A stretch of 64,000 nt of DNA from Eledone cirrhosa (Eukaryota): contig OZ024743.1 of assembly GCA_964016885.1 (NCBI GenBank), forward strand, positions 312,790,001-312,854,000. The letters run 5' to 3'. A model generated the notes under the pieces. The model saw only the letters and a list, made by a program, of their open reading frames with translations, ran no database searches and was not told the origin of the DNA. The position numbers were made by a program, and so were the translations under genes. Below, one piece after another: positions 1-64,000 of this stretch (its first letter is position 1; every line of letters begins with the position of its first letter).

Positions 1-49
1 ATCAGACAGTGAGTTGAGTCTTCATGTCGTATTGCTCCCCCGTACTCAG
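1..49 (-). CDS. Probable next RIM exon (5' part; runs off the window edge)
   Basis: Strong minus-strand acceptor tctttgtttttcttcag|CTGAG at 49. Joined to the phase-1 donor at 15743 it reads open: ...SEK-AEYGGAIRHEDSTHCL. No homology recognised. Confidence 0.45.
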
Positions 50-1335
50 CTGAAGAAAAACAAAGACTACCAGCAACAGCAGCTGGGAATTAACACAGCA
101 ATGAACTGATATTACCACTGCACTTTCAGTTACTTAACATCATCAGGATAGATTCCAGGCTGATGAGCCTTTAAAATTGAGAGAGGCTTTACTTTAACTT
201 TAGTCTATAAAAGGGCATTACTTTTTTAATTTCTGTTATGTCAAGCAGACAATTATGCCTGGAAGATATTTGATTTCTAAAATGAGACAAGGGAAAATGT
301 ATCAATCTAATACCGCTTCCTTTCACCTAGTTATCTTCAGATATTATTAAAGTTTGTAGAAACCAGGACAAAGAGTTAAGTTGAGTGATAAGACACGCTC
401 TGAAACATGATGACCACAATCTGGTGCTCTGCTTCTCATCTACCATTTAAGTTGACAGAAAATTAATATAATTACATTAACCCTTTTGTGACCACATTTT
501 TAATAAAATACACTGTATTTAAATTAATTAATGAATTTGGAGGACTTTACAAAGATTATGCTTGTAACTTAAAGATTCTTATATCACAAAATATGTTGGA
601 AAACTTATATTTAAATAGGAAACTTTTAAAATGGGTGGTTTTGTTTCATAGAATCAGGTAGTTTTAACAAGGTTGTAATCAAAAAGGTTAAAAGACCATT
701 AAAAATATTTTCCTTAAAACATTAACAAAATAAGTTATTTCAAATATACACATTCTTTACAGGATTAATATTAATTCTAATTTAAATGAATATATTCTAT
801 AAAAGTACGTTATACTACCTGAAAAACAAAACTACTTTGTGACCAGTAAAGGATTTTAAGGTTGAATTTCAGTTCCTTGCTGTATCAATATATCACAACT
901 TCACTATTCTTGAAACATTATTGCCTAATGTTTCATTAACCCTTACAGAATCATAATTTTTCTATTATGTGGTAATTGTCAGTCAAGCTAATAAACACAC
1001 ATGGCAAAAGGGTATACCTATCAAATGTTGGTCTGAAATCCCATATAAGGTCACACAATATAAGCCAATTTACATATGAATTGAATACAAACTTTATATG
1101 TCAGGTCTGTCACTTAAGGAACATTATAAAATCTACAGAGATGGGGATGGTTCAGGGAAGAACACTTTACCATCAATAGCCTCTAGATTTGATTCCAAAA
1201 TTTGTCAGAAAGACTTTTGCTCAATGTCTGGACTTAAAAAACCATTTACGAGCTGATGGTAGTAAATTTTCTACTTAGAAATATATAAAAATTACACATT
1301 CAAGATAAGTCTTACTTGTTCCTTGAATGACAACA

Positions 1336-2310
<975 letters not shown>

Positions 2311-2331
2311 ATATATATATATATATATGAG

Positions 2332-2416
<85 letters not shown>

Positions 2417-2511
2417 TTTTCTCAAACATGACATCTATGTTTTTACAATATTTGAAACTAATTATGAAATAATATCTAAAAGTTATCAGTTTATGCCAAT
2501 AATGATTTAGG

Positions 2512-2743
2512 TTAACCCTTCTGAGACTATATTTTTAATGAAATATACTATTTCAATTAATCAATTAATTAAGAATATTGAGGGATTTACTAAAATTATT
2601 ATTTCATTACTAAGTAACTTTAAATGGTTCTTATACAAAATTATGTTGAAAGATTTTAATTTGAATAGTAACCCTTAAAAATGGGTGGTTTCATTTCATA
2701 GAAACCAAACCAGTTTCAATCGGGTTGGTAACAAAAGGGTTAA
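2512..2743. mobile_element. piggyBac-type MITE family A (also 477-691, 8241-8485, 14917-15173, about 24820-25062, 31735-31967, 53128-53763, 54635-54817)
   Basis: TTAACCCTT...GGTAWCAAAAGGGTTAA ends with a shared AT-rich interior. Confidence 0.75.
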
Positions 2744-2972
2744 ATTTTAACAAATCTTAGATCTGCAGATTTTGCTAAATTCTTCAATTATTTCTTGCAT
2801 CATCTTTAATCTAGTTTACATGACCTGAAGTTAGAGAGAACATTAGAACAGCAACAACAACAACAACAACAATAAACAAAATATACATTTCAAGACAAGA
2901 ATTTATATCACAGAATGGTACCAACAAAACAGCCAGTTAATCAAGGATATAATTCAAAGCAAGTATTTAGAG

Positions 2973-2976
<4 letters not shown>

Positions 2977-3044
<68 letters not shown>
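2977..3044. repeat. (GA)n microsatellite (also 47653-47725)
   Basis: Directly visible in the sequence. Confidence 0.97.
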
Positions 3045-3047
<3 letters not shown>

Positions 3048-3269
3048 TTGTATAGTTGTTTTTGAAAACAATGGAAATTTATATTAATAATTTTCAGAGA
3101 CTGAAAGTGTTAAGAAGAAAATATGGAATATGATGAGAGTGAATAGAGAAAGAATAACAAATAAGTGAAATAAGTGAGATATAATATTGAGTGAAAGAAT
3201 TCATAACCAGTGCAAAAACACAAGAAAATATATAAAAGTGTAGCAAATAAAATATAGGAGATACTGAGT

Positions 3270-4065
3270 GGAGTGTGATACTGAGTGTAGTGGAGTAAAT
3301 ATTACACAGGTGACATAGAGTGGAGTGTAAGGAAATATAACATATGGAGTGGAGTATAGGAAATATAACATAGGAGACATTGAGAGGAGTGTGATACTGA
3401 GTAGAGTGGAGTGTAGTAAATATAACACAGGTGACACTAAGTGGAGTGGACTGTATCAATATAACACATGTGATACTGAGTGGAGTGAAGTAAATATAAC
3501 ACAGGTGACACTGAGTGGAGTGTAGTAAATATAACACAGGTGATACTGAGTGGAGTGTAGTAAATATAACACAGGTGACACTGAGTGGAGTGTAGAAAAT
3601 ATAACACAGGTGATACTGAGTGGAGTGTGACTGAGTGGAGTGTAGTAAATATAACACAGGTGATACTGAGTGGAGTGTGACTGAGTGGAGTGTAGTAAAT
3701 ATAACACAGGTGATACTGAGTGGAATATAGTAAATATAACAGGGGTGATACTGAGTGGAGTGTAGTAAATATAACACAGGTGATACTGAGTGGAATATAG
3801 TAAATATAACAGAGGTGAGACTGAATGGAGTGTAGTAAATATAACACAAGTGACAATCAGTGGAGTGTAGTAAATATAACACAGGTGACACTGAGTAGAG
3901 TGTAGAATATATAACACAGGTGACACTGAGTGGTGTGTGACTGAGTGGAGTGGAGTATAGTAAATATAACACAGATGATACTGAGTAGAGTGTGACTGAG
4001 TGGAGTGTAGTAAATATAACACAGGTGATACTGAGTGGGGTGGAATATATAACAAAGGTGACATT
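3270..4065. repeat. Minisatellite, 35-bp unit with 15-bp sub-duplications
   Basis: CTGAGTGGAGTGTAGTAAATATAACACAGGTGAYA, about 20 copies. Confidence 0.95.
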
Positions 4066-7000
4066 GGGAATGGAAATTATTATTTGTGGGTTTTAAAAAA
4101 TAAATTCAACAAATAAAATAACAAGAATAATGAAAAAAAGCAAAAAGATAGAAAGGGTGAGAAATGTTGGAAAGAAAAGGAAAATAGCAGTGATTATATT
4201 CAGACATTTAGGTTGGAGCTATGCTACACTACAAGATTAAAACTAGTTTTAATATATCATTTTCATTTTTTTAAAATAGAAATCTCTGTCTAAAATCTGT
4301 CTCAAACTCAGTGGCTCACAGTCTGCTGCTTATCCCAGTTTCCATAGTGTTAAGCAACTAAGAGTACAAGTCTCTCCTGGACAGGTCACCAGTCTATCAG
4401 AGGGTTAAATTCCGAGCTACTGCTGGTACTCATTTTCAGCTGAGTATACTAAGATAATATGAAATGAAGTGTTTTGCTCAAGAAAACAACACACAACCCA
4501 GTCCAGGAGTCAAACCCTTGACATTATGATAGTAAGTCCAATACCCTAACCACCAGGTCAGGCGCTTAAACTGTAATATATTATTTTGATATATTAGAAG
4601 TAGGATGTATGACTACAAGCAGTTCATGTTGTTTAATAATCAGATTAGCTCTTACATGACTGGATTTCTAACAAAATATACTGTATTTTAATTAATTAAT
4701 TAATTAATTAAGAGTTTTGAGTGGATTTAACTAAAATTATAAATATTTCATTAAGATGGTATTTGCAACATAACGAAAGGTTGTTATATAAAATTAAGTT
4801 TAAAAGTTTTTATCTAAGTAGGAACCCTTTAAAATGGTTTTGTTTCATGGAAGAAGGTATTTGTAACATAACTTCATAAAAGGATCTAATATAAAATTAT
4901 ATTGGAAGGTTTTAATTTTAATTCTTTAAAACGGGTAGTTTTGTTTCATAGAACCAGATGTTTTGAGGCAAGTTGGTATCAAAAGGGTCATAAGTACTGA
5001 GAAAGCTAATTTCCAGTTGCAGTATTAATAGTAAGACACTGAGAACAGCATCTGGTGTGTCTGTGAGGTTAAAGAACAGCATGACATAAAGCACTGAATA
5101 AAGACAGGTAATAGATTTATAAAATAATATGAAGAGTGTAGTTGTTAAGTACTTCTCAGTATACCTTGTCTACTGTTTTTCTAAGATAGTATTTAAGGTA
5201 AGGGGGCTGAGGCATTACAATGTCAGATAGAATGCTGCAGAGCTCAACATTTTGAGGTATATAAAAATGTACCAGTCTGCTACTAGGGTTGATTCTTCCT
5301 CTATATCTCTTTCTCACTTACCCCCTCCCCCCACCTCTCTCTCTCTGGAAGAAATCTGCTGTCTTCAGACTTGGAGAGAAGATGGGCTCCACCAGGTTTA
5401 AAAGTGCCCTAGAAATGGCATGTCAATACAGCATCTCTATGACTCCAGCAGGAGTTATAGGTACATACATACAAGGTGGAAAGGACTGTTCAGTTTTGTT
5501 GATCACATGACTTCTCAAGAGCTGGCACCGTGATACAATGCATCCAGTATACTCAGTAAAGTAGATGGTATCAGGTAGGGTATTCAATCATAGAATCTAT
5601 ACTGAAATATGGAATGTATAAGCAAGACATAGTTATCCAACTTGTCTTGTTTTGAACCATGATGTCCTATCCAACCCCATGTCAGCATGGAAAATGGACT
5701 TTAAAAAAATGATGATGATGGTATGTGCATGCAGGTTGGAGACAATACAATTACAGTAGATTATATTTAATTCTGTGAAGGGTTTGTGACTAACCAGAGC
5801 TGAAAAATATTTGTATGGAAAAAACCCAATCTCTTGAGAGACTATGAGATCCCCATAAGCAAGGGCATGTCAACTACTTAATTGTTGGTACCACAATAAC
5901 ATACACCTAGTAAATTATGTAAATGGCCTGGTATCAGGAATGACATCCACCTGTAGAAACTTTGCCAAAAATGGAATTGTTTAGCTCAATATTGTCACTT
6001 CACCACTAAACTAAGACAGTAGCTCAGATTAAGTAGGTATCTGGACCCTAATGAGTCCCCACTCCCACCTCCCATTCCAACATGGAAAAATAGTAATAAA
6101 ATGATAATGATAAGTTTGGTATCATTTATTTGTGGCTGTTAATGTAGTGCAGCTGTATGAAATTAATTCGCTATTTTACCATGTTTCAGAATATTTTTAT
6201 GGAGGATGTGCAGGTCAGGTAAGAAATGTAAATTTAATTTATGGATAAAAGGAAAGAAGACTGATAGGAAATACTTCCAATATATGAGTTACATTGAATA
6301 AAATCTATACTTTTCAGACAGTATTTCTTTTCTTTTTAATTTTTACATAATACAATATTTATACTAAATTTAGTACAAACACAAACAACCAACTAAACAT
6401 ATTTATCAATAGTTATACTATATGTAACACAAACAACCATACCAACTACCAACATCTTTCTCAATGTTTCCTTAAAACAAAATTTATATATATGGAAAAT
6501 GAATTGAGCTAAAATGAAATCTTTAGAATTTCACTCACTTAAGGAAAATGCATTCACATTTAAGCTTTGATAATTAATTATCCAACAGTAATAAATTTAT
6601 GGATTCAGTTTAGAGTTTATAATGAATTCGCACCTCCTCCAAAAAAGAAAAAAATTGTATAGTTAGTAGATGAAGAAAAGTTGTGTTGAAATTAGTAAAC
6701 CCATGCTAGCGTGGAAGATAGACGTTAAACGATGATGATGATGATGATGATGATGTATGAAGCATTGTGAATTTATGGTTAAAATTATTTTAGGAAAACC
6801 AATAAAATGAAAGTTAGAAGTAAAGGAATGAAAACAGGAGTAATGTAAGACAAAACATAACATTTTACAGTTTTACTTCTATTTCATATTTCGGGCTAAA
6901 GACTACCATCATCACTGGCATGCAACAAGGTTCACTTCTTGGACAGATTCTTTTTCTAATCTTTATAAATTGCTTCCCTTGTAGCTACAACCTTGACCTT

Positions 7001-7359
7001 TTAAAGAAAAGTGTCAATAAGTACTGCTCCATGTCATAATTTCATTCAAATTGCTAGGTCATTCATCATTTTCACACTTTAACAATCACTCTTCCATTTA
7101 CCCCTCAGCATCCTTTTCTTCATGTTTATCCTGTCATGTAGCCCATAACTTTGTGTGGCTTTAAAAGCCTTGTTATGTGGTGACCTTTAATACATAAAAA
7201 GGAGTCATAGAAAGGGACAGAATGAATAATCTACAGAATACCAACACCATAAGATGGCAGATGATGCTTGGTCAATTGCTATGCATGCCTACTAAGAGAC
7301 CAGTGAGAGGATGTTTCAAGTGAAAGCTAAAGGAGCTGGATGTAGGACACAAAGCAGGC

Positions 7360-7570
7360 CTGATCGGGACCTGTCTGAGGCTTGTGTAGGAAAACCTGGT
7401 TGAGACCTGTGTAGGAGGCCCTAAATGAGTCCTGTGTTGGAGGACCTGGTTGAAGTCTGTGAAGGAGGACTTGGTTGAAACTTATGTAGCAGGACCTGGC
7501 TGAGGCTGTGAAGGAAGTTTTGGTTGAGGCCTATGGAGGAGGACTTGGCTGACACAGACCTGGCCTGAGA
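7360..7570. repeat. Degenerate GC-richer minisatellite, unit about 25 bp
   Basis: GGAGGACCTGGTTGAGGCCTGTGTA-like units, about 8 copies. Confidence 0.75.
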
Positions 7571-8240
7571 GCAGGCTCATAACAGCACTTGCAAATATGC
7601 TGGTGGAGATCTCTTATTGCCCAATGATCCATAGGGAGAAAAGGAAATTAAAGAAGAAAATGAATCACTCAAATATAAAATATAAAATATAAGGTAAAAG
7701 TGTAAACTGTTGTTTTATTTTGTCTTCCTGTTTTCACTCCTTTATTTTTAACTTGAATTTTATTAACTTTCCTAAAACAATTTTAACCATAAATCTTTTA
7801 GAGATACATGCAAGACATTGGAATGTTTTATAAGGCAGACACAAATAATACAAATGAAAGTTTGCAGTATAGTTGATAGAATCATGCTAACAGCAGGTCT
7901 TGAGAACTTTTCCAAATTGGATAATAAAAAATGTCATTTTATTAAGGAACAATATTGCATATATAATAGTAATTTCGTAATTAAATTGGTTTACAACAAT
8001 AATTAAAAAAAAAAACAACACCACACTAACTATTCTGAATCTAACTATATCTCACCTTTCTGACTCCAGTAGAAAGCAGCTAAATAAAAGAAGAGATGGT
8101 TACTCAATTGAGAATATTATACAGTACTGAGAAATGATTAACTTAAAATAAATGATACAGATTAATTGTTTTATAGAGTAACTACAACAATTTATTTATG
8201 AACGTTAAAAAATACAATATACCAAATTATATCTATATGC

Positions 8241-8485
8241 TTAACCCTTTCTTGACCATATTTCTAATGAAATATTCACTGCCCATAAATTTTTTAGATT
8301 ATCAAGAATTTGGTGGGATTTAATAAAATAATTCATTTTTCTGTTATTAAATTAGTTTTGGGAACATAACTTAACAGAGGGTTCTTATGCATAAATTTGA
8401 GAGCAAGTTTAAATTTAGATAAAATACTTTAAAACTGGACAGTTTGGTATCCTAGAACTAGGTGGATTGGTATAAAAAGGGTTAA
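8241..8485. mobile_element. piggyBac-type MITE family A, partly duplicated by the palindrome
   Basis: TTAACCCTTT...AAAAGGGTTAA. Confidence 0.8.
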
Positions 8486-8609
8486 AATAGTTCATGCTGT
8501 CAGAATGAAATTTAGGAGATATGACCAAATTTTGGCAAATGGTATATGTATTGAACTTATCAAGGTGTCTTTAAATATATATGTATTTACATGTGTGTGT
8601 GCGCATATA

Positions 8610-8663
<54 letters not shown>

Positions 8664-8930
8664 TATATGCGCACACACACATGTAAATACATATATATTT
8701 AAAGACACCTTGATAAGTTCAATACATATACCATTTGCCAAAATTTGGTCATATCTCCTAAATTTCATTCTGAGAGCATGAACTATTTTAACCCTTTTTA
8801 TACCAATCCACCTAGTTCTATGATACCAAACTGTCCAGTTTTAAAGTATTTTATCTAAATTTAAACTTGCTCTCAAATTTATGCATAAGAACCCTCTAAT
8901 TTAATAACAGAAAAATGAATTATTTTATTA
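8321..8930. repeat. Palindrome of about 600 bp centred on (TA)n (inverted duplication of flanking DNA)
   Basis: Arms mirror each other around 8636. They differ by 2 substitutions and a 22-nt deletion (8356-8377 is absent from the right arm). The right arm ends at a short (TA)n. Confidence 0.9.
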
Positions 8931-11494
8931 TTTTATATATATATATATATACTCAGCTTTTAGAAAATTATCAACAAAAATAGTACAAAATATCTTAAAT
9001 CTTACAAAAAACACTGTATAATACATATCAAAATTATATTAGAATTATTTAGTTCATTACTATATTATTTAAATTCATTATACTATTAACTATATTTTAA
9101 ATATAATATTTCACTAGTTTACGATGTTTTTTTATATTAAGTTATTTTACTTCTGACATGATATTTATTACTGGAATTACATTATGGGGTGATTCTTTTA
9201 GTCATTACAAAAACAAACAAAAATCTGTTTAAATCACTTTCCATATATTTGTTGTTGACACTGTTGTCAAATGGTTAAGAAGTTTACTTTGCAATAATAA
9301 GGCTCCTTGTTCAATCCTACAGCATATCATCTAGGAGAAACAACATTTATCAGGCACTTAGGTCAACCCAAGCCTTGTAAATGAAATTGAAGCCAGTAGG
9401 TTGAACTGTACCTATAATTCAAAGGGCCATCCTTATCACACACTGTGTTGTGTTGAATCCGTCTTAGATAGGGTACATATGTATGTGGAATGGTCAGCCA
9501 CTTACACATTAATTTCATGAACAAGCTGTTCCATTGATCAAACAACTGGGACACTCATCATCGAAACCAACAGAGGTCTATTTCATTTCATTTTGTGCTG
9601 TTTAAAATTTTGGTTTACTCTGTGACATGGTCACTGACACAATTCCATTTCAGTAGAATTGTGACAGTGACCTGGTCACTGACGCAATTCTATTTCAGTA
9701 GAATTGTGACATTGTCCATGTTGTAGAGAGTACATTAACAAACATTAGAACTATAAATATATATATGAATAGTAAACATATTTTTTGTGTGGTCTTTAAA
9801 TGCCTAATATGACTCTTACATGGTGTAATTGTTTTAATTTCAACATGTAATCTCAGATCAAGACACTTGTCAGACAAGTACAACTGTGGCTAAAATGACT
9901 ATTCCACGGTGTAATTGTGTTAGTTTCAACACATGATCTCAGATCAAGTCACTTGTCAGACAAATACAACTCTGAGATTTCATTATAGTTTTAGAAAATA
10001 TAAACTAAATTATCTTAAGTTGAAAACTATTATGAGATCACTACAATAGACACTGAGATTATTTAAAGAAAATCATATAAATTACATTTTATTTATACAT
10101 TAATATTACAATCTGAACAATATCAAACAAGTATTATATGAATATCTAACATTATTGATAAACACATATCTGTAAATATATAATACAGGATTAACGAAGA
10201 CTCATTAATGTGTATATTATATACATATTGAGTATATAAACTGGTAAACATGTTATATTTATTATACACTAAAAGTAATAGATGTAGACATGAGTGTGGG
10301 GTTAAGGAGTTTGTTTTGCAGCCACTTGGTTTCAGGTTCAGTCCCACTATGTGGCACCTTAGACAAATGTCTACTACAATAGCCTTGTTATTGACCAATG
10401 GAAGCTGCAGAGGTCTGTTGTATGTATGTATGGTTGGGTCGTTGGTGACTAAACCGGCAACCCCACCAAGCTTGCTTGGTTAGGAGGGTGATTTTGGACA
10501 CCCTATGGGATGAAAAACAAGACCTGTCAAAGGGTGGAGGAACTCATGAGAGTCAACAGCTATCTAATAAAATTTCAGAGCAGGAGACTCCTAGTCTTCA
10601 TTAAGACACCTCTCTAGGAAAAGGTCACTCTGATATAAAAATTATCACTTTGTTTGCATCCAATGATGTAGACCAGTTCTTCTTTTAGGGGAAATGCATT
10701 AGATGTTCAGGGAGTGGGATTGGCCCCATGCAAAGCACAGGCATCGCTTGATATGTGACATTTTTTGCGATGCAAGGTATTGCTGCCCATAGGTAAGTCC
10801 CAAGCAGGACTAAAAACCCATGTCTGTAATGCTCATGCTTAAGTATCAAGCATAGACATTACTTGAAATCGAATTGCAACCATCACCATGTATGTATGTA
10901 TTTTTTTTAAGTGGATGTAAAAACGATGATGATGATGTATGTATATATCATCATCATTGTTTAACTTCTATTTTTCCATGCTAGCATCGGTTAGACAAGT
11001 TGTCCCATTTTGAGACAAGTCAGGTCAGATGACTGTGTTTTTCTCATACAGAACTGTTTCTGGCTTGGTTTTCTGTGGCTGGATGCCCTTCCTAATGCCA
11101 ACCCCATTTACAATGTGGAATGGGTGTTTTTTTATTGTGGTACAAAAATGACCACTTTACTGTGTAGTCTGGGTGCTTTTTAGACATGACACCAAAACAA
11201 CCACTTTACATATATATATAACCCTATAAAATAATCATGCTGGTAACACAGCAAAAAAGCCCCCAGTCCACCCTGTTAGATGGTCATTTTGTGTCATGAT
11301 AAAAAGTATCCAGTCCACTCTGTAATGTGGTTAGCATTCGGAAAGGCATCCAGCCATAGAAAACCAAGCCAAAATACAGATCTATATGAGCAAGATATGG
11401 TCACCTGACTTGACTTGTCTCATAATGTGACAACCCATGTAAGTATGGAAAAATAGACGTTAAAAAGTGGTGATGACATGTTCATATATATATA

Positions 11495-11889
11495 TGATCA
11501 ATTCTCGGGCCGGGTGATGTGCTGTTTCCTTGAGCAAGACACTTTATTTTACATTGCTCCAGTTTACTCAGCTGTAGAAATGAGATGATAGGGACTGGGG
11601 TCCCTATCATTCCACTGCAAAGTGGTCGTGGAGATGCCACGGCAAAAAAGCACCCAGCCCACACTGTAAAGTGGACGTGTAGGCACCACGATAAAAAAAG
11701 CACCCAGCATTCACTGTAAATGAGGTTGGTGTTAGGAAGGGCACGCAGCTGTAGAAATCAAGCCAGAATCAGTTCCCGTATGAGCAAGACATGGTCAGCC
11801 GACCGGACACTGCCCACAACAGGACAACCCGTCTAACCCATGCTAGCGTGGAAGAACGGACGTAAAACAGTGATGATGATGATGATGAT
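11495..11889 (+). mobile_element. Same SINE family, head-truncated, longer RTE-type tail
   Basis: Body matches other copies; the tail matches the RTE 3' UTR at 63030-63222; (TA)n on both sides. Confidence 0.85.
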
Positions 11890-12479
11890 ATATATATATA
11901 TATATATATATATATGGTGGCTGCCAACTCGTTTTCGATTATGGCCACTACTTTATATCCATGTAGGAGAACCCCTACCGATGCCCTGAACGAGTGTGAC
12001 TTTTTAGTCCAGCCAGCGACTTGAAAACTCTGGTACAAACATTACACTTGTGACAATTATTGACACATAGTGCTGGGCTCATGGTACCATGTGACGACAA
12101 GTGCAGAGAGATCTCCAGACATAAAGCAATGCCTGTGCCGTGAAGCTTTTATAGTGAGCAAAGGCACTGCACAAAGCCAGTCCCACTCTCTTAACCAAGA
12201 TGATATTTACCAAAAAGAAGAACAAGTCAACATCATTGGATACCATCAGAGTTGCAGGTGTTATATCAGAGTTTTCCTTCTCCTACATACATGACAACCT
12301 CCCTAGTGCTGGTGCCACAATAAAATGCCCCTAGTACACTCTGTAGAGTACAAGAGTACAAGAATGTAAGTGAGATACAGTCACCAGCCCATCTAGCTTG
12401 CAAGGAAAAACAGATGTTAAATGATAATGGGGATGATATATATATGTAGTGTGATAATGAGTAGACTGACAAGAAGACT

Positions 12480-13140
12480 TTGCATATAGAAGATGCACAG
12501 GAGAAATCAAAGGGAAGAGCAGATCTATAGAAGAGGTTGACAGCTTCTGCTATCTAGGTGACTTAATCAGCAGTGGAGGATGGTGCTCTGAGGACATAAT
12601 AGCTAGAATAAGGATAGGATAGAAGAAATTTAGAGAGCTACTCCCACTGTTGACAACAAAAGGTTTCTCCCTACATACCAAAGGATGACTATATGACATA
12701 TGTGTGAGAAGTGCAATGCTGCATGGTAGTGAAACATGGGCTGTGACTGCAGAAGACATGCATAGACTGGATAAAAATGAAGCAGCCATGCATTGTTGGA
12801 TGTGCAATGTAAATGTGAGAGAAAGGCAGAGATTGGATGAACTGAGGAAGAAGCTGGGTTTAAAATATTGTGTGTAGGAGAAAAGACTGCATTGGTATGG
12901 ACATGTGATGCACATGAATGATGATCGATGATTGAATAAGTGCTAGGAAATGCCAGTGGATAGAAGCTGCATAAGAGGTAGACAGAGAAAGACCTGGGTA
13001 GAGGTAGTAAGAGGCAACCTTAAATTGCTGAGACTTACAGAGATGATGAAGAAACATGATGAGTGGAAAGATGTTATACTGAAAAGTATCTGTCCAGCCC
13101 ATGCAAGTGTGAAAAGGTGGATGTAAAAACGATGATGATA
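12480..13140 (+). mobile_element. Old RTE 3' fragment
   Basis: Decayed C-terminus (FCYLGDLISSGG, LHGSETWA, WYGHVM) and a (GAT)n tail. Confidence 0.85.
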
Positions 13141-13229
13141 TATAAGTATGGATGTACAAGCTGTGTAGAGAAAGGTGACAGAGAAGGTACTTTGGATGTA
13201 GCAGATGCACATGAGGAATCAACAGTAAT

Positions 13230-13745
13230 AGGAAGTGTTAAATAGATTTGTTTTAATGCCTAGAAGGCTCACCAGGAGTAGTTGATAGCTTTTATTACCA
13301 ATGTGACTTAATTAGCAGTGGAGGTAGATGTGTTGGAAGCATAATATCTAGAGTGAGAAGAGAATGGAAAAACATCAGGGAACTACTATCTATGCGGGTA
13401 ACAAATAATTACTCTTTCCAAATGAAGAGTAGATTGTATGATACTTGCATATGAACTATGATACTGCATGGTAGTTAGATGTGGGCCATAACTGATGAGG
13501 ATTACAAGTGCTAGAAGCAAATGAGGTGAGTATGCTCTGCTAGATATGTAATATGTGCATGAACTATGGTGCACAAATGAGCTGAAGGAAAAAAATGGAT
13601 ATAAAAGGAATCAGAAGTAGAGTGCAAAGAGAAGACAGCACTGGCATAAACATGTGATGCATATGAAAAATATCATTTGTATAAAGAAGTCCTGAACACT
13701 TGAAATGGAAGGGAACTGCAGAACAGGAAGACCTAGGAGGACACT
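13230..13745 (+). mobile_element. Older, more decayed RTE fragment
   Basis: Nucleotide similarity to 12480-13000. Confidence 0.7.
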
Positions 13746-15373
13746 CTTTTACCCTAATATTATTTGTAAACATATTGTATAAGTTTTTATATATGTCTTT
13801 ATCTTGTGCAAGTACTATTGGTGATTAATACAAGCCAGTTAAGCTTACAAAATATGCAAATAAGCCTTCAACAAGTATAGTTTATTTACAAAATATACTA
13901 TAAGATGATATTGTCTTTAATAACTCTGCATCTGAGCATGAGTGTTGATGAAGTGTAATAACAGTGAAATGCATGCATCCATTGTTCTTACTTGAATACT
14001 GAGGCAGCTGTGAAATGATCACAGCTTAAAATAGGCATTGAAACTAAATGTAGATTTATTATATATAAACATAGTATAAATGAGTTCATATATACCTTTA
14101 TTCTAAATCACACTGTGTTAGTATTATCATTCATTAATGGTTAATATAATATATCCTCATGCAAATTGATGAATATTCCTTTATATATTGACAGACATTT
14201 TACACAATAGTGCAATAATATATAATTATGTGAATAAGCATGGCCTAGTGGTTAGCTTGTTGGACTAATGGTCATAAGGTCATGAGTTCATTGAATTAAA
14301 ATTTTTAACCTTTATATTCATTTGCAATTCTTACAGATTTATGTAAGAAGTTAGAGAAATATGGATTAACCCTTTAGCATTTACATTATTCTATATTTAC
14401 TATTATATTTTCATGGTTCATGATATTGAATCTATGAGATTTTGATATTATTTATTTTGAGAACAATACCTTAACATCAGTATGAGTGGCCAGTTAAAGC
14501 CAGTTTGAACAGAAAGATGTGAGAGAATTATGGCCGGATATGGCTGGTTTAAATGCTAAAGAGTTAAAGCAGACTCATTAAGGACAGTTGATTACTATAA
14601 AGACAATTAATGAGCTTGCAATATCAAATGTTAATTAATAACCATTTAATTAATCTACCATTTCTTTTTAATTTTAAAATTGCCTTCCCTGAAAAGAAAA
14701 AAGAAAAGAAACATACTTATGTGTTGGGATGAATTATAAAAATCTAAGTTTTTTAGATTAAATGTCTCACTGGTTATTGTAATAAATTATAATAAATTGT
14801 AATAAATTATTGACACAAATATTTTCAATCTGATAACTAACAAAATTATTAATTCATTATCAACAAGACTTGAAATGAATTACAATGATCTTAGGTGTTC
14901 GTTTTGGTATGTCCCCTTAACCCTTTCATTACCATACCTCTAATGAAATACACTACCTATAATTCTCAAGTCCTTTTGAAAATAATAAAACATTTGAAGC
15001 ATTTAATAAAATAACTAACTTTCTCATTTTTAGGCTGGTGTTTGAAACATAACAAAGCTTCTTGCATAACATAAATATGGAAGGTTTTTAGATAAATATA
15101 AACATTTTAAAATAAACAGTTTTCTATCATAAAATGAGGTTAGTTTCAAGTGGTTTGGTATCAAAAGTGTTAATAGATATATAACAATTATCTCTTTAGT
15201 TTTCTCTAAACACATTTGAAAAGGTACATGTTGCCTGAAATATATCAAAACCAATTAATATTTCTAAGGTATCATTGCAATAACTCTGTAAAGATTTCCA
15301 TAACCATGTAGTAAAATATATTTACTATATAACTGTGTTATTTGCCATTTTGAGAAAAGTTTAATTATCAGGG

Positions 15374-15494
15374 ATGATATTATCACATACCAGTGTTCTA
15401 GCATGATATTATCACATACCAGTGTTCTAGCATGATATTATCACATACCAGTGTTCTAGCATGATATTATCACATACCAGTGTTCTAGCATGAT
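15374..15494. repeat. Perfect 29-bp tandem repeat x4
   Basis: ATGATATTATCACATACCAGTGTTCTAGC. Confidence 0.95.
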
Positions 15495-15742
15495 CGCAAC
15501 TAAATGACTAAAACCAGTAAATAAATATAAGAATAAAAGAATATATCTAACCTTCTGTTAGCAATTCTTCCAACAGTTTTAAATATACTTTATACAAAAG
15601 GCATTTATGTACATATGCACACGCACATATATACACAAACAAAAGCAGTTACAATTTATTTTATGTTAAATAAAATTGAAAACACAAATTGTTTTCATAG
15701 AGATCAGTAAAGAAAATAAAGTAGAAAACTATTAGCACTAAC

Positions 15743-16710
15743 CTTTTTCACTAACACTTTCACTCTCCATATCAGGTTCTTCACAACTAGAACATTCTGG
15801 AGTTGATCGGATTTCGTCATCAGAACTACTAATCGACTGCTGTCTTTGTTTTTTACCTTTCTTGTGTTTATGCGGCTTAGGTGGAGGTGGCCTGACGCAG
15901 TCAGATGGGTCAGAACTCAGAGAATCATTGCGTAACATACTCTCAACTTTACGGCGGTTAGTTCTAGAACTTTTATTTGCAGCTGAATTAGGATCCAAAT
16001 GTTGTTTTCTATCGAAATACCTATCAGTTTCACCTCTATGTTCAATCTCTGATGCTTCTCTGTCATGGTGCCCTGTACTTACTACCTGTATTGATGATTG
16101 ATCAGTGATATATGAACTGTATTTATCTCCTTTCGAACCACGAATTCTTTCCCGATCTCTACTAGGGGATCGACCATCTTTTGTATCTGTAATATGGTCC
16201 TTCCTCTCTCTTTGGTGCTGCTCCCTTGGTAATTCTCTTTGTAAGTCTCCACGATAATCTCGAGAATGTGCTGGATGTTCCCTAATATGATCTCTCTTAT
16301 TTAATGAATCTCTGTGGCTTCTAACTGCTTCTTGTGGATGATCTTTATTTAGATCTGCACGTTGCTGATCTCTTTGGTGACGTGTAGCATTCCGTCGTCC
16401 GTGATGGCCACTAGAAGAATCAACATTTTTCCATTGTTCTTCTTCGAAACCATCTTTTTGGCGAGGCTCTCTAGAAGGCCTTGCATCTGTCTCATGATAA
16501 TCTTGATTATTTAAAACAGGGTCCTGGTAATGTTCAGATTCCAAATTAATTCTCCCTCGACGGCGATCCCCCTCACGGTGTCTGTCTGCCATCCAATCCT
16601 CATGTGGCTCTGCTGTACGTTCAACCCTCTCATTGCGATCGGCAGCTCTTTCTGATCTGTCGGCTCGGTCAGTGCGATGACTTCGGGATGAAAGAGACTC
16701 TTTTGAACCT
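15743..16710 (-). CDS. RIMS: Large internal exon of a RIM (regulating synaptic membrane exocytosis, RIMS1/2 / UNC-10-like) gene; charged linker between the Zn-finger and PDZ domains
   Basis: Open frame GSKESLSSRSHR...MLRNDSLSSDPSDCVRPPPPKPHKHKKGKKQRQQSISSSDDEIRSTPECSSCEEPDMESESVSEK(G). It matches the RIM motif as I recall it (LRNDSLSSDQSESVRPPPPKPH...SSSEEE..STPEYTSC....ESESVSEKG). Acceptor tttctttttcag|A at 16710 (phase 2); donor G|gttagt at 15743 (phase 1). Confidence 0.92.
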
Positions 16711-17629
16711 CTGAAAAAGAAAGAAATTTATTAAATATAGCGCAACTAGAAATTATATGTATTACTGCATATATTAAGTTTTACATACTAAGATACAAAC
16801 AAACATACAAGCATTTTAAAGCTGTTTCCTCTATTAAACTAGGGGTTTCTCCCTGCAGGTCCCATGACAAGTTTCTCCATTTTACCCTACTTTCTTCATT
16901 CCTGTTGACCAACTTTCATTTCATTTTTAGCCATATCCTTCTTGGTTTTCCCCTTCCTCTACTTCCTTCTACATTCATTTTCACCACTCCTCTCAGCCAA
17001 TCATTTCTTGTCCTCAACACATGACCCAGCCATCTCATTCCATTTCTTTTTACAACATTCATCACCAACATATGTGGGATTATTCTGCAAGTTTGTATAT
17101 CTGCATATGTGATAGAGGTCAGAATTTCTGAAAGTGATCATTTTGGTGCCAAGACAAAAAGTGCTCAGTCCACACTGTACAAGGGTCATTTTGGTGCCAT
17201 GACAAAAAACACCCAGTCCACACTGTAAAGTGATTATGTTGGTGTCATGACAAAAAGCACTCAGCCTACACTACAAAATGGTCATTTTGGTGACAATAAA
17301 ATATATCCAGTCCACACTGGGTATCACAACAAAAATAATGAAAGCTTTTTGAATGGTAATAATACTATTATGAAATGGAAGGAGCAACTACAACTATTTT
17401 CATCTGAACAGATTAAACTTAGCAGAGTTTAACTAAATGTTTACATTTATTGTCTAACCCATTAAACAGTGATGAAGGTGATAATGATATTGTATAGCCA
17501 GTAATTTACAGTACTTTAAATTTGTATTCAGCATACCTTTATCCCATTCACGTCTTAGAACTTTTACTTATTTATGGTTTTAAGAAGACAATAACCAGAA
17601 GAAATATTGTTAATATTTTCCTGACTATA

Positions 17630-17990
17630 CTTTTAGTGCTGGTGCCACAATAAAATGCACACAGTCCACCCTGTAAGGTTGTAGTGATGGCGCCATGATA
17701 TAAAGCCCCCGGTCCACCCAGTAAGGTTGTAGTGCTGGTGCCATGATAAAAAGCCCACGGTCCACCCTGTAAGGTGGTAATGCTGGTGCCACGACAAAAA
17801 GCACCTAGCCCACATTGTAAGAAGTTAGTGATGGGGCCACAATAATAAGTATCCAGTCCACCCTGTAATGAGGTAGTGCTGGTGCCACAATAAAAAAAAC
17901 CCTAGTTCACTCTGTAAAGTTGTACCACTGGTGCCATAATAAAATGCACTCAATATATGCTGTAAAGTGGTTGATGTTAGGAAGGGCATC
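17630..17990. repeat. Tandem expansion of the approximately 45-bp RTE/SINE 3'-UTR module (also 21170-21480, 47905-48200, 17135-17320)
   Basis: GGTGCCACAATAAAAAGCACCCAGTCCACCCTGTAAGGTGGTAGTGCT-like units leading into the GTTAGGAAGGGCATCC tail. Confidence 0.8.
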
Positions 17991-18264
17991 CAACCATAGA
18001 AACCAAACCAAAAATGGAACCAGAACAAGATATGGTCACTTGACCAGTCTAGTATCAAAACATGACAATCTGTCTAAGCCATGCAAGCATAGAAAATAGA
18101 CATTAAACAACACTCTATCTCCATGATATTTACATGGGATTTACTAAAATTATTAATCATTTCGTTTATGTTTTGCAAGATTCTTGATGTGAAATTATGT
18201 GTTGAAAGAGATATAGTTATATTAGAAATGGTCATTTTGCCAATAAAACCACACATGCACTTTC

Positions 18265-18545
18265 TAAAGTCTGTCTCAAGCCTGGTGGCACATTAGGCCG
18301 TTGCTTGAAGTGTCCGTGGCATGAAGTGACCGAGAGAACAATACTTCCACCTAGACAGGACACCAGTCCATCACAGGGTTAAGCCTGCAGCTATTACTGG
18401 TACTCATTTTCAGCTGAGTATACTGGAGCAATGTGAAATGAAGTGTTTTGCTCAAGAACACAACACACAACCCAATTCAAGAATTGAACCCACAACATTA
18501 TGATCCTAAGTCCAACACCCTTACCACAAGGTCACATGCCTCCAC
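18265..18545 (-). mobile_element. Older tRNA/CORE-like SINE family (copies also at about 4290-4565, 32380-32645 and 30275-30465)
   Basis: Shared CTCAGCTGAAAATGAGTACCAG...TGGACTGG..TCCTGTC...CTTGAGACAG body. Confidence 0.75.
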
Positions 18546-18758
18546 TTTAGGCATATTTTAATTTCTTACAGCAATTTTGTTTTAGCTTTAAATTATTTTA
18601 TAAACAAATAGACTGTGTTTCAATTGAAAAAACGGAAAACTCCAAGACTTTTAGTCATTATTAAATACACACTACGGGGTCGATAAAATAAAGTACCAGT
18701 AATGTACTGGGTAATTGCTGGCCTTGTGCCTAAAGTAGAAACAATTATTAAATACACA

Positions 18759-19300
18759 CTAGCAGAAAAACCACCCTATGGGTGGTTTTCTGCTAGCATG
18801 TGTAGTGTGTATATTGATATTATTCACAAATATATATGCATGTAAATATGATACATCAAATAAAATCGTAATTGACAATATTCACAGAAATTGAACAAAG
18901 CCTGTGTTACACTGTCTTCTGTAATCAGTAATCCATGATATATTTTAAAAAAGATGACATTATATATAAACTGCATTAGGAGAAAATTAGCGACGGAAAT
19001 ATATGCAATTATAAGTGTTATAATATAACGGCCGCTAACCAGAAGTGTTGACATTTGGCAGTATCGGTAGAGGGTCGGACGCCATGCTTTCCAGCATAGT
19101 TACGTCCCTTTACGATCTGAGTTCAAATCCCGCCGAGGTTGCCTTTCATCCTTACGGGTCGATAAAATAAAGTACCAGTAATGCACTGGGTAATTGCTGG
19201 CCTTGTGCCAAAAGTAGAAACAATTATTTATTCAAAGTAATCCAACTTATTTTACAAACGGGGTAAAAAAATATATTCTGGATGCAATCCTGCAAACCTT
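18759..19300 (-). mobile_element. Helitron-like non-autonomous repeat (second copy at about 38187-38750)
   Basis: Two dispersed homologous copies. Each ends on the minus strand in a GC-rich hairpin closed by CTAGT (CTAGCAGAAAACCACCC...GGGTGGTTTTTCTGCTAGT in this copy). Confidence 0.5.
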
Positions 19301-19938
19301 CCTTTATTATAGTTAAGATTGCCTTATTATAGAAGTTAATTGTAACTTTCCCTGTATATTTATGTAAGAATTTTCTAGCTAGTTAAGTAAGAAGAAAATG
19401 TTCCTAGCTTTGAGAATTTTTCCAATGGATGAATTAAAATTTGAACTTATAAGCATATGCCCAGTTACATGTAAGCAAGTGGTTGGGTGATAGAGGGTAT
19501 ATGTGTGTGGTAAAACGTTAAGCCAAGACCATATATAAAGAGTTAATGTTTTTATGATAAATTTAATGTTATCTGATGCATTTTTATATATGCGAAACAT
19601 GTGAGAAAAATATCTGATGGTACCATCAGATATATAAATGCACTATTTAACTAAAACCCAATGTTGTTCTTACTGTCATATCAAATAACAATCAATGGGA
19701 TGGGAGCAATCATTTGACTACAAATCCACCCCATCATCAACACATTCCAATCCCACTCTGGGTACATCCATGCTGACTGAGACAATCCTAAAATAAGTTT
19801 AATAATATAACTTAAGAATTTTATGATAAATTATGTATTTTTATACATCAAAATATGACAGAAAAATGTGACTGTACGAATATATATATATGGCTTCTTG
19901 CTCACATAAATTTCTTATTTTCATTTATATATATATAT

Positions 19939-20198
19939 AGCAAAAGAATGAAGAATAACATGGTCAGCTGTACAATAGGGCTTATTTAGTGTAAATAAAC
20001 CCTATTGTACAGCCGACCATGTTATTCTTCATTCTTTTGCTATTATTGCTCCAAGAAATGCCTAAGAACTTTCTTAAACCAGTCACCCAACTAAGGAAAC
20101 TTCTTGTTGAGTCAAACAACGCTGTATGTTAAAACTATCCTCGACACAGAGTACTCTTAACTTCTAGCTGGATTACCTTAACCGATACCTTGTCATCC
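19939..20198 (+). mobile_element. Short relative of the 60.3-61.4 kb element (hairpin plus tail)
   Basis: Hairpin arms at 19937-19988 and 19992-20043. The sequence AAATAAA..CCTATTGTACAGCCGACCATGTTA..GGAAACTTCTTGTTGAGTCAAACAA..GAGTACTCT..GGATTACC..TTGTCATCC aligns with the minus strand of 60325-60545. (TA)n on both sides. Confidence 0.7.
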
Positions 20199-20382
20199 TA
20201 TATATATATATATATATACACACATACACATTGGGTAGGCACCAGGAAGTGCATCTGGCTATAAACCTGCCTGAAAAATCTTGTTCAACTCATGCTATAA
20301 TTTTCCTAACTTTTTCTTTCTCCTAATACACAGAGCTAGAGACTGTGTTGTGTTTAAAACATAAATTAACCCTTTTTAGGTG

Positions 20383-20780
20383 ATCATCATCATCATCATC
20401 ATCATTTTACGTCTGCTTTTCCCTGCTTGCAAGGGTGGGATGGGTCCTATTCAGCACAGTATCTCTCCACTTGTCACAGTCCTTTGTCATCTCCACCGTG
20501 AGCTTCAGCAATCTGAAGTCTGCTGTCTCCACCTCTGCCCATGTTTTTTGTGGTCTTCCTCTACTACGTCTTCCTTCAACTGGAATTTCTTGGTACTTCT
20601 TCACCCATCGGTCATCCTCCATGCGCATCACATGTTCATACCATCGCAGTCTCCTCTCCCGCACACAATAATTTATCACTCTCAGACACAGTTTCTCTCT
20701 CAACACGTCCATGCTTGGCCGTTCAAGCATATTAACATTGCACATCCAACGGAGCATGCTTGCCTCAATGTGGTTCATAC
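20383..20780 (-). mobile_element. RTE 3' fragment
   Basis: ORF EASMLRWMC...RERRLRWYEHVMR...RGRPQKTW, with a (CAT)n tail on the + strand. Confidence 0.9.
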
Positions 20781-22952
20781 TAAAAGATCTGTTTAATCAG
20801 TTCAATACATTGCTAACAAAGACTGTCTTCCACTTCTCCCATTCAGTTTTCATTCATATAATATTTAGATGTAGTACAAAAATATATAAAATGTTTTTCA
20901 AATCCCTTTACTATTAAGGTGAAAAGAAGGACATCCAACCATAGAAAGCTTTCCAAACAAAGGATTGGGATGACCCTTCAGTTGTGTCAGAAACATGACA
21001 ACCTCTCCTGTGCACTCGGTAGAAAGTAAGACTATGTAAGTGAGATGCAGACCCCCAGCCTGTCTTGAAGATCAGTGGCCCCACTTCAGTACTAACAAAA
21101 TAACAAACATTTTCAGGAACATAATTTAGAAAGCTAGATCAATAATCAATAATGATCATGCTATTGTTAGTGTCACACTGGAATGCACCCAGTCCATTCT
21201 GCTGGTGACATGATAAAATGCACACAGTCCACTCTAAAAAGTGGTAGTGCTGGTGCCCTGATAACATGCACAGTCTATACAGAAAAGTGCTAGGGTTGGC
21301 ATCTAGTATACACTGTAAAATGTTAGTGCCTATGCCACAGTAACATGCATCCAACCCACCCTGAAAAGTGGTAATGCTGGTGTCACAATAAAATGCACCC
21401 AGTACACTCTATAAAGTGGTAGTATAGGTGCTATGATAAAATGCACCCAGAACACTCTGTAAAGTGTTTGGCCTTAGGAAAGGCATCTAGCAATAAAAAA
21501 AAATGCCAAACTGGAATGTATGAGCAGGATGTGGTCTTCTGTCTTGTCTAATCTCAGACAACCTGTTCAACCAATGCCAGCATAGAAAACAGATGTAAGA
21601 CAATAATAAAAATAATAATTGTATTACACAGAAACTATATAATATGAGAGCTAGAGCTTGTTAATGCTGTCTTCTCCATTTGGGAGTTAGTGCTGTCATG
21701 GTTGTTTTAGCAGGAGTTGTGAATGCAGGTCAGTGGTTGGTTTACGGTATTTTCTGAAAGCACCCAAAACAGACTGTAAAGTTGTTGTTGTTAGAAAGCT
21801 TACCAAACAAGGGGTTAGGAGGACCCTTCAGTTTGTGTCAAAAGACATGACAACTTCTCTTCTGCACTCAATTTTACCGTATGTAAGGACGATACAGACC
21901 TCTCAGCCTGCCTGAGAGTTCAGTGGCCCTGCTTCAGTAATGACTTGGTCTATGTAGACATATCTAACCCTTGCTATCAGGGAAAGTGGACATTAAATGA
22001 TGATGTGGAGGATTATATATATATATATTATTGTTTTACTTTACAAAAACTATGTAATATGACATCTGCAGCTTGATAACATCTGTTTTCTCCATACCAG
22101 TATTTGGTGCAAGTTGATAGTTGGTTTACATAACAAGGGTCAGGAAATATGGATGATATCTGAGATCCAGTATAGATGTTGTTTAGTTTATAACTGGCTT
22201 GAGTTTAAGGTTGGCTCTGATTTCTGAGTGTTCTGTTTACGGTTTAGGACAATTGGTGGTCTTATTTAGATAGCTTTGGATTTGTTCTGGATGTATTTAC
22301 ATTTATGTTAACATTTATATTAACAAGAACAAAAGCAGAGGAGAACAATACAATACAATGCTGATATATATTAGTTTAACGTTTTATATAGTAGGAAAAG
22401 AGTCATAATGTTTCAGATCTTAGTCTTTCTTCAGAAGGTAGAATGAGAAAAAGACAAAAGGATGTTTGAGAGAGAGAAGAAATAGAAAAAAGAAAGCAGG
22501 GAAAAATTTAGACAGGAGGAAAGCACGTGTGTAGTTAGCCAGCCACATATATACACATATACACTATATATATATAGTGTAACTTAATAAGTATCTCTTA
22601 ATCCACTAAATGGAGATTAAATAGTGCAATTGAGTTGATGAAAATGAAACAGCCTAATCTTTTATTAAAATGGACTAAATGAACTGACCTATAAATGAAA
22701 AATTACTGATATATCATAATATTAAACACACACACATGCGCTAATATGGGAAACATATAAACATACAAAAGAGCAAGCATGACTGTGTGATTAAGGAGTG
22801 TACATCACAACCACATGTTTTCAGGTTCAGTCCCACTGTATGGCAGTTAGGTCCAGTGATTTCTACTATAGCCTCAGTCTTGTGAAATGTTATAGATGGA
22901 AAGTGTACAAGCTGACCATGTGTGCGTGTGTTTATATATATATGTCTAGATA

Positions 22953-23287
22953 GAGGCACATGGCTTAGTGGTTAGAGCATTGGCCTTGCAATCGAAAGGT
23001 TGTGAGTTCAATTCTCGGACCGGGTGAGCAAGACACTTTATTTCACATTGCTCCAGTCTACTCAGCTGTAGAAATGAGATGATAGGGACTGGGGTCCCTA
23101 TCATTCCACTACAAAGTGGTCGTGGAGGTGCCATGGCAAAAAAGCACCCAGCACTCACTGTAAATGAGGTTGGTGTTAGGAAGGGCATCCAGCTGTAGAA
23201 ATCAAGCCAGAATCAGTTCCCATTCCACCCTTGCAAGCAGGGAAAAAAGCGGACGTAAAATGAAATGATGATGATGATGATGATGAT
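22953..23287 (+). mobile_element. Same SINE family
   Basis: A/B boxes, body and (GAT)n tail. Confidence 0.9.
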
Positions 23288-23292
23288 GTTGT

Positions 23293-23530
23293 AATGTACA
23301 CCATATCTCTACATGCTAAAAGGTGCACTATATGTCTACATGTTGAAAAGTACACCATATCATTACATGTTGTAAGATGCACTATATTTCAACATGTAAG
23401 GTACGCTATATGTCTACATGAAGAAAGGTACACCATATCTCTAAATGTTGTAAGGTACATTATTTCTACTACATGTTGTAAGGTATGCCATGCCTACATG
23501 TTGTAAGGTATAACATATCACTACATGTAA
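23293..23530. repeat. Degenerate tandem repeat, unit about 27 bp
   Basis: CTACATGTTGTAAGGTACACCATATCT-like units. Confidence 0.75.
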
Positions 23531-25129
23531 GAGATGATTACAGGAGTTGATGCCAGGAAGGGCATATGGCCAACAATAAAGGACCTCAAAGGTATGATTA
23601 ACCTTTAAACCCATGCAAGCGTGGAAGATGGACGTTAAACGATGATGATTACCAACCCGGCCAAAACCAGCTCTGGTACTGTGAAACAAAATCACCCATT
23701 TTAAAGGTTTCCAATTTAAATTAAAATCTTCCATAATAATTTTATATAAGAACTATACATTAAGTTACAATCTTAGTAATGAAATAATTGATCATTTATT
23801 AACAAATTGAAATAGAAATATAATCATTAAAGGGTTAACCCTGCCATGTTAATTGTGGCTTTAGAATGGAAAATAGGCTTAAAATATTTGTTGTTTTCAC
23901 TATTTTTTCCATCCTCTTTTGGAAGTATATCAGAAGAGGGAGCTAGCATCTTGTTCAACTGTCCCCCACCCCCTCTTTCTTGAGAAAAGTACTCTGTGAG
24001 TGGTCCACCTTGAAGCAGAATCAACCGATCACTTTATTGAACTGAACCCCCAAAATGTAGGTAAAGTCAACCGCAGCAAAATGTAATATTAAAGCACAGA
24101 GAGTCAGAATAGATATTGTAAAGTATTTAATATCATGCTTTAATGACTCAACTACTTTATTTATGATATATTTGAACATTTAGGATGAAATCTATGTAAA
24201 AATGTATTTTATGAAAAAGACCTTTTTACCCAATCAGATTTTCAGCAGTTCAGTTAATCATCAACACCATTCAGAGCAACAAGCTATGTTTACACTTTTG
24301 CCCTTCCCATAAATATAATGGTTTCTAATTTGGACATAAGGCAAACAATTTTAGGGGGGGGGGGTCGATTATATCCACCCCTGTGCATAACTGGCACTTT
24401 ATTTTATTGATCCCGTAAGGATGTAAGGCAAAGCCAACCTTGGCAGGATTTGAACTCAGAACATAAAGGGTTGTAACTATATGCCAAAAGAGCATGTTGT
24501 CCAACATAAATATAATGATCCATACAGACCTGTAGATATTATAATTCGGTGACTAGTATGTGAAATAAATTACTCTTCTATCTTTTTATTTTTTTAGATG
24601 TCTTCAAGCCTCTTCCTTTCTATCTTGTCCAAAGTAGTCTTATACCTTCCCTGATCACCTTCATGTACTATTCAAAATCGTCCCTCATCCATCTCCTCTT
24701 TTTCTGTCTGCCCCTCTTTATCAGTCTCTCTCTTGGAATACATGCTACATTTGGTTCTAAATATAATACTATTACAAGTGAATGAAATCACATGATGGAA
24801 AATAAATCTTATGATATTTTTGTTACCATAAATCTAATGAAATCCACTGCCTATGATTTTCAAATAATTTGAAAGTAATGGAAAATTTGGAGGGATTTTT
24901 CAATATAGCTATATTTTTTTTTTTTTTTCATTATTAAGCTGGTGTTTGAAACATAAAATTATGATGGGAGGTTTTTAGGTAAGTATAAGCATTTAAAAAC
25001 AAACAGCTATATATCATAGAACCAGGGTCCATTTCTGGCAAGTTGGTATAAAAAGGGATAAACATTTCTCTATTGGCTTAAGTGCTAAGAGTATGTTGTA
25101 AATACTAGCATGATATCACAAATGGAATA

Positions 25130-25690
25130 TCATTATTTTTACATCTACCTTTCCATGCTTGCATGGGTTTGATGAGTCTTCACTATCACAGCTTTCCTCC
25201 TTTTGTAGTGTTCCTTCATAATTTATTTGCATCTCCATATATGAGTAAACTGTGCACAGTTATAAACTACATGTATATTTATAAACATTGAAGTTTTGGT
25301 TCTAGACTAGACCTAAAGTGGTGAGATCAGCTCTCACCACTTCTGCCCAGGTTTTCTGAAGCTACTTTCCACTCAGAACTTCTGTCACTTCTTTACCTAA
25401 TGACCATCATCAAAATGCATTATATGTTCATACCAATGCAGTTGTCTCTCTTGCACACTACATATGGTTCTTTTAATACCTAGTTTTTCCTTCAACTCAT
25501 CTATGCTTCTTCATTCATTCACACTAACATTATACATCAAGGGGAAGATGGTAGCTTCATTTCTTTCTAGCCTTCACATGTCCTTTACATGCAATCCTCA
25601 TGTCTAACATGTTGTACTCAGACACCATATAATAAGTCTACCAGTCACTTGGAGAGAGCACCCTTATGTTATCAGCAGAGGTGACAGAAG
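25130..25690 (-). mobile_element. Decayed RTE 3' fragment
   Basis: Similar to the 20383-20780 copy; CCATGCTTGCATGG tail motif. Confidence 0.65.
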
Positions 25691-27101
25691 TAATGTTTAC
25701 ATTTAAATGTTTATCCAAACAATATACTGATATATCATTTTTTTTAAAATGTAAGTCAGTAGCTCATAGGAAGTACTAGAAGAGTGCTCTTAAGTGAATT
25801 ATTGTTTTGAGTTTGAATTTCAGCAAAATTGTATGAGCATAACATGTTAGCTGGTTAAAATCAAGTGTTTTAAGTTTACCATATATTAACTTGAGATTGG
25901 CTACATATACATGGTGTATATTGACATTTAAAAGCTGTGATTCAGCTATCTAATTTAAGATGGTAAGTTTTTTTGGTCCCTTGGCTTAATGGTTCAAAGC
26001 ATCTAGTCGGGATTTATGAGATATGGGGTTCAGTTCCTCATCTTTAAGGGTCTTCACTCTATTTTATAAGCTATTTTATAGCATCTCCATGCATGAGCAC
26101 TAAATGTATAGTTATAAACATTGAAGTTTTGGTTCTAGACTGAAACTAAAGTAATATAGTACAAGGAGGAGAGTTAAGGAAGACATTAATAGGTTTTGAA
26201 CTCAGCATGCAGAGAGTCAGAACAAATATCACAACACATTCTAACCGATGCCTTTATGATCCAGCCAACGTTCATCTTATTTCCTTGATTCAACAATGCA
26301 CATGATGCAAATAATATTTTCTTATAAATCTAATATGATGATAATGTATGTATTAAAACAATATGCCAACAAAATCATCGTCACAATAAAGTGATAAACT
26401 TTGGTTTATTGAAGACTTTGAAGTCTTACTATCTCAGCAGAATTTCTGTAGTAGAGGGTAACAAGTCTATTTTACAGTCAACAAAATCAGTTAACTTCAA
26501 GAATCCATTCTTGTAGGTGATAAAAATGAGGACTAAACGTTTAATGTTATTAACCAATCCTTCCGATATTACTATTAATTGTCACAACCATAAATCAAGG
26601 TGGACTGCATAAAGTCATGAAATTTCTTTTATCATCAAATACTGCGTTTTATAAACTGATCTACAGGAATTTTCAAGCTGAGCAATTATTAATATTACTG
26701 AACAGTTTTTAATAAGAGAGTCATCATTGTTTTACATCCAATCAATTTTATTAAGAACATTATAGAAATCAACCAATGCCAACATGGACAAATAATGATG
26801 ATAATGATGATGATGAGTTCAATAACACTGATCATGATCATCATCATCATTTTACATCTGATTTTTCCATGCTGGCATAGGTTTGGATGAAACTGTTTTT
26901 AAGGCAGAATTCTGTAGCTGTAAACTCCTTCTGATTTCCACTCTTGTTTTTAAGTAAGATACTGATTTTTGTGTGCTGTACTTGCTGAGCCACAGTACAA
27001 ATTGTTTTATGTGGGATATAAACAAACATCAACCTATGTACATGTTGTGACAAATGGGAAGACACAAACTTACACATACATACACGAATACTGTAAGTTA
27101 A

Positions 27102-27330
27102 TTAACCCTTTAGCATTTAAACGGGCTGTATACGGCCAGAATTCCCTCACCTCTTTCTATTCAAACTGGCTCTAGCTGGTCACTCATACTTATGTTAAGT
27201 TATTTTTCTCAAAATAAATAATATTGAAATTACATAGCTTCGGTATTATGTGAGATATTTATGTGAAGTAAAGGCTTTACCACAAAAATATAATAGTATA
27301 TATAGAGTAATATAAATGCTAAAGGGTTAA
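27102..27330. mobile_element. piggyBac-type MITE family B (also 14366-14567, 32000-32211, 45355-45583; partial at 59315-59368)
   Basis: TTAA|CCCTTTAGCATTTA...TAAATGCTAAAGGG|TTAA: TTAA target duplication and 14-bp TIRs. Confidence 0.85.
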
Positions 27331-28050
27331 ACAACTGCAAATGATTTATAGAATTTCTGATACATTTTCTGTTTATAACATTACAACAGGTATAAGCAGA
27401 GCTGGCACATGAGTATTTAGTATCTGTAGCTAAGTCTACAAAGTGTGCTCTCCTCTACTAATTATGTGCCTCATTCTCCTAAATAGAATAATTTTAACAT
27501 AGTGACACACATTGCTATGACCACACTAAGAAAATTACAATACCTGCATTTCCACTATACAGTCCACACTCACCCATGCCAGATCATGTGACAGGTTATG
27601 ACACCATACAAACATCTCCACCACTTTTCCATAACTATTTCCATAACACTGCTATAGAGTAAAGATGTTTGGTGATTTATTGATTGATTACAGGAAATTA
27701 TTATGTAATCAATTTAATTATACAAATTTGTATAAAACTGTGAGGCTGTAAAGTTCAGTAAGGCATTCTCCAAGGCCTTCACTCTATGTGGCTGCCTAGT
27801 TGACCTTAATGGTAGCCCAGGGTACAGATAGTACAGATATAAATGATAGTTACAATACAGTTACAGTACATCTATATTATATTACATGTATTGACCTTAC
27901 AAAAGGTATATTGCCTCTAATGACAATCCAAATAAACTGTTGTCAATAATTATTACACTACAGTCAATATGTTGTCTACAATTATAATGAAATAGATACC
28001 TTGTCTCTAATGATATTGTAGTAGTATTAACTAGTTTCTCTCTAGTAATA

Positions 28051-28567
28051 TCATCATCATCATCACCGTTTAACATCGATTCTTCCATGCTAGAATGGGT
28101 TAGATGGGTTGTCCTGTTGTGAGCAATGCCAGGTCAGGTGACCATGTCTTGCTCATACAGAACTGATTTTGGCTTCTATAGCTGAATGCCCTTCCTAACA
28201 CCAACCTCATTTACAGTGAGTACTGGGTGCTTTTTTACTGTGGAACCTACATGACATCTTTACAGTATGGACTGGGTGCTTTTTTGTTGTCACACCTACA
28301 CGACCACGTGATAGTGGGAGGGGTGTGGGGGCATATTGTCTATATGCTTCAGCTTTGGCTTGTACCCATGGGAAGTCGGGTTTTCTGTATTATTGCGTAA
28401 CGCCAGAGGTCTCAGTCCTGTGTCATCGCCTTTGAGAGGTGCAATTGGGCAATGTCAGCCTTTATCACCTCATCCCAGGTCTTCTTGGATCTCCCCACTC
28501 TAAGGCTTCCATCGACTTTTAGTGCTCTGCACCTTTCTATGCAGCTGTCATCCTTCATACGCATCAG
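28051..28567 (-). mobile_element. RTE 3' end, same subfamily as 62790-63222
   Basis: Reverse-complement match to the 3' end and UTR of the 61381-63222 element. Confidence 0.85.
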
Positions 28568-29019
28568 ATCTATATATATTTATATAAAACTGTCTGTATG
28601 TAGACTACATAATCTATACTACCTGTAATGATATTACATGATACACTATCATTAGATCCAATTAGATTAATTATATATACTACAGTATATAGTAAATTTA
28701 ATATTACATAGACGAGAGGGCTCGTGAGTTTAATCCCACAATGCAGTAACTTGAGCAACTGTCTTTTACTATATTCTCCATTTGAGACAAGCTTTGTAAG
28801 TAAAATTGGGTAGCCAGAAACTGTTTAGAAGCTTATTAACTGGACTGAACATCTAATATAAAATCCAGCCTAATCACACTGTCTCACACTGAATCACCTT
28901 GAAATTTACGTGGAAAGTACGTATCTGTGGAATATTCAGCCATTTATACTTTAATAAAGGACAAACTGTACCAGTAATTCACAAAGCCAGCCTTGTCACA
29001 TATTGTACAATGCAACAAC

Positions 29020-30200
29020 AAAGACCAGTAATTTACCCACTCAGTGCATATCATACATTTAATGAGTTCATTTCAACACACTTCCTACATATTGCACATG
29101 GCCAATTTCCTGTTCTTTCCATCTCACCAAATACCTTACCACTTGCCATCACCTTTATCTTTCAAATATTCACCATCATACCTTTTGCCACCATACATTC
29201 TTTCTACCTATTCATCTCAGTCCATCCATAATGCTATTAACACCAGGTCATCTACATACAGAGACTCCCATAGTAAACCTTCCTTTACACTTCAGGTCAT
29301 TACCTCCATCACAACTATTTCACTTAATACTGATCCCTACTGCATTCCAAACTCGTCATTGTTCCTGTTTTTCATCTTTATAACCATATGTACTTTCTTA
29401 AACATTATCATCACTATTCTAACCAACCATTCCTCCACTTCTAACTCTTACAATGCCTATAGAACTACTTCACATTGAATCCTATTGAAAATACAAATTC
29501 TTACTCTTATCCCTATACTTGTCTCAACATATAAACTGCATCAGTTGTTTCTTTTCCTGGCACAAATTGAAACTGCATTTCATCAATATTCCCTCTAACA
29601 CTCTTTCCAACACCTTTATTCCATGTTCCAGTAGCTTAATTGCTTTACACAAGTCACTTCTCTTGTACAGAAAGATGAGAATACTCAACTCCCAATCCAC
29701 TTTTCAGAGATTCCAAACACACCCAAATTAATTTGTGTCATCTTCTAACATACTCAGTTTCTCCTTTAGAGCCTCTCTCACAGTTGCCTCTTTTAACCTC
29801 CACACCTTCAGCCTAAGCTCCCCACCCCCAGATCACAGACAACTAGATGGTGCCATGTAACAACCTCCTACTCTGGGATTACCTTTATAACATGAAAGAT
29901 CCTCCTATCTCATCCATTTACCATTAGGTGGTCAACAGTTGACAATGCCTCATCTGATGTGTATGTAACGAGTTTGTTGCCTTCATTCTGGAATTGAGTG
30001 ATACAAATTGACATAGCAGCTTTTTCAGCAAACTCCCAAATCCTTTCACCCTCTTCATTCCTCATACCATACCCATAGCCTGTATAGACTCTATCAAAAC
30101 CATTCATAGTCCTTCCAACGTGTTCATTCCACCCTGCCCCATCTTTTATGAGTTCAATTGTCTCCTCTATTGCACAGCAAAGCTTGTCTTTCTCTTCAAC
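29020..30200 (-). mobile_element. Ancient RTE fragment including the APE endonuclease end and RT remnants
   Basis: NGFDRVYTGYGYGMRNEEGERIWEFAEK...LVTYTS...VDH is typical of the RTE endonuclease C-terminal region. Confidence 0.7.
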
Positions 30201-30464
30201 ACTCTGCTTTGCCTTGTCACAAACTGAGTTATGTGGAAATTCACTGAGAATTAATTTGTGAGTTCATATCAGAGGGTGGAGACACATGGCCTAGGGTCAT
30301 AGGTGTTGAACTTATAATATCATGGGTTTGATTCCTGGAACAGGTTGTGTGTTGTGTTCTTGAGCAAAATACTTCATTTCACATTGCTCCAATATACTCA
30401 AATGAAAATGAATACCAGCAATAGCTGGAGGTTTAAAACTGCTATGGACTGGCAACCTGTATGC

Positions 30465-31385
30465 TATAGATCTTTCCTACAATCAAACCTGGACACAATG
30501 CAGCAATGGAGTATAGACTGGCAACTCAAGCTGGCTATGGACAAGTGTACCCCCCCCCCCCCTGCATTTTGGGAGGAAAAACCCAGCTTTCATATACTCT
30601 CTCCACAACACCAATCTCAAGAAGTCTTCTTGTGAACGTGACCTGGGCATTATTGTCAATAGTGATTTGCATTGGACAAAGCACATTTCTAAAATTGTCA
30701 AGAAAGCTGAGGGTCGCTTAACATCACTCAGTAAGACCTTTGTCAGTCGCTCTCCAACTATCTATTTAAAACTGTATATAGTTATGGTGCATCCACACTT
30801 AGAATTTGCATTACCAGTCTGGAACCCCTATCTTGCTCAGAATGATCTGGAAACTGTTCAGAAACATGCAACCAAGTGAATACCCTCCATCAGGCATCTA
30901 CCATACTCTGAACGTCTTGCTTCGCTGGGTGTGAATACATTAAAGCTCCGATGCCTGGCAACTAACTTAGTAGACACCCACAAGATTATTAACCATCTTT
31001 CAAACAACAACCCTGGGCACCTTTTAGAATTCCATATCGCTAACACCCATGGACATGCTTCAAAATCAGAAAACGATACAGCTCCCATGACTTTTGGAAA
31101 CATTATTTCCTGCTCAGATTTGCTGAAGCATGGAACAAACTACTTTCTCAGGACACTGCATCCTTCAAAACTTTCATGCTTCCTGAAATTCACCAACACT
31201 ACACCTGATATTCCCCCTCCATACACATTTGCATACACACACGTGTATTTGTGTGTGTGTGTATGTGCCATGACTCATACACTGTTCACTTTCCTGACTT
31301 TTGTACATTATTCTATGTATTATACAGGCACTTTTGATGAGTTGTAGTGCACCTGAACACTGTACATAATCATTTTCATTATTAT
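30465..31385 (+). mobile_element. CR1-clade LINE 3' fragment
   Basis: LQSNLDTMQQWSIDWQLKL..KC, HISKIVKKA, LKLY..MVHPHLEFA.PVWNPY, LETVQKHATK, LPYSERLASL. The 3' UTR GAGTTGTAGTGCACCTGA recurs at 33550-33830 (+) and 51695-51786 (-). Confidence 0.85.
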
Positions 31386-33450
31386 TTAAAGAAACCATTA
31401 TTATTATATATATAAGGCATTGAGAACTAACAGATAGGTGTGATGAGTCACCAAGATATTTCATTAATTATGAGCTGAATGGAAATATATACCTTCATCT
31501 AGTGTTACCTGGATTCCCATCATCTGGTGATCAGTTTACAAAATAAATGCATTCTAATTTAAACAGGACCATATAATTACTAGGGGTCCTGTTGTGAATT
31601 GAAGACCCTTACGTTATTTTTTAAGGGGTAGGGTAGCTGAGACAGTGTACTGGAGTGACAAATTGAAGTGCCAAAAGGGGCCCAAAATAGCTGAAAGCGT
31701 AGAAGCCTGGCTTTGGATTAATATGGACTAGAATTTAACAGTATTGATACCAAACTACCTGCAACTGCTCTGGTTCTATAATACAATATTGTTTTTAAAT
31801 GTTTATATTTATCGAAAAGCCTACTCAAATAATTTTATCTAAGAACATTTATTAAACAACAATTAATAGCTATATTACTAAATCCCTCCAAATTCTTGAT
31901 TATTTTCCAAATTATTTGAAAATCATAGGCAGTGTCTTTCATTAGAAATATGGAAAGAAAGAGTTAATGTGTTTATATTTATCTAAATAATAACCTTTGT
32001 TAATCCTTTAGTATTTAAACCGGTCATATCCGGCTAAAATTCTCTTTCTATTCAAACTGGCTGCTCATACTGATATTAATCTATTGTTCTCAAAATAAAT
32101 AATATCAAAATCTTGAAGATTCGATATTATGTGATATAATTATGTGAAATAAAGTGTTTATCATGAAAATACAATAGTAAATATAGAGCAACATAAATGC
32201 TAAAGAGTTAATATATATTCCAAACACCATCTTAATAATGAAAAAGTTTAATCTGAAGTGACTACAGTCCCACGCCAAGACATTGGAGCAACTTATTCAA
32301 GAGTTACTTTTTGTCAATGCTACTACCTTAATTGCCCACACAGATCAGTCTTGCAGTATATAACACTAAAAAAAATCTAAAGACTGTCTCAAGCCTGAAA
32401 GCTCATCAGGCCAGTACTTATCCCAATTTTCACGGCATGAAATAACTGTCAGTACAAGACTCCCTACTAGACAGGACGCCAGTTCATCGCAGGGTTAAAA
32501 CTACAGCTGTTGCTGGTATTCATTTTCAACTGAGTATATTGGAGCAATATGAAATGAAGTGTTTTGCTCAATAACATAACACACAACCCAGTCCAGGAAT
32601 TGAACCCAAAACATTATGATCCTAAGTTCAACACGCCACTACGCCAGATTCAACTTAAAATACTAGATACATGATTCAATGAGACTAATATAGCAATTAG
32701 AAATGTACATTTATTTGAAATGATTTTCCTTAGAAAAAGATCATGTTTTACTTCCAGGAGATGCTCACAGAAAATAAACATTTGTTGAACCATTACAGTG
32801 TAGGGTTTATTGCTCACTTTTCATAAACGGACCTGGGCAGAGGAGGTGAGAGCTGATCTCAAATTACTGAGACTCACAGAGGAGATGATGAAGAAACACA
32901 ACAAGTGGAGAGATACTGCGCTGAAAAGGACCCGCCCAACCCATGCAAGCATGAAAAAATGATGTCAATATAAATGTTACAGATATTTTTTTTTTAGCTG
33001 ATCCTCAGATTGAAACGAGATGGAAACAATTAGAAATATATTCTGATTATTGCTATAATTGAAAATCACACCATCCTAATGGTATTATAATTGTAATATT
33101 ACAATCATACCAACTTTTTTGTGGTATTACAATTGTGTGAAGATAAGTGGCTTAGTAGTTAGAGTGTCTGGCTCACAATCATATGACCATCAGTTCTATT
33201 TCAGACATCACATTGTCTCCTTAAGCAAAACATTTCATTTTATATTGCTCCAGTCTACTCAACTGGTAAAAATGTGTTGTACCTGTAATTCAAAGGGCTC
33301 ACCTTGTTACTCACTAAATCTCCTTGAGTACATCTTTATTAAAAGTACTCGTCTGTGGAAAACTTGACCACTTGCATATTATCTTTAGAAGCGGACTATT
33401 CTGTTATGCCAACAACTGAAGCTCTTGCTGTTGGAACCCAAGATGGTCCA

Positions 33451-33482
<32 letters not shown>

Positions 33483-34129
33483 TCAATTGTAATATTCAGT
33501 ATTACAACCAATTCATTGCTAAGGCCATATCTAAGAAAAGTAGTTCTAGCATGCTTAGAGTTGCTGAAGCATGGAACAAACTACCTGCATTGGTTGTTAG
33601 CTGTCAGGAAACTACATCCTTCAAAACTTGAATGCTTCCTGAAATTCATCATCCCTACACCTGATATTTCCCTGCCATACACACAGCCGCATGTGTGTGT
33701 ATCTGTGTGTATATCAGAACTCATATACTGTTTACTTTCCTGAAATTTGTACATTATTCTATGTGCTATACATGCACCTTTGATGAGTTGTAGTGCACCT
33801 GAGCACTGCACACAATATTTTTCATTATCATCATTATTATTATAACTAACATCCTTACCACCATCATCATCATCACTATCACCATAATCATTTTTTTAAT
33901 GTTCACTTTTGCCATGCTTGCATAAATTGAGACAAAACATTTTATGGCAGGTTTTTCTACAGTCAAATACATTCTATGCCCCCCCCCCCTTTTTACTTTT
34001 TACATATGGAATACACCAGGAAACAGAAAAAGGAAAGGGAAAGAAGAAAAAGAAAAAAAGAATATCAAGCAATGAAGGAAAGGGAAAAAAGGAAGGTGGG
34101 ACAGACTCAACACCCCAGTCTGAGTGGTG

Positions 34130-34620
34130 ATTCAGTTGTGCCCTGCAGACAGAATGGCAAAGGCATTGCCACAGAGAATGGCCAGTGACACCTGCGGAAA
34201 CAGCCATCCCACCTCGCAGGGCTCCTTCCTCTGGTGGGCTGCTATCTTTCCAATTTTGCAGAGGAAATCAGCAGTGTGGGGACCATGGATACCAATAAAC
34301 ATTCATTACACCTCTATGGGATTTGCACCTAGAAAGTTCCCCACCGAGGCACCGGGCAAGCTTGTTTGAGGAAGACCAGCAGTCGCCCATACATACCGGT
34401 CTCCTCTCTCCATGCCACTGATGTTATCCAAGGGAAATACAAAGGCCAATACAGCTTGGTACCACTGACGTCGCAACTCATCTACAGCTGAGTAAACTGG
34501 AGCAACATGAAATAAAATGTCTTGCTCAAGAACACAATGCAAAGCCCAGTCTGAGAATCAAACTTACAACCTCATGATTGTAAGCCCAACACTCTAACCA
34601 CTAACCCGTGCACCTTCACA
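34130..34620 (-). mobile_element. tRNA/CORE-like SINE with a long GC-richer body
   Basis: Head at 34480-34620 is shared with the other SINEs, followed by a distinct body. Confidence 0.65.
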
Positions 34621-35118
34621 TCTGTGGAGCAGGATTTATTGTTTATGGGGGGTATAAACTACGTCATGGTTTGTTTTTATAAACAGTGTCGATATCATGT
34701 TTAAGATTGCTGACATACATACATGCATACAAACATACATACAAACATACATACATACATATTTTTAAAAGATTATACATGGTTAGAATGGTGTGTAATA
34801 TATTACAGCTAAAACAATACCAGTGATTCACGAGCCAAGGGTTTCATGCTTGATTCACAATTTCAAACTGGTTTGAAAATATTCATTAAATACAAAACTC
34901 CTGGACCTCACCTCACTAGTATAGCTCAATAGCACAGTTATAATAAATTACATATAATACACACATACACACAAAAATGTTGTTAAGATTCAAATACACT
35001 GACTTCTTCCTTATATATATACAATATTGAATATATGTATATATATATGTGTATATATATATATACATATATATATATATGTATATATATATATGTATAT
35101 ATATGTATATACATACAT

Positions 35119-35181
<63 letters not shown>

Positions 35182-35188
35182 CATACAT

Positions 35189-35259
<71 letters not shown>

Positions 35260-35347
35260 CCTGAATGTGTAGTTGTAATGACTAAAGAAAGAGCCCTCAA
35301 TATGTAACCATAGAGGTAAATATACTATATCGTGTTATATATATATA

Positions 35348-35933
<586 letters not shown>

Positions 35934-36013
35934 GTTATTGGTTGAATCGGAGGTAACCACAGTAAGTAAGGTACTCAATACATAGCAGAGTATAAAAGTT
36001 TTAATATAGATGA

Positions 36014-36062
36014 GATTCTACAGGACTAGAACTGTTTCATTCTTTAGAAATCATCAGGAATC
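36014..36062 (-). ncRNA. Type I hammerhead ribozyme motif (mirror copy)
   Basis: Exact reverse complement of 36071-36119, within palindrome 35996-36137. Confidence 0.8.
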
Positions 36063-36070
36063 CCTGATAT

Positions 36071-36119
36071 GATTCCTGATGATTTCTAAAGAATGAAACA
36101 GTTCTAGTCCTGTAGAATC
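36071..36119 (+). ncRNA. Type I hammerhead ribozyme motif
   Basis: GAUUC CUGAUGA UUUCU-AA-AGAAU GAAA CAG-UUCUAGUC-CUG UA|GAAUC. Stem I GAUUC/GAAUC, intact core, stem III ACAG/CUGU, GUA cleavage triplet. The 10.1-11.1 position is U.U. Confidence 0.8.
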
Positions 36120-36196
36120 TCATGTATATTAAAACTTATATACATATATATATATACATATATATATATACGTATATATATATATATATATGTATA

Positions 36197-36245
<49 letters not shown>

Positions 36246-36246
36246 G

Positions 36247-36355
<109 letters not shown>

Positions 36356-36372
36356 CTATATATATATATATA

Positions 36373-36558
<186 letters not shown>

Positions 36559-36640
36559 TATATAACACGATATAGTATATTTACCTCTATGGTTACATAT
36601 TGAGGGCTCTTTCTTTAGTCATTACAACTACACATTCGGG

Positions 36641-36702
<62 letters not shown>

Positions 36703-37496
36703 TATGTATGTATGTATGTATGTATCATTAAATATTCAAAGCTAATTAAGTAGATGCTCTGACAAGCTATAAAATAAATAATATAATCATTATATGGTAG
36801 AACTAAGGACAGTTTGATGTGGTTTGATATAAAAGGGTTAAAACTAACCCAATTATATGAAACAGGAAAAGAATTAAGGCAAGAAAGTAAAGAAAAAACC
36901 CCATATAAAGGCAAAACAAATAAAATACTAAATAACATGCATATTATATATAATACCTTAGATTTTTGTTGAAAGTTGAAACTGATACAATATAGACATT
37001 ACTTTACCACCAATAAATAAATGAAGGCACACGTTTACAATATTTGGTAACATCTTGTATTTAGACTTTCACTATGAAAAGGTTGAATATTCACTTTTCA
37101 TTGGTTATTTCAACTAATTTGTCACACACCACTCTTACCAAAGCGGAAGTGAGTAGCTTCAACTTATTAAAGCTTCCACCAGCTCTATTGATTGATTCAT
37201 TGATCTGTCAGTTCAATAATTGCTTAAATACCAGAACAGAATTTTTTTAAACTGATGATTTTTTGTTACCTCATGGATTATTATATCAACTCAAAGCAGA
37301 ATTCTTATTTAACCTTTTCATTACCATATTTCTAATGAAAGATACTGTCTATATTTTTCAAGTAATTTGAAAATAATCAAGAACTTTAAGGTATTTTGTA
37401 AGAGAATTAACATTCTCATTATCAGGCAAGAGTTTGGAACATAACTTAACCAAAGTTCTTACATATAATTATAATGTAAGGCTTTTAGCTAAATAA

Positions 37497-37878
37497 TGGA
37501 GGCACATGGCTTAGTGGTTAGAGCATTGGCCTTGCAATCAATTCTCAGACTGGGTGATGTGTTGTTTCCTTGAGCAAGACACTTTATTTCACATTGCTCC
37601 AGTTTACTCAGCTGTAGAAATGAGATGATAGGGACTGGGGTCCCTATCATTCCACTGCAAAGTGGTCGTGGAGGTGCCACGGCAAAAAAGCACCCAGCCC
37701 ACACTGTAAAGTGGACGTGTAGGCGCCACGGAAAAAAAGCACCCAGCACTCACTGTAAATGAGGTTGGTGTTAGGAAGGGCATCCAGCTGTAGAAATCAA
37801 GCCAGAATCAGTTCCCGTCCCACCCTTGCAAGCAGGGAAAAGGGGACGTAAAATGAAATGATAAAATGATGATGATGA
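37497..37878 (+). mobile_element. Same SINE family
   Basis: A box, deleted B-box region, body and tail. Confidence 0.88.
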
Positions 37879-39144
37879 ATGCATGGATGATAATCATTGG
37901 GTGAAGAGGTGTCAGGAGGTCAATGTAAAGGGAAGCTGCAGTAGAAGAAGACCAAGGAAAATGTGAACAGAAGTGGTGCACATCTGAAAACACTGAATTT
38001 CACAGAGAGAAGGAAGAAGCACAAGTGGAGGAAAGTTGCACTGAAACAACACAGACAATCCATGAAAACAGAAAACTGGACGTAAAAAAGATGTTGACGA
38101 TAGGTACTTTCAAATAAATAGCAGTTTCAGGCTATTTGATATCAAAATGGTTAGAATGAAATTAGTGAATGGTATCATTAATATTCACTAGCAGAAAAAC
38201 CACCCTCCGGGTAGTTTTCTGCTAGTATCTGTAGTGTGGATATTGATATTATACGCAGGTATATATGCATGTAGGTATGATATGTCAAATAAAATCGTAA
38301 TGCACAGAAATTGAAGAGAAACTGTGTTACACTCTCATCTGTAACCAGTAAAGTAATCCATGATACATTAAAGAAAAGGATGATATTATATATAAACTGC
38401 ATTACGGCAAAATGTTATGAAAACGAAAAAGGAGTAAATTAGCAACAGAAATATAAAAGTTATGATGCAAATATATGAACGTTTATGTAAGCGATGTGAT
38501 ATAGCATACGACTAAGTGTTAAGATATAATGGACGATAACCAGAAGTGAAGACATTTGAAAATTTTAAAGAAGTGAATCTTAACATAAGCTATACATTAC
38601 TTATATATAAGAATATTTATGTTTAATAAACAGCTCTGAAATTTAGTAGATAAATTACATAATATTCATTCACGATTTATTCCAAGTAATCCAACGTATT
38701 TTAATAACGTGTTCAGAAAAAATATCCCTGACACAGTCTTGCAGTCCTCCAATCATTTGATGCAGAGAGTTACGGCCCTTGCCATTCTGAGTTCAAATCC
38801 CGCCGAGGTTAACTTTGCCTTTCATCCTTACGGGGTCGATAAAATAAAGTACCAGTAATGTACTGGGTAATTGCTGGCCTTGTGCCAAAAGTAGAAACAA
38901 TTATATATTAGATTCTTGCTTTAGGCTCAAGGCCAGAAAATTTGAGGGAAAGGCAAAGTTCATAAAATCAACCCTAGTATTCGATAGCTATTTTATCAAC
39001 CTCAGAAGGACGAAAGGCAAAGTTCACTTTGCTAGGATTTTAACATGGTATGGTATCATTAATAAAGATAATTAAACCTTAACTGGATTAAATGTTAGAT
39101 TTTTTTAATATTTAAAAATATTTGAACAAATAACCTGCTTTTGA

Positions 39145-39890
39145 TACTATCATACTGATATCACTGTTACTAATATCATACCAACATCACTGTTACTATC
39201 ATACCAAAATCACTGTTACTAATATCATACCAACATCACTGTTACTAATATCATACCAACATCACTGTTACTAATATCATACTAACATCACTGTTACTAA
39301 TATCATACCAACATCACTGTTACTAATATCATACCAACATCACTGTTACTAATATCATACCAACATCACTGTTACTAATATCATACCAACATCACTGTTA
39401 CTAATATCATACCAACATCACTGTTACTAATATCATACCAACATCACTGTTACTAATATCATACTGATATCACTGTTACTAATATCATACTGATATCACT
39501 GTTACTAATATCATATCAACATCACTGTTACTATCATACCAACATCACTGTTAGTAATATCATACCAACATCACTGTTACTATCATACCAAAATCACTGT
39601 TACTAATATCATACCAACATCACTGTTACTATCATACCAACATCACTGTTACTAATATCATACCAACATCACTGTTACTATCATACCAACATCACTGTTA
39701 CTAATATCATACCAACATCACTGTTACTATCATACCAACATCACTGTTACTAATATCATACCAACATCACTATTACGAATATATACCAACATCACTGTTA
39801 CTAGTAAACCAGCATTACTGTCACTAATATCATACCAACATCATTGTTACTACCATAGTGATATCATTGTAACTAATATCATACCGAAAT
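39145..39890. repeat. 26/23-bp minisatellite
   Basis: ATACCAACATCACTGTTACT(AAT)ATC, about 28 copies. Confidence 0.95.
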
Positions 39891-40598
39891 AATATTGACA
39901 GGATTGTTACTATCATTTCAATATATTTTATAGGTACTTTTAAAGATATTGCCTGTAAAGTGGTTGATAGATGAACCAAGGCAACTTAGGATAGAAAGGA
40001 CACTTTAGTCTTGTCGAGAACTTGATAATCTTTCTAATGGAGTACCATGATAAAATTCACCCAGTACCCTCTGTAAAGTGGTTGGTGATCAAACAGAAAC
40101 ACATGGTAGACAGCATTTTTCAGTCATGCTTGGTACATGATGACTTCTCTGATGTTGGCACCAGGATACAATACACCTAATACACTCTGTAAAGTGGTTA
40201 GTGTTAGGTAGGATATCCAGTCACAGAAACCATGCCAAACAGAAACCTTTCCAAAATATGGAATGTATGAGCAAAATGTGGTTATCTACCTATTTTGTCT
40301 CAGACTGTGACAACCCAGCCAACCCATGCTAACATGGAAAACAGTTATAAATAAAGATGATGATGATAATGATGATACTGTTGTTGATACTGATGATGTA
40401 AAGAAAATAATTAGCTGAATTACTGGACAAGAAGTTACACATTCAATTCTTGTCACATATAATTTATAGTGTCATAAGGCCAGACTAATTACTTTACTGA
40501 ACAACTTAATGATTATACTTTCTAGATTTATTGATTGCTATTAAAATATTGACCACAACAAAAAAATAATGAACTTACAATATCATCATCATCATCAT

Positions 40599-41110
40599 CA
40601 TTTTATCTCCATGAGTTAGATGGTTCATCATCGACTGAGTTAGTTAATAGAAGCTACTGCCCTCCTTGATAAATCAGATGACCATGTCTTGCTAATATGT
40701 TCCATTTTATCTCCATGAGTTAGATGGTTCATCACAGACTGAGTTAATAGAAGCTACTGCCCTCCTTGATAAATCAGATGACCATGTCTTGCTAATATGT
40801 TCCATTTTATCTCCATGAGTTAGCTGGTTCATCACAGACTGAGTTAATAGAAGCTACTGCCCTCCTTGATAAATCAGATGACCATGTCTTGCTAATATGT
40901 TCCATTTTATCTCTATGAGTTAGATGGTTCATCACAGACTGAGTTAATAGAAGCTACTGCTCTCCTTGATAAATCAGATGACCATGTCTTGCTAATATGT
41001 TCCATTTTATCTCCATGAGTTAGCTGGTTCATCACAGACTGAGTTAATAGAAGCTATTGCCCTCCTTGATAAATCAGAAGAACATGTCTTGCTAGTATGT
41101 TCCATTTTTG
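40599..41110. repeat. 100-bp tandem repeat x5 inside an RTE/SINE 3' tail remnant
   Basis: TCCATTTT recurs at 40701, 40801, 40901, 41001 and 41101; preceded by (CAT)n. Confidence 0.92.
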
Positions 41111-42669
41111 GCATGGTTTCTATAACTGGATGTCCTACCTAACACCAAGCACTTTACAGAGTGTACTGGGTGCATATTATTGTGGTACCAACACAAGAGA
41201 GGGTGTCTTCAGCAGAACTAAAGTGTTCTCTCAACCCAATGTTGTTTATATTCGATCATTAACCACTTTACAGAGTGTACTAGGTGTATTATTGTGGCAC
41301 CAACACACTGATGTTCCCTTGTATCCTGTGAGATCGAAGAGTACTCACTATATATTTTTTTTTTCATTTAAGGTAACACAATCAAGAGAGTTAAATGGAA
41401 AAGAGATCAATGACAGAAGAATTAATCATAATTTAATATCTGCTATCTCTGCTATGTATCTAGTGGACAGGTTGTCAAGGCCTGAGTCTAGACATGTCAG
41501 AGAGTCACTTCTTGCTCATGTTTCATTTTTTGGCTCAAGTTCCACAGTTGGATGCCCTTCCTAATGCCAACCACTTAACAAGCCTCTGACTCTTATGATC
41601 TTTCTCATAATCCATATGCTTCTCATTCAAGAAGGTAAATACATATGTATGTCTTTATGTATTTGTGTATGTGTGAGTATGTGTGTATGTATTTGTGTGT
41701 GGGTATGTATGTTGTCATTGTTGAGGTGTGAGTAGGCCTGAGAACGCACTCTACTAAAATACCTGAAATAGCTTGCATCACATATAGTCTCAGATAACCG
41801 AAGTCTAGCTCCTGTCCTTTCCATGGCCTATATGTTTGGAACAGGCTATTTCCTTTCAAATATAAGGAAAATGTAAGCAATTGAATGACAACAATGGACA
41901 ACCTTATCTGCTGCTAAAACACAAACACACACACATATATATATATATATTTATATATATATATGCTTAAACGCTATATTTTAGCAGGATTTCTACAGGT
42001 GGATGCCCTTCCTAACACCAACAACTTTACAGAGTGTACTGGGTACATTTAATTTAAAAGCAGATGTAAAATGATGATGATGTGAATAAATAAAATTTTA
42101 CTACAATATATGATCCAGCAGTCTATTTGATATCATAATAATTGACTGGATCAAAGTGATTTTATGAAATAAACTTCTTTATTCACTTATTCAGTGTATA
42201 TAGAGTGTAAGTGCACTTACTTCAATCGGAAGAAAAAAATAAGCCATCTTTACTACAGTCTATTCAATGTTATCAATATAGTATTCATCACATGTATATT
42301 TACTCCAATTATTTTCTGCTCTTTTAAGTTTGGATATTTTCCAAATGTATGAAAGTTCTGTGATAATGATAGCTGGACAAACATGTTATCCAACTTCTGG
42401 ATCTTTACCAAAACTACTATTTTATCAGTTATGTTGTTTATATTCTAACACTAAATACTTATGATTTGAGAGAATTTTCTAATAACTTCCTCTATTAATA
42501 ATTTTATTGCAATATTTCTGCTCTCAGTACTGCCAAAGTAGAAGACTCAATTCAGTCTGGTTCATTTGTATAAAGACTTAGCAACGAGGTAATAGCATTT
42601 ATTTTAACATATCTTTCAGCTATACTGAAGACTTCACTCATGGCTCAGAAGCTCTGTGGAATCACTGGA

Positions 42670-43045
42670 AGGCATTCAACCACCTGAGAACATGAATGGG
42701 GTGATCGAAAGCTGCTTTGGTCAGATGGGGCTATAGGATTGGCTCAGCCACCTGAGAATGTGGAGAACTTGGTGATCAAAAGCTGCTGTGGTCAGATAGA
42801 GCAACACAACTAGCTCAGCCATTTGAGAACATGATCAGGATGATCATAAGCTGCTTTCATCATTTAGACCTACAAGACTGGCTCAACCACCTGAGAACAA
42901 GAACGGGGTGATCAAAAGTTGCTTTGGTCAGTTAGATCTACAGGACTGGCACAGTCATTTGAGAAATAGGCCAGGGTGATCAAAAGCTGCTTTGGTCAGG
43001 TGGGGCTATAGAATGGGCTCAGTAACCTGAGAATGTGGAGAAGCA
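42670..43045. repeat. Degenerate tandem repeat, unit about 68-70 bp, 5-6 copies
   Basis: CACCTGAGAA...GGTGATCAAAAGCTGCTTTGGTCAG...GGCTCAGC units. Confidence 0.8.
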
Positions 43046-43366
43046 AATCAGACTATAGAGCACTGTTTTGTCTGCTCTATGCTATACAACAAAAGACCTG
43101 CAGACTTCAATGAAAATTTAAAAATCAGTGTGGAAACAACCACTGTGCATGTGTGTGCATGTATATGGGTATCATCACCATTTTATGTCCATTTTCCCAT
43201 GCTTTCATGGTTTAGAGGAGTCCTTTCCAGAACACCATATCTCCCCTCCTTACAATCCTCATCAACCTGGCTGTGAGATTCAGTGACTTGAGATCAACTT
43301 TGTCAACCTCTGCTCCAGTCTTCCTATTGTAGCTCCCTTCCACTGAGATTTCTTGATATATGTATG

Positions 43367-43439
<73 letters not shown>

Positions 43440-43466
43440 TCATATATATACACACACACATATATT

Positions 43467-43523
<57 letters not shown>

Positions 43524-43627
43524 ATACACACAAACATACACACATATATAAACATACAAACACACATATATACACACATATAGACATACAACCATATACA
43601 TATCCATATATACACAGAGAGACTTAC

Positions 43628-43667
<40 letters not shown>

Positions 43668-44169
43668 ATATTCATATACACACACACAAGCAGGCATACA
43701 TGCATATATACAGACATATACTCACAGAGGCATATATATGCGCCCACAGACACATTTATATGCACACAGACACTCATCCTCATATACATACATATAAATC
43801 TATATCCATATATACACAGATACACACATACACACATGCATGTGTCAGTGTATGGGTGCGTGTATATACACCTATGGACACGAGGGACATGCCACCACAC
43901 AGACACACACATGCATGCACAGATACATATATGTACACATAGACATGTGCACAGGTACCCGCATACCTCCACACACCCAGTTGCATGTATAGACATGGAC
44001 ACAGATGAGTACCCAGAGGCACCCGTAGCTAGCATAGTAGGGAAAGCTTCAATATTCATGCGGGGTGTCCATATTAGTTCATAGACTGTAGAGGTGACAT
44101 GTTGGTAAGAACAACAATAAAACATTGTAATGGTATCAATAATGGTAATAACATTATAATAATAACAAT

Positions 44170-44925
44170 AATTGTTTCTACTTTAGGCACAAGGCCAGCA
44201 ATTACCCAGTGCATTACTGGTACTTTATTTTATCGACCCCGTAAGGATGAAAGGCAAAGTTAACCTCGGCGGGATTTGAACTCAGAATGACAAGGGCCAT
44301 AACTCTGCGTCAAAGCATGGCGTCCGACCCTCTACTGATACTGCCAATCCACCACCCCTTTATTATAATAATAATAATAATGACATTATTGATGATCATA
44401 ATAATGATTTCTACTATAGGCACAAGGCCAGCAATTTTGGGTGAGGGGAAAGTCGATTAAATCGACCCCAGTACATTACTGGTGCTTTATCTTATTGACC
44501 CCATAAGGATGAAAGGCAAAGTTGACCTCAGCGGGATTTGAACTCAGATCATAAAATGCCGTAACTCTATGCTGGAAAGTATGGCGTCCGACCCTCTACT
44601 GATTCTGCCAGTCAAGGCCAACAATTTGGGAGGGAGGGAAAAGTCGATTAAATCGACCCCAATACGTTACTGGGCTTTCTTTTATCAACCGTGTAAGGAT
44701 GAAAGGCAAAGCTAACCTCAGCAGGATTTGTCTGACACTCTGTCAATACTGCCAATCCACTGTACTTATAATAATGATAATGATTTCTAATATAGGCACA
44801 AGGCCAGCAATTTGGGTAGAAAGGGAATGTTGATTAAATTGACCTCAGTGCATTACTGGTGCTTTATTTTATTGACCCCGTAAGGATGAAAGGCAAAGCT
44901 AACCTCGGCGGGATTTGAACTCACC

Positions 44926-44956
<31 letters not shown>

Positions 44957-45075
44957 TGTTTCTACTTTTGGCACAAGGCCAGCAATTACCCAATGTATTA
45001 CTGGTACTTTATTTTATTGACCCCGTAAGGATGAAAGGCAAAGTTAACCTCGGCGGGATTTGAACTCAGAATGGA
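44170..45075 (-). mobile_element. Head-to-tail cluster of about 5 Nin/Deu-domain-like SINE units separated mostly by (AAT)n
   Basis: Repeated GAGTTCAAATCCCGCCGAGGTTAACTTTGCCTTTCATCCTTACGGGGTCGATAAAATAAAGTACCAG on the minus strand. Solo copies lie at 19055-19228, 38760-38905, 24320-24490 and 18675-18745. Confidence 0.8.
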
Positions 45076-45354
45076 AATAATAATAATAATAATGATAAAA
45101 GTAATATAAATAAACATAAAAGTAATAATAATAAGAGTGTTAATTACTGTTCTATGGGGGAAGGAGTCGTGGGGGGGGGGGGGGGGGGGGGGGGCAGTGA
45201 CGTGTGTGTCTGTAGAGGGGATTATTTGTTGTTTGGCACAGTATAGAGATTGTCCTACCATATACAGGAGTGCAGGTGTGGTGAGTGTGCATGAAGAAAT
45301 ATGTTACAATTATATGACTCTGAAGCTGCTTTTAGGAGCTAGTTGTGGTTTATG

Positions 45355-45583
45355 TTAACCCTTTAGCATTTAAACTGGCTGTATCTGGCCAGAATTCTCT
45401 CACCTCTTTCTGTTCAAACCAGCCATAATTGGCAGCTCATACTGATGTTATGGTATTGTTCTCAAAATGAATAACATCAAAATCTCATAGATTTGATATT
45501 ATGTGAGATGATTATGTAAGATAAAGCCTTTACCACAAAAATACAACAGTATATATAGAGTAATGTAAATGCTAAAGGGTTAA
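45355..45583. mobile_element. piggyBac-type MITE family B
   Basis: Perfect TIRs and TTAA on both sides. Confidence 0.85.
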
Positions 45584-46379
45584 ATGTGAAAGCAGAAAGA
45601 ATATGTCTTAGAGTGTTTGCAGCTTACAATTATCTTGAATTTTGCGTTGGATTTCAATTTAATGATCTTCACTGATTTGGCCAGACACAGGCTGTAGTGG
45701 CTTTTTCTGACAGATTAAGGAGTCATGCACCTACACATGAACCTCTTGATCTGGTACATCATGTTGTTATCTTTAAGACCCCAGATCAAGTCAGCCAGTC
45801 ATGTGTGGGAGCGCTTGTTTCTGTTATTATAGTTGTATAGCCAATCCTTAAATGTTGTGGAGGTTGCTCTGATACACGTGTATTCTTTTTGTATTTGTCA
45901 CCACATCACACTGGTATATGATGTTCCTAGAGAGGTGCACATTTCCCAGCTTTGGGTATACAGTTACAACTTTTATTTATCTGAGTCACTGTTTCTTGTT
46001 GTTGGTCAGCCCCATTGTTAGGTGTGGTTTGTGAGGTGTGATTATGTGAGTGTTATCGGATGGTTCTTCTGTTTTGTTATACACTTTCAATTTGGTTCTA
46101 TTTGTATGCTATGCCATTGGCTAGGTTAGGTGAAGTAGAAAAGGAAATTTTACTGGGTGCCTTATAAATAATTTGTGGTATCTGTGTGTATGTGGAAAGG
46201 ATCCGTTCAGGGCCCTGAAAAAGATTCCAATGACATTGGTTGCAACGTGTCTCTATGGCATATTGTACCACATCACTGAGAAGAAGAGAAAGGGCTTAAC
46301 CCAGATAGAGTCAACAAAACAACCTGTTATTAAAACTGACAGCTGTTTGGTCAAAACCAGACTAGTATAGTGTTACCAT

Positions 46380-47010
46380 CAATTGTTACTAGAACAAAGG
46401 AGATGCTATACCGAGATGCAATTATAGAGATATAAAATTATTGATGTAGTTAGTTATGAAAGTTACTGAAAGGGCTGTAACACAATCAAATTGGAAGAGA
46501 ATTAGTCTAGACAGGATGAAATTCCGATTTATGCCCAGTTGGATTGCTCTCAATGCCCTCTTTTTTGTAATTCAAATACAAGAGAAATACTTAGCTAGGG
46601 GTAAGCCAATTTATCTGGATATCTTGAAAATGGAGAAGGGCTTGATAGGGTTTCTTGGTCTGTAGTCTGTTAGTCATTATGAAAACTAGGGATAGGGCCA
46701 TGGCTCGTGAGAGATGTTTAAGCCATATACAGAGAACTGTCAGCAAAGTGAGACCTAACAATGATTTCAGTGAGGAATTTGGTGCATGTTGGTGTACACC
46801 AGGGCTCTGTTCTCAGTCCTCTTCTGATGATTACACTTCTCTATACCTTAACAGCTGTTAATGATCAAAGATTTAAAAAGGGAATAACAAATTTGACGGC
46901 AAAGCCTAGAATTGAAAGACCCCAAAGTAAATACACTAAAAACTGAAGATTTATTTAGTAGGGAAAAAAAAAGATATTACTGCTCTCAGAAAAGTGGCCA
47001 GGCTTGATAT

Positions 47011-47044
<34 letters not shown>

Positions 47045-47200
47045 AAAGTATGTAGAAATATGGTGTACACTATATCAACATATAAATATGGTGTACACTA
47101 TATCAACATATAAAATATGGATGCAGAAACTGTAGTGTAATCAAAGGCAGGCTAACAGGGAAATTAAACTTCATATGTGGCAAATACACAAAAGTAATTA
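46380..47200 (+). mobile_element. Decayed RTE RT fragment
   Basis: QIQEKYLARGKPIYL and VGVHQGSVLSPLL remnants. Confidence 0.8.
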
Positions 47201-47636
47201 GCAGTTAGAATAACTAATACCCAGAAAGGGATACAGCAACATATCTAGAGCTGGTGCCATAATAAAATGCCTCAGCTAGATGGCTGGTGGTTGGAGACAA
47301 CATAAATTAGTGATGACCTTTTAATTATGTCAAGGACTCAATAGACACACTCTAGTAGCAGTACATTATAAAATGTACCCAGTACACTTTAAAAGTGATT
47401 AGGTGTTAGGACAGGTATACAGCCATACAAACCATGCATGAGTAAGATGTAATCTTCCAATCCATTTAACCAATGCCAGCAATGGGAAGTGAACCTAAGA
47501 AGGTGATGATGATGATGATTATATATATGTCCATAACAAAAATAGCGAACAGATGATTTCCTCAGCAAAACGTGCATATTCGATAGAAATATTGTGAATT
47601 TAACCTAATTTTGTGTATGTGTGTGTGTGTGTATAA

Positions 47637-47729
<93 letters not shown>

Positions 47730-47730
47730 T

Positions 47731-47780
47731 GACTTCTACAGGACTATCACTGTTTCATTCATATGAAATCATCAGGAATG
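47731..47780 (-). ncRNA. Type I hammerhead motif, same family as the 36 kb copy
   Basis: Minus strand: UUC CUGAUGA UUUCA-UA-UGAAU GAAA CAG-UGAUAGUC-CUG UA|GAA. A decayed mirror copy lies at 47780-47820. Confidence 0.7.
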
Positions 47781-49375
47781 ATTCCTGATGATTTTATATG
47801 AATGAAGCAGTTAGAAGTCATTTCTCTCTCTATATATATAATAAAAATGCCTATATTATACCTGACGCAACTTCGGAATCTACACACACACACACACACA
47901 CACATATGGTTGTGTAGGTCTCACAATAAAAAGCACCCAGTCCACACCGTAAAGCCGTCATGTAGAAGTCACAACAAAAAGCACCCAGCCCACACTGTAA
48001 AGTGGTCGTGTAGGCATCACAATAAAAAGCACCTAGCCCACACTGTAAAGTGGTCGTGTAGGCATCACAATAAAAAGCACCTAGCCCACACTGTAAAGTG
48101 GTCATGTAGGCATCACAATAAAAAGCACTTAGCCCACACTATAAAGTAGTCATGTAGGAGTTACGACAAAAAGCACCCAGCACACACTATAAATGTTATT
48201 GGCATTAGGAAGGGCATCCAGCTGTAGAAACCTAGCCAGAAACAGTTCTGTATGAGCAGAACATGGTCACCTGACCCAACTTGCCTCAAATGGGACAAAA
48301 CTGCCTAACCCATGCAAGCATGGAAAGTGGACATTAAATGATGATGATGATACATATATATATATATATATATATATATCATCATCACCGTTTTACGTCC
48401 GTTCTTCCATGCTAGCATGGGTTAGATGGGTTGTCCTGTTGTGGGCAGTGTCTGGTCAGCTGACCATGCCTTGCTCATACAGGAACTGATTTTGGCTTGA
48501 TTTCTACAGCTGGAGGCCCTTCCATATATATGTAGATAACCACAGAAAAAGATAGAATAAGGTTCTTATCTCATTTAATACCTTACAATTATTTTGGCAT
48601 TACCACTGATCATTACACAGTTAATAAAAACTTAAAAAGATGGAATAAAATTGTGTGTAACAGGTGCAAAGAAAATGGCAAAAACCTCTTCAGAAGCAAA
48701 AACAAGCAAAAAATAAAACAAAATACAATATTCAAAATAGGAAGCTTCTGTAAGATTTCTCATCAACTGCAACCCCCAACAATATATGTTATCTATTAGT
48801 GTAAATGTCATTGTTAATGTAGAAATACTTTAAATAAAATAGATCTTGGTAGTATTTATACAGAGAAGTAGTCTTAAGTCATTATTATGGCTGCTGCTGC
48901 AGCAATATTTTAATAATGGCTGCTAAATCCATAGGGTTTCCCATTGTTCTAGAAAGTCATCTATGATATAGCTGTAGATGAACTTTTAAAGCAACTTACC
49001 ATAAAATGAGGTCAACAAACAACACCTCAATAACTAATGCTACTCGGAAATAATAGGAAAAATCAAATAACTGTAAATCTTCCGAGAATAAACAGTAAAG
49101 TAATTCATTCTTGTATTATTCTTTTGCTAGTTTCAGTCATTAGACTGGGGCCATGCTGGGGCACTGCCTTCAAGGAATTTAGATGGTTATATCAACCTCA
49201 GTAACTAAATTTTTCAAGTCTATTACTTATTTTATTGATCTCTTTTTTGTCAAAATGCAAAATTACTGGATATAAACACACGCACACATATATATATATA
49301 TATACTCTACTTTCTGTAATGTATGGGGTACTATGTTGTATAATGGTCTTATACACACACACATATATATATATA

Positions 49376-49699
49376 TGGCTTAGTGGTTAGAGCATTGGCC
49401 TTGCAATCGAAAGGTTGTGAGTTCAATTCTCAGACCGGGTGATGTGTTGTTTCCTTGAGCAAGACACTTTATTTCACATTGCTCCAGTTTACTCAGATGT
49501 AGAAATGAGATGATAGGGGTCCCTATCATTCCACTGAAAAGTGGTCGTGTAGGTGCCACGGCAAAAAAAAAGCACCCAGCACTCACTGTAAATGAGGTTG
49601 GTGTTAGGAAGGGCATCCAGCTGTAAAAATCAAACCAGAATAAGTTCCCGTCCCACCCTTACAAGCAGGGAAAAGTGGACGTAAAATGATGATGATGAT
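49376..49699 (+). mobile_element. Same SINE family, tail-to-tail with the RTE at 49711
   Basis: Full copy. Confidence 0.9.
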
Positions 49700-49710
49700 A
49701 TATATATATA

Positions 49711-51640
<1,930 letters not shown>

Positions 51641-52099
51641 CTATATATATATATATAAGACCCAACGAGCCTAGTTGTTTTGCCATTTTATAATAATAAT
51701 GAAATTATTGTGTACAGTGCTCAGGTGCACTACAACTCATCAAAGGTGCATGTATAGTACATAGAATAATGTACAAATGTCAGGAATTTTGTCCACACAA
51801 CAAAGCAAGATCTCTTCCTGTCTTTAACTTGACTGAACTAAGGCTTTCTCAGAAATGAAACAACAGTAAGTGCGCTAGTGATCTCATTGGTTATCACGGA
51901 GCTGTTGGCTATTTATGAAGGTACTCGGGAAAACCCTGTATCATGGGAACCCATGCTCCGATTTATGCAAAACTTGTTTTATTCCATTTGTATTCCCATT
52001 TCAAGGGCAACTTCCTTTCAAAGTATTTTCCCATTATGCGCTGTTTTCGCTGTATTAAATTACAGACAAGCACACAATCACAGAGTTGTAGTAGTAGTA

Positions 52100-52149
<50 letters not shown>

Positions 52150-52154
<5 letters not shown>

Positions 52155-52404
52155 ATAAGAAATGGAGAATCAGTGTTGCGACGAATAAAATTTATTAGAC
52201 ATATTACAATCGTTTCTCTGGCGACCAGCTCGAGGCACGATTGATGTAATGATCAAACCTGACTCTGAAATAGCAAGGTCCTCAGATATGTCTCGATTCT
52301 CCGTTTCTTATGTGATATCATACTCTGCTCTGTAAGAGCATCTAGTGCTCAAATAGGCTACTGCTTATGGACGCTTTAAGCATCCCACACCAATTATATA
52401 TATA
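52150..52404. mobile_element. HHR-bearing element with short inverted end and tail, within (TA)n
   Basis: TCACATAAGAAATGGAGAATC (52151-52171) is inverted at 52295-52315. The tail begins ATACTCTGCT, like the tail of the 36 kb element. Confidence 0.6.
52197..52293 (-). ncRNA. Type I hammerhead motif with long stem II
   Basis: Minus strand: AGACAUAU CUGAGGA [about 60 nt] GAAA CGAUUG UA|AUAUGUCU. Perfect 8-bp stem I and minimal near-palindromic stem III, followed by AAUAAA. Confidence 0.7.
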
Positions 52405-55158
52405 TATATTATTCAAAATATTAATAAATGAAAAATATTCTCATAACCAAAATATATATTTTATTATACATATTTCAAAGGTATAATGGTGTTTAAGTAC
52501 GTTTTCATCAGATAAAATATATGAGAGATTGGATATGCGACATATATATATATATATATATATATATTCCATTTATGTTGGATGGTTTAACTAATGGGTA
52601 GATCTAGTCATTCGGATTAGAAGACTGTGATACAATAAGCCAAAGCACATTATGCATATCATTCATCGTAGATGTAGTATCTTGAGGTTGGTGCAAGGAT
52701 GGAGTTAAATACTTCAATATATGTATATGATGTGCTTCTGTAGTTTTATCTCTTAAATTTCACTCACAAGTTATTGGTCAATCTGAGGAGGCTATAGTAG
52801 AAGACATTTGCTTAAAGTGCCACACATTAGGACTAAACATGAAAGTATGAGGTTATGAAGCAAACACTCTTTCCCACACAGCTAGGCCTGCACCTATTTG
52901 CTGTAATTTTCCTGAAATAAACATTTAAAACACTAACATACTACATTCTTTTATTGGTTTTAATTATTAGACTGCAGCCATGCTGGGGCACTATTTTCAA
53001 AACATTTAGTTTTTCATGTTATATATTTAACAGTATGCCAAGTCACAGGAGATAACCAAACAGTAAACAGAAACACAGATACATATGCAATAGTTAAATA
53101 CAATTTTCTTAGTCATAAGCTGTTGTATTTAACTCTTTTGATATGCAAAACACCTGAACTGCCCCAATTCTATAATACTAAGCTGTTTATCTAAAATTGT
53201 TTATATTTATCTAAAATATCTTCCATCATAATTTTATGTAAGAAATTTTGTTAGGTTGTGTTCCAAATAAATTAATAATGAGAAAGTTAGTTGTATTAAT
53301 AAATGCCTCCAAATTCTTGATTATTTTCAAAATTATTTGAAAAATTACAGGCAGTTTGAAAAACCAGCTATATAATGAGAAAGTTGATTATATTACTAAA
53401 TCCCTCCAAATTCTTAAATATTTTCAAATGAGAGAAACACCAGTGTTGCTTGTTGTGGCATGTAACCGAGTGTGCATGTGTTCTGCTTCCTTTCTTTTTT
53501 CTCTAATTATTTTCTTTCTGAAAATTACTGAACTTTTGATAATTTATGTAAATAAAATTCTGACACATTACATTTGAAAATTATTGGCAATGTCTTTCAT
53601 CAGAAATGATAATGAAAGAGTCAAGTTGTGTTTCAAATACCAGCTAAATAATGAGAAAGATAGTTATATTACTAAATCCCTCCAAATTCTTGATTATTTT
53701 TTAAATGATTTCAATATTATAGAAAGCATCTCTACATTAGAAATATGATAATGAAAGGGTTAAGTTTTATTCTAGCATTTTCAGAAAATATAAATTATAT
53801 TTCGCTTTTAACTAGTTCTGATTCTGAACCAAATTTAAAGAACCAGGACATGATCTTATCATACCAGCATCATCATTCTTGTTTTAAAGCACACATGTGA
53901 TGTTTCTATCAACATTCTAAGAAAATATAATTAAAATAAAAACAAAAAATAATATAGGAAAGTAATAAAAAAAATTGATGAGTAATGTTTGAAGGAAGAG
54001 AAGAAACAAAATTGAAATCTAGATTGAAGGAAAATATATAAAGATAAACATTATAGTTTTTCTGCATGTGTTAAGGATGATATCATATCGACAGCCAATC
54101 CAGATCAAAATCAATAAAATAGTAAATGAATATCAGACCAATATTGATTTTATGACTGGGGGGAAAAATGCCAACAAAAAGTGTATCATTAATAGCAGAA
54201 TGTGATAGTTATTTTATATTAGCAGCTGGATATGGATTAAGAGTGTGTGTTACATACAAGATAAATCAATAGAAGCTATTTAGGTGAACTAACTATATAA
54301 GAGAAAAACCTTGTTACTCTACAGACTATTTTCAAAGTACAAATATCTATTTAAACATTATCACTTGAAATTTGTAATAAACTCACAACAACAAGCACAA
54401 AAAAAGGGGAAAGGAAAGCAGCTGATTGTCAGATCGGACCAAGGAAACAATGTTTCCATTGATCTTTCCATTGTCGATACTATCTGTCAGATGCAATTCC
54501 TAGTAGAAGAAGCAGTGTGAAATAAGGTTCTTTGCTCAAGAACGGAACATGCCACCTGGATCAGGAATCGAACCCACAACTTTGGGATTGGCATGTAACA
54601 CTACTAGGCTACATGCCTTCACAATGATAAGCATTTAAACCCCTAATAACCATATTTTTAACGAAAGACACTGCCTATAATTTTCAAATCATTAAAAAAT
54701 AATCAATAATTATGGGAAATTTACTACTATAACTTTCTCATGATTTATATACCTTGTATATTTGGTTTAGAACAAATACAATATATCCCTGCATGAGAGG
54801 CAGTTAAAAAGGGTTAAAAGAGTTAAAAGGGCTAATAACAGGAAGGACAACCAGCCATAAAACATTACCTCAATGTGTATGAAGTCTGTCAGAGACCCCA
54901 CAAGGTTAACTCCTACTCTGGCTGGGAAAATGGCCTTAAAATATTTGTTCTGTTGTTATTTACTGTTTGGGGCATAACTTAACCCTTCCATTGTCATATT
55001 TGAATTGAAAGAGACTGCCTATGATTTTCAACTCATTTTTTTAAAATGAATCAAGAATTTGAAAGGATTTAGTAATGTGACTAAGCTGGTATTTGGAGAA
55101 TAACATATCACACTTTCTTATATAGAATTATGATGGAAACGTTTTAGATAAAGATAAA

Positions 55159-57500
55159 CATCATCATCATCATCATCATCATCGTTTAACGTCCGTGTTC
55201 CACGCTTGCATGGGTTTGGACGGGGGTTTTCCCACTTGAGACAAGAGTGATTGTCTTGCTCGCATAGGACTGTCTGGCGGGTTTTCTACAGCTGGATGCC
55301 CTTCCTAACACCAACCACATTTACAGTGTGGGGCTGGGAGGTTTTTACCGTGTTGCCTACATGGCCACATTTACAGCGTGGACTGTGTGTTTTTTTGTCG
55401 TGACACCTACACGATCTCATTTGTTTCGGCCTGGATGTTGTGGCACCAACATAACTTTACATTGAAAGGGGCGGTGTGGATGGGGTGGGGTGGTGGGACG
55501 GGGGTGTATTTTGTTAGAGATGCCTACTCACTGTAGTAGGTTTTACTTTGCATCAAGGTAAGGCGGGTCTTCTCTATTACTGAGTACCGCCAAAGGTCTC
55601 GGTCCAGTGACATTGTCTTGGAGAGGTGTAAGTGTGTGAGGTCGGAATTTATCAGCTCGTCCCAGGTTTTTCTGGGTCTGCCTACTCCGTAGCTACCGTC
55701 TATCTTTATTGCCCTGCACTTTGTTATACAGCTGTCGTCTTTCATGCGCATCACGTGACCATACCAACGTAGCCTTCTCTCAAGTAAACAACATCTGATC
55801 CCTCTTATTTCTAATTTTTTCCTTAGTTCGCTTATGCTTTGCCGTTCACGTATGTTACTATTACACATCCAGCGGAGCATGCAAGCTTCGTTCCTCTCTA
55901 GTCTGCGTATATCCTCTGCACACAATGCCCAGGTCTCACTGCCATGCAACATTGCTGTTCGTATGCAGGCATCATACAACCTGCCTTTCATTTTTAGGGA
56001 GAACTCTTTAGTGGCTAATAGTGGTATAAGCTCTCTGAACTTTTTGCATCCAGTTCTGACTCTAGCTACTGTACTTTCAGAGCACCCTCCCCCACTGCTG
56101 ATTTTGTCACCCAGGTAACGGAAGCTGTCCACTATTTCTATAGAACCCTCTGCGCAATTGAAAGAGCTAGTATTTTGTGGGCACTTGCTGCACCAGAGCA
56201 CCGGCCACATGTAAAATCTATGTTCTTAGTTAGCTTACCTGTGATCCCACTACATCTTTTATGCACCCATACTTTGCATTTGGGACATAAAATGGAGTTT
56301 CTACCTACGCCTTTCCTACACACTGAGCATGGCCATTTCCCAGAAGGGACCGTCGCCTTATTTTCTTTCTTGCAAACTAGAACTTTAGTCTTAGCCAGGT
56401 TAATTTTAAGCCCTTTTGATTCTAGGCCATGCTTCCATGTTTGGAATTTCTTCTCTAGTTTGGCCATTGATTCAGTTATGAGCGTTAGATCATCTGCGTA
56501 TAGGAGTTCCCATGGGCAGCCGGTCTTGAACTCCACTGTTATAGCCTGAAGGGCAATAATAAATAGTAGGGGGCTAAGAACAGAGCCCTGATGTACACCA
56601 ACTTTTACACTAAACTCTTCACTATATTCGTTGTTAATTCTAACCTTGCTGACTGTTTCTTTATACATGGCTTGTATAGCTCTCACAAGCCATTCATCAA
56701 CACCTAGTTTTCTAAGAGCCCACCAGATAATGGAACGGGGGACTCTGTCGAAGGCTTTCTCCAAGTCAACAAAAGCTAAGTATAGGGGTTTACTTTTAGC
56801 TAGGTACTTCTCCTGTAGTTGTCGTACAATGAAAAGAGCGTCTGTGGTACTTTTGCCTGACACAAAACCGAACTGCATTTCATTTAGATCAATTCTCTCT
56901 CTGATTAGTTGCGCTATAACTTTTTCCGTGACCTTCATGACCTGGTCGATTAATTTAATGCCTCTATAGTTACTCCTATCTAGGGCATCTCCTTTACCCT
57001 TGTAACAGTTAATGATGATGCTGCTACGCCAGTCCTTCGGAACAACCCCATTCTGTATGACTTGGTTTACTATCCGGGTGACCATGGTGTGTCCCACCGT
57101 TCCAGAGGCTTTCAGCATCTCAGCAACTATTTCCGAAGGCCCAGCCGCCTTACTCATCTTCATATCTTTGATTGCCTTACTTATTATACTACCTTCGACT
57201 AACACTGCTGGTCCCTCTATTGGATCGATGTGGGGGCAGACTATCTTTGTCCCATTTATTCTCCTCATTTAGTAGCCTCTCATAGTGACACTTCCAAGCT
57301 ACCTTCTTATCAGCGTCAGTGATGGCAAGTACACCATCATCATTAAGTACACACTTCTCCCCGACAATATCACGGTTTTCCTTGACACATTGCCTAGCAA
57401 TCCTGAACACCTCACGTTTTTGGTCCTCACGTTGTAGAACATGCTTGAACTTCACGTTGTAGAACATGCTTGAACTTCCCGTTGTAGAACATGCTTGAAC
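55159..57500 (-). mobile_element. RTE-clade non-LTR retrotransposon, 5'-truncated, two frameshifts
   Basis: RT motifs (NYRGIKL, QFGF, FVDLEKAFDRV, GVHQGSVLSPLLF, LLYADD), a Cys/His finger, an RTE C-terminus (RRLRWYGHVMR, GRPRKTW), and a 3' UTR ending in (GAT)n. Confidence 0.95.
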
Positions 57501-57790
57501 ACTTTAAAATAAACACCTTATTATTGAAGAAAGAGGGCAGTTTTAGGTGGTGTGGTAACAAACAAGTTAGGGTTATTTATACAACTAAAGCAGGGGTTAT
57601 ATTTGCAGACCCTGGCATATATGATCTTTTTTGAGGCAATGTTTTACAGTCTGGTGACTTTCCTGGTGCCAACATTTTTAATCACCTCTTAGAACACACA
57701 GTAATATGGTGCACCTATTCTAAACCTGATAAACAAAGTTATAATGAAACCAGTAAAAATATATATATATTCATTTTATTAAGGATAAAT

Positions 57791-57849
57791 AGTGAGTCTT
57801 ATTACTCTGGAGTTTCACCTTTTTATCACAGGGTCATCAGACAAGCACT
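57791..57849 (-). ncRNA. Type I hammerhead motif (single copy, no mirror arm)
   Basis: Minus strand: AGUG-CUUGU CUGAUGA CCCU-GUGAUAAAA-AGGU GAAA CUC-CA-GAG UA|AUAAG-ACU-CACU, then AAUAAA and (TA)n. Confidence 0.72.
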
Positions 57850-59719
57850 GTTTCAATAGCAGACACAGTATAAAAAAAGACTCAAGGTGGAAGAAAGGGA
57901 TTTAATTGAGAGGGGTGATTAAGATACAGTAGACAGGGAGGGGGTGAAAGTGGGGGAGGTTAAGGCTGTGTGAAAAAATGATGATAATGGGTAATATTGG
58001 ACATAACCATAGAATTTAAACTGGTCAGTGGGAGGCAGGTGATGAATGGGAAGGTGGATATATATATATAAGACATACAAGGAAATATATTGAAAAATTA
58101 AAAAATATATATACACATATGTATACAAGATACATATATGTGCATATGAATCTATACACATACATATAAACATACATATACATATGCACACATATATACA
58201 TACACACACACACACACACATACACATATGAATGCTCATACACACATAAAAATATGCGTATATACATACACATAAAAATACGAGCACATATCTATATAAA
58301 TACATGCCTACACACAGACATGCATATATACATACAGATATGAATATGAGTATACATGTTCCAATATATACATATATATACATGATTGACAGGTGGATGT
58401 GTGAATACTGTGAGGGGTTGATAGTGATGGTGATGGTGGGGATGTTGGTACAGTGGAAATGAGTAAAGAATATAAAATGATGTAGTTTAAAATTTAAAGA
58501 ATTAAGTACAATGAAGATTATTGGAATATAAAATTATAGAATATGAAGTGTAGAGCTGTGATATCTAAGGGTGGTTGAATGTATGATAATAGTGATGGTG
58601 GAAGTTATGATGGGTGAATGCGTGGTGGCAGGGTGATATTGCTGTTAAGTAGATATGTGAAATATATAAGGTGTCACGACAGCAACCATCACACACTGTA
58701 AATGTGGTTGGCATTAGGAAAGGCATCCAGCTGTAGAAAACAAGCCAAAATCAGTTCCTTGTATGTGAATCAAGTTCCTCTGACCTAATTTCTCACAAAG
58801 GGACTGCCCGTCCTACCCATGCTACCATGGAAAATGGATGCTAAACGATAAGATATATGAATATAACATTTTCTCTGTTGTTTTAAATTTCTGCCATTTT
58901 TGTTTTCCTCATGTCTATTTAGTTACAAATTATAACAGGATTTACCTAGAAGGATCATATACATAAATCAACAAAGCTACTTACTATGTAAAGAAAACAT
59001 AGTTTTTATATATATTGCTATATAGTGACGATGTAATTTTAAAGTGATAGTGCTGATGCTATAACAAAGTGCACATTCTGTAAACTGGTTGGTGTTAGGA
59101 AGGGCATTCATAGAAACCAAGTCAAATATGGCATGTATGAGTATAACATGGTTCTCAGACCAGTCTCAGGTTGTGACAACCTATCTAACCCTTGCTAACA
59201 TGAAAAAGAAACAGATGTAAAATGAAGCAGTATGTTATTTGAAGACTATAACAATGCAAAATGGATGGTAGATTTTGTCCATTTCACATTGTTGTAGTCT
59301 TTAGATAACATAATTTACCATGAAAATGCAATAGTAAATATAGAGTAATGTAAATGCTAAAGGGTTAAATTAAAATGGAGACAGCTAAGTTGCGATTTCT
59401 ATGGATGTACAGTTTCAAAGATGAGGACTCTTTACTCTTGTTAAAAATACAACTAGTGCTAATGCCATGGTGAAAATGAGCCAGTACAGGTACCAAGCTA
59501 TTGAAACCCTCTCAACTAAACGTAGTGATGACATTCTTCAATCATGTCAAGGACATGACAAGCTGTAGTTCTTATTTCTTATTTAATAGATATCCTGAAA
59601 AGTGACTGGCATTCGGAAGGGCATTCACTCAGAAACTATAATAAAACTGAAATGTATATAAGTGAGATATGGTTCGCTGAACCATTTAGGAGGAGAATAA
59701 TTCTGATTAAGTACTGACT

Positions 59720-59922
59720 TACCATATATACTCAAATATAAGCTGAGGAATATGTGACCAAAAAATTGATGGTAAAATGGGAGGTTGGCTTATATATGCC
59801 ATCTAAATTATGTGTTGATTAGCTGCCTCAGTTTATAAATGTATTTTCTCCTATTTCTCAAACATAAAATAGGAGCAGGTTGGTTTATATTTGGATAGGT
59901 TTATATTTGAGTATATATGGTA
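59720..59922. mobile_element. Tc1/mariner-superfamily (Tc2/pogo-like) MITE
   Basis: TA|CCATATATACTCAAATATAA...TTATATTTGAGTATATATGG|TA: 20-bp TIRs with a TA target site. It interrupts an RTE-type tail remnant. Confidence 0.75.
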
Positions 59923-60273
59923 GTCTGTAATGATCAGTTCAACCAATGCCAGCATGGAAAAACAGACATAAAATGCTGCTGATGATGATGATGAGGATAT
60001 TGACAACTGATAAAATTGTTTAGCATTTCATTTATCGAAAGAAGCAAGCTGTTCAGCTCTGTTATGTAATATAACAAAAGATGTGATGTTTAGGTCACAG
60101 ACATACTGTGTATAGAAGAGAGCAGATTGTCAGACCATATTGAGCATGGTAGAGATATATAGAACATACTGTGTATGTGAGCAGGGCCAGATTTACTGGG
60201 GGCCAGTGGAAGCGAATGCCCTGGGCCCCTACATCAAACAGAGCCTCTTCTTCTCTCTCTCTCTTCCTGCTTA

Positions 60274-60304
<31 letters not shown>

Positions 60305-60547
60305 TTATTACTATATATATATATGGGATAACAAGTTATCGTTATAGGTAATCCACTTAGAGGTAATCCGGTTAGAGTACTCCACGTTGTGGATGGTTTT
60401 AACGTACGGCTTTGTTTGACTCAACAAGATGTTTCCATAGTTATGCAGCGAGTTCGCGGTAATTTCTATGCAGGTTATACTTGGAGTAATAAAAGTTAAA
60501 GAAAGAAGTGTAACATGGTTGGCTGTACAATAAGGGCTTTATTTAAA

Positions 60548-60658
60548 GTACTGACAATTGTTTCGTTGATCAGGTGAGTCTAGAGTTCACTAATCGCTTG
60601 AGGTTGCGTCAATCGATCTCCAATACATTGTTTACCTCTGGTCAACACATCAGAGCAC
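60548..60658 (-). ncRNA. Mirror copy of the 61201-61311 hammerhead-like motif
   Basis: Left arm of the 60493-61366 inverted repeat; same core and stems. Confidence 0.62.
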
Positions 60659-61200
60659 GTAGATATGAAAATAATTCACTCGAGGCAAGACTTATATAGA
60701 AGAGTAGCGTAAAACAAAACAGTAACATCAATAATAGAGCAGCGTATAATTAAAACAACAACATCAATAATAAAACATGTATGGTAAATAGATAGAGAAG
60801 CTACAGATGTAAAAAGTGACAAGTAAGATACAATGTAGGGTACATTAAAAAATAATAATAAGAAGAAGAAAATGAGGAAATGGAAAATACAAGGAAATAA
60901 AAGAAATGAAAGAGTGATATAGTGTACTTAGAGTTAGATTTTAGTAGTTCTTGAGAAAGTGTTCCTTGACATGAGAGGCCAGATTTTAGAAGTAGATAAA
61001 TTTGTGTGGAGGGTCCGGTAAAATAGAAAACAATAAAATAGAGATTAATTGATGTATACTATTTATGGGTTGACAGGTCATTTGATAAACGTTCATTGTA
61101 GATGTTGGTTGCTCTATCTTAATGAGGTTGATGTTACTGTTTTGTTTTACGCTACTCCTATATATAAGTCTTGCCTCAAGTGAATTATTTTCATATCTAT

Positions 61201-61311
61201 GTGCTCTGATGTGTTGACCAGAGGTAAATAATGTATTGGAGATCGAATGACGCAATCTCAAGCGATTAGCGAACTCTAGACTCACCTGATCAACGAAACA
61301 ATTGTCAGTAC
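61201..61311 (+). ncRNA. Type I hammerhead-like motif, A9->U variant, extended stem II
   Basis: GUGCU CUGAUGU GUUGACCAG...CUGAUCAAC GAAA CAAUUG UC|AGUAC. Palindromic CAAUUG stem III and GUC triplet. Confidence 0.62.
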
Positions 61312-61380
61312 TTTAAATAAAGCCCTTATTGTACAGCCAACCATGTTACACTTCTTTCTTTAACTTATATATATATATAT

Positions 61381-63220
61381 ATGAAGATTGGGAAGGCAAC
61401 CGGTCCATAGGGTATAGCTGCCGAGATGCTGAAAGCATTTGGGTCGGTAGGTCACACCATAACCACACGTATTGTTAACCAGGTAATACTAGAGGGTGTC
61501 ATACCAAAGGATTGGTGCAGCGGCATCATTGTCAACCGCTACAAGGGTAAAGATGATGCACTAGTTAGAGGAAACTATAGAGGTATAAAGCTGATGGACC
61601 AGGTCATGAAAGTAACGGAAATAGTTATAGCACAGTTGATTAGGGACCGGGTAAAATAGATGAGATGCAATTTGGGTTTGTACCAGGAAAAGGCACCACT
61701 GATGCTCTCTTTCTTGTGAGGCAGTTACAGGAAAAGTACCTAGTTAAAAGTAAGCCACTCTACCTGGCTTTTGTCGATCTGGAAAAAGCCTTCGACAGAG
61801 TGCCCCATGCTATAATCTGGTCGGCTCTTAGAAAACTAGGAGTAGATGAATGGCTTGTGAAAGCTGTATAAGCCATGTATAAAGGAGCAGTCAGCAAAGT
61901 TAGGGTTAACAATGGCTATAGCAAGGAATTTAGCATACAGGTCGGTGTCCACCAGGTCTCTGTTCTTAGCCCTCTCCTGTTCATTATAGTATTGCAGGCA
62001 ATAACAGAGGAGTTTAAGACCGGATGCCCATGGGAATTCCTATATGTGGATGATCTCACACTTATAGCTGAATCTATGGTAGAACTAGAGAAGAAATTCC
62101 AAACAAGGAAGCAGGGACTAGAAAGGTTCTCAAAATCAACCTGACAAAGACTAAGGTCCTCCTCATAAGTAGACGAGAAAACTGAACCCAGATCCCCTCA
62201 GAGAAATGGCCTTGCTCAGTATGTAGGTAAGGTGTAGGTAGGAACTCCATCCTCTGCCCGAAACAATGGGTACACAAGAGATGTAGTGGGATCTCAGGGA
62301 GCTAAGCTAAGAATGTAGGCTTTACATGTAGCAGCTGCACCAGGACAGTAAGCAGCAAATGGCCACAGGAAACAAGCACCACCAAACTCTGAGAGGGCTC
62401 TGTAGAAACATTAGACAGCTTTTGTTACCTAGGTGACCAAATTAACAGTGGAGGTGGGTGTTCAGAAAGTAGAGTAACCAGGGTAAGAATGGGATGGAAG
62501 AAGTTCAGGGAGCTACTGCCACTGTTAGCTGCAAAAGGCTTTTCCCTCAAAATGAAAGGTAGACTGTATGATGCGTGCATACGAACAATAATGTTACATG
62601 GTACTGAGACCTGGGCGTTGTGTGTAGAAGACTTGTGTAGATTAGAAAGAGATGAAGCTTGCATGCTCCAATGGATGTGTAATAGTAATATATGCGAATG
62701 GCAAAGCATAAACGAATTGAGAGAGTGAGCATAAGAGGAATCAAATGCTGTGTGGAGGAGAGGAGGTTCCATTGGTATGGAGATGTGATGCATATGAAGG
62801 ATGACAGCTGCATAAAAAGGTGCAGAGCACTAGAGGTCGATGGAAGCCGCAGAGTGGGGAGACACAAGAAGACCTGGGATGAGGTGATAAAAGCCGACCT
62901 TACCCAATTACACCTCTCAAAGGCGATGACACAGGAACATGACCTCTTGTGTCGCGAAGTAATACAGAAGACCTGACTTCCCACGGGTACAAGCCGAAGC
63001 TGAAGCATATAGACAATATGCCCCCACCCACTGCAAAAAAGCACCCAGCATTCACTGTAAATGAGGTTGGTGTTGGGAAGGGCAACCAGCTGTAGAAATC
63101 AAGCCAGAATCAATTCCCGGATGAGCAAGACAAGGTCAACCGACCAGGCACTGCCCACAACAGGACAACCCGTCTAACCCATGCTAGCGTGGAAGAACGG
63201 ACATAAAACGATGATGATGA

Positions 63221-63222
<2 letters not shown>
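61381..63222 (+). mobile_element. RTE retrotransposon, 5'-truncated and degraded
   Basis: Fragmented RT and C-terminal ORFs homologous to 55159-57500; 3' UTR with (GAT)n tail; (TA)n on both sides. Confidence 0.93.
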
Positions 63223-63265
<43 letters not shown>

Positions 63266-63268
<3 letters not shown>

Positions 63269-63541
63269 ATTAGAAATGTAAGCTATCGCCGTATTTTGAC
63301 TAAAGTAATTAAAGAAATTATTTAGCCTGATAGTGGGGTTAAGAACTCTCGGAGAAATGGAAAAAGATGAGTATTGACGTACATGCATGTACTCATCTTT
63401 TTCCATTTCTCCAAGGGTTCTTAACCCCACTATCAGGCTAAATAATTTCTTTAATTTCTTTAATTTCTTTATTCAAAATACGGCGATAGCTTACATTTCT
63501 AATAATTTCAAACCCACATGCTGTTTCGAAAATATTCTTAC
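63266..63541. mobile_element. Palindrome plus tail element within (TA)n; no clear HHR
   Basis: Near-perfect inverted arms 63266-63373 and 63390-63506, a tail of about 35 nt, and (TA)n on both sides. Confidence 0.55.
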
Positions 63542-64000
63542 ATATATATATATATATTTTATATGATGAAAGCGCACCATAATTTGCTTTGGTGTCCTTG
63601 AAATATGTATAATGAAATAAATATGGTTTTATAAATATAGTTTCCATTTGTTAATATATTGTATTTTTACTCCCAAAATTTGTTGAGTGCTTTATATCAG
63701 TTATAAAAATAGTTGCTTGTTGTATCCCAACAAATTAAATATAACTTCTACACATATATATATAATCATATATGTGAGAGGTAGTGATGCTCTGACATAG
63801 CATGATATAATGTGTCGGGGGGTTGTATATTGAATCTTATACAAAATGTTTATGTAAATAAACATTTTTGTAGCCTCGTTATGAATTTCGAAAGCAGTGA
63901 TTTATTCACCACTACTTTTAGCAACCAAGGGAGAACAGCCTGAGGGCACATTTCTGATTCTTTAGCTGTCATCAAAGAGGCTTACTCCTCTTGGATGCTG

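Follow-up and report, generated by a model that had tools for sequence, protein, structure and literature searches.

The window analysed here is a 64,000-nt stretch of the Eledone cirrhosa genome (assembly GCA_964016885.1, contig OZ024743.1, positions 312,790,001 to 312,854,000 of the forward strand), and all coordinates are counted from its first letter. An element of ~1 kb (60326-61365) is set in the window between two (TA)n runs. It contains inverted arms of 238 nt each (60494-60731 and 61128-61365) that are 96.6% identical, or 96% identical over 243 nt when the TA overlap is included. Eight differences lie within the arms and one more at the TA edge, and divergence since insertion is ~1.7% per arm. 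An earlier note on this DNA had described arms of about 250 bp; their inverted arrangement is confirmed and their length is corrected to 238 nt. The left arm extends outward, into a tail that the same note had put at about 170 nt on one side only and that measures 168 nt, and inward, by 396 nt; the right arm extends neither way. The features of the element, and of a second copy of its family in the window, are as follows.

19940..20198, plus strand: a further copy of the family, diverged from the element and 71-74% identical to its tail and distal arm
60284..60324, no strand: (TA)n target, left flank, read from the sequence
60326..60493, minus strand: one-sided tail, 168 nt, between two inferred reverse transcriptase (RT) start sites
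60494..60731, minus strand: left arm, being that portion of the long copy (the one with the tail) whose repeat forms the inverted arm
60548..60658, minus strand: type I hammerhead-shaped motif of the long copy (core 60653-60647, U9 = 60647; helix II region 60646-60565; predicted cut 60553/60552)
60732..61127, minus strand: T-rich sequence that continues the long copy upstream, with no assigned ORF
61128..61365, plus strand: inverted shorter copy, beginning at an internal site
61201..61311, plus strand: type I hammerhead-shaped motif of the inverted arm (core 61206-61212, U9 = 61212; helix II region 61213-61294; GAAA 61295-61298; palindromic helix III 61298-61305; predicted cut 61306/61307)
61224..61279, plus strand: GT...AG stretch of 56 nt within helix II, a candidate intron (left-arm twin 60580-60635, minus strand)
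61316..61321, plus strand: AAUAAA, 10 nt beyond the predicted cut, then a U-rich run (left-arm twin 60538-60543)
61366..61381, no strand: (TA)n target, right flank; next to it lies a fragment of an unrelated RT-type LINE

Build, coding content and surroundings of the element

No target-site duplication is readable at the element, the insertion lying inside (TA)n. The tail holds a 7-nt local duplication, which is missing from the second copy, and a small terminal hairpin at the extreme 3′ end of the element (60328-60341, minus strand), which is partly broken there. A longer local duplication, of 36 nt, occupies 60716-60777. A short hydrophobic ORF starting at 60516 on the minus strand is interrupted by stops in the element, and the second copy has the same terminal stop. 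A scan for bacterial promoters found three where 5.3 were expected, and was uninformative.

No RT or GIY-YIG ORF was found in the 802 nt of the 5′-truncated copy. Eight peptides, taken from the element and from its second copy, had no Pfam match, none of eight and none of three candidates scored in homologous-protein searches, and the best scores in Atlas protein searches were 0.77 and 0.82, under 0.9. The sole phmmer match (1.84 billion proteins, E 9e-4), a leucine-rich repeat protein, was rejected as spurious. A by-eye likeness of 60940-61058 to the C-termini of Hydra endonucleases was also rejected; N, L, L, L and K fell in register, and the conserved C, C, E and N were missed. Short words of the element gave chance matches only against the Naiad, Chlamys and Hydra consensus files, in which line breaks can hide words. 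Since no ORF was found, over this part of its length the family probably does not act autonomously and borrows an enzyme from elsewhere.

The window holds other repeats as well. The LINE fragment at 61385, which abuts the right (TA)n flank, has a read depth >1e5. Fragments of abundant, RT-encoding LINEs lie at 56138-57268 (minus strand), 50146-50733, 55524-56225 and 61385-62500, one of them with a 376-aa open frame. A two-armed (TA)n insertion of an unrelated family is found at 63264-63540, with arms of ~111 nt and a 37-nt one-sided tail of textbook length; on its minus strand, GAAAC and a short palindrome precede a CUGAUAG word. At 8321-8930, a 261-bp, 99% near-perfect palindrome (8376-8897) is centred on (TA)n and belongs to a repeat distinct from the element family; no hammerhead halves were found in the right order in it. 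Head-to-head pairs of short repeats surround long (TA)n runs at 1383-2289, 35257-36643, 35350-37862 and 10945-11869. The window also includes a 329-aa open frame at 15738-16727 (minus strand), which we take to resemble an exon of a RIM-type presynaptic protein gene.

A hammerhead-shaped motif in each arm

In both arms the motif reads outward and begins with stem I GUGCU/AGUAC (a 5-bp helix I) and a CUGAUGU core. The distance from G10.1 to C11.1 is 82 nt in both, closed by GUUGACCAG/CUGAUCAAC with one C-A mismatch, and helix II is followed by GAAA, the palindromic helix III ACAAUUGU and C17. All of these parts had been listed in the earlier note and are present in both arms, and the AAUAAA that it placed downstream is there too (61316-61321, 10 nt past the predicted cut). 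Its stem II of about 80 nt is corrected to a 9-bp basal helix bearing a 64-nt insert, and the bulged hairpin that this insert forms is only marginally better than chance (z -1.8 and -1.6; 26 and 28 of 500 shuffles as stable).

The motif possesses C3-G8, GAAA, A15.1-U16.1, H17, G10.1-C11.1 and three helices (helix III as a dimer only) among canonical elements. It departs from the CUGANGA core, which has A at position 9, by a U in both arms. A motif scan that allowed any base at position 9 found just these two sites in 64 kb, while 30 dinucleotide shuffles yielded three loose matches in total and no strict one. A search of Rfam at E<=5 over 59500-62500 returned no hammerhead family and four weak, unrelated matches, so the expectation that standard hammerhead searches would miss the motif is borne out for Rfam.

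Folding was predicted for two motif copies together, using the letters of the read majority. The reads have mostly A at 61203/60656, which converts a G-U of stem I to A-U, so that all of helix I is Watson-Crick; this hints weakly that the fold was retained in the family. The cofold minimum is a dimer, with an 8-bp intermolecular helix III and helices I and II intact, in agreement with the earlier suggestion that the palindromic stem III is typical of dimer-forming PLE hammerheads; a single copy is not predicted to form helix III. PLE motifs are expected to act as dimers (PMC4209133, PMC6765202). In the best monomer fold, 2.9 kcal/mol below the hammerhead fold, the core is base-paired to the 3′ side of helix III, and the left-arm monomer is misfolded, at 4.3 kcal/mol below. 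The two motifs lie on opposite strands and therefore cannot dimerise in cis within the insertion, and a read-through RNA of the insertion snaps back with 233 arm-arm pairs. Because of these two properties, cleavage by this insertion's copy is predicted to be unlikely. Read ends piled at 61303/60556-60559 in run X5 were considered as ribozyme cuts and rejected; they fall on the AATT of helix III and were taken as restriction ends of a RAD library.

Position 9 has a defined role in the catalytic core, where A9 pairs with the general base G12 by three hydrogen bonds in a sheared G12-A9 pair (PMC2553840). A full pairwise scan reported low activity for mutants of the CUGA region, except for a C3-G8 swap, in a text that does not name A9 (PMC9901934). 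Natural core variants of the hammerhead exist and some are slow, a position-9 change not being named in the text of that paper (PMC3088659). By analogy with this chemistry, U9 would remove the sheared G12-A9 pair, and for that reason the motif is likely slow or inactive.

Among the closest published relatives in shape are the hammerheads of the Hydra clade. For example, Hydra-1_aMil, Hydra-1_oBim, Penelope-1_SK and Penelope-2_NV are of type I with G10.1-C11.1 (PMC8557442 File S2), and the clade shares with the element a helix II of 7-9 bp, a short palindromic helix III and (TA)n insertion (PMC8557442); the helix II length and the (TA)n insertion are not clade-specific. The clade is also characterised by protein features (RWK, DKT, a CxCX5C linker, an EN without CCHH), and this copy contains neither RT nor linker. 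In contrast, 82 nt separate the core halves of the element; in the published table the corresponding span is <=~26 nt for animal entries and 53 nt in the longest plant entry, from a spike moss (counted by eye), so that the element's helix II is ~3 times the longest animal example given there (PMC8557442 File S2). From the cut to the end of the element there are also ~225 nt, against tens of bases in the clade, and its U9 is found in 0 of 34 rows. The minimal hammerheads of metazoan PLEs are similar in their palindromic helix III, larger helix II and short helix I, in occurring as opposite-strand pairs 100-700 bp apart, and in the low activity expected of them (PMC4209133). They differ from the motif here, which lacks the extra base between positions 9 and 10.1 described in that source and has U9 and a long insert (PMC4209133).

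The long insert admits a reading in which the hammerhead is gated by splicing. The stretch at 61224-61279 starts with GT after AG and ends in UAG, and if it were a retained spliceosomal intron of 56 nt, only the spliced RNA would fold into a compact ribozyme. Once it is removed, helix II has 9 bp and its loop 8 nt, the size seen in Hydra-1_oBim, and a splice-like frame arose in 0.39% of 20,000 loop shuffles under a rule set after seeing the sequence. PLEs are known to retain introns (PMC8557442), and a 75-nt intron of D. virilis ends at hammerhead helix I (PMC4209133). The candidate is short for an intron, however, and has a weak pyrimidine tract, while across helix II a stronger donor-like word is read from the opposite strand, which means that the splice-like signal may simply arise from the helix. 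A separate hairpin forms within the insert, helices I and II fold equally well with or without the 56 nt, no such joint appears among the 15 of 46 read joints listed, and splicing would not restore A9. We consider a splicing switch quite improbable.

Copies, read depth and junctions of the family

Genomic contigs and reads from four public runs, representing at most two samples, were mapped on 60000-61700. A flank contig matches the locus with 0-1 differences in 244 nt. The summed depth in X1, expressed relative to unique flank as a ratio and not as a copy number, is 1e4-3e4 in the tail, ~4-6e3 at the left-arm hammerhead, 1-3e3 immediately upstream of that and 30-80 past 60855. The last step is a ~25-fold drop and lies 530 nt from the tail end. 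The family is thus clearly very abundant and truncated from one end. Pattern scans for further copies in non-animal collections (metagenome, genome and viral contigs) gave no matches.

Junctions were counted from the 15 of 46 joints and 12 of 28 joint-letter rows that were listed. Among these joints are at least ten inversion junctions of the same layout as the element, each at a different place. At six of the ten listed, the arm on the tail side ends before leaving the tail; the two arms would then have no sequence in common, which excludes fixed terminal inverted repeats. The inverted arm extends past the predicted cut at eight of the ten and starts 9 nt short of it at the other two.

The second copy (19940-20198) has the same build on a smaller scale, with a 157-nt tail and inverted arms of ~48 nt. 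Its two end sites match those of the element to within 1-2 nt. Both of its arms end ~7 nt past the predicted cut; it therefore has no hammerhead and cannot test U9. Together, the two read junctions and this copy, with ends 7-9 nt past the cut, hint that some templates were cut. The tail of the second copy contains an open frame of 37 codons with a hydrophobic start, for which no homolog was found. Two blocks, 60516-60540 and 60405-60430, are 83-92% identical between the two copies, compared with 71% overall; the former sits just upstream of the internal start site and the latter in the tail. Their conservation makes them candidate enzyme-binding sites.

These observations bear on the possibility that the element is a MITE or other DNA transposon, with long TIRs, a TA target duplication and a hammerhead shape acquired by chance or capture. 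Long inverted arms in a TA context and the lack of an ORF would suit such an origin. In both copies in the window, however, 157-168 nt separate the left arm from the end, and arm length changes from 238 to ~48 nt between them, which a TIR of fixed length does not allow. The at least ten different junctions, six of ten without overlapping arms, and the one-sided depth gradient point the same way. A DNA-transposon origin, which the earlier note had named among the outcomes that would refute its reading, is disfavoured by the variable junctions and one-sided tail; it is largely refuted by the former and is extremely improbable.

A second alternative keeps the PLE-type insertion route and takes the family itself to be a small RNA like the non-LTR retrozymes, with an active hammerhead in which U9 and the long helix II form a working variant. 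Non-LTR retrozymes are likewise non-coding and high-copy with a type I hammerhead (PMC7229834; bioRxiv 10.64898/2026.07.22.740005), and they have been proposed to derive from PLEs (bioRxiv 10.64898/2026.07.22.740005). The ~25-fold fall in depth at 60855 would then mark the end of a high-copy unit of ~530 nt, possibly circular, and the lack of an ORF and the perfect stem I of the read majority fit as well. So do three inner ends located 7-9 nt past the predicted cut, among the listed joints and the second copy. On the other hand, the 802-nt long copy repeats neither the tail nor a second, tandem hammerhead, and at this locus those 802 nt hold no direct repeat of a unit, in contrast to the tandem monomers of a non-LTR retrozyme. 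The core is off-consensus, eight of the ten listed inverted arms cross the cut site, and A9 is kept in all 34 of the published PLE rows. A retrozyme-like family is accordingly improbable.

Insertion route, the origin of U9 and significance

In all structural tests run, the element works like an EN+ PLE insertion. It has an inverted, 5′-truncated copy with a variable junction, a one-sided tail between two fixed ends (168 nt, and 157 nt in the second copy), and a type I hammerhead shape near the 3′ end, with U9. Insertions of pLTR EN+ PLEs show the same head-to-head truncated copy, tail at one end, (TA)n context and hammerhead near the 3′ end (PMC8557442, PMC3846280). PLE insertions often have an inverted 5′-truncated copy and a tail of 30-40 bp at one end, and several PLE clades favour (TA)n targets (PMC8557442, PMC3846280). 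The element differs from the published examples compared in its tail, which at 157-168 nt is 4-5 times longer than 30-40 nt, and in lacking an ORF or direct pLTR in this copy.

A biochemical precedent is provided by PAc (Poseidon of Anolis carolinensis). In this system both DNA strands are cut and extended, and RT starts at two internal sites whose spacing equals the tail (PMC11167929). Mutants of the PAc hammerhead insert normally (PMC11167929). The element resembles PAc in the two fixed RT start sites that would bound its tail and in a template left uncut through the hammerhead (PMC11167929). Unlike PAc, its sites are spaced ~160 nt apart and no enzyme is tied to the family. PAc has an AC-rich stem-loop at its start sites; only weak folds are found at those of the element.

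On this precedent, a Penelope-type reverse transcriptase/endonuclease would write the element into a (TA)n repeat, with two priming events ~160 nt apart, at fixed sites of a single uncleaved RNA. Both DNA strands would be nicked and extended, and the tail would be the stretch between the two RT start sites, as the published PAc biochemistry suggests for both steps. One cDNA would start at 60326 and run for 802 nt, the other at the site equivalent to 60494 and run for 238 nt, and the two would be joined head to head. Because both cDNAs traverse the hammerhead, the template would have been uncut, and because the long cDNA also runs ~210 nt past the AAUAAA, the template would not have been polyadenylated there. 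Four observations underlie this scheme: the outer ends are fixed in two diverged copies, the inner junctions vary, depth falls from the tail end, and the targets are TA. The element is most likely a two-armed, 5′-truncated copy of a very abundant family, inserted by PLE-type two-site priming on uncleaved RNA and carrying a U9 hammerhead that is likely slow or inactive. The PLE reading of the earlier note is supported in part, as regards the two arms of PLE type, the hammerhead-shaped motif, the dimer-only helix III and the escape from Rfam.

The presence of U9 in both arms means that the RNA template carried it. It is no proof of ancestry, since five further letters common to both arms depart from the read majority. 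Read differences at the locus were available as 40 listed of 280 rows, all 40 of them at >=75.6% in at least one run. Among these 40, positions 60656 and 61203, only 9 nt from position 9, are present and 60647 and 61212 are absent. Given an inferred ranking of rows by share, this suggests only that A9 is not near-fixed in the family, its share being under roughly three quarters of the reads that are >=80% alike, and U9 would then not be private to the locus.

Three accounts of U9 may be given. That it is an activity-lowering substitution at the level of the lineage, tolerated because insertion does not depend on cutting, has a little better than an even chance of being correct. Private decay of a minor template is possible, if doubtful, and a compensated active variant is unlikely. 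All 34 Chlamys and Hydra PLE hammerhead rows of one published table have A9 (PMC8557442 File S2), and neither a natural U9 hammerhead in a PLE nor an intron within helix II turned up in a literature search, although supplements may list U9. One preprint admits CUGAUGU as a relaxed search word (bioRxiv 10.64898/2026.03.07.710320). Relative to the literature compared, the layout of the element is known, and the helix II length, U9 and the 157-168-nt tail are new.

A bolder version of the active-variant account is that the family fixed an active U9 core, helped by the large helix II or switched by the 56-nt intron, while priming at two sites 160 nt apart. This is decidedly unlikely; if true, it would represent a natural, active A9U hammerhead, possibly the first with its fold set by splicing inside the ribozyme.

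On the preferred reading, of two-site priming on uncleaved RNA, the element adds one more genomic footprint of this kind of priming, with a spacing of ~160 nt that is far outside the published 30-40 nt and that constrains how a PLE enzyme holds its template. Since neither Rfam nor short-loop descriptors catch an abundant family of this kind (82-nt helix II, U9), counts of animal hammerheads are likely low. If U9 is family-wide and the motif dead, the family would serve as a natural test of whether PLE hammerheads need to cut at all; if the U9 motif is alive, it would widen the known hammerhead core.
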